Source: Longimicrobiales bacterium
GTDB lineage: Bacteria; Gemmatimonadota; Gemmatimonadetes; Longimicrobiales; Gaopeijiaceae
Direction of reading: 5' to 3'
Length of the DNA: 64,000 bases
NCBI GenBank assembly: GCA_965248195.1
Contig: CBDFIQ010000002.1
Span: 3,104,001-3,168,000 of the forward strand
Part shown: positions 1-64,000 of the stretch, in pieces
How positions within the stretch are numbered: the first letter of the stretch is position 1
Layout: every line of letters starts with the position of its first letter
Translations under genes and position numbers: made by a program
The notes under the pieces: model-generated
The model's input: the letters and a program-made list of their open reading frames with translations, nothing else
What the model was told of the DNA's origin: nothing
The model's database searches: none

Positions 1-301
1 CGAGCTCGGGGCTCCTGCGCTGGTAGCGGCCGATCACGTCGGCCGGCGAACCGTTGTCCCGGCTCCGGGGCATGGCGACCTCGATCTGCCCCAGGCTCGT
101 CAGCAGCCGCCTCAGGTATGTGCCGTTCCTATGGTCCTTCCGGCTTCCCACCCGCTCGAAGCGGCGTGCACCTACCATGGCCTTCAGCTCCTCTTCCAGC
201 ACCATCTCGAGCGTCAGCCGGATCGCGCCTTGAAACAGCTCGCGCAAATCATCGCGTAGCTCGTCTTGCGTGGCCCGACCGATCTCCACAATCTCTTGCA
301 T
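1..301 (-). CDS. IS256-family (Mutator-type) transposase, 5' part, runs off the window
   Basis: Manual translation: MQEIVEIGRATQDELRDDLRELFQGAIRLTLEMVLEEELKAMVGARRFERVGSRKDHRNGTYLRRLLTSLGQIEVAMPRSR... contains the RNG-Y-R-L-T-G-I-PR-R signature. Not in the ORF track because no stop lies in the window. Confidence 0.9.
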   Translation of the reverse strand, partial: MQEIVEIGRATQDELRDDLRELFQGAIRLTLEMVLEEELKAMVGARRFERVGSRKDHRNGTYLRRLLTSLGQIEVAMPRSRDNGSPADVIGRYQRRSPEL

Positions 302-445
302 CGGAAGCTCCTCTCCGGTTCCGAGCCTGCTCTGCAGACCCGGACTCCCGGGTTCATGTGACAGTGAACAACAACAGAGGAGCTTCCGTTTTTCTTTCCC
401 TCCTGTCCAGCTTATCCGCTTTTACACAAATCTAGGGACACTACC
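1..445 (-). mobile_element. IS256-family insertion sequence, left end (rest outside window)
   Basis: Transposase N-terminus on the minus strand. Terminal sequence at 420-445 reads GGTAGTGTCCCTAGATTTGTGTAAAA on the minus strand, resembling IS256 TIRs. Host gene sequence resumes at 446. Confidence 0.85.
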
Positions 446-674
446 CGGGCTAGCTTCCATCCTGTTTGTTCTGTTGATCCTCGAGGAAGCGGAGCTGGCG
501 AACGAAAGTAGCCTGTTCGCCATCGTGACTGTAACGGTGACGCTGAGCGTCGCGTTGCATGGCATGACCGCGGGACCCGCTGCCCGCTGGTACGGATTGA
601 TGACGCAACGGTTTGGCGATTGTGAAGAGAACCGACCGGTGAGTGACGAGCCCTTCGTCGGAACGCCCACATAA
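446..674 (+). pseudogene. 3' remnant of an NhaP/CPA1 cation:proton antiporter interrupted by the IS
   Basis: GLASILFVLLILEE...VTVTLSVALHGMTAGP matches the C-terminal (PR)GLAS...SV-LHG-TA helices of CPA1 antiporters and begins exactly at the IS end. Confidence 0.8.
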
Positions 675-690
675 CGATAGGGGAGCGGAA

Positions 691-1440
691 ATGGCAACGT
701 TGAACGAGAAGCAGCTGGAAATGTGCTCGACCAGCACATGGGACTTTTCGGATCTGAGTGCCGTGTTCATCAACTGTACGCTGAAGCGCTCACCAGAACT
801 CTCGCATACGCAGGGGCTGATCGATATGTCCGCGGCTATCCTCGAGAAAAACGGCGTGTCCGTAGACGTGGTGCGTGCGGTGGATCACGACATTGCCTAC
901 GGCGTCTGGCCGGATATGACCGAGCATGGCTGGGAAAACGATGCATGGCCCAGCATTCTCGAGAAGGTGATGAAGTCGGACATCCTCGTCCTCGCGTCGT
1001 CCATCTGGCTGGGCGAGAAAACATCCGTGTGTACAAAGGTGATTGAACGACTGTACGCGGCATCCGGGCAGCTCAACAGCGACGGGCAGTACGCCTACTA
1101 CGGTCGGGTCGGTGGCTGTCTGATCACAGGCAACGAGGATGGTGCCAAACATTGTTCGATGAATATTCTGTACTCACTGCAACATCTCGGCTACGTCATC
1201 CCACCCCAGGCCGATGCGGCCTGGCTCGGTGAAGCAGGCCCCGGACCTTCGTATCTCGACCCTGGATCAGGCGGTCCGGAAAACGATTTCACCATTCGCA
1301 ACACGACTTTCATGACATGGAATCTGCTGCACCTGGCGCGCATGATCAAAGACGTCGGCGGGATTCCAGCCCATGGCAATCAGCGCGCGGCGTGGGACGC
1401 AGGTTGCAGGCCTGATTTTGTTAATCCGGACTATCGTTAG
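691..1440 (+). CDS. Flavodoxin-like / NADPH-dependent FMN reductase family protein
   Basis: INCTLKRSP-SHT, DILVLASSIWLG, GGCLITGNEDGAKH motifs; ATG 691 after GGGAG. Confidence 0.85.
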   Translation: MATLNEKQLEMCSTSTWDFSDLSAVFINCTLKRSPELSHTQGLIDMSAAILEKNGVSVDVVRAVDHDIAYGVWPDMTEHGWENDAWPSILEKVMKSDILVLASSIWLGEKTSVCTKVIERLYAASGQLNSDGQYAYYGRVGGCLITGNEDGAKHCSMNILYSLQHLGYVIPPQADAAWLGEAGPGPSYLDPGSGGPENDFTIRNTTFMTWNLLHLARMIKDVGGIPAHGNQRAAWDAGCRPDFVNPDYR

Positions 1441-1498
1441 GGGCGTGGGGGGCAGTCATGGCGATCTAGGTGACACACTAGATGACAAAGGAGAACGC

Positions 1499-1756
1499 AT
1501 GAACCAGCAACCTCAACTTTCAGAACTGGCGGCCGCCTTGAAGGCTGCAGGTTCTGCGCATCACGAATATGAACAAACGGTCCTCAACGGCGTCTTCGAT
1601 GAGCAATGGCCGATGTTCTATGCAGCCTTTTTGCTCGGGCGAATAGGCGACTTTACGACCCCGAGCGCCCTTACATCCTGGCTAGTGGAAGTCCCCACAG
1701 ATGGCGTCTGGGCGGACGTGGCCGCAAAATACGTCATCGATAAACTGTTGCAGTAG
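1499..1756 (+). CDS. Small hypothetical protein (85 aa)
   Basis: AAGGAG RBS before ATG 1499; protein-like sequence AHHEYEQ...DEQWPMFYA. Confidence 0.7.
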   Translation: MNQQPQLSELAAALKAAGSAHHEYEQTVLNGVFDEQWPMFYAAFLLGRIGDFTTPSALTSWLVEVPTDGVWADVAAKYVIDKLLQ

Positions 1757-1778
1757 AACCAGCGGACAGCAAACGAAA

Positions 1779-4700
1779 CTAGCGCTGCCTGGGATCGAAA
1801 TCCTCAACCACGAAGACGTCCGATTGCGACGCGCGGACAGCCGCGACGATCCTGGCGCCGCCGTCATCGACGCTAGCGAACGTGACGTCGCCCGGTAGCG
1901 TGAAAAGCGCCTCACGATCGCCGCCGGTCGCCGGGACTCGGCCGACAAAGCTGCCGAATGGAAAACCCTGGATGACGTAGATCCACCGTCCGTCGGAAGA
2001 CCATCCGATGGGACTGAGCGGTTCTTCGTTCACCATGCGTTCCGAGTAAGGTTCCCGAGTGATCAACCAAAGCGCGGGTTGTGGGGGTCGGTTCCAGGTA
2101 ATGGCCACCCGCGTGCCGTCGGGGGAATATTCAGGATAGAAATTCCAGCCTCGGCCCTCGTCTCGCAGGAGAGGACGTTGTTCTCCCGTCGCTACATCCA
2201 GATAGGAAAAATTCCGATTACCCGGTCTTTGGTACAACGGTCTATCACCGGGTGACCAGACGACTCTCATCTCGTCGGCGCTTACTTCGGCTTGGGGAAA
2301 CTCCTGCGGCTGCGTGCCATCCGACCGCATCACCCACACACTGGCGCTTTCAGCGTCCCGCGCCGTGAATGCGATGGAGCTTCCGTCGGGCGCCCAGGCG
2401 GGACTGGTCTGGTAGTCGTCGGAGAACGTGAGCTGAACGGGGTCGCCGCCTGTGAGGGGCATCTTGAAGATATTAGCGCCGCCACTCGTCTGGGCGGAGT
2501 AGGCGATCCAGCGCCCGTCAGGCGAGATAGAGGGCCCTTCGATCAGTGCGGTGCCGCTCGTAAGCTGGCGTGTTTGAGGAAGTTGGTCCGACGCGTCGCC
2601 CGCAAGTTCAGCCAGCCAGAGATTGGAGTACACGAGACGCGTGCTGTAGACGAGGGTCCGGCCGTCCGCTGTCAAGTTGAAGGTGCTGTTGGCCGTTCGG
2701 GTGGCCTGCAGGCCACTGAGAACGACCGCGGGTTCACCCCAGGTGTCTCCGTCTGAAGTGAGATCGACCCGGAGGAGCTCAGCTAGATTGTTCTTGTGGC
2801 GGAGGAAATAGATCGCGTCGCCGCCGGGTGCCCAACGTGGAGATGACATGGGATCGGGGAGGGCGATCACTGACCTTCGGTCGTTGCCACTCGGATCGAC
2901 GGTGAAAAGCTCGTAAAGGCCGGAGGCAGTGGCGGTCAACATGGCCAGCCTGTCGCCGTTGGGAGACCAGCTGATCCCCGCGTTGAAGTCGTATCCATCG
3001 AGAGCCGTGAAGTCGGTTTCTCCGGTGCTTTCGGAGAAAACCGAGAAGCCCGTGGGCGCTTCCAGGGCGAAGGCGATCTGCGATCCGTCGGGCGACCACG
3101 TCGTGAAGGCTCCCGGACCGAGCCGACGGGGGTCGCCGCCCAACCGCGGAATCCGATACACGCGCGCCGGGGACGGCTGGTCTCTTAAGGCAGAAACCGT
3201 GAGAGCCGAGCCATCAGGAGACCATGCGGGCAACAACACCAGGCTCGCGTTGAAGATCTCTATGGCCTGTCCGCCGGCCAGATCCGCTAGCATCAGTCGT
3301 TGATGCTCCCCCGCACGCCCCGTTACGTAGACCACCGACGTGCCATCGGGCGAGATCGCCGCGTCGCTTGCATCACCCGCGAAGGTGATTTGCCGATGCA
3401 TCGGTGCCGACACCGGCCCGGTCTCGGCCGGCCCGGCGAACCTCAGGACGCCGAGCGTAACGGCTGCAGCGGTCGCCATTAGGCCGATCGTGGCACCGAC
3501 GTATCCGACACGCCTGATAGCGGTGCGGCCGCGAAAGCGGTCAGCGGTGGCGGTGGTCGGCCTTGGCTGGGGTGCCAGCCTCTGCGGCGGCTCCGAACGC
3601 GCCGTGAGAGCCTCGGTGAACGCGACAGCGGACGCGAAACGATCGGCCGGTGTCTTCTTGAGAGCCCGGTGGATCGCGGCTTCCATCGAGGCCGGCACGG
3701 TATCGCGGAGCACCGACACGGGGGTCGGCTCCTCGGTAAGGATCTTGGCCATGATCGCCTGCGCCGTTGAGCCGAGATGCGGGGGGTCCCCCACCAGCAT
3801 CTCGTACAACACGCACCCCAGCGAGTAGATGTCACTCTCCGGGCTCAACTGTCGGTCGGCGCTCGCTTGTTCGGGACTCATGTACTCCGGGGTTCCGAGT
3901 GACAATCCGGTTTCCGTCAAACGGTCGCCGCCGGCCGCGCTCACCGCCAGCGCGATCCCGAAGTCAGCCACGACCGCTTGTCCATCCTGGAGTAGGATAT
4001 TCTCCGGCTTGATGTCCCGGTGCAGCACCCCGTGGCGGTGGGCGTAGTCCAGCGCTTCACTTACCTGCGTGGCAATACGGAGTGCCTCGTCCAGCCCCAG
4101 CTGTTTCCTGGCATCGAGGTGTTGGCGAAGGGTCTCACCGTCTACGAACGGCATCACGTAGAAGAGGAATCCGTCGGCCTCACCGGAATCGTGGAGCCCG
4201 AGGATGTGTGGATGCTGGAGGTTCGCCGTCGTCTTGATCTCGGTCAGGAAACGGTCGGCGCCTACCACCGCCGAGAGCTCCGGCCTGAGCACCTTCAGGG
4301 CGACCTTTCGATCGTGCCGGAGATCGACGGCCAGGTACACCACGGCCATGCCGCCCTGGCCTAGCTCACCCTCCACGCGGTAGCGGCCCGCAAGAGCCGT
4401 GTTCAGGCGTACGGAGGCATCCGATCGGGAGGCGGGCTCACTTTGAATCTTTGTAAGAACGTCACCGCGAGTCGGGACGGCGATCTCGTCCGAGACGATC
4501 GCGTAGACCGCCAACGGCTCGTCGACGTTCTTTAGCTCGAAGTCACCGAGCGGAGTCGTCGAGATGTCATGCTGGTTCTTGATCTCGTCATGAGCCTTCG
4601 CAGAGACCAGGATGCTGCCGGCCGTCCCCAGTGATTGGATTCGAGAGGCGATGTTTACACTGTCACCGTAAGGGCCCTGGGTGTCATAGGTGATGTCACC

Positions 4701-5000
4701 CTGATGGATGCCGATCCGTAACGGGACGACGGGATCCTGGCGGAGAGCGTGTTGAACCTCTATAGCGGCGCGTACCGCATCGACGACACTCGGGAACGTG
4801 GTGAAGCTTCCATCGCCCAAGTACTGAAGCAGATCACCCCCGTGCGCCGGAACAGCCGTATCGAGCGCCTGCCGGTGGCGGCGTCGGACGATCCGGGCCT
4901 CCTCCTCGTCGCGCTGCATCAATGCCGTGTAGCCCACAACATCGGTGAACATCACGGCGAGAAGGCGACGGTCCTGGAAGCTAGTCATCGGGGGCGGCAT
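1779..5000 (-). CDS. Class III nucleotide cyclase - Ser/Thr kinase - TM - TolB/PD40 beta-propeller fusion
   Basis: MFTDVVGYT/GDG/RIGIH/VNIASR cyclase motifs; GQGGMAVVY, VALK, HRDIKPEN, DFG, YMSPE kinase motifs; one TM segment; repeated WSPDG units. Confidence 0.92.
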   Translation of the reverse strand: MPPPMTSFQDRRLLAVMFTDVVGYTALMQRDEEEARIVRRRHRQALDTAVPAHGGDLLQYLGDGSFTTFPSVVDAVRAAIEVQHALRQDPVVPLRIGIHQGDITYDTQGPYGDSVNIASRIQSLGTAGSILVSAKAHDEIKNQHDISTTPLGDFELKNVDEPLAVYAIVSDEIAVPTRGDVLTKIQSEPASRSDASVRLNTALAGRYRVEGELGQGGMAVVYLAVDLRHDRKVALKVLRPELSAVVGADRFLTEIKTTANLQHPHILGLHDSGEADGFLFYVMPFVDGETLRQHLDARKQLGLDEALRIATQVSEALDYAHRHGVLHRDIKPENILLQDGQAVVADFGIALAVSAAGGDRLTETGLSLGTPEYMSPEQASADRQLSPESDIYSLGCVLYEMLVGDPPHLGSTAQAIMAKILTEEPTPVSVLRDTVPASMEAAIHRALKKTPADRFASAVAFTEALTARSEPPQRLAPQPRPTTATADRFRGRTAIRRVGYVGATIGLMATAAAVTLGVLRFAGPAETGPVSAPMHRQITFAGDASDAAISPDGTSVVYVTGRAGEHQRLMLADLAGGQAIEIFNASLVLLPAWSPDGSALTVSALRDQPSPARVYRIPRLGGDPRRLGPGAFTTWSPDGSQIAFALEAPTGFSVFSESTGETDFTALDGYDFNAGISWSPNGDRLAMLTATASGLYELFTVDPSGNDRRSVIALPDPMSSPRWAPGGDAIYFLRHKNNLAELLRVDLTSDGDTWGEPAVVLSGLQATRTANSTFNLTADGRTLVYSTRLVYSNLWLAELAGDASDQLPQTRQLTSGTALIEGPSISPDGRWIAYSAQTSGGANIFKMPLTGGDPVQLTFSDDYQTSPAWAPDGSSIAFTARDAESASVWVMRSDGTQPQEFPQAEVSADEMRVVWSPGDRPLYQRPGNRNFSYLDVATGEQRPLLRDEGRGWNFYPEYSPDGTRVAITWNRPPQPALWLITREPYSERMVNEEPLSPIGWSSDGRWIYVIQGFPFGSFVGRVPATGGDREALFTLPGDVTFASVDDGGARIVAAVRASQSDVFVVEDFDPRQR

Positions 5001-5080
5001 CGGACACGGAGTGGTCCCCGGCAGCGGAGGATCAGATTGAGGTCAAAAACCTACGTACCAGTAGGGGGCGCAAGCGAGTG

Positions 5081-5406
5081 TTAATCAGATTCATTCAGAC
5101 CCGCAACACTGAACACGACATGGAACGGCTTACAGCAGATGACGACACTCATCTGCGCCACCAGGTCCACGCTAGCAGGGACGTCGTAGTTCTGGTTTCC
5201 GACGTTGCCCTTGAGCCTGCCCAGTTCCACGTAGCCCTGGGCGTCCAGCTCGCCCCTGGTTGAAGGGTCAGGGTGGCCGGCCAGCAGGACGCGCAGATCT
5301 GGTCCGTTGGTAACCGTGAAATCCTCCAGTCGGAGTAACTGAGAGCCATCCTTCAGGTGGTAGATCGATGCCCGCCCGTTTCCCCGGTGAAACGAGTCGG
5401 CGTCCC
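5081..5406 (-). pseudogene. DM13 domain protein, N-terminally truncated remnant
   Basis: H-G-G-A-I...LRLEDF-VTNGPDLRV-L...LG-LKGN-GNQNY...VVI-CKPF-VVFSVA is the DM13 pattern. The 5' part is replaced at 5407 by a cytochrome P460 fragment on the opposite strand. Confidence 0.8.
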
Positions 5407-5569
5407 GACCCAAGAGGACAGCGACAGCGGCCGCGGCTGGTTTTGGTACGAGGCCACCAGCACCGAGCCAGGTGCCAACCCGTTCATGTCCGGCAACGGG
5501 ATACCGCTTTGCGCGGGATGTCACTCGAGGGGCAGCGACTATCTCCTCACAAGGTGGCCGCTTAGATAG
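5407..5569 (+). repeat. 163-bp diverged copy of the 3' end of the cytochrome P460 gene (9673-9835)
   Basis: Direct alignment gives 10 mismatches in 163 bp; encodes TQEDSDSGRGWFWYE...CAGCH...RWPLR*. Confidence 0.95.
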
Positions 5570-5631
5570 AAAGCGGGGTCAGGGATCGAGTCCGGTTACA
5601 GGCTTCGCTCTACCCCTCCGGCGACCCCAGG

Positions 5632-7212
<1,581 letters not shown>

Positions 7213-7331
7213 GGTTGCCTCCACTTCGTCCAGAAGATGCACTGAACAAAGAAGATACAGGCTGGATTGGAAGCGGTCCAACACGGAGCCGACGGCGGCC
7301 TTCCACCCAGTGGATGGGACGAGCCGGAGAG

Positions 7332-7685
7332 TCAGGTAGTTTCCCCGACCCGTTCCACGAGCAGCGATACCGCCTTCTCTGCCAATGTCTTCCTAGGGAT
7401 CGTCCCCAGGACCTGTTCCACCAAGTGGCCTCGCCAGAAGAAGAGTAGCGCGGGCACTGACTCGACGCCGTAGCGGGTCTTGATCCGGGACGCCCGGTCG
7501 ATGTCGACCAGGACCACCTTCAGTTGGCCCTCCAGTTCTCGTGCGATGGCCTCCACGACCGGAGCCATGACGTGGCAGGTGCCACTCCAATCTGCCCAAA
7601 AGCCGACGAGCACCAGGCCGTCACTGGCCAGTACCACGGTCTCGAAATCACGCTCGTGCAGGATTACGGGGAGTCGCTCTGACAT
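7332..7685 (-). CDS. Thioredoxin-fold protein with atypical WSGTC site
   Basis: [18 protein letters not shown]...[12 protein letters not shown]; cis-Pro loop present, first Cys replaced by Ser. Confidence 0.85.
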
Positions 7686-7731
7686 TTGATCTCTGGTGCG
7701 AGGGTGGCCCGGTGATCGATAAGGCACGTGG

Positions 7732-7747
7732 GCAATCCCCATGCCAA
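7732..7747 (-). promoter_or_regulatory. Sigma-54 -24/-12 promoter facing the thioredoxin-activator genes
   Basis: Minus strand TTGGCATGGGGATTGC fits TGGCAY-N5-TTGC, about 46 bp upstream of ATG 7685. Confidence 0.75.
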
Positions 7748-7990
7748 GAACACGAGGGCCGTGGAGCGTGTGCCGAAAGACGGGAACGCGGGCCACCAGA
7801 GCGCAGCACAGCTGGAATGGCGCCAGGGCGTGCGGGGCGCCGGCGCCGAGTGAGGGCACGGTATACCGTGGCGTCCACGGTGGGCCGTGGCCCGCTCTTG
7901 CCGCGTCGGGGTGGGTCCGTGCAGCCCATCCAAACCCGTAAGCCGTTGGTCTTCATGTGGTTAGATCGTCTGTGACCGGCTGCTAGACCT

Positions 7991-8006
7991 CTGGCACACA
8001 ACTTGT
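7991..8006 (+). promoter_or_regulatory. Probable sigma-54 -24/-12 promoter facing the haemoglobin-P460 genes
   Basis: CTGGCACACAACTTGT fits TGGCAC-N5-TTG with T in place of the -12 C, about 80 bp upstream of ATG 8089. Confidence 0.6.
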
Positions 8007-8088
8007 CTTAGCAGTTGTTCAGTGCGGCATCGAGCCGCTCCACCAACCCATTGTCGGCCGAAACGGTCGACAGAAAGGGAGGCACAAC

Positions 8089-8544
8089 ATGCGTAACCGA
8101 CACCGTTCATCAGCTGTCTCCGTCATCCTCGGCGTTATCGCGTTGGGCGTCCTGCAGAGTAGCCCAGCCCTGGGCCAGCAGAAGTCGCTCTACGAGCGAC
8201 TCGGCGGCTACGAAGCGATCTCAGCCGTGGCGCACGAGTTCGCCGGAAGGCTCTTCACCGATCCGCAGGTCGGCCCCTTCTTCAGAGGGATGGGAACGGA
8301 CACCCGGCAGTCGTTCATCCAGAAAAACATCAACCTGCTCTGCAACGTCACGGGTGGGCCGTGCAAGATCCTCAGCCGTCCCGCCAGAACCGTTCACACA
8401 GGGCTCGGCATCACGGAATCCGACTTCAACGTCGTTGTGAACCACCTCGTGGATACCCTGGACGGATTCAAGGTACCCACTACGGAGAAGCAGGAGCTGC
8501 TCTCGATCATCGGCACACTCAAGTCGGACATCGTTGGGCTCTGA
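8089..8544 (+). CDS. Group I truncated (2/2) haemoglobin with signal peptide
   Basis: SLYERLGG, DP-V--FF, TGGP, proximal His in VHTGLGITE-DF; Sec signal ending in ALG-Q; GGGAGG RBS. Confidence 0.9.
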   Translation: MRNRHRSSAVSVILGVIALGVLQSSPALGQQKSLYERLGGYEAISAVAHEFAGRLFTDPQVGPFFRGMGTDTRQSFIQKNINLLCNVTGGPCKILSRPARTVHTGLGITESDFNVVVNHLVDTLDGFKVPTTEKQELLSIIGTLKSDIVGL

Positions 8545-8563
8545 ATGCCTCGACCTCGGCCAG

Positions 8564-8614
8564 GGCCGGGCGGCCGCTTAGCCAAGGCCGGGCGGCCGCT
8601 TAGCCAAGGCCGGG
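8564..8614. repeat. 22-bp tandem duplication (2.3 copies)
   Basis: GGCCGGGCGGCCGCTTAGCCAA twice plus GGCCGGG. Confidence 0.9.
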
Positions 8615-8668
8615 TCTTCTGCCGCTAATTCAGTTGCGATGATTCCTTGGAGCGATAAGGGGTGTGAT

Positions 8669-9835
8669 ATGACTGGCATGGGAACGAGACCGACGAAGGC
8701 CACGCTACATCGGGTCTCGCTCGCGGCTGTGCTTGTGGGAGTATTCCTGACGCTGGCCGCAGCTCTACCTGGGGTTGCCCAACAAGCTCCGGATTTTCCG
8801 AAGCCGTCGTTCAACGAGGATGGCAACCTGATCCGCCCGGACGTGAGCTATCGGCAGTGGGTTTACGTTGGCACACCGCTCACGCCCAACGACCTCAACC
8901 CACCAGAGGCGCCGTTCCCAGATTTCCACAACGTCTACATCCATCCAGATGACTTCGATCACTACAGTCGAACGGGCGATTTCCCACATGGAACCGTGAT
9001 CGTCAAGGAGCTTGTGAGCGTCGGCTCGAAGCAGGCGGTCAGTGGTAACGGCTACTTCATGGGTGAGTTCATCGGGCTCGAAACCACGATCAAAGATGCG
9101 GAACGTTTTCCGGAGGAGCCTGGCAACTGGGCGTATTTCAGCTTCGGCCACAGCTATCCCCTGGCTGACGAGGCTGCGGCTCTGCCGCCCGCCGCTTGTA
9201 ATGGTTGTCATGAAGCAAGTGCCGCGGACGACTTCGTGTTCACCCAGTACTACCCGATCCTTTCAGCGGCTAAGGGACCTGGTAAAGCGGGTAACCCGAA
9301 CAGTGGTCAGGTAATGGACCAGGACAATCCAGAGTTCCAGGCCATTAGAACGGCGATGGCAGATGCACTAGAGGCGGGAATGGGTGGGACCGCTCCGAGG
9401 GGACGTGCGCCAGGCGACGTGCCGACCGCAGACGGGGCCTTACATGATTATCTGCGGGCCGGTACCTATACCGAGATGCCGGCCGTGGAGGCGGGTCGCC
9501 ATCCATCGGCGGGGCCCCACGCGAGATTCGGTGCGCCGGTGCGGGTCTTCATCAACGCGACGCTGGCGGCGTCATTGGAGGCGGGAAATGAGCAACACCC
9601 GGTCGGCTCGGAGGCCGTCAAGGAGATGTATCTGACCGACGGCACCCTCGAGGGGTGGGCGGTGATGGTCAAGACCCAAGAGGACAGCGACAGTGGCCGC
9701 GGCTGGTTTTGGTACGAGGCCACCAGCACCGAGCCAGGTGCCGACCCGTTTATGTCTGGCAACGGGATTCCCCTTTGCGCGGGATGTCACTCGACGGGCA
9801 GCGACTATCTCCTGACAAGGTGGCCGCTCAGGTAG
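8669..9835 (+). CDS. cytL: Tandem two-domain cytochrome P460 family protein (two CXXCH)
   Basis: Signal peptide. Domain 1: YRQWVYVGT-LTPN-LN...GTVIVKELVSVG...SGNGYFMG...IGLE...PGNWAYF...CNGCH...VFTQYYP. Domain 2: GSEAVKEMY...AVMVK...GWFWYE...CAGCH. Confidence 0.88.
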   Translation: MTGMGTRPTKATLHRVSLAAVLVGVFLTLAAALPGVAQQAPDFPKPSFNEDGNLIRPDVSYRQWVYVGTPLTPNDLNPPEAPFPDFHNVYIHPDDFDHYSRTGDFPHGTVIVKELVSVGSKQAVSGNGYFMGEFIGLETTIKDAERFPEEPGNWAYFSFGHSYPLADEAAALPPAACNGCHEASAADDFVFTQYYPILSAAKGPGKAGNPNSGQVMDQDNPEFQAIRTAMADALEAGMGGTAPRGRAPGDVPTADGALHDYLRAGTYTEMPAVEAGRHPSAGPHARFGAPVRVFINATLAASLEAGNEQHPVGSEAVKEMYLTDGTLEGWAVMVKTQEDSDSGRGWFWYEATSTEPGADPFMSGNGIPLCAGCHSTGSDYLLTRWPLR

Positions 9836-9877
9836 CAGCATCCGCGGAACTAAGTTAGACGCGACAAGGAGGCACGC

Positions 9878-10696
9878 ATGCCGATTTTCATGGATCGCCA
9901 CGACACTCTTGACACTACTGCGGGGGCCTTCGCCACGGCACATCAAGAAGAACTAAAGGTCCAGTCGGAGCATGGGTGCAACATGCTTACCTATTGGCTC
10001 GACGAGAATCGACAAACGGCTTTCTGCCTTGTTGAAGCTCCGACGGCAGAAGCAGTTCAGAAGATGCATTGCGAAACTCATGGGCTCGTTCCGAACGAGA
10101 TCATCGAAGTGGATCCGTCGGCGGTCGCTGGATTCCTCGGAAGAGTGACCGATCCTAAGAGCGCGGCGACCGAGCCGATCCGAGAACCCGGCTTCAGGGT
10201 CATCATGTTCACCGATATGGCGGACTCCGCAGGTATAACGATGGCCCTGGGGGACGATGCCGCATTTGCCGTCATGCAGAAACATCAAGAGATCATTCGC
10301 CGCGCCCTGCTGGCGCACGACGGCCGCGAGGTGGATCGTGCCGGAGACGGCTTTCTCACATGCTTTGCCTCCGTGTCGCGAGCGGTGAATTGCGCGGTTA
10401 CCATTCAGAGTGAGTTCGACCGCGACAACCGTGCCGAGGCCGGACCCGTCGGCATCATGGTGCGCATCGGCATGGGTGCCGGAGAACCCGTCACCGACGG
10501 AGAAGCGTTATTCGGCTCGACCGTCAATCTCACGGCCAGGATTTGTGCGCACGCCGAGCCAGGCCAGATTCTCGTATCCCACGTGATTCGCGAGCTTTGT
10601 TTGGGGAAGGGCTTTGTCTTCGAACCCTTGGGCAAACTCACGTTGAAAGGGTTTCCGGACCCCGTCGAGGTGGATGCGGTCGAGTGGGCAGCATAG
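9878..10696 (+). CDS. DUF4242 (SCO4226-like metal-binding) domain fused to class III nucleotide cyclase
   Basis: MPIFMDRH...AH...YW-DE...FCL-EAP-EAV--H---HG...IIEV, then IMFTD, GDG, VRIG, FG-TVN-ARI. Confidence 0.85.
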   Translation: MPIFMDRHDTLDTTAGAFATAHQEELKVQSEHGCNMLTYWLDENRQTAFCLVEAPTAEAVQKMHCETHGLVPNEIIEVDPSAVAGFLGRVTDPKSAATEPIREPGFRVIMFTDMADSAGITMALGDDAAFAVMQKHQEIIRRALLAHDGREVDRAGDGFLTCFASVSRAVNCAVTIQSEFDRDNRAEAGPVGIMVRIGMGAGEPVTDGEALFGSTVNLTARICAHAEPGQILVSHVIRELCLGKGFVFEPLGKLTLKGFPDPVEVDAVEWAA

Positions 10697-10733
10697 CAGT
10701 GATCAACCAAAGGGCTTGAGTTGAGGGTCGTCT

Positions 10734-10761
10734 TCTCCTGACAAGGTGGCCGCTCAGGTAG
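10734..10761 (+). repeat. 28-bp perfect direct repeat of the last 28 bp of the P460 gene (9808-9835)
   Basis: TCTCCTGACAAGGTGGCCGCTCAGGTAG occurs at both positions. Confidence 0.95.
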
Positions 10762-10816
10762 AAATTGTGGATCAACCTCGCGTCAGTTCTGATAACATCC
10801 GGAGCGGAGGGCTGAA

Positions 10817-11041
10817 ATGTCCGATGTAGCTACAACACCCGAGGCACCAGCTGCGTACGACTACTCGTCGCACGTAACTCTGGAGTGTCCGAAGTGCGGG
10901 CGCAGGGGTTCCTTCCCCTTCTCAAAAACGCACAAGAGTGCCGTAGAGTATGCCGGGGTCTGCGAGGCAGTGTTCGACGCGGGCCAGTGGTGTGGCACCG
11001 TACTCAACGTTCAGGTCACGACCCACGTTTTTCCGGCCTGA
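10817..11041 (+). CDS. Small Cys-containing hypothetical protein (possible zinc ribbon)
   Basis: GGAGG RBS; CPKC...C-x9-C pattern. Confidence 0.65.
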   Translation: MSDVATTPEAPAAYDYSSHVTLECPKCGRRGSFPFSKTHKSAVEYAGVCEAVFDAGQWCGTVLNVQVTTHVFPA

Positions 11042-11080
11042 TCATGGTGTGCCAACGGGGAAGTCACTGGAGCACGCGGC

Positions 11081-11707
11081 GTGCCGAAGATTAACCCCAT
11101 CGAACGGGTTGCTCGGCTCCGAAGAGCAAAACCCACGAGGAAGCGCGAGCTCGAAGACCGACTCCCCGAAGGGCAGTTCGTCACCGAGAAGTTTCCCGTA
11201 CTCACCTATGGTGCGGTGCCAAAGATCGATCTCGATACGTGGCGGCTCCGGGTCACGGGGCTCGTAGAGGAAGAATTCGAGCTCGACTGGAAGGAATTCA
11301 CGTCGCTGCCCACCACTCGTGTCGAGGCGGACATCCACTGCGTTACACGTTGGACCAAGCTGGACACGGTGTGGGAAGGAGTGGCAGTGCGAGATCTCGC
11401 CCTCCGGGCAAAGCCTCGCTCCGCAGCGCGATTCGTCATGCAGCACAGCTACGGCGGATATACGACGAATCTACCGTTGCACGAAATCGTGGATGAAGAC
11501 GTGCTGCTCGCCTATCGGTTCGGCGGTGACCCGCTCGCGGAGGAACATGGCGGTCCGGTGCGGGCCGTAGTTCCCAAGCTGTACTTCTGGAAAAGTGCGA
11601 AGTGGGTGAACGAGCTCGAGTTCTTAGCCGAGGATTCACCAGGGTTTTGGGAAGGTTACGGATACCACAACCACGGTGATCCCTGGAAGGAGGAGCGCTT
11701 CTCCTGA
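11081..11707 (+). CDS. Sulfite oxidase-like molybdopterin oxidoreductase (YuiH-like)
   Basis: RLPEGQ, DIHCVTRW, YTTNLPL, HGGPVR, YFWKSAKW, GFWE--GYH--GDPW-EERF. Confidence 0.9.
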   Translation: MPKINPIERVARLRRAKPTRKRELEDRLPEGQFVTEKFPVLTYGAVPKIDLDTWRLRVTGLVEEEFELDWKEFTSLPTTRVEADIHCVTRWTKLDTVWEGVAVRDLALRAKPRSAARFVMQHSYGGYTTNLPLHEIVDEDVLLAYRFGGDPLAEEHGGPVRAVVPKLYFWKSAKWVNELEFLAEDSPGFWEGYGYHNHGDPWKEERFS

Positions 11708-11761
11708 TGTGACCTGCAGCCGGTGGTACGGGCTCTGCGTCGCATCAGGAATTGGGCCCAT

Positions 11762-12403
11762 CTAGGGGTACAAAGACCTGAATGCGTCCCTATCTGCGGC
11801 GGAGAACGGCGAGGCATGCCGGATGTCATCCCAGACCTCGAGCTGCTCGCGAAAGCGCATGAAATAGGCGACGAAGTCACCACCATATTGGAACGAGTAC
11901 ATGATGTCCGCGAAAGCACTGGTATGGGGGAGCCCAAACGCATGGCCTAGCTCATGAACACAGGTCAGATAAACGATCGTATCCCTGAAGAGCGGATCCA
12001 GCCTCGCCCTTTGCGCGATGTTCGGCCCAAGACCGTCGGTATCTGGGCGCACGAACACGTCGGCAGCGAGCCGCCCCTCCACCAGTCGCCCTCGCATCTC
12101 ACCGTATAGACCCGCGCCCGCGGGCACCCAATAGACGCGAATGGTTGCGGACGCTTCAGGGCCCGGCACCATGTCCACGGGGGGATCGGCCTGCCTGCCC
12201 CATGCCTCGAGCGCCCATTCGGCCAGGGTATGGTCTCCCTCCTTGAATCCCGATTCGGCGGAGCCTTCCGCAATGAAGTACGTCATGGACTCTGAACGGT
12301 CCAACCGCCAGACGCGCTGCTGGGAATAGGCCGCGAGCGGAGCGTTGAGGATCACGGCCGCGATCGTAAACGTCCCAAACCAGAGAATGCGCAGTCTCGC
12401 CAT
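11762..12403 (-). CDS. Secreted matrixin-like (metzincin) metalloprotease
   Basis: HELGHAFGLPH plus Met-turn DIMY; signal peptide from ATG 12403. Confidence 0.82.
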   Translation of the reverse strand: MARLRILWFGTFTIAAVILNAPLAAYSQQRVWRLDRSESMTYFIAEGSAESGFKEGDHTLAEWALEAWGRQADPPVDMVPGPEASATIRVYWVPAGAGLYGEMRGRLVEGRLAADVFVRPDTDGLGPNIAQRARLDPLFRDTIVYLTCVHELGHAFGLPHTSAFADIMYSFQYGGDFVAYFMRFREQLEVWDDIRHASPFSAADRDAFRSLYP

Positions 12404-12525
12404 AACCCCCGAACGTCCGTCACTCTGCCTGCCACCGCAAGCGGGGTCGTCGAATCTTCCCACGGGCCCTAGGTTAGCGGGACCGAACCATCGCTTCGAG
12501 ATCCCAAACGATCGGAGAACGACCC

Positions 12526-13827
12526 TTGAGAGCACGCACCGGTACCGTCGCCTTCGTGGCCATCCTGGCGGTTCTTCCTGCGTCATCCGCGACGGCACAG
12601 ACCATCGAGCCCGAATACCTGGAGGAGATGGAGGCCCTGGCCGCTGAGCAGGCGGTGATGAACGCGCTGAGCCGGGTGGAGGACCTCGACCCGTGGGGCA
12701 TGGACCTCCTCGTCGAGCTCACCGAGATCCCGGCACCGCCTTTCATGGAGGAGGTACGCGCCGCCCGTTTCGCCGAACTCCTCCAGGAGGCGGGAGCCGA
12801 CAGCGTATGGATCGACGCCGAGGGGAACGTGCTCGGGTTGAGGCGTGGACGGGGCGGGGAACGGACGGTTGCATTTGGCGCCCACCTGGACACGGTCTTC
12901 CCGGAGGGAACAGACGTCACGGTACGCATGCGGGGTGATACGCTCTACGCGCCGGGCGTGGGTGACGACACGAGGGGCCTCATCGTCGTCCTCACCGTCC
13001 TGAGAGCGATGGAGGAGGCCAACGTCGAAACGTCCGACGACGTGCTCTTCATCGGCACCGTGGGAGAGGAGGGTCTGGGCGACCTCCGCGGCATGAAGCA
13101 CCTCTTCAGGGATGGGGCCGACCCGATCGACGCGTGGATCTCGATCGATGGTGGCGGTCTGACCCGCCTGATCACCCAGGGACTGGGCTCCGTTCGGTAT
13201 CGAGTCACCTTCGCCGGACCTGGTGGTCATTCGTGGGGTGCTTTCGGCATGGCCAATCCGGCGCACGCCTTGAGCCGGGCGGTCCGCCTCTTCCAGGACG
13301 CGGCAGACGCGCTGACGCGCACCGGACCCCGGACGAGCTACAACGTGGGGAGGATCGGAGGAGGAACGTCGGTCAACTCCATCCCGTTCGACTCGTGGAT
13401 GGAAGTCGACATGCGGTCGGTGAGTCCCGAGAGCTTGATGCGTATCGAGCAGGCCTTCATCGACGCGATGAACCGGGGCTTGGAGGGCGAGAATGGCTTG
13501 CGCCGGGAGGGCCCGGCGCTCGAGGTGGAGTTGGACCGGATCGGAGACCGGCCCTCCGGCGAGCTACCCCCGTCCACTCCCGTGATCCAACGTGCCCTCG
13601 CCGCCACGGCCCAGTTCGGCGTCTCCGGCACGCTGGGCCGCTCCTCCACCAACTCCAACCTCCCCATCGCTCTAGGCATTCCGGCCGTAACGCTGGGCCG
13701 AGGCGGTAGGGGTGGAGAGGGCCACGCCCCAGGCGAATGGTGGATCAACGAGGACGGCCATCTGGCCATTCAACGCGCGCTGTTGGTGGTAGCTGCGGAA
13801 GCGGGGCTGGTCGGCATCATCCCTTGA
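12526..13827 (+). CDS. Exported M20/M25/M40 metallo-hydrolase
   Basis: AHLDTVFP, GDD, VGEEG, GGHSW, late His (GHAPGEW); signal peptide. Confidence 0.9.
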   Translation: MRARTGTVAFVAILAVLPASSATAQTIEPEYLEEMEALAAEQAVMNALSRVEDLDPWGMDLLVELTEIPAPPFMEEVRAARFAELLQEAGADSVWIDAEGNVLGLRRGRGGERTVAFGAHLDTVFPEGTDVTVRMRGDTLYAPGVGDDTRGLIVVLTVLRAMEEANVETSDDVLFIGTVGEEGLGDLRGMKHLFRDGADPIDAWISIDGGGLTRLITQGLGSVRYRVTFAGPGGHSWGAFGMANPAHALSRAVRLFQDAADALTRTGPRTSYNVGRIGGGTSVNSIPFDSWMEVDMRSVSPESLMRIEQAFIDAMNRGLEGENGLRREGPALEVELDRIGDRPSGELPPSTPVIQRALAATAQFGVSGTLGRSSTNSNLPIALGIPAVTLGRGGRGGEGHAPGEWWINEDGHLAIQRALLVVAAEAGLVGIIP

Positions 13828-13879
13828 CGGCCGTCCGACCACTCGCCGCCGTCGGCGGGCCCCCTAACGGCGAAGGACT

Positions 13880-15448
13880 CTAACGGCGAAGGACCCTCCC
13901 GGCCCGCACGTCGCTGAAGACCCCGTCGTCCACGGCCACGAGTCCGTTGATGATCACGAAGTCGATGCCATCCGGATATTGGTGCGGATCCTGAAAGGTC
14001 GACCGGTCGACCACCGTCTCGGGGTCGAAGACGACGATGTCCCCGATCATGCCCTCCGAAAGAACTCCGCGCTCCGACATTCCCATGTGATCGGCCGGGA
14101 GTGAAGTCATCTTGCGCACCGCGTCTTCGAGCGTGAGCACACCCCTCTCGCGCACGTACTCGCCGAGGACGCGTGGAAAGGTCCCGTACCATCGAGGATG
14201 TGGCTGTCCCTCACCGGGCTGTACGAGTCGCCCATCGGACGCGATCGCGGTCATGGGGTGTCGCATGATCGACTCGACATCGGCCTCATCCATCACGTGG
14301 TAGATCGCGCTGGCGCCGCCCCGGCGTATCGCGTCGATCACCAGCTCCGCGCCGGTCTCCATGGTAGGCGGCAGTCCACGCATCTCCGCCCAGTCACGGA
14401 GCGTCTGGCCCTCCAACTCGGGCATCCACGGCACGAGCGCGAACTGGACCCGTGAGAGGTCGTTGCCGCCCCGATCGTTGACGAGGATGAAGACGATCCC
14501 GTCCACGATGCTGTCACGGAGCATCGGGTGTTCGAGGCGCTCCAAGAACGCCTCGTCGCCGCCGGCCCTCGCCCAGGGCGGCACCAGGATCCCGATTCCC
14601 GAGTATGACGCCGTGTAGGGATACTGGTCGATACGGATCTTTCGACCGGCAGCGTTGGCGGAATCCACCATAGCGAGCGTGCGGTCCGAGGAGCCCCACA
14701 TCGGTTGACCGACGACCTTGTGGTGCGTGAGCACGATCGGCAGGTCTGCGCGGCGCCCGATCTCGATCGCTTCGGCGACACCGGCGATTAGCTCGAGCCC
14801 TTCCTCACGCAAATGGGAGGTGTAGACACCGCCCGCCTCGCCCGCGACCTCGGCCAGCGCCACCACTTCATCGACGTCGGAGAAGGCGCCGGGTAGATAC
14901 CTCAGGCCGGTCGACAATCCCCAAGCGCCCTCGGCCATCGCCTGCCGCACCATCTCCTGCATTTCAGCCAGCTCATCCGAAGTCGGAGGTCGGTCCTCCA
15001 TTTCCATGACTCGCCGCCGAATGGTGTTGTGTCCCACGAGCATCGCCACATTGATCCCCACGCCGATCGTTGCAGCGGAATCCAGATAAGCCCCCATCGG
15101 CCAGGGTGCGCTACCGTCGGGGCCACCCACGACGGTCGTCACCCCCTGTCGTGCCTTGCTTTCACCCTCGGGAAGGCGGAGCAGCGGATCGAGGTGCGAA
15201 TGGATGTCGATGAAGCCCGGCGCCACGATCTTGCCGGTCACGTCGATCACACGTACCGCGCCGGCACGCTCGACGCCCCTCCGCGAGACGGCCACGATGC
15301 GGTCCCCGCGGATGGCCACGTCGGCTCTGAATCGATCCGAGCCCGTGCCGTCGATGACCGTTCCGCCAACGAGGACGACATCGTACTGTGGCGGATCGCA
15401 GGCGCAAACGGCCACGGCCACCCAAGCCAGGAGGTATCGTATCCGCAT
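13880..15448 (-). CDS. D-aminoacylase / N-acyl-D-amino-acid deacylase (lipoprotein)
   Basis: PGFIDIHSH, GLSTGL-Y-PG, SHLREE, HHK, DQYPY, SDG, HPR-YGTFPR. Confidence 0.9.
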   Translation of the reverse strand: MRIRYLLAWVAVAVCACDPPQYDVVLVGGTVIDGTGSDRFRADVAIRGDRIVAVSRRGVERAGAVRVIDVTGKIVAPGFIDIHSHLDPLLRLPEGESKARQGVTTVVGGPDGSAPWPMGAYLDSAATIGVGINVAMLVGHNTIRRRVMEMEDRPPTSDELAEMQEMVRQAMAEGAWGLSTGLRYLPGAFSDVDEVVALAEVAGEAGGVYTSHLREEGLELIAGVAEAIEIGRRADLPIVLTHHKVVGQPMWGSSDRTLAMVDSANAAGRKIRIDQYPYTASYSGIGILVPPWARAGGDEAFLERLEHPMLRDSIVDGIVFILVNDRGGNDLSRVQFALVPWMPELEGQTLRDWAEMRGLPPTMETGAELVIDAIRRGGASAIYHVMDEADVESIMRHPMTAIASDGRLVQPGEGQPHPRWYGTFPRVLGEYVRERGVLTLEDAVRKMTSLPADHMGMSERGVLSEGMIGDIVVFDPETVVDRSTFQDPHQYPDGIDFVIINGLVAVDDGVFSDVRAGRVLRR

Positions 15449-15516
15449 CGGGCTGAGCTCCTTGATTATCGGTTCTCGAGTGGGGCCTCGGGATCGGGCA
15501 CGAGCCCGTTCTCCGG

Positions 15517-16122
15517 TCAGCGAGCCGGATACTTCTCCCGGACGCCGGTGGCCAGGAACTCATCGCGGGAGTTGATCCCGATGTCGTTCCCCAGATAGTC
15601 CTCGTCACCCACCTCCTCCATCCAGTACGTCCCGGTGGGCTGTACGGAAACCTGTAACCAATGGCCATGACTGTCGGGGGATGCCCCGTGCCAGTGCTCC
15701 ATCCAAGGAGTGGCGTAGGACATCTCGCCCCGTTGCAGGATACGAACCCTTTCTCCGCGGTTCTGGGTACGGCCCTCGCCCTCCCACATTACGAGGATCT
15801 GGCCGCCACGGTGGCAGTGCCAGTAGGAGCGGTCACCCGCCGCCCAGTCGGCACCTCCCCACGGTTCCCCGTTGATGTGCACAACCTGGCTTCCGTCCCT
15901 GTATTCTCCGTTCTCCGTCGTCGCGCTACGGTATTCGCCCGTGGCCTGGACTCCCATCCTCTCACCTGGACATCCAGGGGCCTCCTGCGCCGCCAGGGCA
16001 TGCGCGGGTGGCTGGGCGAATCCAAACTCCCTGTTGGAAGTCACGATCACGACCACTACTGTGAACACGGAAAACCAGAGCATGAACGACGCCAACTTGC
16101 GAATCCGTAGCGTGATCGCCAT
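15517..16122 (-). CDS. Cupin domain protein with N-terminal TM/signal
   Basis: WHCHRGGQIL...G-G...EHWHGASP...W-EEV; GGAGG RBS before ATG 16122. Confidence 0.8.
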   Translation of the reverse strand: MAITLRIRKLASFMLWFSVFTVVVVIVTSNREFGFAQPPAHALAAQEAPGCPGERMGVQATGEYRSATTENGEYRDGSQVVHINGEPWGGADWAAGDRSYWHCHRGGQILVMWEGEGRTQNRGERVRILQRGEMSYATPWMEHWHGASPDSHGHWLQVSVQPTGTYWMEEVGDEDYLGNDIGINSRDEFLATGVREKYPAR

Positions 16123-16277
16123 TTCGCTTCCTCCCAAGTCAGGAATCAACACCGGGCTAGCGTCTCGGGCCAGGCAGAAACTTCGGCCGCCTCTTCCGGC
16201 ACGACGCACATGGGGCCGTGCAACCGTCTCCGTCAAGGACCCGTGACACCAAGGTACGGCTGAGCGACGGCGACGCC

Positions 16278-17216
16278 TCAGTCGTCTTCCCAGCTAGACC
16301 GGTCGGAGAGATGGAGATCCGCGGCCTCGACTCTGAGGGTGAGGTCTTGGGACACCTCCAGAGCCCTGGCGGGCGCTTCGTACCCGACCTTCCAGATCAA
16401 CAGTTCATAGGAGCCTCCAGCCACTGCCAGGATCGCGCGCCCGGACTCGTCGGTAGAGGCTCGATACGCCCCGAGGCTCACTTCGGCGTTCGGGACGGGG
16501 ACGCTCGACTCCCGCTCGACTACCTCGACGGTGAGCCGGTGCTCGGGTGGTTTGGTGGTCGCGAAACCGAACCGGGCAGATGCTTCTCGGTGGGGGAGCT
16601 CCAGATCCGCTTCCGAAAAAGCTACCGACCACGAAACCACCCCCTCCCCTACCGGAGCAACCAACTCCACTTCGGCCCAGTATAGGCCGTCCGACCCGGG
16701 CCAGAACGCATCCCCGAACTCCGCGGTCCCGAGTCTGTCGCCCAATCCGTCGCGGACCTCGATTCTCCGGCCCTGCAGATCGCACTCCTCCGCGCATTTG
16801 GCCCCTATCTTGACCATGAAGGGCTCACCCATCACCACGGGTGAAGGCACGTCCCAGATCGCGAGGCTGGTTCTGTGGGCTTCGGTCCTGAAGGGCACGG
16901 CAAGAGAAGTCCCGGCATGCGCGGGGGGCTCACCCGCCTGAGGTTCACTCGCCTGAGGTCGAAACCGCACACTCCACTCGTGATCGCCGACTTCCGGAGG
17001 AGCCCTGAGCATGAACTCGCCCGTCTCGTTGATCCCTTGGTCGAACGAAACGAGTTCGCTCGTCATGACCGGACCCTCGGGAGTCGTCACCGCGACTTCC
17101 GTGCCGCGCAGGTCACACCCGGAGGGACACGTGACCCGGACCTGGAAGGTCAGCTCGGCACCGGCCGCCACCTCCGACGGAAACCACCGACTGACTTCGA
17201 GGTGGGGCTCATGCAC
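16278..17216 (-). CDS. Hypothetical protein: two Ig-like repeats with C-x3-CDL motif plus carboxypeptidase-regulatory-like domain
   Basis: VTCPSGCDLRG and AKCAEECDLQG repeats; C-terminal PVPNAEV...TDESG...GSYEL---KVGY. Confidence 0.65.
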   Translation of the reverse strand: MHEPHLEVSRWFPSEVAAGAELTFQVRVTCPSGCDLRGTEVAVTTPEGPVMTSELVSFDQGINETGEFMLRAPPEVGDHEWSVRFRPQASEPQAGEPPAHAGTSLAVPFRTEAHRTSLAIWDVPSPVVMGEPFMVKIGAKCAEECDLQGRRIEVRDGLGDRLGTAEFGDAFWPGSDGLYWAEVELVAPVGEGVVSWSVAFSEADLELPHREASARFGFATTKPPEHRLTVEVVERESSVPVPNAEVSLGAYRASTDESGRAILAVAGGSYELLIWKVGYEAPARALEVSQDLTLRVEAADLHLSDRSSWEDD

Positions 17217-17233
17217 CGAATGCCTACCCGGTT

Positions 17234-18910
17234 TCAGCCCTCCCGCCCGTTCCGAGCCGCATCCATGCCCGCAATGCGCCCATAGACGAATGCCCTCCCC
17301 AGCCCATGCTGGCCGAAGCCGCCCGAGGACTCACCAGCGACGTAGAGGCCCGGAATGACCTCGCCCTGCGTATCCAGCACTTGAGCCCTCGTATTCATAC
17401 GGATACCCGCGTAGGTGTCGTGTACGCAGGGGGTGTCCCACGCCGCGTAGAACGGCGGGCGCTGTATCTTGTATAGAGGCCTCGGCTTCTGGAAATCTTC
17501 ATCGACCCCCGAGTCGACGAAGGAGTTGTACCTCTCGACGGTCTCCCGCAGGACCTCACCGGGCATGGGACGCCACTGGTATTTGCTCTTGATGCTGGAA
17601 GCCAGTTGCTCGAGGGTATCGGCTGTGAAGAAGTAGCCGTCCGGGTCCACGTAGGGCGGCTTGACATTCCACCCCTCCCGCTCGACGCCGTCGGCGTCGA
17701 AGATGGCCCAGATCGGTCCTCCTCCGTTCAATTTGTTGGGATCGCCGGTCCACTGCATCGCTGCGAAGAAATACTGGTAGTCCCTGATCCCGGCAGTCTC
17801 GTCATAGAACCTCCGACCGGTCTCCTTGACGAGAATCAAATTCTGCCAGTCCCTCACCCGCAGGCCGGTGGCCTTCTCGCGAAAAAAGTTCGGAGCATCG
17901 GGGGTAAAGGCGAGGCCGTGGTAATTGGACCTCGTCGCCAGCCGTCCCTTGGAGAGCTGGCCATCCGATTCGTTCGTTTGGTTGGCGGTACCCCACAGCG
18001 ATGCCCCGATCGCCATGGCAGCCAGCTCTCCGTCGGCATTCTGTGGCGTCCAGCCGTCGCCGTGTACCTGGTATTCCTCGGTAAGCCTTGGATCGAACAT
18101 TCTGCGAAAGTTGACGTTGCTCGAATGCCCGCCCGTCGCAAAGATCACGCCATTCCTTGCCTCGATCGCGACGGTCCGGCCCGTGGGCTCGTACCACTCG
18201 TCGACCTCCATGGCCGTGACGCCGAGGACCCTACCCGAAGTGGGGCCCTCTCGCACGAAGCTCGTCATTCTGTGGCTCAGCAGGATTTCCACCCCCTTCG
18301 CGCGCGCACTCCGCTCCAGCGGCCTCATCAGGCCGGAGCCCCTCTGCGTGGGCACGATGACCTCACTTTCGATCGGCCACTGACGGGGGGAAGGTCGTCT
18401 CGGGACGGAATCAAGACGGCTCGCCGACCCCAACGGCAGCCAATCCACTCCGTTCTCGGTCAGGAAGTCGAAGGTCGCGATGCAATTGTCCACATAGGTA
18501 CGAACGATCTCCCGATCGTTGTAGCGGTTCATCGGATGGTCCTGCAACGTCCAGTCGTAGAAAACGGCCTCGGGCGAATCCTCGATACCTGCCTCCTTCT
18601 GAAGCCAAGTCCCGCCGCCGAGGTAGCAGGCTCCACCGCTCAGGATCGCTCGTCCACCGATGTCGAAGTTCTGTTCTACCAGCATGACAGACACGCCCTG
18701 ATCCCGCGCGGCGAGAGCCGCAGCGAACCCGCCCGCCCCTGCCCCGATGACGACCACGTCTGCCTGTCGGTCCCACTCTATCGCTTGCGCCTGCCCCGTA
18801 CGTGTCAAAAACGGGCTCTCACCGACACCGACAGCCGCCGCGGTACCCACCACCGCACTGTTCTTGACGAATTCTCTCCTGCTCTGAGCTTTCGGTGTCT
18901 TCTCACCCAT
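17234..18910 (-). CDS. Tat-exported FAD-dependent oxidoreductase (flavocytochrome c / 3-ketosteroid dehydrogenase-like)
   Basis: SRREFVK Tat motif; DVVVIGAGAGG; ATGG; IPGLYVAGE; GRIAG. Confidence 0.88.
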   Translation of the reverse strand: MGEKTPKAQSRREFVKNSAVVGTAAAVGVGESPFLTRTGQAQAIEWDRQADVVVIGAGAGGFAAALAARDQGVSVMLVEQNFDIGGRAILSGGACYLGGGTWLQKEAGIEDSPEAVFYDWTLQDHPMNRYNDREIVRTYVDNCIATFDFLTENGVDWLPLGSASRLDSVPRRPSPRQWPIESEVIVPTQRGSGLMRPLERSARAKGVEILLSHRMTSFVREGPTSGRVLGVTAMEVDEWYEPTGRTVAIEARNGVIFATGGHSSNVNFRRMFDPRLTEEYQVHGDGWTPQNADGELAAMAIGASLWGTANQTNESDGQLSKGRLATRSNYHGLAFTPDAPNFFREKATGLRVRDWQNLILVKETGRRFYDETAGIRDYQYFFAAMQWTGDPNKLNGGGPIWAIFDADGVEREGWNVKPPYVDPDGYFFTADTLEQLASSIKSKYQWRPMPGEVLRETVERYNSFVDSGVDEDFQKPRPLYKIQRPPFYAAWDTPCVHDTYAGIRMNTRAQVLDTQGEVIPGLYVAGESSGGFGQHGLGRAFVYGRIAGMDAARNGREG

Positions 18911-19047
18911 GTCTCTTTCCTCGCTTCAGGTTTTCAGGGAGTCTTCGTTCTTCCTCGTGCGCGCCTTACTGACCGTCTTCAACCGACGCCGACCGCAGAT
19001 CGGCTCAACGTGCTCTGAAGTGCGGTGGCTGGCAACTTCCGCGTCCG

Positions 19048-19094
19048 AAAAAAAGAGCGCCCGGGCGCGGTGTGATCCGCGCCCGGGCACTCTC
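19048..19094 (-). terminator. Rho-independent terminator after the copper monooxygenase gene
   Basis: Minus strand GAGTGCCCGGGCGCGG-loop-CCGCGCCCGGGCGCTC followed by T7. Confidence 0.8.
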
Positions 19095-19143
19095 TTCGGT
19101 GACTTCTTTCCGTTACAGGCGGCCGGCCGCCGGTCTCGCGGCG

Positions 19144-20514
19144 CTACCCCCCACCTTGTTCCTCCTCCAGTCGAGCGATCCGCTGCTCCCGCTGGGCCTT
19201 CAGGTATTCGAAGTCCTCGTCGCTCAGATAGGTGGTGCCGATCCACATGTGCGACATCTCATCGGCGCTGCGCCTGCCGAAGATCACCCACTGGTCCGGA
19301 TCAGGGTTCACCGGATTGGCGGCCGTGTTGTCATACCAGGCCGTGAGAACGAGCACCGTGCCCTTGGGCAGCAACGGCATCACATGGTCTTCAAAGAGGT
19401 AGTTGATGTGCCATTCGCCGTTCCAGTTCACTTTGCACAGAATCTCCAGGTGACCATCGGGGAAGATCGCTTCCATCGACTGCGATGCTCCGCGCAGGTG
19501 CATGTGGCCCCGGCAGCTGTGGAGTCGGGTATTTTCTTGCAGCACGTGGAACCCCTGCGTCACCGCACGCCCGTGGGGCGGGAGGACCACCTGCTGCACC
19601 GTCAGGCCGCGGCCGCGGCCCTCGGCGCTTCCGAGCTGCCGCTGCGAGCTCCAGGAGACATCACCTTCCGTCGCGAAACGCGGGTCCTCACCTTCCGGGT
19701 AGAACCATAGTCCGACTTCGACGACGTCGTCATCGATCGCCACACCGTTGGGGTAGTAGTGGATGTTGAAGCTGAGGCTGTTTCCCGGCGCGATCAGCCG
19801 CCCTGTATTCTCTGGGAAAATATCGAAGGGCTTGCCGATCCCATAGTTGGAAAAGCCGCCCCGCCCATCCTCCGTAATGAGGCTGCTGTTCGCGTGATGG
19901 ACGACGCCCTTGCCCAACATGGAAGGTTTGGTCTCGTTCGCCATGACCCACCGAGGGCCGTCGAGTCCCTCCACCTCCACCTGATGAGGCCACCAATTGT
20001 CCAGGCCGCTCGCCGGCACGTCGAATGGGCTCGACTTGATGATCAGATCCGGCGGGCCGAACTGCGTTGCCAGCCGCCACTCGGCGCCCGACGGGATCTC
20101 GGGGACGGGCGGAGCGTGCGTCATGTCTCCCTGCGGCGCTCCGGCGTCGACCCACTGGACGACCCTCTGGATTTCCTCTTCCGAGAGCGAGACGTCGTTC
20201 TTGAACTCCTGAATCCCCACGTCCTGGTCGACGTGCCACGGCGGCATCTGGCGCGTCTCGACTTTGACCTTGATCAATGGGGCGTAAAGCCTGGCCGTCT
20301 CGTAGTCGAGGAGCGACATGGGTCCGATGCCTTCCGGCTGATGACACCCCACGCACGACTCGTATAAGATAGGCGCGACGTCCTCGGCCCACGTGGCGTC
20401 CTGTCCGAACGCGGGCTGCGGCTGCAGCACGGCCATCAGCAAGAAGATCGGCGCGGCGATCCAGAGGCCATGCCACGCCCGAGGGCGGTGGCTCTGTTTT
20501 GTCATGCGGTCCAT
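19144..20514 (-). CDS. Cytochrome c-fused copper type II (PHM/DBH-like) monooxygenase, copy 1
   Basis: Signal peptide; CVGCH...MPPW; VVHHA, NIHYY, GHMHLRG, DEM. Confidence 0.85.
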   Translation of the reverse strand: MDRMTKQSHRPRAWHGLWIAAPIFLLMAVLQPQPAFGQDATWAEDVAPILYESCVGCHQPEGIGPMSLLDYETARLYAPLIKVKVETRQMPPWHVDQDVGIQEFKNDVSLSEEEIQRVVQWVDAGAPQGDMTHAPPVPEIPSGAEWRLATQFGPPDLIIKSSPFDVPASGLDNWWPHQVEVEGLDGPRWVMANETKPSMLGKGVVHHANSSLITEDGRGGFSNYGIGKPFDIFPENTGRLIAPGNSLSFNIHYYPNGVAIDDDVVEVGLWFYPEGEDPRFATEGDVSWSSQRQLGSAEGRGRGLTVQQVVLPPHGRAVTQGFHVLQENTRLHSCRGHMHLRGASQSMEAIFPDGHLEILCKVNWNGEWHINYLFEDHVMPLLPKGTVLVLTAWYDNTAANPVNPDPDQWVIFGRRSADEMSHMWIGTTYLSDEDFEYLKAQREQRIARLEEEQGGG

Positions 20515-20533
20515 GATGTGTTTCTCCTTTTTA

Positions 20534-21436
20534 TTATGGGGTGACGGTAACCTTCACGTAGTTGTTCGTATAGCAGCAATGCTGCACCATCGCAGAAAGC
20601 GTCTGGAGCCCGGTGACCCGGAGCATGTACTCCCCCGGCTCGCTGAAGCTGGCGGTCGTCGTCACCTGGCCCCCTTCCGCCGGAACCTCGAACCGTCGCT
20701 CCTCAAAGTCGACGGCGACAGGCCCCTGGTGCTCGAACCAGAAAAGGAGGAAGTCACGCTCCGTGGGGGCGAACGGCTCGAGCCACACGCTCAACGGCAA
20801 CGGCTCCCCCACCGCCACGGTGAGCGGACCCAGGGTTACGCCGGATCGCCCTCTCCCCCTCGGGCCCGACGGGTCGAACGCGAGCACCGGTGCGACCGGC
20901 GCACTCGTGCTGGCTTCGAGATTTTCGATGCGACTGCCTTCTACCGTGAGGCGCCCCGGGACCCGGATCGTCTTGCCCTTGTAACGCAAGGTCCAGACGA
21001 CATCCTCAGTCCCGAAATCCGCCGGTACCTCGACGGTGAAGACGGCCTGGTGTCGATAATGTCTGCTTTGTCCGTCCTGCCCCCGGGGCGGCGCCGTCAT
21101 GAAGTACGTCGGCTGCATCCCGTTGTATTCGGCCGGCTCGAGGAAGTTGTCGGGCCCGATCGGGATCTGGAACACCTCCTCGAAGTTCATATTGAAGTAA
21201 CTGAAAGAGAGGCTGTACGTGCCATCCGGATTCGGGTACCAACCCTCGAACAGGGGAATGAGTGGCTGATCCCGGGGCCTGACGGTCACCAGGTTGTATT
21301 GGTAAGGTGTGAGGGCCCACCATTCGTCGAATTGACGATCCTGCCCTCCGAACTGGTCCACCTGGCCCACGAGAGGAGCCCATGGCACCATCGTGAGTGC
21401 GGTCACCGCCACAACGACGTTACGCGCCCTCTTCAT
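20534..21436 (-). CDS. Exported hypothetical protein with C-terminal PKD/Ig-like domain and HCCYTN motif, copy 1
   Basis: P-FEGWYPNPDGT...FSYFN-N...IPIGPDNFLEP...QPT-F; FSEPGEYMLR; paralog of 48156-49037. Confidence 0.8.
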   Translation of the reverse strand: MKRARNVVVAVTALTMVPWAPLVGQVDQFGGQDRQFDEWWALTPYQYNLVTVRPRDQPLIPLFEGWYPNPDGTYSLSFSYFNMNFEEVFQIPIGPDNFLEPAEYNGMQPTYFMTAPPRGQDGQSRHYRHQAVFTVEVPADFGTEDVVWTLRYKGKTIRVPGRLTVEGSRIENLEASTSAPVAPVLAFDPSGPRGRGRSGVTLGPLTVAVGEPLPLSVWLEPFAPTERDFLLFWFEHQGPVAVDFEERRFEVPAEGGQVTTTASFSEPGEYMLRVTGLQTLSAMVQHCCYTNNYVKVTVTP

Positions 21437-21825
21437 CCAAACCTCCTCCCTTTCGATCGTTTCTGCTCTTCTCATACGGCCGTCACCCCATCCTGTTCCG
21501 ATCGCTGAGGTGCCGTGCATCGAGACGAACGTAAAGGATTGCTACATTTCTTTGTGTAATCCTCCAACCTACAGGGTTGGCACACCCAGTCAAATCCTGC
21601 TGAGGTTCCCCGGGCCAATGAGGGGAAGCCTATCCGGCAGGTGCCGCGGATCTAGATCGAAGGCTGTCCGCGTGAGGCCATTGACGAAACGGTATGACAA
21701 CGCTCACTGTGCCACTGTCCGGAGCGTGCCTTCATGGGCTGCCGACTCCGAGCCCCGGTCATTCTGGGAGGCGCTGCTGAGCGCCCGATCCCACCGTTGA
21801 ACATCCGTTGAAGGCGGGAAGAGAT

Positions 21826-24090
21826 ATGAACTACCGCAAATTGACGCCAGTTCCTTCATACCAGCAATTATCGAGAAGGGCGCCGGTATCAGCGAGGAGA
21901 CATCAAACCCCCGGTCCGCTCCGGACGGCCTGCCTCTGCATTGTCTCTGCGCTCTCGCTGAGTGTGGTGAGCCTATGGGTGACCCCGATCTCCGCCTTCG
22001 GCCAGGAGCCTTCGGGGTCCTACACCAACGCCCAGGCCGAAGCCGGGGCGACTGTATATGAGTCCACCTGCTCGGTGTGTCACCTGACCGATTTCCAGGG
22101 CTCGTTCGAGGCCCCCGAGTTGGCGGGCCCGAACTTCCGAAACACGTGGGGTGGCCGGCGGGTGGGCGACCTACTCGTGCTGATCGAGGCCACCATGCCG
22201 CCCCAAGCCGCCGGGTCTCTGAGCGCTGAGCAGGTCGCCTCGGTCGTGGCCTATATCCTCCGAGCGAACGAGGTTCAGGCGGGCGGAACCGAGTTGAGCC
22301 TCGCTTCCGCCGTAACGGTGATCCCGGGTGCGGAGCCGGCGGCCGTCACGACCGCGGCGGGTATCCCTCCGATTCCCGGTCGGGTCGGGACGACCTTTTC
22401 GCCGGAGGCGGTGCAGGCTCCGCCTGAATTTCTCGGCGCGATATCTGAAACTCCTGCTGGTATCACGGAGACCTATCGAGCGCCGGAGGGATACACACCG
22501 GTGTCGAACGCCGAATTGGTCTCGCCTCCCGATGGAGACTGGCTGCACTGGCGAAATTCCCCCGGATCGACCGGTTTCAGCCCGCTGTCGCAGATCAATA
22601 CGGAGAACGTTCACCGGCTGCAGCTGGCCTGGGTCTGGGCGTTGCCCGATGGAAGCCGTTACCGCACCGCGCCTCTCGAGAGATCCGGCATTCTCTTCCT
22701 GACGACAGCCGGCGGCTCCGTGCAGGCGCTAGACGCTACCGACGGCACCCTCCTCTGGGAGCACCGCAGAAAGGACGCCCGCATCGGTCAACGGGTGCAA
22801 AGCGTCGCTCTCTGGGAGGACCTCGTTCTTCTGTCCACTCCCGACGGAGCGATGGTAGCCTTGGACGCTCCGACCGGAGTCGTTCGCTGGGAGACCCCGC
22901 GGATGGGGTTCGGTAACACCGCGGGACCCATCGTGGCTGACGGGAAAGTGATCAACGGGGCCAACGGCTGCGGCAGATTCATCGAACAAAAGTGTTTTGT
23001 CAGCGCCCACGACGTCCGTAGTGGCGAGTTTCTTTGGCAGACGGAGGTGATCGCTCGGCCCGGCGAGCCGGGCGGGGACACCTGGGGCGAGCTCCCGTTC
23101 GAGATGCGGGCGGGGGCGGACATGTGGAATGGCGTCAGCTGGGATCCCGATTTGGGCTTGGTCTACATCGGCACCGCGCAGGCGAAGCCGTGGGTGGCCG
23201 TCAGCCGAGGGCTCACCACCGCCGACTCGACGCTCTACGCGAACTCGACCCTGGCCCTCGATGTGGAGACCGGACGCATCGTGTGGTACCGGCAGCACGT
23301 TCCGGGCGAGTCCTTGGACATGGACGAGGGATTCGAGCAGGTCCTCGCGGACATCGACGGCGTGCCCGCGCTCCTCACCATCGGCAAACATGGTGTGCTC
23401 TGGAAGCTCGACAGGCGAGACGGGACCTTCCTGGGTATGAAGGAAACGGTGTTCCAGAACATTCTCTCGATTGATCCCGAGACAGGCGCGGTGCAGTACC
23501 GGGAGGACATCGCGAACGCCAGGGTGGGTGACTGGGTGTCGGTGTGCCCCTCCACGGCTGGGGGGAAGAACTGGCAGGCGACCAGTTACTCTCCCGATGC
23601 GGGCCTCATCGTCATCCCGCTAAGCCAAAGCTGCATGGATATGACCGCACGCGAAGTCGTCCTGGAGGCGGGTGGCGGTGGCAGTGGGGGGGAGCGCGCG
23701 TGGAAAGAGATGCCCGGTACCCGCGGGATGTTCGGAAAGCTCGCGGCGTTCGATGTTGCGACGATGGAGGAGGTGTGGAGTGTCGAACAGAGAGCCCCCT
23801 TCCTCATGGGAGCCTTGACGACCGCGGGTGGACTCGCGTTCGCCGGATCCTATGACAGGTGGTTCAAGGCGTATGACATCCAAACGGGTGACGTGCTCTG
23901 GCAGACCCGGCTTGGCACGTCGGTCCAAGGTTTCTCGATGACCTTCGAGGTGGACGGCGTGCAGTACCTTGCGATGACCGCAGCGCGCAACGGTGGGAGT
24001 CCCTGGCGGGTAGCGACCTTCCTGGCGACGGAGTTCGTGAGTCGTCCTCAGGCAAATGCCCTTTACGTGTTCCGGCTAGGCCAACCATAG
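21826..24090 (+). CDS. Cytochrome c + PQQ-dependent dehydrogenase-type beta-propeller
   Basis: CSVCH...MPP; DWL-WR, FSPL-QI---NV--L-LAW, repeated A-D--TG---W; LDMD; GGKNW; DG-QY. Confidence 0.88.
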
Positions 24091-24147
24091 GCTGGCGCCG
24101 ACCCCATGCGGTGGTTACCTGTTCTCTACACCAATGAGGAGGGAATC

Positions 24148-25398
24148 ATGAGTTCATTGTTTCGGTGTTCCAGGCTCCTGACGCTGGCTGCCGTCCTTGG
24201 GGTCGTCTCGACCACGGGGTGTGCACAGCAGGAGACGGCGTCAGGAAGCGAGGCCAGCGCCATGAGCAGCATGCAGGAAGGCTCGCTGGTGCATGATGGG
24301 CAGGAGCTATTCGGCCATTACCACCAGCCTAGTCCGTTCCCGCAGCCTCTGCCGGACGACGCGCACTCACACGACGGCTGGACTTGGGGGTCCATGGGGG
24401 CCGTCTTTGCCGAGAGCCCGGACAAGATCTGGCTCGCCATGCGGGGAGAGCTCCCGCTCCCGGAGGGGACAGATCCGTGGACACCCTACGCCCTCCTGAA
24501 CCCCTCCCGGGGAAACGCCTCGCCCAACGACGACAACGGAATTCGCGGGTATGAGCGGCGGTATCTGCACGTCATGATCGCCGTGAATTCCGAGGGAGAG
24601 CTGGTTGAATATTGGCCGCAGCATGACCAGCTCTTCGACGTACGGGGCGGGCGCGGACCCCACAAGATCAAGATGAGCCCCTACGACGACGAGAAGCATA
24701 TCTGGGTCGTCGATGACAACCTCCACCAGATCCACAAGTTCACCTACGACGGGGAGTTGGTGCTCACGCATGGAGAGCAGCTCGTACCCGGACGGGGGCC
24801 GAACAACTTCTCGCGCCCGACGGACATCGCGTGGCTACCGGACGGCACCTACTTCATCAGTGACGGCTACGTAGGAACCCGCGTAGCGAAGTTCGACGCC
24901 AACGACAACTTCATCATGGACTGGGGCCAGGCCCCGGCCGATCCCGCCAACCCGGGTCCCAACGAATTCAACACTGTCCACGCTATCACGATCAGCGCGG
25001 ATCGGTTGATCTACGTGTCGGATCGGGCTCACGCCCGGATCCAGGTGTTTGACGAAAACGGCGACTTCCAGTTCCTGTTCCCGACTGGCCAGCGAGGCGA
25101 GTCTCTCCCGTACGCGATCGAGATCCTTCGGGATCCGTCTGGAGAGGAGTTCCTTTGGGTCGCGGACGGCAGCTCGAACCGAATGCTGAAGTTCGATCTA
25201 GACGGGAATTACCTCTATGGCTGGGGCACCCCTGGCGACGATTACGGGCACTTCAACGGCCCGCACTCGATCACGACCGACCAGGACGGCAACCTTTACA
25301 TTTCGGAGGTGTTCGCCGGGCGTGTACAAAAGTTCGTCCCAAGGTCCGGTGCCGACCCTGCCAAGATCGCGGGACAGCAGCTGCGGGAGTGGAACTGA
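24148..25398 (+). CDS. PAL-like NHL-repeat beta-propeller lipoprotein
   Basis: Lipobox TTGC; GPH, RPTD, SDGY, VHAI, SDR---RIQ, GPHSI. Confidence 0.85.
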   Translation: MSSLFRCSRLLTLAAVLGVVSTTGCAQQETASGSEASAMSSMQEGSLVHDGQELFGHYHQPSPFPQPLPDDAHSHDGWTWGSMGAVFAESPDKIWLAMRGELPLPEGTDPWTPYALLNPSRGNASPNDDNGIRGYERRYLHVMIAVNSEGELVEYWPQHDQLFDVRGGRGPHKIKMSPYDDEKHIWVVDDNLHQIHKFTYDGELVLTHGEQLVPGRGPNNFSRPTDIAWLPDGTYFISDGYVGTRVAKFDANDNFIMDWGQAPADPANPGPNEFNTVHAITISADRLIYVSDRAHARIQVFDENGDFQFLFPTGQRGESLPYAIEILRDPSGEEFLWVADGSSNRMLKFDLDGNYLYGWGTPGDDYGHFNGPHSITTDQDGNLYISEVFAGRVQKFVPRSGADPAKIAGQQLREWN

Positions 25399-25463
25399 GG
25401 CGCTAAGCGCTGAGCCGGGGTGCGCGCGCACAAGGCCGGAGCCGGCCAGCGTGCGCACTCCGC

Positions 25464-26351
25464 TCAGCGCAACGTCCGGTTGAAGAAGTCGACGGTCCGC
25501 TGCCATGCCAGCGTGGCCGCTGCTTCGTCGTAACGGGGCGTGGTGTCGTTGTGGAACCCGTGATTGGTGCCCTCGTACATGTGCATCGTGTAGGTCTTGC
25601 CGTTGGCCTTTAGCGCGTCCTCGTAGGCCGGCCATCCGGCGTTGATTCGCTGGTCCAGACCCGCGTAATGGATGAGAAGGGGCGCGGCGATTCTGGGTAC
25701 GTCCTCTACCGCGGGTTGACTCCCGTAAAAGGGAACGGAGGCGCCCAGATCGGGGATGCGCACGGCCATCATGTTGCAGATCCCTCCACCGAAGCAAAAG
25801 CCTACCACGCCGACTGCCCCGCTGCATTCTTCGTGGGCTTTCAGAAAGCCTCCGGCCGCGACGAAATCCTCCTGCATCTCCCCGCGATCCCGCTGGCCCT
25901 GAAGCGTACGGCCGTCGTCATCGTTGCCGGGGTAGCCGCCGAGCGGCGCAAGCGCGTCGGGCGCGAATGCAAGGAAACCAGCGACCGCGGCACGCCGCAC
26001 GACATCCTCGATGTGCAAGTTGAGGCCGCGATTCTCATGCACCACGACAACGCCCGGCAGGTCGCCGTCCGAACCCGCTGGTCGCACCAAATATCCACGC
26101 ATCGTGCCTGCGCCCCGCGGTGAAGAGTACTCGACGTACTCTCCGCTCACCTGCGCATCGTCACTCCTCACTTGCTGCAACTCGTCGTACTTAGGGCTCA
26201 GGCTCTCCAACAGGGCGCTGGCGGAAACACCCCCTACGGCGTAGGACGCCGCTCGGTCGAGGAACTGACGCCGGTCGATGAAACCGTGAACGTATTTGTC
26301 GAACAGATCGAGAAGTCCCTGATCGAAGTCGCTTGCCTTTTTGCGCGTCAT
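25464..26351 (-). CDS. Dienelactone hydrolase family protein (YghX-like)
   Basis: FD-Y-HG-IDRR-FL, HENRGLN, GFCFGG, HGFHNDTTPRYD. Confidence 0.92.
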   Translation of the reverse strand: MTRKKASDFDQGLLDLFDKYVHGFIDRRQFLDRAASYAVGGVSASALLESLSPKYDELQQVRSDDAQVSGEYVEYSSPRGAGTMRGYLVRPAGSDGDLPGVVVVHENRGLNLHIEDVVRRAAVAGFLAFAPDALAPLGGYPGNDDDGRTLQGQRDRGEMQEDFVAAGGFLKAHEECSGAVGVVGFCFGGGICNMMAVRIPDLGASVPFYGSQPAVEDVPRIAAPLLIHYAGLDQRINAGWPAYEDALKANGKTYTMHMYEGTNHGFHNDTTPRYDEAAATLAWQRTVDFFNRTLR

Positions 26352-26479
26352 GTCGGCCCCCACTTTTCGTTCGATGGGTGGATCTCAGGCTCGCTGCAAT
26401 TCACGGCGGCGGTCCCGGGCTGGGTCTGTCCGCCGCAAAGGTAGCTGGGAAGGGTGTCCGCCGCATTACCTCGCTGGCG

Positions 26480-27772
26480 TCACTGGGACGCGCCGGCGCG
26501 GAAGCGCGCGCCCAGCGCGTCCCGGTCGACCTCCATGCCGCGGAGATAGACCGCGGCGATCCGCCTCGTGTTCGTGATTTCGTCCAGGGGGTTCGCATCC
26601 AGGACGATGAAGTCCGCGCTTTTACCCACCGCCACCGTGCCGATATCGGTCACCTGCATCAGCTCGGCCGAGTTACGCGTTGCCGCGACGATGACCTCGG
26701 CGGGGGTCATTCCGGATCTCACCATATCCTCCATCTCTTGATGAAGGGCCCACGGCGTGCTTCCGTCCGTGCCGAACGCAATCCTCACTCCCTCTTGGTT
26801 GAGCCGAGCCAGGTTACGCGCCTGGATGCCGAACGACTCCTGGGCTGCCGGCCGATCCCTCGACGCCTCCTGCATCTCTTGCAACTCGCCGGCGGGGACC
26901 GTCCCGCTCAGCCAGCCGAGGTCTAGCGCCACCCCCGGGTTCGGGAGGTTCGGAACCAGGACCACATTGGGGCGCTCGCTCCAGAGGGCGACGAGCTCAT
27001 CGTCGATATCCCGGTCGCGCACGCCGTGGGCGAACGCGTCGATCCCAGCCCGGAGAAGCCCCTTCGCGTCCTCGAGGGTGAATATGTGGGCCGTGACACG
27101 GAGTCCGTGCCTGTGGGCCTCGTCGATGACGGCGCCGTACAGCGCCGGCGAGAGTTTCTCATATTGGCCGTTGCGATCGTCGACCCAGATTTTCACGAAG
27201 TCCACCTCCTGCGCGGCCAGCTCCTGCACGGCGGTCCGCGCCTCCTCCTCGCTCGTGATCCAGAAGGGGACATCCGACCGCCCAGGCTCGGGGGTGGTGA
27301 TCCCGCGCCCCGCAGAGCGTGACCGGGCGCCGTCGGGAACCGCCTCGTCCCGCATCTCGAACGGGACGTCGCCCGTGTCTTGGCCCAGACTCACGGCCAG
27401 GCCGGCCCCGTAGTACGCCAAGTGCTGGAGTTGAGCGACCCGATCGTCACGCGTGGACGCCAAGTGCATGTGGGCGTTGACGACCGCCGGCATGACGGTC
27501 TTGCCGCTGAGATCCACGCGGGTCGCGCCCCCCGGAATCTGCACGTCCGCCCTTCGTCCTGCCTGCATGAAGCGGTCGCCCGCGACGACGAACACCGCGT
27601 CCTCGATCGGTGCGCTTCCGTCCCCGACGATGAGGCGAGCGCCCTCGAACACGGTCACGGCCGCGTCGCTACCGGCCTCCGGACCGGTGCAACCGGCCAT
27701 CAGGACGGCACCCAGGGAGAGCACGGCGGACATCACGACCACAATGTGGGACTCACTCTTGGCTCGGCGCAT
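26480..27772 (-). CDS. Amidohydrolase family lipoprotein
   Basis: MPAVVNAHMH, VKIW, AHI, AHG, GTD, GK-ADF; lipobox MAGC. Confidence 0.85.
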   Translation of the reverse strand: MRRAKSESHIVVVMSAVLSLGAVLMAGCTGPEAGSDAAVTVFEGARLIVGDGSAPIEDAVFVVAGDRFMQAGRRADVQIPGGATRVDLSGKTVMPAVVNAHMHLASTRDDRVAQLQHLAYYGAGLAVSLGQDTGDVPFEMRDEAVPDGARSRSAGRGITTPEPGRSDVPFWITSEEEARTAVQELAAQEVDFVKIWVDDRNGQYEKLSPALYGAVIDEAHRHGLRVTAHIFTLEDAKGLLRAGIDAFAHGVRDRDIDDELVALWSERPNVVLVPNLPNPGVALDLGWLSGTVPAGELQEMQEASRDRPAAQESFGIQARNLARLNQEGVRIAFGTDGSTPWALHQEMEDMVRSGMTPAEVIVAATRNSAELMQVTDIGTVAVGKSADFIVLDANPLDEITNTRRIAAVYLRGMEVDRDALGARFRAGASQ

Positions 27773-27809
27773 AAGAACCTCACATCAAAGGTGGCAATTT
27801 CAGACGACG

Positions 27810-29144
27810 CTACACCCCGCTTAGCGCGTCGAGCGGCAGTCGACCGGTCGCGTCCCCCAGCGACTCGATGGGCACACCCATCTTGTCGAGCAGGCTCAGA
27901 TGCAGGTTCGCGAGCGGCGTGTCTTCGGCGTACTGCGTGTGACGCCCGCCCGTGCCCGCCCCGCCACCGGCGAGGAGGATCGGCAGGTTCCCGGAGTAAT
28001 GGGAGTTGCTGTCGGCCATGCCGGCGCCGTAAACGATCATCGAGTGATCGAGCAGCGTCCCGTCGCCATCGGGCGTCGAGCTCAGTCGCGTGATGAACTC
28101 GGAAAACAGCTCCGCGTGGTACCGGTTGATCTTCCTCAGCTTCTCGAGCTTGACCGGATCCCTCTGATGGTGGGAGATGGGATGGTGGGCGTCTGGCACG
28201 CCGATCTCGGCGTAGGTGCGGCCCGTGATCTCGCGTCCCATCATGAACGTCGCCACGCGAGTGAGATCCGTTTCGTACGCGAGGGCCAGGAGATCGAACA
28301 TCAGCCTCGTGTGCTCGCCGAAGGTGCTCGGGATCCCCGCCGGCTGATCGATCACCGGCAGCTCACGCTCGCTCTGCGCTTCGGCCATCTGGATTCGCCG
28401 CTCGATGTCGCGTACCGCCTCGAGGTACTGGTCCAGCTTGGCTTGGTCGCTCGACCCGAGCTGCCGGGACAGAGCACGCGCTCGCTCGGTGACGGAATCG
28501 AGCAAGCTCGCGTCCTTCCCCAGCCGCGCCTTCCGGACCGCCGGATCGGTGCTGCCGCTGTCGCCGAAGAGCCGCTCGAATACCGCACGTGGGTTGTTCT
28601 CCATCGGGAGCGGCGTCGTATCATTCGCCCAGGAGATCGTGTTGGTGTACGCGCAGCTGAAGCCCTCGTCACACGAGCCGGCAAAGTCACGCCCGTCGAT
28701 GGCGAGCTCGAGCGTGGCAAGCTGCGTCTCGCGACCGAGCACACGTCCCGCGATCTGATCCATCGAGATGCCGGCCCGAAGATTCGACCCATTGTCCCGC
28801 TGTGAAGCAACGCCGGTCAGGAAGCGCGTGGAGGCGCGCGCATGCGGCCCCTCGGCGTCCACGCCGTGCATGCCCGAGAGCACCTGTACTTGGTTGCGGA
28901 ACGGCTCGAGCGGCTGGAGGATCGTCGGGAAGTCGAAGCCGCTGCCGTCGGTGGTCGGGGTCCAGTGATCCATCATCATGCCATTCGGGACGTAAACGAT
29001 CCCCAGTCGACGCACGGGGTTCGCGGCCGTGTCGCGGAGTGCCGTAAAGGCCGGCACCATCCCGTCGAGGAGCGGCAACGCGAGCGACGCGCCGAGCCCA
29101 CGGAGCATCGTGCGGCGAGGGATTACCTTCTTGGTAATGATCAT
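27810..29144 (-). CDS. DUF1552 domain protein (Tat-like N-terminus)
   Basis: RRT-LRG-G--LALP-LD-M, YVPNG, SMDQ, ISW, FERLFG, D-TRV-T, HH-ISHH, H----LP; ATGA overlap with the upstream gene. Confidence 0.9.
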   Translation of the reverse strand: MIITKKVIPRRTMLRGLGASLALPLLDGMVPAFTALRDTAANPVRRLGIVYVPNGMMMDHWTPTTDGSGFDFPTILQPLEPFRNQVQVLSGMHGVDAEGPHARASTRFLTGVASQRDNGSNLRAGISMDQIAGRVLGRETQLATLELAIDGRDFAGSCDEGFSCAYTNTISWANDTTPLPMENNPRAVFERLFGDSGSTDPAVRKARLGKDASLLDSVTERARALSRQLGSSDQAKLDQYLEAVRDIERRIQMAEAQSERELPVIDQPAGIPSTFGEHTRLMFDLLALAYETDLTRVATFMMGREITGRTYAEIGVPDAHHPISHHQRDPVKLEKLRKINRYHAELFSEFITRLSSTPDGDGTLLDHSMIVYGAGMADSNSHYSGNLPILLAGGGAGTGGRHTQYAEDTPLANLHLSLLDKMGVPIESLGDATGRLPLDALSGV

Positions 29145-31618
29145 GACTCCGACCTCCGCTTGCGGAACGGGGTGCTTTGCACGATGCCCACAATGATAGA
29201 CGACCAGCGGTAATTCTCCAAAGATGCTGTGCGAGTGATGTCCCGTACAGTCGGCCGGTCGTAGTGTTCGGGCGCCCGGCCGATTGCATACGCCAGCAGC
29301 TTCTCAGTCACGGTGCCGCTGAACTGTTCCCGGCGCTCGAGGAGCAGCGTCCGGAGGCCCTGTGGCCCATAAAACTGGGTCCCGTTGGGCAACTGACCCG
29401 ACGCGTCGATCGCCAGATTGGCCTCCCCGGTGCTTCGCCACCTGCCAATCGCGTCGTAGTTCTCGAGCGCCAACCCCAGGGGATCCATCGGTGCGTGGCA
29501 GGCCGAGCAGACGGGGTCCTCTCGGTGGCGTAGCATCCGATCGCGAACCGTGGCCGGCTGACCGTCCTCACCCCGGTCCGGAAGATCCGGCACGTCGGCC
29601 GGTGGCGGCGGTGGCGGCGTCCCGAGGATGTTCGTCAGCACCCACTTGCCGCGGAGTACCGGTGAGGTCCGATTCGCATAGGAGGTGACGGTGAGCAGAC
29701 TTCCCTGTCCCAAGATGCCACCTCGTCGCTCGGCAAGGTCACCATCGAGCGGCACCCGGCGGAAGTGGCTGCCGTAGACGCCGGGAATGCCGTAGTGCTC
29801 CGCGAGCCGCTCATTGGCGAACGTGTAGTCGGCGCCGAGCAGATCGAGCACGCTTCGGTCGTCGCGAATCAAGCTTTCGACGAAGAGCTCGGTCTCCTGC
29901 CGGAACGCGTCGCGCAGATTTTCGTCGAACTCGGGAAACGTGACCGCGTCGGGCACCACGCTGCGCAGGTTCCGCAGGTAGAGCCATTGGCCGGCGAAGT
30001 TCTGCACCAGCGCCTTCGAGCGGGAGTCGGCCAGCATGCGTCGGGTCTGCTGCTCGAGCACCTCCGGATCCTGGAGCATACCGCGCTCGGCAGCTTCGAG
30101 TAGCTCGGCGTCCGGGATGCTGCTCCACAGAAAAAACGAGAGCCGCGAGGCGAGCTCGAGATTGCTCAAAGCGTAGACGGTCCCCGGTGCGATACCGGTC
30201 GGGTCGCGCTCTACGCGGAACAGGAAATCGGGCGAGATGAGCAGTCGCTCCAGCGCGAGCTGGATGCCGGCATCGAAGCTGCCGTCGCTCCGTCCCGCGT
30301 GGTAGAATTCCATGAGCGTAGCGAGATCGTGCGCCTCGACCGGTCGCCGGTACGCGTGGCGCGCCAGCGACGACAGAATCTCGCGGGCGCACACTTCCTC
30401 GTCCGAAGATGCGTCGCTCGCCGGTCGGCAGGTGAACACCGCCCGGCGGCTCGGCGTGTCACCCGGGCCACCGCTCCCATACGGTCCGGTGATCGCCACG
30501 TGCTCAACGGCCGCGTTCCCGTCGCGCATCTCGTTCACCGCCGCCGCGAACACGCTCTGGCGAGGCTGAAGCACGCCTTCGGGCTCGGTAAACCTCCGGA
30601 CGAACGAGACGCCGACGAGGCGCGGCCCCGCCTTGGCCGTAAAGCGTATCCGCAGATCGGCGTCGGCGAAGAGCATGTACTCTTCCCAGGCCGGATCGCC
30701 GAACTGGTTGCCTCCGTAGCTCGCGGGCGCCTGCAGGACGTCCGGCTCCTCGCCACCGAAGGTGAACGTACGGACCAACTCGCCGTCGAGGCGGACCTCC
30801 AGCTCGTGGCGCGACCCTAGGCCGCGCACGTAGTTCACATAGTTCCGATGAAGTCCGATCGCGAGGTCGTATTCGCCGTCGAGGGGGAAGTAGTGGCGGA
30901 TTCCAATCCCTCCGCGCGAGCCAAACGGGAGGTCGTCCCCCATTCGGTCGTTCTGTACGAGCAGAATCGGCACCGCGTAGGTCTCGCCTACCGGTCCCAG
31001 CGGAGCTTCGCCGACCGCCAGTCGTGCCGTCTTCCGCGCCGCCGATAAGTACCGCTCCATCAAGGCGGGTGAGACCGTCAACACGTCGGCCATGTTGTCG
31101 AAACCGTGCTCGTCGATGTCGTCCGCGGGCAACAGCGCCTCCACGTCGACATCGAGCGCCAACAGATCACGAACGGCGTTGGCGTATTCGGCGCGATTGA
31201 GGCGATGGAACGCCTCGGTCCGGCCAGGATTCGGATTGGCCGCCGCGAACTGGTCGATCTCGGACTCGAGCCATGCGGTGAGCACGGCGTAGGTCTCGTC
31301 CGCCGGACGCGACCGGCCCACCGGCGGCATCCGCCGTGAGCGAAGCTGCAGGAGGACCCTTTCAGGAATCCCGGCGTGTTCACCCACCCGTGCAAGATCG
31401 AGGCCCTCGAAGGAGAGGTCGCCCCTGCGGCTTCGGTCGTTATGGCAGCTGACGCAGTACTCGCCGAGGGTCGCCTGGAGAAGTTCGGCTTCGGAGGCCG
31501 GCTGCGCTTGGGCGCTGACAGCCAGTGGGGCGGAAAAGAGTACCACGGTCACGAGGACCACCGTCCCGAGCACCGCTGTTCTGAACACGGACTCCAGCGA
31601 CAGGTTTCGTGACATCAT
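29141..31618 (-). CDS. DUF1592-family (PSCyt/DUF1587/1595/1592/1588/1585) c-type cytochrome protein
   Basis: CVSCH, RLNR-EY-N--RDL, ELASRLSFFLWSSIPD, FAGQWL, TSPV-RG-W, CSACH--MDP-G. Confidence 0.92.
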   Translation of the reverse strand: MMSRNLSLESVFRTAVLGTVVLVTVVLFSAPLAVSAQAQPASEAELLQATLGEYCVSCHNDRSRRGDLSFEGLDLARVGEHAGIPERVLLQLRSRRMPPVGRSRPADETYAVLTAWLESEIDQFAAANPNPGRTEAFHRLNRAEYANAVRDLLALDVDVEALLPADDIDEHGFDNMADVLTVSPALMERYLSAARKTARLAVGEAPLGPVGETYAVPILLVQNDRMGDDLPFGSRGGIGIRHYFPLDGEYDLAIGLHRNYVNYVRGLGSRHELEVRLDGELVRTFTFGGEEPDVLQAPASYGGNQFGDPAWEEYMLFADADLRIRFTAKAGPRLVGVSFVRRFTEPEGVLQPRQSVFAAAVNEMRDGNAAVEHVAITGPYGSGGPGDTPSRRAVFTCRPASDASSDEEVCAREILSSLARHAYRRPVEAHDLATLMEFYHAGRSDGSFDAGIQLALERLLISPDFLFRVERDPTGIAPGTVYALSNLELASRLSFFLWSSIPDAELLEAAERGMLQDPEVLEQQTRRMLADSRSKALVQNFAGQWLYLRNLRSVVPDAVTFPEFDENLRDAFRQETELFVESLIRDDRSVLDLLGADYTFANERLAEHYGIPGVYGSHFRRVPLDGDLAERRGGILGQGSLLTVTSYANRTSPVLRGKWVLTNILGTPPPPPPADVPDLPDRGEDGQPATVRDRMLRHREDPVCSACHAPMDPLGLALENYDAIGRWRSTGEANLAIDASGQLPNGTQFYGPQGLRTLLLERREQFSGTVTEKLLAYAIGRAPEHYDRPTVRDITRTASLENYRWSSIIVGIVQSTPFRKRRSES

Positions 31619-31780
31619 CTGTCAGTCCCCCACTGAATCCTAGGCTAACCCTAGTGTGACTATCCCGGCGTCCCGGGGCATCTCGGTGGATCGCGAACTT
31701 CTGGGACAAACACCGGGCCTAGATTGGCCCGCCCTGACTGGGGTGTCAATGTTGGACCGAATGCCGTAGCATGGATCAAC

Positions 31781-33262
31781 ATGTGTAAGAGACTTCGTGC
31801 CACGGTACCGCTCATCGCCATGCTGGCCGCCGTTCTCGCCTGGCCGGTCGCAGCCCACTCGCAGTCTGCGCCTGCGATCATCGAGGCGTTGAAAGCGGGT
31901 GACCTCGAGACGGCACGCACGCTGGTCGCCGTGGGAGCCGACGTCAATGCACCCCAGGGCGATGGCGCCACGGCGCTCCACTGGGCAGCGCACCGGAACC
32001 ATCTCGGCGCGGCAAGGTTGCTCATCGAGGCCGGCGCGGACGTCAACGCGGCCAACGGGCTCGGCGCCACCCCCCTGTGGCTGGCAGCGATCAACGGCAG
32101 CGCGCCGATGGTCGAGCTGCTGCTCGAGGCGGGTGGCAACCCGAACGCATCGCTCAAGATGGGCGAAACGCCGCTGATGACCGCAGCTCGGTCGGGCGAC
32201 CTTGAGACGGTCGAGCGGCTTCTAGAGCATGGCGCGGACATCAACGCGGCCGAGCACGAACGCGGGCAGACCGCTCTGATGTGGGCTGTCGCCCAGCAGC
32301 ACGTTGATGTCGCACACCTGCTGATCGAGAATGACGCAGACTTGCATGCCCGCACGAAGGTCTGGTACCAGCTGGAGAACACGGCGGGCAACACCAACAC
32401 GAGCGGCAATTTCCGGATGGCGCACGGCGGCTCGACACCACTGCTTTTCGCTGCGCGTAACGGTGACGTCGAGACCGTCCGAGTGCTCGTGGAGGCCGGC
32501 GCCGACGTCAACGACACCGCGGCCTCCGGAGCCCGCGCGCTCGTCATCGCAGCGCATAGCGGGCACGGGCCGCTCGGGATCTACTTGCTCGAGCAGGGCG
32601 CCGATCCGAACGCCGCCGGGGCGGGGTATACAGCGCTTCACGCTGCAGTCCTTCGAAGCCAAGTCGAGTTGGTCGAGGCGCTCCTCGACCACGGCGCCGT
32701 TGCGAACGCAGTCGTCGAGCACGGGACGAACGGCCGGCGGTTCAGCGCGGACTACAGCATCCGCCATCAGCTGATCGGCACGAACGCGTTTTGGCTGGCC
32801 GCGAAATACGGCGAGCTCGAGATCCTCGGCACGCTCGCCGAGCATGGAGCCGATCCCTTCGTCGTACCCGAAGGGGGCATGTCGGCGCTCCAGGCGGCGA
32901 TCGGCATGCCGGGCTCATCCTTGGAGAGCCGACGTGACCGCATCGGGAATTCGGCTCCGGATCCGGACGACGAAGAGCGACGGACCCTCGAGCTGGCGCG
33001 CATCGTCATCGACCTCGGCGTCGACGTCAACGCGGCCGACCAGAGGGGCAACACCCCACTGCACGACGCGGTGCGCAAGGATTTCGCATCCGTCGTCGAG
33101 TTGCTGGTAGCACGCGGCGCCGACGTCAACGCGGTGAACGAGCGCGACCAGACGCCGTTGGTGTTGGCCGAAACTCCTCAGACCATCCCCGGCACGAACG
33201 GGCTGAGGGGCACCCGCCCCGAGGTCGCGGAACTGCTGCGGAGCTTGGGTGCGAACGACTAG
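31781..33262 (+). CDS. Exported ankyrin repeat protein
   Basis: Many G-T-LH/L-AA...GADVN repeats; signal peptide. Confidence 0.92.
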   Translation: MCKRLRATVPLIAMLAAVLAWPVAAHSQSAPAIIEALKAGDLETARTLVAVGADVNAPQGDGATALHWAAHRNHLGAARLLIEAGADVNAANGLGATPLWLAAINGSAPMVELLLEAGGNPNASLKMGETPLMTAARSGDLETVERLLEHGADINAAEHERGQTALMWAVAQQHVDVAHLLIENDADLHARTKVWYQLENTAGNTNTSGNFRMAHGGSTPLLFAARNGDVETVRVLVEAGADVNDTAASGARALVIAAHSGHGPLGIYLLEQGADPNAAGAGYTALHAAVLRSQVELVEALLDHGAVANAVVEHGTNGRRFSADYSIRHQLIGTNAFWLAAKYGELEILGTLAEHGADPFVVPEGGMSALQAAIGMPGSSLESRRDRIGNSAPDPDDEERRTLELARIVIDLGVDVNAADQRGNTPLHDAVRKDFASVVELLVARGADVNAVNERDQTPLVLAETPQTIPGTNGLRGTRPEVAELLRSLGAND

Positions 33263-33288
33263 ACGGCGCGATCATCCTAAGGACCATC

Positions 33289-33336
33289 CTCCACTCCTCA
33301 GGTTTCCTCCGACTCCACTTCTCAGGTTTCCTCCGA
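33289..33336. repeat. 24-bp tandem duplication
   Basis: CTCCACTYCTCAGGTTTCCTCCGA twice, one mismatch. Confidence 0.85.
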
Positions 33337-33375
33337 AGGCCGCGCTGTGATCCCCGGGAGGGCCAGGGGAAACGG

Positions 33376-33606
33376 CTAGCTTACGGTTACGGCGTAGCCC
33401 AGATCCGAACAGGTGCTTCCACCGTGATAGCTCCAAGATGCTCCGTTGACTCCCTCGCCGGAGTAGACCGAACATTCGGATTGGTCGAAATTGTTGTAGC
33501 AGTAGTCGTTGTCAAAAATGCCGTTGACCCCCAAGCATGACCCCACACTTCCACAAGCGGGGGCTATGAAAGCGAGCGCTGCAATGGTGAACATGATCCG
33601 AGTCAT
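33376..33606 (-). CDS. Small Cys-rich lipoprotein (76 aa)
   Basis: GGGAGG RBS; lipobox APAC; four further Cys. Confidence 0.7.
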   Translation of the reverse strand: MTRIMFTIAALAFIAPACGSVGSCLGVNGIFDNDYCYNNFDQSECSVYSGEGVNGASWSYHGGSTCSDLGYAVTVS

Positions 33607-33780
33607 GGCTCAGCCTCCCAATAATAGACGTCGTGTGCGCGATGTCTCCCGGAGTTAGCCCGGCTGGCAGTCGACGTCGATGGGGCTAGGCCCTTGGAGG
33701 TAATCGATCTTTCCTTCGACCCTCGAATACGGCAAGATACTCTCCTCCCAACGTCATTCTTCACGCCTGGAAACGATTCG

Positions 33781-34839
33781 ATGACCGCCCCACAAGTGCA
33801 ATCCGAGATCCAAGCGGCGGAGAAACCGAGCCTACCTCTCTTCGAAGACTGGTCGCCGCAGATGGGTATTGCCCAGTGCGCCAGCAGCGACTGGGCTCCC
33901 CCTCGTCGCGTCGCGTGCGGCACGCTTCCCATTCACCCTGGCGCCATGGGGATCCAGTTCGGGCAGAGCGTCTTCGAGGGTTGCAAAGCGTTCTGGAACG
34001 GAACAGATCCCGCACGTCTCTTCCGCATTGACGAGCACTACAGACGCCTGGTCGCGTCGTGCGACCGGCTTCGCATGCCGGCCCCTCCGGAAGAGATTTT
34101 TCTCGAGGCAGTGGTGGGTCAGGTGAAGGACTCGGCCAGCTGGTCGTCTCCGTTCTCGAGCGACACACTGTACATCCGTCCGCTCGTCTTCGGCGAGGAC
34201 GACCACGTGATGCCGGTTCCATCGGTCCGTAGCACGTTTTTGGTTCTCACCGCGCCGTTGCGCTCGTTCCCGGACAGACCGCTGGTGCTGTTCGCCGAGC
34301 GCGAGTTCAGCCGAGCCGCCAGAGGGGGGCTGGGCCACGCCAAGACGTCCGCGAACTACGCTCACCAGTACTATCCGACTTGGCGGGCCAAGGAGGCCGG
34401 CTGCGACGGGGTTCTGTGGCTCGATTCCGAGACCCACGACCGGATCGAGGAGGCCAGCACGATGAACATCTTCATGGTCATCGGTGAGGAGCTCGTCACG
34501 CCCTCGCTGCAGGACACGATTCTCGCCGGGATCACGCGTCGCTCGGTGATCACCCTCGCCCGCGAGCGCCACGGACTGAAGGTCGTCGAGCGCCCCATCA
34601 CCTTGACCGAAGTCGCCCGGGCAGTCGAGGTCGGCACCCTCAAGGAGGTGTTCACCACGTCGACGGCTCTCCAGATTCGCCCGGTTTCGCGCGTCGTCGA
34701 TGGGGAGCGAAACATCGACTTTCCCCAGGAAACACCGTGGACAAATCAGCTGCACGAGGACCTCATCGCGATTCAACGCGACGACGCGGACGACGAGTGG
34801 GGATGGATCAGCAAGGTGCCCGTGAGGGGAAGTCCCTGA
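33781..34839 (+). CDS. ilvE: Branched-chain amino acid aminotransferase-like (PLP class IV)
   Basis: GQSVFEG-KA, LFR---H--RL--S, LYIRP, AKTSANY, EE---MN, ILAGITR-S. Confidence 0.8.
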   Translation: MTAPQVQSEIQAAEKPSLPLFEDWSPQMGIAQCASSDWAPPRRVACGTLPIHPGAMGIQFGQSVFEGCKAFWNGTDPARLFRIDEHYRRLVASCDRLRMPAPPEEIFLEAVVGQVKDSASWSSPFSSDTLYIRPLVFGEDDHVMPVPSVRSTFLVLTAPLRSFPDRPLVLFAEREFSRAARGGLGHAKTSANYAHQYYPTWRAKEAGCDGVLWLDSETHDRIEEASTMNIFMVIGEELVTPSLQDTILAGITRRSVITLARERHGLKVVERPITLTEVARAVEVGTLKEVFTTSTALQIRPVSRVVDGERNIDFPQETPWTNQLHEDLIAIQRDDADDEWGWISKVPVRGSP

Positions 34840-34841
34840 AT

Positions 34842-35402
34842 ATGAACCTCCTCGATTCCATCAAGGCTCGTCGCTCGGTCAAGACCTTCACCGACCGCCC
34901 CGTATCACGGGAAGAGATCGAGCAGCTCCTCACGGCGGCCTGCCAGGCCCCCAACCACAGAATGACGGAGCCGTGGCGTTTCTATGTGCTCGGCCCCCGG
35001 GCCCGTCGCGCCTACGGTGAGGCCCTCGGGCACCGAAAAGCTAAACGGGTCGACGACCCCGAGGCCGGGAAGGCCGTCGTCCAGAAGGTCGCTGAGACGC
35101 ACGAGTCACTACCCGCCATGATTGCGGTCGCTATCACGGTGGACGAGAACCCCGAGATCCGAGAAGAAGACTTCGCGGCCGCCTTCATGGGTATCCAGAA
35201 CCTGTCACTGGTTGCTCACTCAATCGGCCTGGGCACGCACATCAAGACGGGTGCCATCATGGACGACCCCACCGCGCGGGCAGCGGTCGGACTCCCCGAG
35301 GGCGAGAGGATCGTCGCCACCATCAACATCGGCGAGCCCGACGCGTTGCCGGATGGCAAGGCTCGGCAGGCGGCTGCGCAACTTACCACGTGGGTGGCGT
35401 GA
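34842..35402 (+). CDS. Nitroreductase family protein (YdjA-like)
   Basis: RRSVK-F, APNH--TEPWRF, QNL-L-AH--GLG. Confidence 0.88.
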   Translation: MNLLDSIKARRSVKTFTDRPVSREEIEQLLTAACQAPNHRMTEPWRFYVLGPRARRAYGEALGHRKAKRVDDPEAGKAVVQKVAETHESLPAMIAVAITVDENPEIREEDFAAAFMGIQNLSLVAHSIGLGTHIKTGAIMDDPTARAAVGLPEGERIVATINIGEPDALPDGKARQAAAQLTTWVA

Positions 35403-35554
35403 TCTCGGCCGAAGCTGAGCGCTCAGGCCGAGCCCTTAACTTGCGAGGTCGTCTTGACCGAAGAGCCACAGAGGTGAGTGTGGTAAGATTCCCAGGGATA
35501 GCCATCGTCTGAGAGCCTTGCCGCCCCACACGGCGTAGACGCATTTTGTTCGCC

Positions 35555-35638
35555 ATGTCTGATGCCGTCACTCGCCTCAATGCTGCCCTAGAAGTCCCCT
35601 ACGTGGTCCGGACCTCGTTCCTACCGTCGGGACCGTAA
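35555..35638 (+). pseudogene. 5' stump of a Ser/Thr kinase gene (MSDAVTRLNAALE, then unrelated sequence)
   Basis: First 13 codons resemble SDASVRLNTALAGRY, which precedes the kinase domain of 1779-5000; similarity stops abruptly. Confidence 0.6.
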
Positions 35639-35641
35639 CTT

Positions 35642-37087
35642 ATGTCCCGGACTGTTCTCGGCATCGTTGTGACGCTCCTGATGGTGCCGCACGCACGTGC
35701 CCAGGTCGTGCCCCAGGAGGGCGACCTCGTCCTCCTGGGCGGAGTCCTTTGGGACGGCACCACCGACGAGTCGCGCCCCAACCCGGGCATACTCGTTCGG
35801 AACGGGACGATATTAATCGTTGGGGAGGTCGATCCCGGGGTCGATCCCGAGAGGAGCGGGGCCGAGGTCATCAGGCTCGCTGATGATTCGTTCATCTTGC
35901 CCGGTCTCTTCGACCTGCACGCGCACTATGCTGTTGATTTGTTGGCAGAGGGTCGCGTCGACGAGTACACCGTGAACCCGGTGCTCTTCCTGGCCAACGG
36001 TGTGACTTCGACCTTTCCCGCAGGCGAGGTCGACCCCGCCGAGGCTCGCAAGGGTCGCGCACGTGTGGCGTCGGGCGAGATCCCAGGACCTCGCATCTAC
36101 AGCTCAGGGCCGTACTGGGGTACCGCCCGACCCGGTTGGAGTCACGAGGCGATGACCCCGGACTCGATTCGCAAGGAGGCCACATACTGGGCCCTGAACG
36201 GCGTACGTGGCTTCAAGGCCAAGGGCATCCGGCCGGACCAACTCGAGGCCCTGATCGAGGTCGGACACGAGCACGGCATCACGGTAACCGGCCACCTCGA
36301 TTCGGGAGTGCGCAACAGCGTGAACCCCCGCGACGCGATTCTCATGGGTATCGATCGCATCGAGCACTTCATGGGTGGGGACGCATTCGTGGACACCCAG
36401 TCGGCGTATGCATCACTCGAAGCGTTCGATCTCGAGGACCCGGGCACCGTACTGCAACTCGAGAGGCAGGTCAGGCTCTTCGTAGAGCAAGGCGCGTACT
36501 TCGATGCCACGCTCACCGCCTACGACTACTGGGCCGGCAAGGAAGCCCGAGTCTATGACTACTGGGAAGATGAGCGGGGATTCCTTACGCCCTATGCACG
36601 GGCCGAAGTGGAGGCGCGCCTACCGCGTGACCCTTCGGACCAGTTCGAGCGCATCCATCACATGAAGCGTCGTACGATCAAGCTCTTCTACGATGCCGGG
36701 GGTGCCAACAACATCTCGCTGGGGACCGACCACCCGAGTTGGGGGGAGTGGTGGAGCGGCTTCGGCGTACACCGTGAGCTGCACGCCTTCGTGCTGGCCG
36801 GGATTCCCAACGCAGCCGCATTGCGCTTCGCGACGATCAACTCCGCGCGCGCGTTTGGTGTGGACGCTCGACTCGGCACTGTGGAGGCCGGCAAGTACGC
36901 TGACCTGCTTATCGTACGTGGGGACCCGCTCACCTCGATCACCGACACGCGCGATGCGACCCACGTGATCCGATCCGGGCGGGTGTACGACCCGGCTGCG
37001 CTCTTCGACGCCGTCCGCGGCGAGATGGGCCCGAAGAACGCGTCGGAGGCAGACTGGTGGAAGGGGGATTTGCGGCTGGGAAGGTAG
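35642..37087 (+). CDS. Exported amidohydrolase family protein
   Basis: LPGLFDLHAH, GFK, TGHL, IEH, GTD, GKYADL. Confidence 0.88.
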   Translation: MSRTVLGIVVTLLMVPHARAQVVPQEGDLVLLGGVLWDGTTDESRPNPGILVRNGTILIVGEVDPGVDPERSGAEVIRLADDSFILPGLFDLHAHYAVDLLAEGRVDEYTVNPVLFLANGVTSTFPAGEVDPAEARKGRARVASGEIPGPRIYSSGPYWGTARPGWSHEAMTPDSIRKEATYWALNGVRGFKAKGIRPDQLEALIEVGHEHGITVTGHLDSGVRNSVNPRDAILMGIDRIEHFMGGDAFVDTQSAYASLEAFDLEDPGTVLQLERQVRLFVEQGAYFDATLTAYDYWAGKEARVYDYWEDERGFLTPYARAEVEARLPRDPSDQFERIHHMKRRTIKLFYDAGGANNISLGTDHPSWGEWWSGFGVHRELHAFVLAGIPNAAALRFATINSARAFGVDARLGTVEAGKYADLLIVRGDPLTSITDTRDATHVIRSGRVYDPAALFDAVRGEMGPKNASEADWWKGDLRLGR

Positions 37088-37133
37088 TTGGGCTCACCCG
37101 ATACTGGGATCACCCGATACGAGGACCATCGCA

Positions 37134-37637
37134 ATGAGTGACGAGAAATCTCCAGTCCGACGAAGAGTTGCCAGATTGAGCGCAATCGCTCTGGCAGCCG
37201 CGTCCGTAGGATTCAGTCAAGCGGCGTCTGCCCAAACACCTGCAAGCGAGCTCGAATCGGAATTTCTTCTCGAGTTATTGCTCGACGTTGATGCCTCAAT
37301 CGATGCTGGCCACACCCGCATTGCGCCAGTCACCGGAGGAAGCTTCAGCGGACCAGGCATCAGGGGAAGAGTACATGGAGGCGCCGACTGGATTACGCAG
37401 GTATCGGGTCATAGCAGTCTCGACGTGCGCATCACTCTGGAAACCGATGACGGTGAACTCATCTACATGTCCTACACCGGAATCATTCGGTCCGGAGAAA
37501 ACGGACGGTATTGGAGAGTACGACCCATCTTCCAGACCGCGTCGGAGAAATATGACTGGCTCAACCATGCTGTTTTCATAGGCAAGAGTAAGCAGGTATC
37601 TGGCAAGGTTGCTTACGACGTTTTCCGTATACTCTGA
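37134..37637 (+). CDS. DUF3237 family protein with signal peptide
   Basis: VTGGSFSGP---G-V-GGADW, LDVR--LETDDG--IY--Y-G, F-T--EKY-WLN. Confidence 0.85.
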   Translation: MSDEKSPVRRRVARLSAIALAAASVGFSQAASAQTPASELESEFLLELLLDVDASIDAGHTRIAPVTGGSFSGPGIRGRVHGGADWITQVSGHSSLDVRITLETDDGELIYMSYTGIIRSGENGRYWRVRPIFQTASEKYDWLNHAVFIGKSKQVSGKVAYDVFRIL

Positions 37638-37672
37638 ATCCGTCCTGGAGGCTTGAACACGGGAGAAGAAAC

Positions 37673-38764
37673 ATGACGAAGCTCATTTCCGCGCTGGTCG
37701 CGCTGACCATGGTCGCGCTGATCGTGGCCGTACCCTCAGCAGACGCGCAATACGCACCCCAGATTCCAGTGGAGTCCGTGCCGGACTTCTTCCGGCTGCC
37801 GATCGGAGTGAACTTCGGCGAGGTGCCCGCCGTGGCCGTCAATTCTCAGGGTCACATCTTCGTGTACAGCCGCTCGAATCCCACCGGGGGTGGTCCCGCA
37901 TACGGCATTCACGCGGCCCAACTGTTCGAGTTCAGCCCCTCGGGCGACTTCATCCGTGAGCACGGCAGAGGGCTCTACGCCTGGGCGTTCGCGCACGGGC
38001 TCAGGATCGATGCGAACGACGACATATGGACGGTGGACAAGGGCTCCAACATGGTCATCCGGATGGACCCTGCGGGCCGGGTCGTCTGGGTGTTCGGCCG
38101 CAAGGCGGAATCGAGCTCCGAGGGGGCTCGCCCGATCGAGCGTCGAAATCCCCCGGCCCCCCCTCAAGACGGGCGTTTCCGCGAGCCCACGGACGTGGCC
38201 TTCGACTCGCAAGGCAACATCTACATCAGCGACGGATACATAAACTCCCGAGTCGCCAAGTACGACATGAACGGCGATTGGGTGATGTCGTGGGGCGAGC
38301 CCGGCACGGGCCCCGGCCAGCTCCGCACCCCACATAGCATAGCGATCGACAGAGATGACAACGTCTATGTCGGCGATCGCTCGAACGCTCGGATTCAGGT
38401 GTTCGACACGGACGGCAACTTCCAGCGGATGTTCAGTGTGGCCACCCCGATCGCGCCCGGCTCCAAGGCCGTGAACGGCACCACCCCGACGGACCTCATG
38501 AGCGTGAGTGGGAACGGGGCGCCGAACTCGCTCTGCATCCCGCCAGGGAGCAACGTCATCTACGTGGGCGAGAGCACGTTCCCCGGGCGGATCATCAAGG
38601 CGACACTCCAGGGCGAGGTGCTCGGGGTCGTCGGCAACGCCGGGCGAATGCTGGGTGAGTTCTCAGGGGTGCATGGACTTGCCTGCCCCACGGAGGACTT
38701 GCTCTTTGCTGCGGAGACCTCGAACTCACGGGTGCAGAAGCTGATTCTGAATCCGCGGAGGTAG
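37673..38764 (+). CDS. PAL-like NHL-repeat protein
   Basis: AHGLRID, PTDVAFD, SDGYINSRV, PHSI, GDRSNARIQ, VHGL; signal peptide. Confidence 0.88.
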   Translation: MTKLISALVALTMVALIVAVPSADAQYAPQIPVESVPDFFRLPIGVNFGEVPAVAVNSQGHIFVYSRSNPTGGGPAYGIHAAQLFEFSPSGDFIREHGRGLYAWAFAHGLRIDANDDIWTVDKGSNMVIRMDPAGRVVWVFGRKAESSSEGARPIERRNPPAPPQDGRFREPTDVAFDSQGNIYISDGYINSRVAKYDMNGDWVMSWGEPGTGPGQLRTPHSIAIDRDDNVYVGDRSNARIQVFDTDGNFQRMFSVATPIAPGSKAVNGTTPTDLMSVSGNGAPNSLCIPPGSNVIYVGESTFPGRIIKATLQGEVLGVVGNAGRMLGEFSGVHGLACPTEDLLFAAETSNSRVQKLILNPRR

Positions 38765-38866
38765 GCCCGGGGCGGGGACGAGTAGTCCTTTGACATTTGT
38801 GCCGCCCGGGGCTGAGTTGGGGAGCGCGATCACGTTCCGCGATGCAGTAACCCATCGGGAGGACAT

Positions 38867-39823
38867 ATGCGAGTAATAGCCGTGACGTGTGGCCTGGTGG
38901 CTGCGACAATGATTTCGTTCGGGGCGGGCGCAGGCGCCCAGGTCGAGCCAAACGACGAGGTCACAAAGGCACAATTCGACACCTGGATGACCGAACTGTC
39001 CAACTGGGGTCGCTGGGGAGCCGACGATCAGCTCGGGGCCGTCAACCTGATCACTCCGGCCAAGCGCGTGGCGGCAGCCCGACTGGTCGAGACTGGCAGG
39101 ACAGTCTCGATGGCGCGTGACATGACGATCGACAGACTCGAGAACCCCGACCAGGCCGGCGCGAACCGACCGCCGGTGCTCGTCGGCTCGGTCCGCAGCG
39201 TGTTCGAAATCGATACCGAGCGCGGGTTCTTCTGGGAGCGTTACGAGATCGAGTACCACGGTGGCCTCGTGTCCCATCTGGACGCGCTCTGCCACGTGGC
39301 ATACAACGGCAAGGTCTACAACGGTCTGGACTTCGAGGACGTCGCCTCCACAGAAGACGGTTGCACGCAGATGGGGGTCGTCAACCTGAAAGACGGACTG
39401 GTCACCCGTGGCATCCTGGTGGATCTTCCTGGGAAGGCGGTGCGTCGACAGGACATCGAGGCGTGGGAAGCGGAGACCGGCATCACGATTTCGTCGGGTG
39501 ATGCTCTTTTCCTGCGCACGGGCCGTGAGGTCGGGCAGACGGGGGGATATCATCCTGAGCTGCTCCCCTTCTTCAGAGAGCGGGATATTGCGCTGCTGGG
39601 CGCCGACGTGCCCCAAGAGGGCGGCCAGATCGAGGGGGTCCCGGTACCGGTGCACGTCTTCGCGATCGTGGGGCTTGGCCTGCACCTCTTCGACAACCTC
39701 GGTCTCGAAGAACTCGCGCAGACGGCCAACGAGCTGAACCGGTGGGAGTTCATGTTTGTGGCCTCACCCCACGCAGTACCCCACGGGGCCGGGGCGGCCC
39801 TCAATCCGATCGCGGTGTTCTAG
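38867..39823 (+). CDS. Exported cyclase family (kynurenine formamidase-like) metal hydrolase
   Basis: SNWGRWG-DD-LG--N, H----SHLDALCH, RG-L-D, RTG, PVH, DNL-LE-L, NP-A-F. Confidence 0.88.
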   Translation: MRVIAVTCGLVAATMISFGAGAGAQVEPNDEVTKAQFDTWMTELSNWGRWGADDQLGAVNLITPAKRVAAARLVETGRTVSMARDMTIDRLENPDQAGANRPPVLVGSVRSVFEIDTERGFFWERYEIEYHGGLVSHLDALCHVAYNGKVYNGLDFEDVASTEDGCTQMGVVNLKDGLVTRGILVDLPGKAVRRQDIEAWEAETGITISSGDALFLRTGREVGQTGGYHPELLPFFRERDIALLGADVPQEGGQIEGVPVPVHVFAIVGLGLHLFDNLGLEELAQTANELNRWEFMFVASPHAVPHGAGAALNPIAVF

Positions 39824-39942
39824 AAACAAGGGCTTTCGTCTTCCTGTCCCTCCTGACTTTTCGGGGAGTCGAATAGGGGGTTTCCGCGGGTGGCTGAAAT
39901 CAGGTACACTAGCGGAGGTGAGGACTCGCTGGAGAGACTACC

Positions 39943-41142
39943 GTGAGCACCACGGCAACCGCTGACAGCACAACCATCCCTGGCTCTGAGCCACCCGCCG
40001 CGGGCCTCGCGGCCGCGGCCGACCGCGGCGTGCCCTGGTACATCTGGGCCGTCGTCTTCGCCTCGACCAGTGTGGTCGTCGGAGGGATCTGGGACATCTC
40101 GTGGCACCGCACGATCGGGCGGGACACCTTCTGGACCTCAGCTCACATGGCGATTTACCTCGGCGGCGCGGCCGCTGGGCTCTCGTGCGGCTGGTTGGTC
40201 CTGCGCACGACATTCGCAGCTGTTGCCGCCGGCGATCGCGCTGCGGGGGTCACGTTCTGGGGCTTCCGTGGTCCACTCGGTGCGTGGGTCTGTATCTGGG
40301 GCGCGTTCGCGATGATCGTGTCGGGGCCGTTCGACGACTGGTGGCACAACACGTACGGCCTCGACGTCGAGATCCTGAGCCCGCCGCACACGGTGCTCGC
40401 CGCGGGCATCGTCGGGATCCAGATCGGTGCCATGCTCATGGTGCTCTCGCGACAGAACAACTCCGGTGCCCACTCCTGGCTCGCCCAGCTGCTCTTCGTC
40501 TACGCCGGGGGTGTGTTGATCGTCGCGATGGCCACTGTGGCGATCGAATATGTCGGTTTCCCCAACGACCAGAGGAACGCCGAGTTCTATGTAGTCAGCG
40601 CGGGAATCTTTCCGCTCTTCTTCGTGGGGATCTCCCGCGCTTCGCTTTCTCGGTGGGGGGCTACGGGGGCGGCCGCGGCCTACATGGCCCTAACGGTCCT
40701 CATGATATGGATTCTGCAGCTCTTCACCGCCGAGCCTCTGCTCGGTCCGATCCTTCGGCCGGTCGAGAGCATGATTCCGCCGCCGTTCCCGCTTCTGCTC
40801 GTCGTGCCCGCGCTCGCGGTCGATCTGCTCATGAGGACACTTCCCGCGCAAGTCTCGTCCGTGCGCCCCTGGATCATCGCGGGGGCCATCGGGCTCGCGT
40901 TCGTGGCCGCTCTGCTTGCCGTGCAGTGGTACTTCTCAGCGTTTCTGCTCGGCGAAGGGGCGCGCAACTTCCTCTTCGGCGCGGATCAGTGGGACTACAC
41001 CTCTCGTCCGGGGCCGTGGCAGTACGAGTTCTGGGGCCCGACGGTGCAAGCGAGTGAGCTCGCATGGGCCGCGCTGATTGCCTTCGCATCTGCACGGATC
41101 GGGCTCTGGTGGGGCGGCTGGATGAGTCGCGTGCGCCGGTAG
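39943..41142 (+). CDS. Integral membrane protein, putative PmoC/AmoC-like + PmoA/AmoA-like fusion
   Basis: WDISWHRTIGRDTFWTSAH (D51/H55/H68) and FDDWWHNTYGLDVEILSPPH (D131/H135/H149); second half has FP...RWGAT, FP-LLVVPAL-VD-L, QW. The CDS is secure; the family call is an inference. Confidence 0.7.
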   Translation: MSTTATADSTTIPGSEPPAAGLAAAADRGVPWYIWAVVFASTSVVVGGIWDISWHRTIGRDTFWTSAHMAIYLGGAAAGLSCGWLVLRTTFAAVAAGDRAAGVTFWGFRGPLGAWVCIWGAFAMIVSGPFDDWWHNTYGLDVEILSPPHTVLAAGIVGIQIGAMLMVLSRQNNSGAHSWLAQLLFVYAGGVLIVAMATVAIEYVGFPNDQRNAEFYVVSAGIFPLFFVGISRASLSRWGATGAAAAYMALTVLMIWILQLFTAEPLLGPILRPVESMIPPPFPLLLVVPALAVDLLMRTLPAQVSSVRPWIIAGAIGLAFVAALLAVQWYFSAFLLGEGARNFLFGADQWDYTSRPGPWQYEFWGPTVQASELAWAALIAFASARIGLWWGGWMSRVRR

Positions 41143-42686
41143 TGCTGTTGCGCCCGAACAGAAGTACCTGGCCAGCCCTCGCGTTCACATTAGGCGTCAT
41201 GATCGTTGCGTCGGCACACGTAGGGAGCTCGAACGCCTACTTCGAGGGGATGGCCGGACCCTACCCCGTGCGTGTGATCGTTCGGACGCCGGGGGTTATC
41301 CCGGGGCTCGCTCAGATCTCGGTGCGTATCACCGGGGAGTCGGCACCGACTTTCGTCACCGTACGCCCGTTGCGCTGGGACGCGGGGCTTCAAGGGGCGC
41401 CACCTCCGGATACCGCCCGGGCCGTTGCCGGGGAGGCCGGCCTATACTGGGCCGAGCTCTGGCTCATGACCACCGGTTCGTACAGCGTCCACGTCCACGT
41501 CGCCGGTGATGCAGGCGATGGCACCGTGTTCGTTCCCGTCAACGCCGTCGCCGAGAGCCGCCGAGAGATGGGCCGGGCGATGGCAGTCGGGCTGATCGGC
41601 GCCGCGTTGTTTCTATTCGTCGGGGCTATGACGGTCTTCGGCGCCGCGGTTCGCGAGAGCGTGCTTGCGCCGGGGGAGGAGCCTGACCGGAAGCTACGTC
41701 GGCGAGGCGCTGTTGCGACCGGATTCGGCGGCGGCGTGCTCGCTTTGATCCTTTGGGGTGGCTGGGCGTGGTGGGGGGCGGTGGACACCGCATATCGGGC
41801 GGGCATCTATCGGCCACTCGCGACGACGTCGGTCTTGGAGACCGGCGAAGCGGGGCCGGTGCTCACGCTGCGAATCGACGATCCCCAGTGGATGGGACGA
41901 GAGTGGACGCCACTGATGCCCGACCACGGAAAGCTCATGCACATGTTCCTGGTGGGAGACGAGGCTCTGGGGGCGTTCGCGCACATCCACCCGGAGTCCG
42001 CCGACTCGACCTCGTTCGCCGTACCCTTTCCCCCGCTCCCGCCTGGGACCTACCGCATCTACGCGGATATCGTAGACGAGAGCGGCTTCTCCCAAACGCT
42101 GGTCGACACGGTCAAGGCGGGTGCGGAGGTCGAGACAGCGTCGCTCGAGGCGCCCGGTCGAGATCCCGACGACTCCTGGGCTGTGCTCCCCGCCCGGGGG
42201 CGGGCGAGTGGCGAGCGCTTCGCGCTGCCCAGCGGTCGGACCCTGATTTGGGAGGCCGGCATGCAGCCGGGGCTGGACGCCGAGACCACGCTGGCTTTCC
42301 GAGTCACGGAGCCGGACGGCACACCCTCCGCTCTCGAGCCGTATATGGGCATGCTGAGCCATGCGGCAGTAACTCGGGACGACGGGTCGGTCTTTATCCA
42401 CATGCACCCCGCCGGGAGCATCAACCTGGCGGCGCAGGAACGCTTCCGGAGAGCCGAAGATGGCGCCGGTTCCAACACTCAGGGTAGGGGCATGCCGGGG
42501 AGGGGCATGCCGGGAAGGGGGATGCCGGGAAGTGGCATGCCGGAGATGGCGGATGCCACACCGACCGACGTCGTGAGCTTTCCGTTTGTGTTCCCGGCCC
42601 CCGGTGCGTATCGGATCTTCGTGCAAGTGAAGATCGACGGCGCGGTCGAGACCGCGGTGTTCGACGTGGAGGTGCCCGAGGGGTAA
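41142..42686 (+). CDS. Exported two-TM His/Met-rich putative copper protein with PmoB-like layout
   Basis: GTG start overlaps the previous TAG; signal ASA|HVGS; two central TM helices; HGKLMH, HIHP, MGMLSH, HMHP motifs. Confidence 0.7.
   Translation: MLLRPNRSTWPALAFTLGVMIVASAHVGSSNAYFEGMAGPYPVRVIVRTPGVIPGLAQISVRITGESAPTFVTVRPLRWDAGLQGAPPPDTARAVAGEAGLYWAELWLMTTGSYSVHVHVAGDAGDGTVFVPVNAVAESRREMGRAMAVGLIGAALFLFVGAMTVFGAAVRESVLAPGEEPDRKLRRRGAVATGFGGGVLALILWGGWAWWGAVDTAYRAGIYRPLATTSVLETGEAGPVLTLRIDDPQWMGREWTPLMPDHGKLMHMFLVGDEALGAFAHIHPESADSTSFAVPFPPLPPGTYRIYADIVDESGFSQTLVDTVKAGAEVETASLEAPGRDPDDSWAVLPARGRASGERFALPSGRTLIWEAGMQPGLDAETTLAFRVTEPDGTPSALEPYMGMLSHAAVTRDDGSVFIHMHPAGSINLAAQERFRRAEDGAGSNTQGRGMPGRGMPGRGMPGSGMPEMADATPTDVVSFPFVFPAPGAYRIFVQVKIDGAVETAVFDVEVPEG
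42483..42542 (+). repeat. In-frame 15-bp x4 repeat encoding G(R/S)GMP
   Basis: GGTAGGGGCATGCCG-like unit repeated four times. Confidence 0.9.
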
Positions 42687-42762
42687 ACGGGCTCTGGTCA
42701 ACGAGCCGGATTCTTCTCCCGGAGGCCGCCGCTAGTCCCCGCTCGATGAACGGGCGCCTTTC

Positions 42763-43890
42763 CTACAGCGCGATCACGATTTTCCCGAGGTGGCTCCCAC
42801 TGGCCATGTGCTCGTAGGCCGCTGGCGCGTCCTCGAGGGTGAATACCCTGTCGATGACTGGGCGCATCCGATGTTGCGTAATGAATGCGTTCATCGCTTC
42901 GAAGTCCTCCCTAGACCCCACATAGATCCCCGTCACCGAAATTGCACGGCCGATGAACGAACCGAGGGGCATGGCGTTGGCGGAGCCCGACAGGCCTCCG
43001 ATGATCGCGATGTGGGCGCCGTATCCGAGTGCTCGCATCGCTCGAGGCAGCGTTTCCCGGCCACCCACTTCGAGGACCTGGGTGACGCCCTCGTCGCCGG
43101 TGATGTCCCGCACCTCGTCCTGCCACTCGGCGTTGGTCCGGTAGTTGACCGTGCCGTAGGCCCCCAGCTCGCGAGCACGCACCAGCTTTGCGTCGCTCGA
43201 GCTCGTGATGATCGGTCTCGCTCCAGCGGCCACCGAGAACTGCAGTCCGAAGATCGAGACGCCACCCGTGCCTTCCAGCAGGACGAAGTCGTCTTCGGAC
43301 AGGCCTCCGTGTTTGAAGAGGGCGTTCCACGCGGTCACCCCCGCACAAGGGAGCGTAGCGGCCTCCTCGAACGTGAGGTGTTCCGGAATCTCGACGAGCC
43401 CGTCTTCATGACTGACGATCATCTCCGAGAGCATGCCGTCGATCGCGCCACCTCTGGCCGATGCGTTGGTCATGGCGCTCGGTCTTCCGTCCATCCAACG
43501 AGCGAAGAAGATCCCGGCCACGCGATCCCCGACCTCGAAGCGACTGGCGCCGGGTCCTACGCCGATCACCTCCCCCGCACCATCCGAGAGGGGCACCAGG
43601 CCGATTCGCGGATTCCCGCCGCCATACTGCGATTGGAGGATCGAAAGGTCTCGCCGATTCAGGGACGTGGCTCGCACACGGACCAGGACTTCGTTGGCGC
43701 CCGGAACGGGACGGTCCACTTCCTTCATCACGAGTGCGACCTGGTCGTCGACCACGTCGAACTGGTACTGGCGCATGGTCTCGGTTTGGGCACCCGTAGC
43801 CGGGGCGGGAATCGCGAGTAGCGCGGCCAGCCCGCCGGCGAGCGCGACCTGTTCGAGGCGAGAGGTGCTCTGGAAGAAGCGTGTCTTCAT
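42763..43890 (-). CDS. NAD(P)-dependent medium-chain dehydrogenase/reductase with signal-like N-terminus
   Basis: SLN-RD, PLSDGAGEV, EAATLPCAG-TAW, GTGGVS, PVID, H-GK-V. Confidence 0.9.
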   Translation of the reverse strand: MKTRFFQSTSRLEQVALAGGLAALLAIPAPATGAQTETMRQYQFDVVDDQVALVMKEVDRPVPGANEVLVRVRATSLNRRDLSILQSQYGGGNPRIGLVPLSDGAGEVIGVGPGASRFEVGDRVAGIFFARWMDGRPSAMTNASARGGAIDGMLSEMIVSHEDGLVEIPEHLTFEEAATLPCAGVTAWNALFKHGGLSEDDFVLLEGTGGVSIFGLQFSVAAGARPIITSSSDAKLVRARELGAYGTVNYRTNAEWQDEVRDITGDEGVTQVLEVGGRETLPRAMRALGYGAHIAIIGGLSGSANAMPLGSFIGRAISVTGIYVGSREDFEAMNAFITQHRMRPVIDRVFTLEDAPAAYEHMASGSHLGKIVIAL

Positions 43891-44147
43891 GGATCAGCTC
43901 GGCTAGATGTGGTTTAGGGCCGATCACGATGCCCTGATTTTCCGCAACCGCTAAGGCGGATCCGGTACCCTCGTTAGCGCAGCGGTTAGCCTTTCCGATT
44001 CAACGTAAGAAACATTACCTCGCCGGGCGATCGAGACCTCGCCAGGCGATCGAGAAAGTCGCGCTCGCGTGTCGGCGGGCTTAAGCTCCACCATACCCTT
44101 CGCGAGCCAAACGTGTGGCTCCCACGCGCCGCCTTGGAGGACCGAAC

Positions 44148-44945
44148 ATGACAGCGACGACGAGACGACGGATCGGCACACTCTCCCTCGCCCTGGTGCT
44201 CGGCTCGGCGAACGCAGCCGTGGCGCAACGAGAGGCGCGCGACGATGAAAGTGCCATCACCGACCCGCGTGTCCAGCACCGCACGTACACCATGCAGGAA
44301 ACGGGCGAAACGATCCCGTACGCGCTCTTCGTGCCGACCTCGTACGACGCGAGCGAGCCGAGTCGCCTGATGGTCTCTCTACACGGCGCAGGGCGGCAAT
44401 ACGACTGGCTGATGGGGTACGCAGGGTTCCTCGACCGCGCCGAACACGACGGCTACATCATCGCGACCCCGTTGGGTTACACACGACGGGGCGGATACGG
44501 CCGTCGCGGTGACGACCGACAGGACCAGCTATCCGAAAAGGACGTGATGACCGTTGTCGGCATGGTCAAGGACGAATTCAACATCGACGAGAACCGCACC
44601 TATCTCTGGGGTCACTCGATGGGCGGCTCCGGCACGTATTACATCGCGAGCCGGCACCCGAACCTCTGGGCCGGGCTCGCGGCCGCGGCCGGTGGCAGCA
44701 TGACCGCCGACTACGTGGACGAGGACGCCATCCGCCACATCCCGTTCCTGGTGCTCCAGGGCTCGGAGGACGAGACGGTACTGGTCGAGCGCTCCCGGGA
44801 GTCGGTGGCGCGGATGAAAGAGTTGGGGATGGAGCACCTCTACGTCGAGATCGCGGGTGGCGATCACTCGCGGTTCATCAACCAGAGCGAAGAGGTGGTT
44901 GGCATGCTGTTCGACTTCTTCAACATCGTCGCGAAGAAGCACTGA
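44148..44945 (+). CDS. Exported alpha/beta hydrolase (esterase/peptidase)
   Basis: LHGAG, GHSMGG, QG--D, GGDH; GGAGG RBS. Confidence 0.85.
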   Translation: MTATTRRRIGTLSLALVLGSANAAVAQREARDDESAITDPRVQHRTYTMQETGETIPYALFVPTSYDASEPSRLMVSLHGAGRQYDWLMGYAGFLDRAEHDGYIIATPLGYTRRGGYGRRGDDRQDQLSEKDVMTVVGMVKDEFNIDENRTYLWGHSMGGSGTYYIASRHPNLWAGLAAAAGGSMTADYVDEDAIRHIPFLVLQGSEDETVLVERSRESVARMKELGMEHLYVEIAGGDHSRFINQSEEVVGMLFDFFNIVAKKH

Positions 44946-44984
44946 TTATTGGGGTTGCGTTCTAGGCAATAGGAAGTCCTCCTC

Positions 44985-46109
44985 TCAACGTGCTACCCAC
45001 GGCGTTCCAATGATCAATGCCGGATCTGCATCAGGCTTGGCTACGAACTTTTGAGTCCGGCCATACTGATTGTCTCCTCCGTAAAGATTACCCTCCGAGT
45101 CGACCGTAAACGTATGCACTTCGAGATATCCATTCGGTAGCTCTCGGGGGACATTCCACGTGTATAGCCGATTACCCTCGAAATCCATCTTGACGAACCT
45201 GAGCGGTCCCAGGGTGGTTATCCAGATACTGTCCTCGTTGACAATGATGTCCAAAGTCAGGCCAAAACCGCCCCAAACATCAACAAACTCGACTTCTCTC
45301 GGATCGTCTGTGGTCCTGAACACGTTGACTCGACCACCCGAGCGATCAAGGGCAAAGATCAGACCATCGGGCCCGATGCCTATCGCATGAATGCCATTGA
45401 ATTGACCGGGCCCTTCTCCGCGCCCTCCAAACTCTGATAAATATTTTCCGTCGCTATCCAGGATGATGACGCGATGATTGTCCAGCCCATCAGCCACCAG
45501 AACTCTTCCGTCGGGTAAAAAAGCCACGTCCTGCGGCCTGCCGAAATGGGTCTCGTCGTCTCCCGGGGTCAGTTTCTCACCCAGCGTCATCAGCAGTTCA
45601 CTGCCGTCGTTGGAGAACACGTAGATCTGATGAAAGGTCTCGTTGACCACCCACACCCGGCGCTCAGGATCATAGGGGCTTATGCGAAGCCTGTGAGGTC
45701 CTGGTCCTTCTGAACCTGCGCACAAGTAGTCCCACTGATCCCAAATGTCGATCACGTTGCCATCACCATCGATGGTATACAGGCAGTTCTGCCAGGTGCG
45801 CAGATCGGTCGCACTCAAAGTGTTGATCCCGAGGGATCCTGCATATCCTGCAAATTCGGGAGGAATCGGGATCGGCAATCTCGTTTCGCCACGCTGCGCG
45901 ATGAAGATGCGATCCGGCGATTCAGCGAATATCCCGGAATTCCCGCCGAAGGCAAAACCTTGCTTGGCAAATGGTTTATGCCACCCTTCGACGACGTCAT
46001 AAGGGCTGGGGCCGATCGGTCCAAGATCCTGCGATGAAGCTGGTCCGGAAAACAACACGGCAAGTAAACCGGTAAGCGTCGTAACCGCTTGAAGTTCTGA
46101 AGTGCGCAT
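44985..46109 (-). CDS. NHL-repeat (PAL-like) protein; lower GC than its neighbours
   Basis: GPH, RPQD, ADGL-N-RV, IHAI, LDR, VHTF; signal peptide. Confidence 0.85.
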   Translation of the reverse strand: MRTSELQAVTTLTGLLAVLFSGPASSQDLGPIGPSPYDVVEGWHKPFAKQGFAFGGNSGIFAESPDRIFIAQRGETRLPIPIPPEFAGYAGSLGINTLSATDLRTWQNCLYTIDGDGNVIDIWDQWDYLCAGSEGPGPHRLRISPYDPERRVWVVNETFHQIYVFSNDGSELLMTLGEKLTPGDDETHFGRPQDVAFLPDGRVLVADGLDNHRVIILDSDGKYLSEFGGRGEGPGQFNGIHAIGIGPDGLIFALDRSGGRVNVFRTTDDPREVEFVDVWGGFGLTLDIIVNEDSIWITTLGPLRFVKMDFEGNRLYTWNVPRELPNGYLEVHTFTVDSEGNLYGGDNQYGRTQKFVAKPDADPALIIGTPWVAR

Positions 46110-46322
46110 GATCGTATGAGCTCCGAAATGTGGATCTGTGATGACGCCGATGTCTTGTTATTCAGCCTATCATGTACAACCAAACGATGCAGGGTTCAAC
46201 TTCACTGCGAAATCCTCGCCTGCACCTCGCGCTCCACAAGTCCCCGTTTTACCTTGGCTGGTCCCGGAGGGCTCTCTGCCGTCTGGCGGTCCTATCCGTG
46301 GTTTCCTTCAAGGGAGGTTTCA

Positions 46323-47960
46323 ATGTTGCGTTCGATTCGAACGGGACTCCTGGCAGGTGCTACGCTCGTTGCAGTACCGGCGCTCCAGTCGGGAGAGGTG
46401 ATGGCCCAGTTACAGGACCAGTCGCAGATCAGCCCGACCAACGGTCTGCCCAACCCCTACGAGCGCGTCCACCCATGGGGCGAGCTCCCCACGGGTCTCT
46501 ACGATGAGCGGGCGTCGTTCATCGGGGCGGAGGCGGGTCCGGACGGCAACATCTACCTTCTGAGCCGCTGTCTCCAGAACTCGTGCACTGGACGGCCTGA
46601 ACCGCCGGTCCTGAAGCTCGATCCCTCCGGAAGGCTACTGAAGACGTGGGGTTCGGGGATGTTGGAATTCCCCCATGGCTTCGACGTGGACGACGAAGGA
46701 AACGTGTGGGCAAGCGATCAGCGCGGCCACCAGGTGTTCAAGTGGAACGCGGAGGGCGACCTCCTGATGACGCTCGGGCAGAAGGGCATCCAGGGGGACC
46801 CGCCCCGTCTTCTCACCCAGCCGACGGACCTGGTGGTGGCCCCGAACGGCAACATCTTCGTCACCGAAGGTCACGGTGGGGGCGGCAACCGGGTCTCGAA
46901 GTACACGAGCGACGGGAGGTTCGTCATGTCTTGGGGAACCACGGGCTCGGGCGTCGGGGAGTTCATTGTTCCCCACACCATTGCGCTGGACTCGCAAGGC
47001 CGGGTCTTCGTCGGGGATCGTATGAACAACCGGATCCAGATCTTCGATCAGCAGGGGAATTTCCTCGACGTCTGGTACCAGTTCGGTCGCCCGAGCGGCA
47101 TCGCCATAGGCGCCGATGACAGGATTTACGTCGCTGATTCCGAGTCGTGGGGTACCGACAACCCGGGGTGGAAGAAGGGAATTCGGGTGGGCAACGCGCG
47201 GGACGGGACGGTCCTGTACCTCATCGAGGACATCGAATCCACCGCGACCGAGCACAGCGGCGCGGAAGGTGTCGGGGTGGACTCCGAAGGTAATGTCTAC
47301 GGGGCGGTTGTTCGCAGGCGGATGCTCGAGAAGCACGTGCCCGGCGCGGTTTCGGGGACGGCCATGGCTCAACAGGGGGCGCAGGCGCCTACGCATGTTG
47401 CGCATGTCGCTTCTGGCTTCGGCTCAACCCCCGACGGAAAGGGTCTCGCCGCAACGGCCACGACCGAAGCGGGGATCGCGATGCTGCATGCCAATTTCGC
47501 AGTGGGGGACCTCAGCGACCTCGCGGCGATGCAACGACACGCCGGCCACGTTCTCCATGCGCTCGACCCGGCAGAAGGAAGCCGGGGACCGGGGCTCGGC
47601 TTCGGGCTCATCCGCGCCGTGGAGGGCGTGGCGACCCACATCGAGTTGGCGGCGGGTGCCGCCGGTGCCTCGGCGGGTGTGCGCACTCACGCGCAGCACG
47701 TCGCCACGGTCGCTCGCACAGTCGCACGCCGCGCAGAGGAAGCGGCCGCGGTCGCTCGGCGGCTGCAGACGGCGCCTTCGATACGGCGAGCCTCCCCACT
47801 CGTCGCCGAGTTGCGCCTCTTGACGTACCATATGGTTGAGGGCGGAGACCTAAACGGTGACGGGAATTTGTCGCTGGACGGGGAGGCCGGCGTACAGCAG
47901 CTCGAAGCGCACGTCTATCTCCTCCTCGACGGAGATGGACTTCCGAGGATGCTCAGGTAG
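46323..47960 (+). CDS. NHL-repeat (PAL-like) protein with extra C-terminal His-rich helical domain
   Basis: FPHGF, QPTD, VPHTI, GDRMNNRIQ; roughly 190-aa Ala/His-rich tail with DLNGDG; GGAGG RBS. Confidence 0.85.
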   Translation: MLRSIRTGLLAGATLVAVPALQSGEVMAQLQDQSQISPTNGLPNPYERVHPWGELPTGLYDERASFIGAEAGPDGNIYLLSRCLQNSCTGRPEPPVLKLDPSGRLLKTWGSGMLEFPHGFDVDDEGNVWASDQRGHQVFKWNAEGDLLMTLGQKGIQGDPPRLLTQPTDLVVAPNGNIFVTEGHGGGGNRVSKYTSDGRFVMSWGTTGSGVGEFIVPHTIALDSQGRVFVGDRMNNRIQIFDQQGNFLDVWYQFGRPSGIAIGADDRIYVADSESWGTDNPGWKKGIRVGNARDGTVLYLIEDIESTATEHSGAEGVGVDSEGNVYGAVVRRRMLEKHVPGAVSGTAMAQQGAQAPTHVAHVASGFGSTPDGKGLAATATTEAGIAMLHANFAVGDLSDLAAMQRHAGHVLHALDPAEGSRGPGLGFGLIRAVEGVATHIELAAGAAGASAGVRTHAQHVATVARTVARRAEEAAAVARRLQTAPSIRRASPLVAELRLLTYHMVEGGDLNGDGNLSLDGEAGVQQLEAHVYLLLDGDGLPRMLR

Positions 47961-47966
47961 GGGGCT

Positions 47967-48022
47967 CTCGAGGGGCCCAGCGGATATTCAGGGGCTCGAG
48001 GGGCCTAGCGCATATTCAGGGC
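47967..48022. repeat. 28-bp imperfect tandem duplication
   Basis: CTCGAGGGGCCCAGCGGATATTCAGGGG followed by CTCGAGGGGCCTAGCGCATATTCAGGGC. Confidence 0.8.
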
Positions 48023-48155
48023 CTCTCGAATCTCCCGCGCCGGCATGCCCGTGACCCACACGGGGCTTCCCCGGTCGAACTCGCTCGCCCGGGCCAGTGG
48101 CCCGACAATGACGGCGTCGAAACCCACGTCTCTGACGAGGGAGGCTGTGATGGAC

Positions 48156-49037
48156 CTACCGAGTAACGGCGACGTTCAAGTAGCTGTTCGTCCAGCAACA
48201 GTGAAATCCGAACGCGTTACCTAGATCCCAGTCGACGGCTTGCAGGCGGACCACATAATCCCCGACCTCGCTGAACCTCGCGGTAGTGGTGAGCGTGAAG
48301 CGAACGTCCGACCCCTCCACCTCGATCTCCTCCTGGCTGAACATCACGTCGCCCGGCCCTTGGTGTTTGGACCAGATAATCCGCGTTCGCCCCAGGGGGA
48401 CCCCCTCCGGATCAGTCGCCGAAATGGAAAGTGTCAGCGGATCGCCGACCCCCGTGGTAACCGTGGGCCCATCCATCACGCTTGTTCTACCTCTTCGTTC
48501 CGCCTGCCCCGCTGGCTCTTCGAAACGGATGAGGGGTGCGCTGTTCCCCCGCGACGACTGCCGTATCTCGTCCATCCGGTAGAGCTGTGAGCTGGACCCA
48601 GGGACCGAGTAGGTCTGGTCAGCGATCCGGAGCCTCCACACCACCGTTGGAGCCGCAGCCAGGTCTGCCAGATTCACGGTGAAGACACAGAATCGCCGGC
48701 GGTAGACGTCCGGAACCTCCTCGAAATGTGTCGGTTGCACGCCGTCGAAGCCGCTCGGTTCGATGAAGTTGTCCGGACCCAGCGGAATGTCCAGCTCTTG
48801 GGCCAGGTTCAGATTGTGGTATCCAAAGCACAGGTCGATGGTACCGTCGGGGTTCGGGAACCACCCATCGAACAGCGGGATCACCGGCTGACCGGACGGG
48901 CGCAAGTTGCGTAGCATCAACCCCCCGGCAACGCTAGGTACCTGATTTGCCGGATTCTGCGCGCTGAGGTGGCCTGCGTCGGCAGCGGAGAGCCCGACCA
49001 CCAGAACGGCTACCGCGAGCGAGCCCCTAGCTCTCAT
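48156..49037 (-). CDS. Exported hypothetical protein with PKD/Ig-like domain and HCCWTN motif, copy 2
   Basis: GQPVIPLFDGWFPNPDGT...FGYHN-N...IPLGPDNFIEP...QPTHF; FSEVGDYVVRL; paralog of 20534-21436. Confidence 0.8.
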   Translation of the reverse strand: MRARGSLAVAVLVVGLSAADAGHLSAQNPANQVPSVAGGLMLRNLRPSGQPVIPLFDGWFPNPDGTIDLCFGYHNLNLAQELDIPLGPDNFIEPSGFDGVQPTHFEEVPDVYRRRFCVFTVNLADLAAAPTVVWRLRIADQTYSVPGSSSQLYRMDEIRQSSRGNSAPLIRFEEPAGQAERRGRTSVMDGPTVTTGVGDPLTLSISATDPEGVPLGRTRIIWSKHQGPGDVMFSQEEIEVEGSDVRFTLTTTARFSEVGDYVVRLQAVDWDLGNAFGFHCCWTNSYLNVAVTR

Positions 49038-49107
49038 CGGGTCCCCAACGTGCACGGTTGCGAACGGGAGCCTCCGCGCCGAGCCCGGAGCACGTCTACC
49101 TCCCGGC

Positions 49108-50568
49108 CTACAGAACAGGCCTGTCTCGCCTCTCGGCCAGAACCTGCTCCCTCTCTCGGACCAACCTCTCGAAGTCCTCTTCGTCGTCGAAGTAAGTGAT
49201 GCCGATCCGAGCGTGGGACATTTCGTCGACCGTCCGGTCACCCCGCACGACCCACTGATTCGGGTCGGGGTTAACGGGGTTGTCGGCCGTGTTGTCGAAC
49301 ACGTTGGTGACGGTGAGCACGGTGCCTTTCGGCAGCAGGGGCATCACATGATCCTCGTAGAGGAAGGCGGTTTGCCACGCATGATGCCAGTTGAGCTTGC
49401 TGATCACCTCCCACCGACCGTCTGGGTATATCGCCTCAATTATCTGGTACTTGCCCCGCAGGTGCATATGCCCGCGGAGGCTGTGGATCCGGGCGGGTCT
49501 GTCCATTACGTAGACGCCGCGGAAGGTCACCTCGCTATGCGGGGGAATAAGGAGGTCGACCTGGCGCGGGAATTGCGGATCGGAACTCGAGCCACCTCTC
49601 CCCCCCCCACTTCCTCGAGCCGGGCCGAATCCGAGGCTGGAAGCGACCTCGTGGCCGAACCCCGTACTCTGACTAGCCTCGTGTATGACTTCGCCTGGGG
49701 TCTCAAACTCCGGAACCTCGCCCTCCGGGTATAACCAAAACCCGAGCTGCAACGAGGCATCTACGTCCCGGTCGATCGGGAAAAGGTGCATGCTGAATCG
49801 CACTTTGGCTCCCGGCTCCAGTGCCTGCCCCGTATCATCGGGGAAGATATATCCCACCGTTCCTGCCGCAGAATGCCCAACAGAGACCCTCCCTCCATCC
49901 TGCAAGATGGAGGGGTTGGCGTGGTGGAAAACGTACCTCGTTTCGGCGTCTGCCGGCCTGAGTTCAACGGCCCGGATCCACCGGGTACCCTTCGTCAGTC
50001 CCGGCACCTCCATCTCCAGGTTCGGCCAGTGATCCAGCTCGTTCGCCGGCACCAGGTACCGGGGGGAAGCAAGCACGATGTCCGGCGGGCGACCGAAACG
50101 CTCGGCGTATTGCCAGTCGTTCTCAAACGAGGCCCATTCGATCAGGGGCGGCATGTGCGCTGGATCCCCCATCGGCGCACCCGAGTCGACCCAATGCAAG
50201 ATGGTCTGGATCTCGTCGTCACTCAGGGAAACGTCGTTTTTGAATTCCTGGATCCCGATCGTGTGATCCAATGGCCAGGGCGGCATGGTCCGGCTCGCCA
50301 CCTTCTCCCTGATCAGTGGTGCGAAGGGGCGAACCTCGTCATAAGAGGTCAAGGGCATGGGCGCGATGGAGCCGTCGCGATGGCATGTTTGGCACTTATC
50401 CTGGAGGATCGGCGCCACGTCTCTCGTGAAGGTGACCAGGCCGTCGGATTGCTGCCCAGAAACAGGCCCCGGATAGACAGCCATAGAGGCCCCGAAGACC
50501 AACGCAAACAATCCTAGCCCCCCGAGCGCCCTCGAACCCCGTTGTAACCTGCCGATTCCGCTCTTCAT
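49108..50568 (-). CDS. Cytochrome c-fused copper type II (PHM/DBH-like) monooxygenase, copy 2
   Basis: CQTCH...MPPW; VFHHA, SMHLF, GHMHLRG, DEM; AAGGAGG RBS before ATG 50568. Confidence 0.85.
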   Translation of the reverse strand: MKSGIGRLQRGSRALGGLGLFALVFGASMAVYPGPVSGQQSDGLVTFTRDVAPILQDKCQTCHRDGSIAPMPLTSYDEVRPFAPLIREKVASRTMPPWPLDHTIGIQEFKNDVSLSDDEIQTILHWVDSGAPMGDPAHMPPLIEWASFENDWQYAERFGRPPDIVLASPRYLVPANELDHWPNLEMEVPGLTKGTRWIRAVELRPADAETRYVFHHANPSILQDGGRVSVGHSAAGTVGYIFPDDTGQALEPGAKVRFSMHLFPIDRDVDASLQLGFWLYPEGEVPEFETPGEVIHEASQSTGFGHEVASSLGFGPARGSGGGRGGSSSDPQFPRQVDLLIPPHSEVTFRGVYVMDRPARIHSLRGHMHLRGKYQIIEAIYPDGRWEVISKLNWHHAWQTAFLYEDHVMPLLPKGTVLTVTNVFDNTADNPVNPDPNQWVVRGDRTVDEMSHARIGITYFDDEEDFERLVREREQVLAERRDRPVL

Positions 50569-50722
50569 GGTCCTGGCCTCCTTGCTCTCCGCCGAACGGT
50601 GAGAGTCATCTCTGTCTATCCACAAATACGAGTGGACATCCATAAAAAGTGCACATCCATAATAGATGACGAGCTGCGGTATGACGAGCCCCCTTTTGCG
50701 ATCACCCTCCCAGGCACACGAC

Positions 50723-51541
50723 TCACGGCGTACCCAGCGGAAGACCACGCTCCGTGAACACCTCCGCCGCAACCCGAGCCGCATTGGATCCGGTCGGCCA
50801 CCCGGCGTAGAAGGTCACGTGCGTAATGATCTCTTGGATTTCTTCCTGGGTCACCCCGTTGTTCAGTGCCCGGCCGATGTGTCCCCGCAGCTGGTCCGTT
50901 GCGTAGGACGCCTGAGCCACCGCCACCGTGATCATGCTGCGGTCCCGTGGCGACAAGACCGGACGGGCCCAGATGCCGTCCACCTCGTCATACAGAAGGC
51001 TCCTGGTCAACGCGGAGAGGTACGGAATGGCCGGATATCCGGGGTTCCCCCCTCGTAAATCGATTCGGAGGTCGACCGGCTCTACTGGCGGGGGAAAGGC
51101 CAGGCCCCGTCTTTCGTACACATCCGTCGCCACTCGAGACGCATTGGACGCCGAGGGCCAGCCGGCGTACATGGCTACGTGCGTCATGAGCCCGGAGATC
51201 TCTTCCCGTGTCACACCATCGTCGAGCGCACGGCCTAAATACTCCCGCAATTCCTCGGTGCGGTAGAGAGCCTGCGTTACCGCTACGGTCACCAGACCGC
51301 GGTCCCGTCGGGAAAGTCCGGGACGCTCCCAGATGTCCCCGAAGAGAAGGCTGCTTTCCAGCTCCGAGAGATAAGGCGCGGCCGGGTACCGAGCGCCTCC
51401 AGCCTGCTGCGCCGACCTCGATGCGGACACCGGCCCGGCGTTCGCTTCCGTGACGTTCCGAGCACCCCCGTCCCCACATCCCGAAGTGAAGGCCATTCCA
51501 GCCAAGGTGAGGGTCGATAGGATCGTGCCCGAGCGGGTCAT
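50723..51541 (-). CDS. Carboxymuconolactone decarboxylase family lipoprotein, tandem domains
   Basis: Two copies of IW-RP-LS-RDR---TVA...AL--GVT-EEI----TH---YAGWP; lipobox TSGC. Confidence 0.88.
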   Translation of the reverse strand: MTRSGTILSTLTLAGMAFTSGCGDGGARNVTEANAGPVSASRSAQQAGGARYPAAPYLSELESSLLFGDIWERPGLSRRDRGLVTVAVTQALYRTEELREYLGRALDDGVTREEISGLMTHVAMYAGWPSASNASRVATDVYERRGLAFPPPVEPVDLRIDLRGGNPGYPAIPYLSALTRSLLYDEVDGIWARPVLSPRDRSMITVAVAQASYATDQLRGHIGRALNNGVTQEEIQEIITHVTFYAGWPTGSNAARVAAEVFTERGLPLGTP

Positions 51542-51559
51542 TGTCTGCTCCTATTCGGG

Positions 51560-51599
51560 GATTACTGGCTTCCGACTACGATTACTAGCTTCCGACTAC
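51560..51599. repeat. 20-bp tandem duplication overlapping a stop codon
   Basis: GATTACTRGCTTCCGACTAC twice. Confidence 0.85.
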
Positions 51600-53920
51600 A
51601 TGGAAACGAGGTAGGTCGCCTTGATGATGAGCCGGCGGTCCCGGAACTCCTGAGCGACGGGAATGCCGTTGATGTCCCGGCGTACCTCATCGTAGACAAC
51701 GTAGAGATCACTTCCGGGACGATAGATGTAGCGGAAGCGAACGCTCGTGCTCCACTGCTCGGTTGAAGAGTTGTACTGCGTCAGCGTCCGGAGGCTCAGG
51801 GTCGGAGAGAACGTGTAGTCGACCCGGAGGGAGCCGAGCTGGGTCACGAAGTCTCCAACCGGGAGGTCCACGTCGTTCCGGGCGTATTGTACTGCCGTCG
51901 AGAACTTGGAGGTAATCCGGGATCCGAGACTCAGCGAGAGATCCTTACGGTTCCCACCGTAGAAACCCTGAGGACGGTAGGTGATGCCGTAGCTGACCTG
52001 TCGGGATGGATCGCTGTTGAAGCCGATTCTCATGTCGTAGAAGTTGTATTTCCCGGCGGGGATGGAGATGCCCTGTAGAGAAAACGGCGCGTCCAGACGT
52101 TCGAAGTCGTCGTTGTAAACGAAGGTGAAGCTCGCGCTGTTCTCGAACGTGACCCGGATCATGTGGTGCAACTCTCGGTATACGAGCCGTCCGGCCTGGT
52201 CCGTCGTAAGGACCACATGCCACATCGGCGTCATTACCCGAATCCCCCAAAAATCCGGCCTGGGGGTCCGATTGATATGGAACTTGGTCGAGCGGACGCC
52301 GACCCGGGGCACGAAGCCCACCTCCGCGTTGAAGTTGTCCCCGAGGTCAATGTGGTCGAAATAGATGTCCCAGGAGTCGCTCAGCCAATGGGCCCGGAAA
52401 TAACCTGCGCGGTCCTCCGAAGAGATTTCCGGAGTCTCGGTCTGGGCCAGGAACCCATTGATCCGTAGGCTCGAACCGAACGCGAGCGCGGCATCTGCTG
52501 CGTAGGTGCGGTTGTAGTCCCCACCGCTCGTAGCCTGCCGGTTGATCAGGATCGCCCCCACCTTCGAACGGCTCAGGATGTCACGGCTATAACGTGTCAC
52601 CAGGAAGTTCTGTCCGGGTTGGCCGAACGCGTCGTCGGTCTGGATGTTCATCACCGCGACGTCATTCTGCCCCACCTTCCCAGTCATTCTTGCCCCGGCA
52701 ATGATCGGAACCTGTCCGCCGCTTTCATCAAGTCCGATGCGGCGGGTGAAGAAGAGGTCGGCCCGCTGGCCCGTGCCCGTCGTCCCCACGTTGAACTGGC
52801 CGGCGTTTTCCAGGAAGAAGTCCCTCTTCTCCGGGAAGAAGAGAGGGAAGCGCGTCAAGTTCACCTGCTCGTTGTCTGCTTCTGCCTGCGCAAAATCCGT
52901 GTTGAAGGTCAGATCGAGGTTCAGGCTCGGGGTGATCCCGTATTTGAGATCGAGGCCTATATCGCGGGAGATCGACCGGGTCGACACCCCCTCGCTGCGC
53001 TCAGCCTCGCCTCCCGCCGCCACGAAAGGTTTGATTCGCAAATCCCGGCCCCGGCTGAGGCCCTCGAGTCCGCTCAGCGTGCCCGCGAGGCTCACCCGAG
53101 TGAGCCCGTAGGGGAGCGGAATCGGGGCCCAGAACACCACCTCGTTCCGATGAGGGATGTTCCGCATGAAGTTGATCCCCCACGACTGGGGGCTCACGCT
53201 GGGGAACCGGAGGGTAACCATCGGGATTCGAATCTCTGCAACCCACCCCTCAGGGGTCCTGCGCGCGGACGCATCCCAGACCCCGTCCCACTCCAGATTT
53301 ATGTTCGACGAGGTGCCACGCCGCGTCCCTTCGCCCTCCCGAGAGACCTGCTGGTCCAGCATCGCTCCGAGCGGGCTCACGACGAACATGTACGCAGAAT
53401 TGGAGTCCATGAACGTGTCGAGGATGATCTGGAAGCTGTCCTCGTTCATGATCTGGCGCCCGTCCCGTCGCATCTCGGTGGCGGTGACACGTTGCGGAGA
53501 GGAATCGAAAGCGAGGACGCCTACGTAGAGGTTCGCCCCGTCGAAGAGCACGCGAACCTCGGTCCGTTCCGTGGCAGGGGCACCCTCCAGGGGCTCCTGC
53601 TGGACGAACTCGTCGATCAGTGCGGCTTGTCCCCATACCTGGTCGTCCAGGACGCCGTCGATGACCGGACCCTGCTCGACCCGCACGGCAGGGAGCTGGT
53701 ACCGCTCACGGTTGGTCTCGGCCGGGGAAGTGGCGGCGGGCTCCACGAGCGCGCCCCTCGAGCGTTCTTCGTCAGTAGTGACCTGTGCCCATGCTGGGAG
53801 CGCAGTCACAGCCAACAGGAGACCGGTCGCGAGCGGTGCGGTGCGACAGCGGACGCTGCAACGCCGGGAAGCGTTTACTCGGGAAGCGCTTACGGTAAAC
53901 TCCGGGTGAGGTTGACTCAA
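51596..53920 (-). CDS. DUF5916 / CBM9-like domain outer-membrane protein, copy 1 (start uncertain)
   Basis: IDG-LD---W, W-AE-RIP---LRF, NTDFAQ-E-D, NLTRF-LFFPEKR-FFLE, FFTRRIG. Confidence 0.88.
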   Translation of the reverse strand: MSQPHPEFTVSASRVNASRRCSVRCRTAPLATGLLLAVTALPAWAQVTTDEERSRGALVEPAATSPAETNRERYQLPAVRVEQGPVIDGVLDDQVWGQAALIDEFVQQEPLEGAPATERTEVRVLFDGANLYVGVLAFDSSPQRVTATEMRRDGRQIMNEDSFQIILDTFMDSNSAYMFVVSPLGAMLDQQVSREGEGTRRGTSSNINLEWDGVWDASARRTPEGWVAEIRIPMVTLRFPSVSPQSWGINFMRNIPHRNEVVFWAPIPLPYGLTRVSLAGTLSGLEGLSRGRDLRIKPFVAAGGEAERSEGVSTRSISRDIGLDLKYGITPSLNLDLTFNTDFAQAEADNEQVNLTRFPLFFPEKRDFFLENAGQFNVGTTGTGQRADLFFTRRIGLDESGGQVPIIAGARMTGKVGQNDVAVMNIQTDDAFGQPGQNFLVTRYSRDILSRSKVGAILINRQATSGGDYNRTYAADAALAFGSSLRINGFLAQTETPEISSEDRAGYFRAHWLSDSWDIYFDHIDLGDNFNAEVGFVPRVGVRSTKFHINRTPRPDFWGIRVMTPMWHVVLTTDQAGRLVYRELHHMIRVTFENSASFTFVYNDDFERLDAPFSLQGISIPAGKYNFYDMRIGFNSDPSRQVSYGITYRPQGFYGGNRKDLSLSLGSRITSKFSTAVQYARNDVDLPVGDFVTQLGSLRVDYTFSPTLSLRTLTQYNSSTEQWSTSVRFRYIYRPGSDLYVVYDEVRRDINGIPVAQEFRDRRLIIKATYLVSM

Positions 53921-53923
53921 AGG

Positions 53924-53940
53924 CTAGTCTAAAAGACTAG
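53924..53940. promoter_or_regulatory. Perfect palindrome, candidate operator in a divergent intergenic region
   Basis: CTAGTCT-AAA-AGACTAG. Confidence 0.45.
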
Positions 53941-54119
53941 TCGCTTCTCTTGCCCAAGAACAGCGTCGCCGGCCTGAGGTTTTCGCGGAGCACAGAGCCG
54001 CCGTACCTGATCTTGACGCTGTGGCCCGGATGATCTCTTTTTGCCAATCGGTGGATCCCGGAAGCTGAGGGCGCCGATCCGAGAAGCATGAAGCTGGCAC
54101 CGTTCTTCCGATCTTGACC

Positions 54120-56057
54120 ATGGCCAACAGTCTGAAGTCGCGCTCCGTGGATCGCCCTTACCGGATCATCTTCATCGTCTGTGCGGTGATCACGGTCGGC
54201 GCGGGGGTCCTCCGGAGCCCGGCCGTAGACGAGGATTTGAGGGAGCACCTTCCCGAGCAGGCGACCGGGCAAGGGTTCACGACCTCGGTCACGTGCCAGG
54301 CATGCCATCCGGCTCAATACGACGCTTGGCACCGTTCCTACCATCGGACTATGACCCAAGTGGCGACGCCGTCCACGGTGCTGGGAAATTTCGATGACAT
54401 GGTCCTCGAGGACCGTGGCTTCCAGTATCGATTCGAGCGCCGGGACGACGAAATCTGGGTCGAGATCCCCGACCCACTCTGGTTCGAGAACCCACCCTGG
54501 TTCATGCAGATCATCGACCCCGACTGGCCCGAGACGCCACCGCGGATCGAGGCGCGGGTGGTGATGGCCACGGGCTCTCATCACATGCAAAACTACTGGA
54601 TGCGCCGACCGGCCGGGGGAGAGGGATCTCTGAGGCCTGATAATGGAGCACTCGTTCAGCTTCCCTGGATTTGGCTGATCCAGGAGGAGAGATGGATTCC
54701 GAATCAGGATTCGTTTATCTCCCCCCCGAGGCCCTCTATTGAGGGGCCTGCTCTATGGAACGCGAACTGCTCTCAGTGCCATTCGGTCGCGACCGAGCCG
54801 CGGACTACGGAGCGCTTCGACCGTTTCGACACCCGGACGGTGGAGTTGGGCATCGCGTGTGAGGCCTGTCACGGTCCGGCCGAGGAACACGTCCGTTTCT
54901 ATCAGTCACCGGTGCGGCGTTACCTGCAGTACTTTCGCACGTTGCGGGGCCAGGATGCCCCCGATCCGACGATCGCCAACCCGGCAAAGCTCGACCCGCG
55001 GCGCTCCGTCGAGACGTGCGCTCAATGTCACAGCTTCGGAAAGTGGCGAGACCAGGAGGGATTCAGGAGGAGTGGAGTCCCCTTCCGTCCGGGAGATGAG
55101 CTGGAGGAGCACAGGTCGGTGTTCCGCTACACGGAAGATCCCGAAGATCCACTGTTGCTGGAAATGTTGGAGACCGAACCCCTCGCCCTCGACGGCAGGT
55201 TTTGGCGCGACGGAACCATTCGGGTCGCGGGGCGGGAGTACAACGGGCTCCTCGAATCCCCGGGTCACACCGATGAGCTGACGTGTCTATCGTGCCATTC
55301 GATGCACGAATACGAGGCGCCGGACAGGCAGCTCGATCCCAATGTCACCGGAGACCGATCGTGTCTGGGTTGCCATACGGACTATGCGGATGAGATCTCG
55401 GAGCACACTCGCCACCTTCCCGAGTCCTCTGGTAGCGAGTGTATGAATTGTCACATGCCGCACACGACCTACGGCCTCTTTTCCGCCATGCGCAGTCATC
55501 GGATCGACAATCCGAGCGCTCGGGTTTCGCTGCAGAGTGGGCGTCCTAATGCATGCAACCTCTGCCACCTCAATGAGACCCTGGAGTGGACGAGCCAATA
55601 CCTCAACGAATGGTACGGGCAGCCTCTCGTGGAGATGGGCGAGGATGAGCGATCGATCGCCGCCTCAATCCTTTGGGTCATGAAGGGGGACGCGGTTCAA
55701 CGGACAATCCTTGGTTGGCACATGGGATGGGATGCGGCTCGGGAGGCCTCCGACCCGACCTGGATGGCTCCGTATCTGGCGCAACTTCTCGTGGATCCAT
55801 ATTCCGCGACCCGGCAGGTGGCGTATCGATCCATTGGCAGCCTCCCGGGCTTTCAAGACTTCGAATACGACTATATCGCCTCCCGTTCGGAACGTGAAGG
55901 AAAGGCCGAAGAGGCCATACAGCGTTGGCTCGTGGCCGGCGGACCGGCGAGGGTCGGGGCTCATCTTCTCATCGCCGAGGACGCCAGGATCTACATCGAC
56001 GTGTGGGCCCGACTTCTGGCGGAACGGGACCTGAGACCGTTGACGATCATCGAATGA
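54120..56057 (+). CDS. Membrane-anchored octaheme c-type cytochrome with C-terminal helical domain
   Basis: Eight CXXCH motifs: CQACH, CSQCH, CEACH, CAQCH, CLSCH, CLGCH, CMNCH, CNLCH; N-terminal TM. Confidence 0.9.
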   Translation: MANSLKSRSVDRPYRIIFIVCAVITVGAGVLRSPAVDEDLREHLPEQATGQGFTTSVTCQACHPAQYDAWHRSYHRTMTQVATPSTVLGNFDDMVLEDRGFQYRFERRDDEIWVEIPDPLWFENPPWFMQIIDPDWPETPPRIEARVVMATGSHHMQNYWMRRPAGGEGSLRPDNGALVQLPWIWLIQEERWIPNQDSFISPPRPSIEGPALWNANCSQCHSVATEPRTTERFDRFDTRTVELGIACEACHGPAEEHVRFYQSPVRRYLQYFRTLRGQDAPDPTIANPAKLDPRRSVETCAQCHSFGKWRDQEGFRRSGVPFRPGDELEEHRSVFRYTEDPEDPLLLEMLETEPLALDGRFWRDGTIRVAGREYNGLLESPGHTDELTCLSCHSMHEYEAPDRQLDPNVTGDRSCLGCHTDYADEISEHTRHLPESSGSECMNCHMPHTTYGLFSAMRSHRIDNPSARVSLQSGRPNACNLCHLNETLEWTSQYLNEWYGQPLVEMGEDERSIAASILWVMKGDAVQRTILGWHMGWDAAREASDPTWMAPYLAQLLVDPYSATRQVAYRSIGSLPGFQDFEYDYIASRSEREGKAEEAIQRWLVAGGPARVGAHLLIAEDARIYIDVWARLLAERDLRPLTIIE

Positions 56058-56551
56058 GTGCCCGGTCCGGAGCGTCGCAGCAAGACGCCTCACACCAAAG
56101 CGCCTCGCAGCAAGGCGCCTCACGCCTTGGGGATACCTCCCGCCTGCATCTGAAAGTGGGGTGGTGGTCCCTCCTTTTGTTCCTCACGCTGGGTCTGATC
56201 CTGGAGACCCTCCACGGGTTCAAGGTCGGCCTCTACCTCGACGTCTCCAACAGCACGCGCCGCCTGATGTGGACCCTCGCGCACGCTCACGGCACCCTCT
56301 TCTCCATTCTCAATGTGGTCTTCGCAATGTCCATCCGCCTGACGCCTGACTGGAAGGCGTCCAGCCGAACTCTTGCGTCGAGGTGTCTCCTGGGTGCGCT
56401 GCTTCTCACCCCGCTCGGCTTCTTTCTCGGAGGAGTGTTCATTCAGGGAGGCGATCCCGGCATCGGCGTGATTCTGGTGCCGCCCGGAGCCTTTCTCCTG
56501 TTTCTCGCCGTGCTTCTGACTGCGAGAGGTTCCAGGGAATCAGAGAAATAG
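56054..56551 (+). CDS. Four-TM membrane protein with HAHG motif
   Basis: ATGA coupling to the cytochrome gene; LE-LHG...LAHAHG...P-GFFLGG; N-terminal AS(Q/H)Qx repeats. Confidence 0.8.
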   Translation: MSARSGASQQDASHQSASQQGASRLGDTSRLHLKVGWWSLLLFLTLGLILETLHGFKVGLYLDVSNSTRRLMWTLAHAHGTLFSILNVVFAMSIRLTPDWKASSRTLASRCLLGALLLTPLGFFLGGVFIQGGDPGIGVILVPPGAFLLFLAVLLTARGSRESEK

Positions 56552-56683
56552 TGGATCACAGGGTTGGGCCAGGGATGGCCGGTCTCCCTACCTAGTCGAT
56601 ATGTTCCGCTTCGACGGGCCACCGTTCTAAGGCTTCGTTCCAATGAACGCGCTACGGCCCGAGCCTTCGTGGGGAGGAACCGG

Positions 56684-58429
56684 ATGAAGCACCTTCACGT
56701 GCTGCTTCGTAGTGCCGTTCTTGCGCTTACGCTGGGGGTCGTCAGCGCCAACGCACAGATCAGTGATTTCCAACCGGTTACCGACGAGGTCCTGCGTAAT
56801 CCCTCTGACGCTGACTGGCTTCAGTGGCGACGCACCTACGATGGCTGGGCATACAGCCCGCTCGACCAGATCAACCGCGAGAACGTGCGGAATCTACAGC
56901 TGGTGTGGTCTAGAGCGTTGAACACCGGACAGGTAGAGCTCATCCCGCTCGTGTATGATGGAGTCATGTACATCCCCCATCCTGGGGGTGTCATCGAGGC
57001 GGTGGACGCCACGACGGGTGATCTGATTTGGCGATACCGCCACGCTCCCCCGGAAGGCGGCAGCGGTTTCTCGGGAAATCGGGGTACCCGGAACATCGCG
57101 ATCTATGACGACAAGATTTTTTTCGCAGCGCCAGTCGGGGGTTTTCTCATTGCTCTTGACGCCCGAACGGGAGCGGTGGTCTGGGAAACGCTGATAGAGG
57201 CCAAGGCTCGCCACTCATCCGGCCCAATCGTAGTTGGTGGCAAGGTCCTCACGGGAAGGTCCTGTAGTACCGGCACCGCTGGTATAGAAGGAGGCTGCTT
57301 CATTGCCGCTCACGATGCCGAGACGGGCGAGGAATTGTGGCGCAGGTTCACCATTGCCCGGCCAGGTGAGCCCGGTGGCGATAGTTGGGGTGGCCTTCCT
57401 TTCGACCGCCGGTGGCACGTATCGGCCTGGATGCCTGGCACCTACGATCCGGGGCTCGACTTGGTATACTGGGGCACTGGGGTTCCCGGCCCCTATCCTG
57501 CGATAGCGCGCGGCGCAGTGGGTGGCGATCTGCTGTATTCCAACTCCACGCTCGCCTTGAACCCGGAGACAGGTGAAATCGCCTGGTACTACCAGCATCT
57601 GCCTGGGGACGAGTTGGATATGGACCACGTCTATGAGCGAATTCTAGTGGACATCTCTTTTGAGCCTTCGGCTGAGCTCGAGTGGTACAACTCCGCCGCT
57701 GCGGGCGAGGAGCGAAAGGTGCTGTGGGTGGCTGGAAAAGCGGGCACCCAGTTCGTGCTCGATCGGGAGACCGGGGAGTTCCTGTGGGCACGACCGCTGG
57801 TTCACCAGAACGTCATAGCTGATATCGATGAGACCGGTCGTGTCATCAGAAACGCCGCCCTTGTCCACGAGGTCTTCGGCGACGTTTTGGTCGCTGGTCC
57901 CAGGGCTGGGAAAGACTGGTGGTATGGAACCTATAGCCCGCTCACCGACGCCGTATATCAGCCGCTTCTCAACGCGTGGCTCGAGCAGACGAGTACCGAT
58001 TGGGATGGCACCGGTAATGGGGCTATACGGAGAACTATCCCTTCGCCCGATCAGACGGGATTCGCTGGAATGGTCAAGGGGTACAACGTTTCGACCGGCG
58101 AGCTCTTGTGGGAATATCACCAAGCCGCGCCGTGGCTCGGTGGGCTGGTTTCGACCGGCGGTGGCTTACTCTTCGGCGGTGACATCAATCGGAGATTCCG
58201 GGCGCTGGATCAGGAGACTGGGGAGGTGCTGTGGGAGTCAATCCTGAACAGCAGGATCACGGGCGGCGCTATCAGCTATGCGGTTGATGGCCGGCAGTAC
58301 ATTGCGGTCGCGTCGGGCGGTGGAAGTTCGAGCTCATACGAGACCTTCAGCCTTACGCCCGATCTGGATCTGGAGGCGCCACGGGGCGGTAACACCGTCT
58401 TCGTCTTCGCGTTACCCGAGTCCGAATAA
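56684..58429 (+). CDS. PQQ-dependent dehydrogenase-type beta-propeller
   Basis: DWLQWRR, YSPLDQIN--NV--L-L-W, PLV-DG-MY, LDMD, DG-QY-AV; signal peptide. Confidence 0.9.
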   Translation: MKHLHVLLRSAVLALTLGVVSANAQISDFQPVTDEVLRNPSDADWLQWRRTYDGWAYSPLDQINRENVRNLQLVWSRALNTGQVELIPLVYDGVMYIPHPGGVIEAVDATTGDLIWRYRHAPPEGGSGFSGNRGTRNIAIYDDKIFFAAPVGGFLIALDARTGAVVWETLIEAKARHSSGPIVVGGKVLTGRSCSTGTAGIEGGCFIAAHDAETGEELWRRFTIARPGEPGGDSWGGLPFDRRWHVSAWMPGTYDPGLDLVYWGTGVPGPYPAIARGAVGGDLLYSNSTLALNPETGEIAWYYQHLPGDELDMDHVYERILVDISFEPSAELEWYNSAAAGEERKVLWVAGKAGTQFVLDRETGEFLWARPLVHQNVIADIDETGRVIRNAALVHEVFGDVLVAGPRAGKDWWYGTYSPLTDAVYQPLLNAWLEQTSTDWDGTGNGAIRRTIPSPDQTGFAGMVKGYNVSTGELLWEYHQAAPWLGGLVSTGGGLLFGGDINRRFRALDQETGEVLWESILNSRITGGAISYAVDGRQYIAVASGGGSSSSYETFSLTPDLDLEAPRGGNTVFVFALPESE

Positions 58430-58530
58430 GAATATTTCCTAAGGCCCTACGGGGATTATCCGCTCGGCAGCCTCCTCAGCAACACCCGTCGGAACTGCAC
58501 CGGATGGCTCTCGCTCCTGCGCCAGGCGCC

Positions 58531-59616
58531 TCAGCGCCGCACCGCCGTCAGACCACGGATGATCCGGCGCAGCTCTGTCGCCTGTCCCGCGGCTTCCAGC
58601 TCGCTCCACATCAGGTCGACTGCCTGCTGATCGACGAGACCGGGGGGACTGCCGCCGGACCCAGAGTGCGAGATCGCGTGGTCCGCCCGGAACGCGTCCA
58701 CGGCCGCGGCGATCTCGGCGTCGTAGTACAACGAACCGCCCGCACGCTCGAGCGTCTCGACTTGGCTCCGGTAGTAGCCCAGGGCGTGCATGATGAGCTT
58801 CACTTGCCAAACGTCGTTGCCCGCCTGCTGCGAGAGCTCACGGTAGCCGAGCGTGCCGGAGATCGTGGAATAGATGCGCCGCAGCTCGGCGACCGGCGTC
58901 GCGTGCTCGCACACGTTGACGTGCACGGTCTGGCCGTCCTCGCGTCGCGCCATCCCTTCCCTGGGATCGACGACGATCACTGCAGCCGACTGAAGACGGC
59001 CCTTGCGGCGGTCGCCCCCTTCGGCCTGCCCCGCCGCCAGCGCCTCGATGAGGCGGTCTGCGAGGTGTCGCTCCGAGCCCTCACTCGCCTCGAAGGTCGC
59101 CGCGACGGCATCCACAACCTCGGGACCGACGAGGGAGTTGCCCTGCGTAGCATAGTTGGGGCCCGAGCGGTGCCCTTTCCAGTCACTAGGCCCGGCCCCG
59201 GTGTGCTGAGCCGAGCGTCCGTCGACCGAGACGACACCGATCTGTCTCCGCTGCGCGCTTTCATCGGCCGCGGTCGCCCGGTCGAGCGCCTCCTGCGGGC
59301 CGAACCCCTGCTCGAGCATGTCGAGCAGCTCCTTGCCGTATTCCGTGCGCGTCGAGGCCTGGGTCGCGACCGCGCCCACACCGGCTCTCACCCACGGAAC
59401 TCCGTTGCCGACGCACGCTACACGGGTCGTTACGGCCACACCGGACTCGCCCGTCACCGGGTCGACGGCCGCGATGGAGAAGGTGTGGAAGACGAGCTCC
59501 TCACCCCAGGAGACCGGCTCTTGGGTGAGCGCGCCAACGGGGCCGAGTGCCGTGGCGCCCGCGAAAGCGAGACCCGCCAGGGCGAGTCGTGGATACGGGC
59601 GAGGGATGCGGATCAT
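58531..59616 (-). CDS. DUF1028 family (Ntn-hydrolase-like) protein with C-terminal peptidoglycan-binding-like domain
   Basis: HTFSI-A-DP-TGE-GVAV, GVGAVATQ, RQ, QGN-L, GGD-R---QSAA. Confidence 0.88.
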   Translation of the reverse strand: MIRIPRPYPRLALAGLAFAGATALGPVGALTQEPVSWGEELVFHTFSIAAVDPVTGESGVAVTTRVACVGNGVPWVRAGVGAVATQASTRTEYGKELLDMLEQGFGPQEALDRATAADESAQRRQIGVVSVDGRSAQHTGAGPSDWKGHRSGPNYATQGNSLVGPEVVDAVAATFEASEGSERHLADRLIEALAAGQAEGGDRRKGRLQSAAVIVVDPREGMARREDGQTVHVNVCEHATPVAELRRIYSTISGTLGYRELSQQAGNDVWQVKLIMHALGYYRSQVETLERAGGSLYYDAEIAAAVDAFRADHAISHSGSGGSPPGLVDQQAVDLMWSELEAAGQATELRRIIRGLTAVRR

Positions 59617-59822
59617 GTCGAGGTTCCCGTCCTGGTGGTGACTTCGGCGGAGGCTCGGCCGCGTGGCGGGGCCTGAGCTCCGGGAGCAGACTGAGGTCAA
59701 CATCATATGCGGGGGCCGGTAGTGGACGCCATGCCCCTAGGATGCCTATGCTTTCCGAGCGGCGGTGTCCAATTATGTGGGTATCAAACGCGGCAGGCTT
59801 CCTGACACAGAAAGGATCCGAC

Positions 59823-60926
59823 ATGTCGACCAACAGCGAGAAGTGCACGCGCCTGCACGGTGGGCTGATTCTGTTGACGCTCCTGACGCTGGCCTGCGCC
59901 GCCCCGGATGAGCAGGGAGACATTCCGCGATTCCGCGTGGACCCGTTCTGGGCCAGCGAGCTGCCGAACAACTGGATGCTGGGACAGGTCTCCGGCGTGG
60001 CGGTCGACGACCGGGACCATGTCTGGATCGTCCACCGGTCGCGCACGCTCGACGCCAGACAGCGCGGCGAGGAAGGGATGTGCTGCGTGCCGGCGCCGCC
60101 GGTGATCGAGTTTGACCCGGAGGGAAGCGTCGTGCGCTCGTGGGGCGGACCCGGTGAAGGCTTCGAGTGGCCCGAGAACGAGCACGGTATCCACGTCGAC
60201 CCCCAGGGCAACGTCTGGATCGGCGGCAACGGAGCGGGCGACGCCCACGTGCTCAAGTTCACGGCCGATGGCGAGTTCCTGCTGCAGATCGGGCGGGCCG
60301 GCCAGAGCGGCGGCAGCAACGACACGGGGAACCTGGGCCGCCCGGCCTCGATCGAAGTGGACCCGGCGGCGGGCGAGGTCTACATCGCCGACGGCTACGG
60401 CAATCGCCGTGTGATCGTGTTCGACTCGGAGACCGGAGAGTACCAACGGCACTGGGGAGCCTACGGGGAGCGCCCGGACGACACGGACCTGCCGCCGTAC
60501 GACCCGGGGGCTGAGCCGATCCGCCATTTCCGCAGCCCAGTGCACGGCGTCGCCATCGCGCACGACGGTCTGGTCTATGTGGCCGACCGGACGAACAACC
60601 GCCTTCAGGTGTTCCAGAAGGATGGCCAGTTCGTGACCGAAGCGTTCGTGCGAACCGAGACGCTCGGCAGTGGCTCAGCGTCCGGCGTGACCCTCTCGGA
60701 GGATGCAGCCCAGCGGTGGCTCTTCATTCCGGACGGGACCAACAACGTGGTGTGGATCCTGGACCGGTCCTCGCTCGAAGTAGTGGATTACTTCGGACGG
60801 CTCGGCAAGAACGCCGGCCAGTTCTACCGGCTGCACAACCTGGCCATCGACTCGCGGGGCAACCTGTACACCACCGAGGTCAACGTGGGACAGCGCCTGC
60901 AGAAGTTCGACCGGGTGGGAGGATGA
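59823..60926 (+). CDS. PAL-like NHL-repeat lipoprotein
   Basis: Lipobox TLAC; EHGI, ADGYGNRRV, VHGV, ADRTNNRLQ, LHNL; vicinal CC in MCCVPAPP. Confidence 0.88.
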   Translation: MSTNSEKCTRLHGGLILLTLLTLACAAPDEQGDIPRFRVDPFWASELPNNWMLGQVSGVAVDDRDHVWIVHRSRTLDARQRGEEGMCCVPAPPVIEFDPEGSVVRSWGGPGEGFEWPENEHGIHVDPQGNVWIGGNGAGDAHVLKFTADGEFLLQIGRAGQSGGSNDTGNLGRPASIEVDPAAGEVYIADGYGNRRVIVFDSETGEYQRHWGAYGERPDDTDLPPYDPGAEPIRHFRSPVHGVAIAHDGLVYVADRTNNRLQVFQKDGQFVTEAFVRTETLGSGSASGVTLSEDAAQRWLFIPDGTNNVVWILDRSSLEVVDYFGRLGKNAGQFYRLHNLAIDSRGNLYTTEVNVGQRLQKFDRVGG

Positions 60927-60965
60927 GGAGGGCCGCGCGCCGGTCGAGCGCCTCGCCCCCGCACC

Positions 60966-63203
60966 TCACCTCAGCACGTCGAATTGGCGGCTGTACTTGA
61001 TGATGAAGGTCCGGTTGATCGGACCCAGGCCTTCCAGTGCTTGCGTCGCGTTGTACACGATAAACAAACCCGAGCCGGCACCCGAAGCGTTCAACAATGC
61101 GAACCGGAGGTACCCACTCCAGTTTTCGTCCCGGTCGTTGTACTGGATGAGTGATTGGAAGTTTACCTGTGGCGTAAAGCTGTAGTTGAAGCGGGCCTGA
61201 CCCAGATTCGTGACGAAGGCACCCCAGGGGAGATCGATCTCCTGCCAAGTCCACCCCATGGACGCGGTGAACTTGCCTCCGCTTCGCACACGCAGGGTGT
61301 TGTTAATGGAGGTCTGAGTTCCGGACAAGAAACCTCCCAGCACCAAGTTGGTGCTGAAAGACACGGTACGCCTCGAGTCGGTACTCACGCGCGCTTCGGT
61401 GTGGACGTAGTCGTACTCCCCCGCCGGTACCACCACGCCCGGAGAAATCTCGAAGGGCACTTGGAAGCCCTCCGAATTGACGTCGACCAAAGGACTGAAT
61501 CCCCACCCGTTCTCGAAATCGACGGGGAGGTGCATGTGCCAGATCTGCTCCTCCTTGAAGCCATCGAGATCCCAGAAGGTGGTCAACTGGGTATGAGGAT
61601 TCAGCTGGCGAAGCCAGGCGATATTGGGCGCCTGATACCTCCAAGCAATACGGAAGTCAGACGACCGGAACGACCCTCGCCTCAAGAAACCCACTTCCGG
61701 GTTGAAGCCGTCGCCGACTTGTGTGTACTCGACGCTGTTCTCCAAACCGCCTCGCCTGTACTCTCCACGGAAGTTATACGCCATCTCGTCACCACTCTCG
61801 CCAGGGGTGACCGTCCGTGAGATGAAGCCACGCAGGTCCGTGTACTGGCCCGCCCCAAGCCTGCCGTCTAGGCCGAACGTGCGATTCCAGTCGTCGGACG
61901 CGGAACCGGATCCCATCGCGTCTCGATTCACCACGATCGCCCCCAAACTGGACCGGTTCGGCAACTCGCGGCTCACGCGGGCCATCGAATAGTTGTTGTA
62001 TGGCGTGAGCACTGCTCGCGGATCAACAAGACTCTCGGTCGCCAGAAGCCGATCGGTCTGCATGGTGAGGAAGGCGAGGTTGAACTGGCCGGCTCTCCCA
62101 CTCATGCGGGCGCCACCCAGGATCGGGACCGCCGCTCTGGTGGACGCGTCGACGCCGATCCTCCGGCTGAAGAAGAGGTCGACCCCGGGCTTGCCCGCTG
62201 CGAACAGGCCCGCGTTCTCGAGAAAGAACGGTCGCTTCTCGGGAAAGCGAACGTTGAAGCGCGTCAGGTTGACCACCTGCTGATCGACTTCGACCTGCGC
62301 GAAGTCGGTGTTATACGTGAGATCCAAGGTCAGACTCGGCGTCACACCGTACTTCACATCGAGGCCGAAAGCGCCGTCGAGGTCTGCCTCGGTCTCCAGA
62401 GGGTTCGTATATGCACGCGAGGCCGAGCCCACCGCGTAGGGTGTGACCTTGAGATTTCGCGGTTCCTCCAGCTCGAGGCCGTGAAGCTCTCCCGCTTGCG
62501 AGAGCCGGTAGAGGTTATAGACCTGCCCGATAGGGGCCCAAAACAGCTGCTCGCGGCTGCGGCTGATGTTACGCTGGAAGTTCACTCCCCAAACCTGGGG
62601 CTTCGTCCCGTAGCGAAGGCTGCTGAGCGGAATCTCGAACTCGGCCGTCCAACCCACGTCGGTCACACGGGTGCGCACCGTCCAACTGGCATCCCAGTTT
62701 CGATTGAAGCCCGCTCCCGAGCCCACATTCGAAGTAGATCGGCCGCCGCCCCTGATGCCCCCACCCTCGTTCGTGACCTGGCCGTCGAACTCGATTCCTG
62801 CAGGGTTGGTCCCGAAAACAAATCCATTCTGCCGATCATGGTAGGTGTCGAAGATGATCTGGAACGAGTCCATGCCGCCCAGCCCCGAGTCGCGACGACT
62901 GTCGGTGACCAAGATTTCGTCGGGCTCACTGTCGTAGAGGATCGCTCCGATGAAGATCGCGCTTTCGTCGTAGAGGATCCGGATCTCGGTCCTCTCAGTC
63001 GCGGGGTTACCCACGATGGGCGCCTGCTGGACGAATCCGGTGAAGGGCTCGGCCCGTGCCCAAACCGCGTCGTCGATGAACCCGTCGATCGTCGGGGCTT
63101 CGTCGACAAGCGTCGCCCACCCAACCCGGCTGGTGTTCTGCCCCGAGACCATCGCAGCCGAGAAAAGCATCGCGACGGGGACGATGAACGTGAAACGTAT
63201 CAT
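60966..63203 (-). CDS. DUF5916 / CBM9-like domain outer-membrane protein, copy 2
   Basis: Same motifs as 51596-53920 (NTDFAQVE-D, NLTRF---FPEKR-FFLE, FFSRRIG). Confidence 0.88.
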   Translation of the reverse strand: MIRFTFIVPVAMLFSAAMVSGQNTSRVGWATLVDEAPTIDGFIDDAVWARAEPFTGFVQQAPIVGNPATERTEIRILYDESAIFIGAILYDSEPDEILVTDSRRDSGLGGMDSFQIIFDTYHDRQNGFVFGTNPAGIEFDGQVTNEGGGIRGGGRSTSNVGSGAGFNRNWDASWTVRTRVTDVGWTAEFEIPLSSLRYGTKPQVWGVNFQRNISRSREQLFWAPIGQVYNLYRLSQAGELHGLELEEPRNLKVTPYAVGSASRAYTNPLETEADLDGAFGLDVKYGVTPSLTLDLTYNTDFAQVEVDQQVVNLTRFNVRFPEKRPFFLENAGLFAAGKPGVDLFFSRRIGVDASTRAAVPILGGARMSGRAGQFNLAFLTMQTDRLLATESLVDPRAVLTPYNNYSMARVSRELPNRSSLGAIVVNRDAMGSGSASDDWNRTFGLDGRLGAGQYTDLRGFISRTVTPGESGDEMAYNFRGEYRRGGLENSVEYTQVGDGFNPEVGFLRRGSFRSSDFRIAWRYQAPNIAWLRQLNPHTQLTTFWDLDGFKEEQIWHMHLPVDFENGWGFSPLVDVNSEGFQVPFEISPGVVVPAGEYDYVHTEARVSTDSRRTVSFSTNLVLGGFLSGTQTSINNTLRVRSGGKFTASMGWTWQEIDLPWGAFVTNLGQARFNYSFTPQVNFQSLIQYNDRDENWSGYLRFALLNASGAGSGLFIVYNATQALEGLGPINRTFIIKYSRQFDVLR

Positions 63204-63433
63204 TTGGTCATTCCGATGAAGCCCTCAGACAACTGGATCGGATATCGGCGCGCTCCGTGATCTGACAAAGAGCAACATCCTATGGAGTGGGTCGGGAGAT
63301 GCAAGCAGTGGGCCATCGCCTTTCCGGAGATCGCGCCTGGCTACCTCGGAATCGAACGACAGCGACCGACGTGCGCGCAGCCGACCTCCGCGTACATTGA
63401 CGATCAAGTTTTCTTCTTCGATAGGAAGGAGCC

Positions 63434-64000
63434 ATGAGACCCTCGATCCTCGGTTCGCTCCGATTCGCTCTGGCGGCGGCGGTCGCGCTCACGACCACGA
63501 GCTGCACGGAGCAGACGGCCCTCCTCGAATGTGACGCCGACAACGGCGGCATCCAGCTTCCAGACGGGTTCTGCGCGTTCGTCGTCGCGGACGCTCTCGG
63601 CGCGGCACGGCACCTGGACGTGGCCCCGAACGGCGACATCTTCGTGGCGATCCGTAACCAGCCGAACGCATCAGGCGGGATCATCGCCTTGCGCGACACC
63701 GACGGAGACGGCCGGGCGGACCTCGAGGAGCGATTCGGCGAGGACGGCGGAACGAGCATACAGCTGCGAGGCGACTATCTGTACTTCGGTCGCGACAACG
63801 CGATCGTCCGCTACCCGATGACATCAGGCGAGCTCGTGCCGGACGGGCCTGCCGAGGTGATCGCGACGTTACCGGATCAGCGATCCCACGCGTCCAAGGG
63901 CTTCGCCTTCGACGGTGAGGGCGGGTTGTACGTGAACGTCGGCGCGCCCGCGAACGCATGTCAGGCGCAGGATCGAGAGCCCGGAGTCCCCGGCATGGAC
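63434..64000 (+). CDS. PQQ-dependent sugar/sorbosone dehydrogenase family lipoprotein, 5' partial
   Basis: Manual translation: MRPSILG...TTSC...GGIQLPDGFCA-V-AD---ARHL-V-PNGD...LRDTDGDGRAD...H--K---F...LYVNVGAPANAC; AGGAG RBS; runs off the window. Confidence 0.85.
   Translation, partial: MRPSILGSLRFALAAAVALTTTSCTEQTALLECDADNGGIQLPDGFCAFVVADALGAARHLDVAPNGDIFVAIRNQPNASGGIIALRDTDGDGRADLEERFGEDGGTSIQLRGDYLYFGRDNAIVRYPMTSGELVPDGPAEVIATLPDQRSHASKGFAFDGEGGLYVNVGAPANACQAQDREPGVPGMD

Follow-up and report, generated by a model that had tools for sequence, protein, structure and literature searches.

Animals rely on two related copper enzymes, PHM for amidated hormones and DBH for noradrenaline. Can a bacterium carry out their chemistry with a heme in place of ascorbate, and how many genes would this take? 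A sequence-only reading of the window, by which we mean the whole stretch of 64,000 nucleotides, proposed a single, self-contained gene at positions 19144-21436. Its heme and copper motifs do lie together in one frame of 456 codons (19144-20514), but the range as a whole holds two open reading frames in different frames, and one continuous frame is ruled out by these, by intervening stop codons and by a Shine-Dalgarno site. Position 21436 is the start of a gene absent from that reading, which ends 19 bases before the start codon of the oxygenase gene, with the Shine-Dalgarno site in between. We call the products beta and alpha; for beta, a start giving 328 amino acids was dropped in favor of one giving 300, on homologue lengths and the ribosome binding site. 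The genes of the locus are:

17234..18910, minus strand: FAD_binding_2 dehydrogenase, second candidate electron donor
19144..20514, minus strand: alpha (P0001, 456 aa), with signal peptide, cytochrome domain and PHM/DBH-fold core
20534..21436, minus strand: probable beta subunit, 300 aa, with signal peptide and two Ig-like beta-sandwiches
21826..24090, plus strand: exported dehydrogenase of the cytochrome c-PQQ type, one of two candidate electron donors and a partner at clade level
24148..25398, plus strand: NHL beta-propeller with PAL-type His/Tyr/His/Arg/His, loosely associated

The PQQ gene, described earlier as divergent, is so relative to the beta gene and not to the oxygenase gene itself. 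The NHL gene does follow it directly, on the strand opposite to the oxygenase gene and 3.6 kb away from it. The FAD dehydrogenase gene, overlooked in the sequence-only reading, is co-oriented with the oxygenase gene and lies 233 bp downstream. Scans of the locus for promoters and terminators gave nothing better than chance. Contigs from four RNA runs of two studies overlap parts of the locus, and one of them, X5 (20227-21001), spans the beta-alpha junction; such contigs show neither transcription nor strand.

The alpha protein has an N-terminus that resembles, by eye, a Sec signal peptide, a cytochrome domain at about residues 38-130 and a core at about 155-435. All the motifs noticed earlier in an exported protein are present in its one frame: CVGCH (54-58), MPPW (90-93), HH (206-207), IHY (H252), HMH (H337/H339) and DEM (M420). 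Their positions on the DNA are:

20341..20355, minus strand: heme c attachment motif C54-x-x-C57-H58
20245..20247, minus strand: M90 of MPPW, invariant among homologues and presumed to be the distal ligand of the heme
19894..19899, minus strand: H206-H207, CuH ligands (PHM H107/H108)
19759..19761, minus strand: H252, CuH ligand (PHM H172)
19498..19512, minus strand: R335-x-H337-x-H339, the carboxylate-anchor Arg (PHM R240) and the CuM ligands (PHM H242/H244)
19249..19257, minus strand: M420, CuM ligand (PHM M314), and H422 at the position of PHM N316

Conservation rules out a chance assembly. Across 116 close homologues the motifs are invariant, save for H206 (115/116). All ten heme and copper ligands are present in 80 of 82 full-length distant representatives. 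Of 164 non-redundant homologues, 158 retain the complete set of six copper ligands, and contig ends truncate two of the remaining six.

The fold agrees with the ligands. The alpha model (pLDDT 87.9; Foldseek matches at E 1e-11 to 1e-8) superposes on PHM 1sdw with Z 19.5 and rmsd 3.0 over 245 residues, and on DBH with Z 15.1, the next structure entry reaching only 7.6. A search with a family profile retrieves DBH at E 2e-10, its best sequence-profile match, and PHM at E 3e-8, with the copper ligands in register. Only the diverse family profile reaches PHM: PDB searches with the single alpha sequence or with a profile of close homologues give no PHM match, and neither PF01082 nor PF03712 matches P0001 at E 0.01. 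These two models match 9 of 51 relatives, four of them over the cut-off, as is one paralogue; Pfam and NCBIfam name neither the alpha core nor beta. The proposal of a PHM/DBH-type dicopper core fused to a c-type cytochrome is thus supported by fold, ligand alignment and heme motif, and the comparison with PHM that had been suggested as a check yields the PHM fold with both ligand sets in register.

As for the heme, CxxCH and M90 are each found in 82 of 82 full-length representatives of the family, and the genome encodes both the machinery for heme c assembly and an oxidase of the heme-copper type. The match of this domain to PccH (4rlr; Z 7.3, rmsd 1.8, 72 aligned residues) is under the noise line of 8, and its Pfam cytochrome match is under the cut-off.

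The word “self-contained” fares less well: it is unsupported, and probably wrong, because the upstream beta gene is a constant partner of the oxygenase gene. In this genome 22 of 25 full-length alpha genes adjoin a beta gene, and all 21 beta genes are paired with an alpha. The same adjacency is seen at 76 of 80 GTDB loci. Among 150 genomes, alpha and beta occur in the same 23, each of which has an adjacent pair, and all 43 beta matches lie beside an alpha. Five proteins, found in four of 150 representatives plus one frame of 837 amino acids, fuse the two, in both gene orders and also with alpha inserted between the two domains of beta. An adjacent beta is missing for the other three full-length paralogues of this genome and for the entire 15-member basal clade; in many distant members, 16 of the 51 that were scanned, the fusion partner is an AhpC/TSA-redoxin domain.

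Structure prediction docks beta on alpha with a score of 0.88, the best of three controls scoring 0.00; the mark used for this score is reached by 116 of 157 solved pairs against 2 of 215 mismatched ones. The prediction runs share at least 79% of contacts, with a partner pLDDT of at least 88. In the predicted complex beta residues 284-287 contact alpha, and a loop that touches alpha holds two adjacent cysteines:

20573..20578, minus strand: Cys287-Cys288 of beta

Beta has no match among PDB sequences and none at Z of at least 8 in a fold search, where the best reaches 7.1 and the N-terminal domain was not searched separately; its Foldseek matches are generic Ig-like domains, and its Atlas look-alikes are hypothetical or 13% PKD. 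Positions 20534-21436 probably encode a dedicated beta subunit of no known family.

How far does the pair resemble known systems? PHM (1PHM, 1OPM, 1SDW) and alpha share the two-subdomain fold, the His3 set of CuH and the His2Met set of CuM, at 14% identity. The differences are that alpha is bacterial and periplasmic, with a fused c-type cytochrome, a probable beta subunit and no fused PAL, and that a genome of this genus has about 25 paralogues. PHM has conserved disulfide cysteines; these are unmatched in the profile alignment, and alpha has no invariant cysteine beyond CxxCH. Asn316 and Tyr318, substrate contacts in PHM, are replaced by H422 and W424, and Tyr79 by Trp, while the positions of Q170, R240, Q272 and E313 are kept or conservatively changed. 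Another relevant system is that of the LPMOs, exported copper monooxygenases that receive electrons through a cytochrome domain from cellobiose dehydrogenase or a PQQ pyranose dehydrogenase: it shares the wiring proposed here, with a mononuclear histidine-brace copper, a heme b carried by the dehydrogenase and an unrelated fold. DBH (4ZEL) resembles alpha in its copper ligands and in having an additional N-terminal domain ahead of the core; where DBH carries a DOMON and a dimerisation domain (PMC12164859), the alpha-beta pair has a cytochrome with CxxCH and, as a protein of its own, the Ig-like partner.

In PHM, Arg240 is described as a carboxylate anchor (PMC12164859). Its equivalent in alpha, R335, is present in 116 of 116 close homologues and is kept in the clade of the window (64 of 67 members, against 0 of 97 outside), where it probably anchors a carboxylate. 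Among paralogues position 335 is R, Q, E, M or Y, and DBH has Gln there, like the Q-class paralogues of this genome.

We therefore favor, with a probability of about 0.6, the reading in which the pair is a heme-fed, periplasmic, catabolic copper monooxygenase of the PHM/DBH superfamily. Fold, ligands, gene pairing and fusions come directly from computation, and the complex from structure prediction; that alpha is loaded with metal and heme and works as an oxygenase is inferred, as are the route of its electrons and the class of its substrate. Alpha would hold one c-type heme (His58/Met90) along with the CuH and CuM ligand sets, and beta would bind over both copper subdomains, placing its Cys-Cys loop at the interface. 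Electrons would enter through the heme, replacing ascorbate, as the sequence-only reading had proposed and as we infer too; their source would be periplasmic dehydrogenases, here the neighboring cytochrome c-PQQ enzyme, the FAD enzyme or both, or else the cytochrome pool. CuM would activate O2 so that a small organic substrate is hydroxylated at one of its C-H bonds, and the roughly 25 paralogues, with their differing pocket residues, would serve different substrates in catabolism.

However, the same architecture could belong to a protein that is not an oxygenase, either an oxidase or dehydrogenase with heme and dicopper site whose electrons leave the copper through the heme, or a periplasmic protein that handles copper or redox equivalents. 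A cytochrome domain can accept electrons as well as donate them, the pocket residues are unlike those of PHM, whose cysteines are absent, and the DJR fold also occurs in non-oxygenases such as PNGase F. We nevertheless hold this to be improbable: His3 plus His2Met is exactly the arrangement of the sole characterised families that have it, four of the pocket positions named above are kept or conservatively changed, and 25 paralogues with varied pockets seem better suited to substrate diversity than to metal handling. More improbable still, indeed very much so, is that alpha is a modifying enzyme, acting on beta, for instance on its Cys-Cys loop, or helping to supply the cofactor of PQQ-type proteins. 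It is true that the loop touches alpha in the model, that 110 of 132 alpha-beta pairs combine His422 with Cys-Cys, that of the 20 betas lacking Cys-Cys 17 are paired with an alpha that has another residue at 422, and that the genome, 91.8% complete, has 43 PQQ-type genes and no pqqB, pqqC or pqqE over the cut-off, which no control genome passed either. But the covariation counts as one event because it tracks a single clade split, the stable fusions and large interface fit a subunit, and a single maturase would be enough, with no need for 25.

Which dehydrogenase might feed the oxygenase? The PQQ neighbor combines a PQQ propeller (PF01011, E 1e-61) with a cytochrome c domain (PF13442, over the cut-off). 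It matches the dehydrogenases 9M2C, 4CVB, 4MH1 and 7WMD at E 1e-85 to 1e-87 across the propeller, differs from them by an additional N-terminal cytochrome c domain, and falls below the cut-offs of TIGR03075 and TIGR04528. Taken as one family, PQQ genes show no specific link to the oxygenase: 7 of 26 have one within 4 kb, and for amidohydrolases the figure is 4 of 13. Only the cytochrome-fused subfamily is specifically linked. In the clade of the window it adjoins the pair at 20 of 67 loci, and outside that clade at 1 of 97. The earlier idea of this enzyme as donor is partly supported, as a neighborhood at clade level, but the gene is not beside the two closest well-flanked orthologues (84% and 78% identity), the subfamily was not found in 18 of the 23 oxygenase-bearing genomes, and none of the genes for PQQ synthesis reaches the cut-off in the genome of the window. 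The FAD enzyme has what looks by eye like a twin-arginine signal.

The PAL-like NHL gene is not a constant neighbor. In PAL, the Zn ligands are His585, His690 and His786, and the catalytic residues are Tyr654 and Arg706. The NHL protein, which has by eye a lipoprotein-type signal, matches PAL 3FVZ at E 3e-21 with Tyr654, His690, Arg706 and His786 aligned; the equivalent of His585, just beyond the aligned stretch, is assigned by position, Asp787 is Ser, and TRIM-type NHL domains match as well as PAL or better. An NHL gene of one subfamily or another is found within 3 kb at 17 of 67 clade loci, and none is fused to alpha among 150 representatives.

These genes bear on a special case of the monooxygenase reading, for the clade of the window, in which the oxygenase would alpha-hydroxylate an N-acyl-glycine or peptidyl-Gly, the NHL protein would cleave the carbinolamide to amide and glyoxylate, and the PQQ enzyme would oxidise a product and return electrons to the heme. 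The R240 equivalent speaks for such a PAM-like catabolism, as do the PAL-type residues, the amidohydrolase and M20 peptidase genes close to the pair, and co-oriented clusters of the types PQQ-FAD-alpha-beta-NHL and PQQ-alpha-beta-NHL at other loci of the genome (L092, L096). Of the 20 PQQ-linked copies, 12 have an NHL gene no more than 3.5 kb away, compared with 10 of the 47 remaining members of the clade; yet only three of those 12 have the full PAL set, which occurs in 23 of the 48 NHL genes of the genome, mostly far from any oxygenase. Moreover, NHL genes are within 4 kb not only of oxygenases (7/26) but also of PQQ (10/43), amidohydrolase (3/13) and DUF1552 (4/8) genes, the NHL subfamily of the window turned up in none of 150 further genomes, and two substrate contacts of PHM have become His and Trp. 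The case for a PAL-like lyase as a constant third component is therefore weak, and the special case itself unlikely. Slightly less doubtful, though still tentative, is a reading in which the Cys-Cys beta would clamp or lid the cleft between the copper subdomains and the cytochrome c-PQQ dehydrogenase would close a redox loop, oxidising the hydroxylated product and handing the electrons back. If true, 20-30 copies per genome would be a main route into dissolved organic matter, by bacterial PHM/DBH chemistry without ascorbate.

Whatever its substrates, the alpha-beta system could serve as a convenient model of its enzyme class. It is disputed for PHM and DBH how an electron crosses an 11-angstrom gap, or whether a closed binuclear state forms, and what part ascorbate plays in closure (PMC12164859). 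In a homologue with a covalently bound heme, electrons could be supplied without ascorbate and followed optically, and through beta, which in the prediction binds the two copper subdomains, the motion between open and closed states could be probed; in practice, the partner gene should be expressed together with alpha when proteins of this clade are produced. Our literature search found no paper describing this heme-dicopper family. It comprises 2,989 clusters at E 1e-30, and six genomes of this genus, each at least 90% complete, have 17-31 alpha copies, while the records seen are named “cytochrome c” or “hypothetical”: a large oxidative capacity has therefore been overlooked.

All the heme and copper motifs described by the sequence-only reading lie in one open reading frame; the range 19144-21436, which that reading took for a single gene, also contains a second one. 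The genes of the locus are the following.

19144-20514, (-): alpha, the putative oxygenase, a 456-aa ORF holding every motif
20534-21436, (-): beta, 300 aa, ATG start with a GGAGG site
21826-24090, (+): PQQ gene, a cytochrome c-PQQ-type dehydrogenase, divergent from beta
24148-25398, (+): NHL gene, a PAL-like propeller, next after the PQQ gene
(-), starting 233 bp past the 3' end of alpha: FAD_binding_2 gene, whose product has a twin-arginine signal (signal peptides at the locus were judged by eye)

The stop codon of beta is followed by AAGGAG, and the ATG of alpha comes 19 bases further on. Alpha carries CVGCH at 54-58, MPPW at 90, HH at 206-207, H252, H337/H339 and M420. The NHL gene does follow the PQQ gene, as had been described, but the latter is divergent from beta, which separates it from alpha.

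On alpha, Pfam gives only a sub-threshold cytochrome c and NCBIfam no match, and phmmer finds no PDB chain. Its AlphaFold2 model (pLDDT 87.9), based on 116 sequences, namely alpha itself (P0001) and 115 of the 120 matches listed, ranks the animal copper monooxygenases DBH and PHM first in Foldseek. With VIA-align, PHM (1sdw) is matched at Z 19.5, with an rmsd of 3.0 over 245 residues and 14% identity, and DBH at Z 15.1; the next entry scores 7.6. This comparison, which the earlier reading had proposed as a check, bears out the PHM-like core. Residues 38-128 resemble cytochrome PccH (Z 7.3, rmsd 1.8), at a score below the noise line of the tool. A diverse profile, built from P0001 and 55 of 150 distant representatives, retrieves DBH (E 2e-10) and PHM (E 3e-8); it aligns H206/H207/H252 with PHM H107/H108/H172 and H337/H339/M420 with H242/H244/M314, the PHM numbers being counted off this alignment, so that the CuH and CuM ligands are in register. 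Of the 82 full-length representatives, 80 retain the complete set of ten heme and copper ligands. Judging from sequences and model, alpha is a heme-copper protein of the PHM/DBH fold, which would be loaded with both metal and heme.

PHM positions Y79, N316 and Y318, which we take to have functional roles, correspond to W174, H422 and W424. R240 of PHM binds the substrate carboxylate, and roles have been described for Q170 and Q272 (PMC12164859); these become R335, N250 and H369. Position 335 is Arg in 116/116 close homologues and in 5/56 of the diverse set; the 25 full-length alphas of this genome have Arg (11), Gln (6), Glu (6), Met (1) and Tyr (1). In a FastTree phylogeny with midpoint root, retaining 164 of 226 sequences once those at 90% identity or more were dropped, the alpha of the window belongs to a 67-member clade with support 1.00; Arg335 is found in 64 of these members, against 0/97 outside.

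We now turn to beta. In this genome, each of the 21 beta genes has an alpha on its own strand no more than 323 bp away, and an adjacent beta is present for 22 of the 25 full-length alphas (random: 0.02 at 1.5 kb). The pairing holds at 76/80 GTDB loci, and alpha and beta are fused in places, so the claim of a self-contained oxygenase is probably wrong. Among 31 related genomes, beta occurs in 16/17 with alpha and 0/14 without; among 150 of the phylum, both occur in the same 23, where 43/43 beta matches abut an alpha by listed coordinates and the sole unpaired alpha match is partial; the genomes are related to one another, and partners from the clade of the window went into making the beta profile. 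Fused proteins appear in 4/150 representatives (beta-alpha in P0255, alpha-beta in P0256 and P0258, alpha between the two domains of beta in P0267), and an 837-aa frame in locus L106 is a further fusion.

The beta model (pLDDT 87.1) shows two Ig-like sandwiches, with no specific match in fold searches. The predicted alpha-beta complex scores 0.88 against 0.00 for the best control; the mark for this score was reached by 116/157 solved and 2/215 mismatched pairs, counts that are approximate for the alignments used here. Runs share at least 79% of contacts, with partner pLDDT of at least 88, and PDB searches return no similar complex. The interface would involve residues 164-176 and 253 of the CuH subdomain, and 292-320 and 404-417 of the CuM subdomain, ending three residues short of M420. 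Residues 284-287 of beta are predicted to contact alpha; Cys287 and Cys288 are conserved in 118/119 and 119/119. His422 of alpha and the Cys-Cys of beta occur together in 110/132 pairs, and 17 of 20 partners lacking Cys-Cys are paired with a non-His at 422, two of the three exceptions being truncated; this covariation goes back to one split between clades and counts as evidence only once. In gene order and fusions and, by prediction, in a complex, alpha has beta as its constant partner, except in a basal clade (n = 15), where no alpha has an adjacent beta.

The PQQ enzyme had been proposed as electron donor, and a subfamily link within the clade lends this partial support. Taken as one set, PQQ genes are no closer to alpha than to control families. 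Enzymes at least 50% identical to that of the window, a criterion biased toward kin of this organism, lie within 2 kb of alpha in 20/67 clade members against 1/97 outside (18/51 against 0/59 for loci with 4-kb flanks). The alphas so linked span about five subclades and two phyla, including orthologues at 71-72% (L131, L146) and beta-alpha-PQQ operons in Pseudohongiella-type genomes; 23 of 24 long subfamily matches have an N-terminal CxxCH. Within this genome, 3/6 subfamily members lie within 2 kb of an alpha, against 4/37 other PQQ genes (Fisher p 0.045). However, the gene is absent beside orthologues at 84% (L100) and 78% (L120), 18 of 23 alpha-bearing genomes give no match among the seven candidates scored per genome, and 6/9 matches in such genomes are unlinked to alpha; that pqqB, pqqC and pqqE fall short of cut-off in this genome also counts against this donor. 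Another candidate donor is the product of the FAD gene: 3/6 of its paralogues here lie within 2 kb of an alpha-beta pair (random 0.04), and it is retained in L144, but it is present at 0/80 GTDB loci.

Our preferred reading, to which we give a probability of about 0.6, is a monooxygenase made of alpha and beta and working in the periplasm: the heme would receive electrons from a dehydrogenase or from the cytochrome pool and pass them to the coppers, O2 would be activated at CuM, and a small carboxylate-anchored substrate would be hydroxylated for catabolic purposes. Such an enzyme would be of high value for mechanism and ecology. A redox protein that is no oxygenase seems unlikely to us; a maturase of proteins or cofactors seems very improbable.

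A PAM-like breakdown of N-acyl-Gly with the NHL protein taking part is a less likely alternative, ahead of these two. That protein matches PAL, the lyase domain of PAM, at E 3e-21 and keeps Tyr654, His690, Arg706, His786 and, by position, His585, which we presume to be functional residues; Asp787 is replaced by Ser. The supposed lyase thus has PAL-type residues, but its link to alpha is weak. The full residue set occurs in 23/48 NHL genes of this genome, most far from any alpha, and the subfamily of the window was found in 0/150 other genomes. Within 3.5 kb, 12/20 PQQ-linked copies (11 loci), 10/47 other clade members and 11/97 outside are accompanied by an NHL gene; control families are equally close to NHL genes in this genome. 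Among those 12, the full set is confined to the window, L096 and L009; a four-part kit thus recurs, with interchangeable propellers. L092 and L096, both in this genome, carry the kit as co-oriented clusters. By the feature tests run, alpha is not a member of PAM. PMC8812541 describes PHM as widely distributed among eukaryotes, and PNGase F among bacteria. Full-text literature searches, judged from listings and abstract openings, show no work on bacterial homologues of PHM or DBH; such proteins may be listed in subscription journals, chemistry preprints or supplements.

The alpha family counts 5,500 matches among 8,000 scored candidates, and 19,309 clusters at E 0.001 or 2,989 at E 1e-30, with named relatives in Gemmatimonadota, Acidobacteriota and Pseudohongiella-type Gammaproteobacteria. 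The host of the window is itself probably a gemmatimonadote. In 51 scanned representatives, a sample picked mostly by length, 16 have AhpC/TSA-redoxin domains, and Cu2_monooxygen or Cu2_monoox_C matches 9, four over cut-off. Distant members (P0250, P0314, P0331, P0336, P0351, P0367 and others) are fused to AhpC/TSA-redoxin, TPR, ankyrin, EF-hand, hydrolase or carbohydrate-binding domains; the redoxin-type fusions suggest thiol-based reduction in beta-less clades.

Of the 28 alpha-like ORFs in the genome of the window (4.86 Mb), 25 are full-length, two are pieces of a single gene and one is ligand-less. The split paralogue (L083, G000:C1:615412-616889) consists of two overlapping ORFs, from a frameshift or an assembly error. 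A small clade without copper ligands, HH being RG or RY (L084:9576-10739, L100:4272-5435, L120:2224-3537, L079:7175), is maintained close to intact copies and is possibly a non-catalytic variant. The genome also holds 43 PQQ-type and 46-48 NHL genes; a profile search puts none of pqqB, pqqC and pqqE above cut-off, which no control genome passed either, and a PqqD-like match is solitary. For so many quinoproteins, no source of the cofactor is evident. The PQQ enzyme of the window, like its subfamily, has Asp-x-Asp (LDMDE) at the catalytic Asp, which may be a lanthanide-binding signature.

At three loci (window 16278-18910, L089, L144), the FAD dehydrogenase is accompanied by a CarboxypepD_reg-domain gene. 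A cluster of DUF1552, PSD-domain cytochrome and ankyrin genes recurs at window 27810-33262, L084, L085, L116 and L118; DUF1552 has eight copies in the genome, several close to alpha-beta pairs. Contigs of all four RNA runs join window positions 27537 and 15502 with 10 letters between; they represent a relative or a paralogous locus with a different gene order. Finally, L090 (G000:C1:1187699-1201033) holds four alpha and four beta genes in tandem on a single strand.

Follow-up and report, generated by a model that had tools for sequence, protein, structure and literature searches.

Can one membrane protein carry both the C-like and the A-like parts of a copper membrane monooxygenase (CuMMO), and what would such a protein do? 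The question arises from an open reading frame of 399 codons (39943..41142, + strand, GTG start) in the window, the whole stretch of 64,000 nucleotides that was analysed. Its product has ten predicted membrane-spanning or membrane-embedded helices, arranged as a PmoC-like core and a PmoA-like domain. PmoC and PmoA are known as separate subunits; a literature search covering journals open without subscription found no published account of a fused PmoC-PmoA-like protein. The part of PMC13058606 available to us treats both the active site of pMMO/AMO (CuC, CuD or both) and its origin as open questions.

The fused reading frame and its relatives

The original prediction that C and A are fused is supported, with both parts lying in a single frame. 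Among 80 related loci, taken as the best of the 590 confirmed, this frame is open in 78 and frameshifted near the 3' end in the other two. An assembly artefact was rejected because the frame is intact at those 78 loci, and a natural C/A split in one genome, G007, was also ruled out, since the frame there shifts near residue 169 and the junction offers no start codon.

The query protein matches no Pfam or NCBIfam family, and belongs to a large unnamed family with 5256 hits among 7997 candidates and 2380 representatives at E<=0.001. Members occur in 72 of 301 genomes of the host phylum (a tally that counts one unpublished genome, G178), and the named close homologues are from Gemmatimonadota and Acidobacteriota, with those of Verrucomicrobiota more distant. 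The ESM Atlas returned matches to unnamed clusters only (best 0.80 for the C-terminal half), searches of PDB sequences with the single sequence and with a close alignment were uninformative, and a Foldseek search of the PDB gave nothing at E<=0.001, with subunit C at E 1.3.

A match on a Streptomyces plasmid led to 370 proteins of a distant actinobacterial branch (87 non-redundant rows), in which one chain comprises a C-like core, an A-like part and a helix ending A-x-A/HDPGQG, followed by a beta domain and one final helix. This branch aligns with the query family over the C-like core (E 5e-30) and the A-like part (E 1.2e-9); His follows A-x-A in all 87 rows, and the C-A-B order is repeated within one actinobacterial gene. 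Its B-like tail gave only weak matches (partner protein, E 0.026; PmoB, E 0.014), and comparison of the middle region with PmoA (E 0.34) did not strengthen that link. We note that the single-chain form (L204:5007-6440 and P0393-P0512) has genes for cupredoxin, HMA and P-type ATPase proteins as neighbours on Streptomyces mirabilis plasmid pI. Three paralogues (L207:702-1844, L208 on the minus strand, and L209:555-1697) keep the A-like half, and their C-like half has lost its metal ligands wholly or in part; the fetched stretches showed no partner gene beside them. A weak homologue (H8, E 0.1) is encoded at NC_018022.1 407678-408004, on a plasmid of Mycolicibacterium chubuense NBB4, which we take to be a strain with a hydrocarbon CuMMO.

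A PmoC-like core and a PmoA-like domain

Reference sets for both halves were drawn from 121 metagenome stretches recovered with a back-translated PmoA motif; removal of near-duplicates left 50 sequences of subunit A, 44 of subunit C and 45 of subunit B, all bacterial; one reference A sequence pulls only PmoA/AmoA chains out of the PDB. Residues 32-177 (40036..40473, + strand) form a four-helix PmoC/AmoC-like core with an internal two-fold repeat, as seen in PDB-sequence matches, hhalign and repeat alignment. All five PDB-sequence matches of the family profile (149 rows) are AmoC/PmoC (best E 1.3e-4), and hhalign aligns the core with subunit C over 103 columns (E 9.3e-8); the N-terminal half is almost certainly homologous to PmoC. 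In the hhalign register D51/H55/D61/H68 fall on CuC and D131/H135/H149 on CuD. The CuC-type set (40093..40146, + strand), assigned by conservation and AmoC spacing, is conserved at D51 (127/127 rows with a residue), H55 (116/127), D61 (120/127) and H68 (127/127), and the set at the CuD position (40333..40389, + strand), assigned by conservation and the hhalign register, at D131 (138/141), H135 (131/141), a possible additional D141 (129/141) and H149 (139/147). Where those 138 rows have Asp, all 44 fetched sequences of subunit C have Asn. AmoC ligands given in the available part of PMC13058606 are D136, H140, D146 and H153, and N207, H211, E218 and H225, and the family ligands have the same spacing.

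The two repeats of the core align with each other (E 1.8e-6; E 2.5e-12 in the actinobacterial branch), whereas the same comparison within PmoC gives no match (E 0.03), and for this reason we regard the family as having two CuC-like sites. The visible repeat suggests that CuC and CuD arose by duplication; repeat 2 alone against the CuD half of PmoC was not significant (E 0.09). In a tree of 72 rows (26+26+20 of those available, archaeal AmoC left out, no true root), all 26 subunit C sequences lie on one side of a long branch with support 100/100, and the family falls outside all of these sampled, non-archaeal sequences by 3.5 changes per column.

The C-terminal half (residues 178-399; 40474..41142, + strand) had been proposed to carry PmoA/AmoA-like signatures. 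Four PmoA-like segments are indeed present in order, at residues 221-227, 236-247, 279-297 and 310-329 (nt 40603-40623, 40648-40683, 40777-40833 and 40870-40929), and the noted absence of DWDFW extends to the whole family (a DWDFW-like motif in 0/149 rows versus 50/50 fetched PmoA/AmoA). Profile-profile alignment of residues 178-399 with the 50 PmoA/AmoA sequences recovered the proposed register, collinear over 162 columns, but at weak strength (probability 9%, E 0.0035); its score was reached by 0/60 column shuffles, 0/60 shuffles of 12-column blocks and 6/60 of 25-column blocks, and reversed profiles gave E 0.43. PmoA was preferred over generic membrane proteins, with E<=0.05 in 20 of the 50 PmoA rows, which are related and not independent in this single-sequence comparison, versus 8 of the genome's 279 membrane ORFs; the best decoy of the membrane-ORF comparisons has no family.

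The anticipated PmoA hit appeared as a fold match but not at the HMM level in Pfam, NCBIfam or PDB sequences. No PmoA family is among the 25 families shown for 98 family members, hmmsearch with the C-half profile placed PmoA at 8 of the top 13 of 459 without significance, and a PmoA profile run against 323 membrane ORFs left the query outside the top 10. By sequence family (PF02461 cut-off; DWDFW) the domain falls outside subunit A. The predicted model has the subunit A fold, and better-resolved PmoA/AmoA chains score 13.2-14.4 against it over 194-214 residues.

The same half also superposes on ECF S-components (PDB 5edl_A, 5d0y_A, 4dve_A), whose six-helix fold is likewise present in the model, and solitary S-components exist. 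The C-terminal half might be an S-component-like binding domain, fused to a cytochrome-b561-like/PmoC-like metal bundle in a solitary transporter, and like PmoA in fold only. We consider this improbable: S-components align over fewer residues than the better-resolved PmoA chains, on score scales that agree, as the identical 9.4 for chain 3chx_B in the two runs shows, and the sequence signal favours PmoA, the S-components giving 0/14 single matches (the 14 being few and mixed) and a profile E of 0.11. In addition, the adjoining domain is PmoC-like by sequence, no S-component family is among those shown for the 98 members, and EcfT/CbiQ (PF02361) was not found in the genome, which is 91.8% complete, by a search whose control was detected in 11/14. 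The PmoA/AmoA-like reading is therefore retained with the S-component fit as a caveat; the case is carried by comparison of a predicted fold, and the C-terminal half is likely homologous to PmoA. Since this half superposes on S-components, PmoA itself would be expected to have an S-component-like fold, and the fold match suggests that PmoA and ECF S-components may share ancestry or architecture; no paper treating S-components, PmoA and the monooxygenase together was found in journals open without subscription.

Some further positions may be noted. Residue 211 (40573-40575) is Arg in the query and His in 119/149 family rows; nearby E202, roughly at the position of the PmoA DWDFW, is present in 113/149 rows and in 87/87 of the actinobacterial branch. 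Because ten PmoA rows of the fold comparison, each known by its range ends only, start at model residues 15-19, a short N-terminal helix (39988-40023) may sit where the PmoA N-terminal segment does.

The partner gene and the predicted complex

The next gene (41142..42686, + strand), with a likely GTG start overlapping the upstream stop by one base (TAGTG), follows at every one of the same 80 best loci among the 590 confirmed. The partner has a predicted 25-residue signal peptide, and His is predicted as residue 1 of the mature protein (A-x-A/H-V-G; 41217..41219, + strand), the cleavage site being placed from sequence with no predictor. H[VI]G stands behind a hydrophobic leader at 80/80 loci (at 8 of which the pattern matched further upstream and the motif was read separately) and in 117/120 homologues; His1 is found in 45/45 fetched PmoB, by selection. 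The model (pLDDT 92.8) shows a beta-sandwich, two helices and two beta-sandwiches, corresponding to an Ig-like domain, two membrane helices and two related His/Met-rich Ig-like domains (domain 2 versus domain 3, E 2.2e-6). Across 109 rows, of which 62 were deliberately cut at His1, nine His and two Met never vary. The whole 489-residue model matches Ig-like folds, CrdA ranking fourth and CopC further down. The reading of the partner as a true PmoB homologue is not supported: hhalign gave no sequence match (E 0.02-0.29), and PmoB, the subunit with a cupredoxin domain, is not among the listed fold matches; a conserved HxH is absent, and positions like H91/H93 of the query vary.

The predicted complex of membrane protein and partner scored 0.76, versus 0.00 for the best of three controls, although likeness to pMMO could contribute; in a benchmark roughly applicable here, the mark was reached by 116/157 solved and 2/215 mismatched pairs. 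The two products very probably bind each other. In the model the two helices of the partner lie against helix 3 of the C-like core, and its first domain rests on the loop that carries the second metal site. The invariant partner residues P29, G30, W82 and M84 are part of the interface, close to residues 135-142 and 264-271, whereas the listed contacts do not include His1.

At family loci there is no conserved third gene, and no copper-gene enrichment is seen near close relatives. Three secreted NHL-repeat-like beta-propeller genes lie within 7 kb of the pair (37673-38764, with a Pfam NHL match, 44985-46109 and 46116-47960), and are not conserved beside it at other loci. A gene 3' of the partner in 6/80 loci (L064:8666-9361 and five more) encodes what we take, by its motif, to be a PP-loop-like ATPase.

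Possible functions and comparison with known systems

We tentatively propose, at a little short of an even chance, that the job of the pair is copper handling rather than methane or ammonia oxidation, because the partner is rich in His and Met and has a CrdA/CopC-like fold, and because one distant homologue has copper genes beside it. The two proteins would capture copper, the presumed metal, on the outward side of the membrane and hand it on: the N-terminal His and His/Met domains of the partner would gather it for transfer to the twin membrane sites, and these would hold it, possibly changing redox state, for uptake or delivery. Asp-rich sites suit harder metals, and the two symmetric sites, together with a match of the N-terminal half to the cytochrome b561 fold, could instead speak for Zn, Fe or Mn in a membrane hydrolase or reductase; given a His/Met-rich partner and the copper genes found next to the distant branch, we find this very unlikely.

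A minimal copper membrane monooxygenase or oxidase, with fused C and A, the partner as subunit B and a dinuclear copper centre activating O2 on a lipophilic or amine substrate, is a real but somewhat doubtful possibility. It would account for both ligand sets at the AmoC spacing (in the available part of PMC13058606), the retained PmoA fold and C-A-B order, a partner with PmoB layout and N-terminal His, patchy single-copy distribution in those 72 of 301 genomes, the lack of copper genes near close relatives, and an aerobic host with cytochrome oxidase subunit I. It fits poorly with Asp in place of the CuD Asn, the missing DWDFW and first two PmoC helices, a partner lacking PmoB sequence match and conserved HxH, and the lack of any conserved product-processing genes. 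The host genome gave no canonical CuMMO match, which is uninformative as the PF02461 and PF04744 controls gave no signal.

A fused relative that is widespread and has both ligand sets, and whose hosts gave no canonical CuMMO match, provides an outgroup for pMMO/AMO and a one- or two-gene system for expression bearing on their active site and origin. We speculate, at rather long reach, that the family is the sister group of all CuMMOs and displays their assembly from three pieces: a two-helix metal hairpin that was duplicated to give twin CuC-type sites, of which the second became CuD when Asp changed to Asn; a domain with the ECF S-component fold; and a periplasmic domain with an N-terminal His. 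The family would then itself be a copper-O2 enzyme in compact form, and its actinobacterial single-chain C-A-B version would offer a natural model, in one gene, of the active site of pMMO/AMO.

Among known systems, PmoA/AmoA (PF02461; PDB 4phz_B, 9leg_A, 9pxf_D) shares 11-17% identity with the C-terminal half, which differs in its fusion to a C-like core as well as in motif and HMM hit. PmoC/AmoC (PF04896; PDB 9leg_C, 7s4m_C) has two further initial helices and the CuD Asn, and the family core still shows its internal repeat; archaeal AmoC also lacks the first two helices, according to the available part of 10.64898/2026.08.31.748207. PmoB/AmoB (PF04744) agrees with the partner in gene position, signal peptide, N-terminal His and a layout of beta domain, two helices and beta domain, but the partner has three Ig-like domains and neither sequence match nor the conserved CuB-site HxH. 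From CrdA, CopC and YtkA-like periplasmic copper proteins (PDB 9ll2_A, 5icu_A; PF13115), whose CrdA/CopC fold scores are not above those of other Ig folds, it differs by a two-helix membrane anchor and two further His/Met domains. Divergent CuMMOs have separate A, B and C genes in the available parts of PMC13058606, PMC9038741, PMC12533140, PMC13492269 and 10.64898/2026.08.31.748207, whereas here there are two genes in all; the CuC Asp-His-His is present (D51, H55, H68), and at CuD His135 and His149 are in register with Asp at position 131. Because gene structure, the CuD residue and DWDFW all differ, the family lies outside CuMMO membership; in the layout of its metal sites it is CuMMO-core-like.
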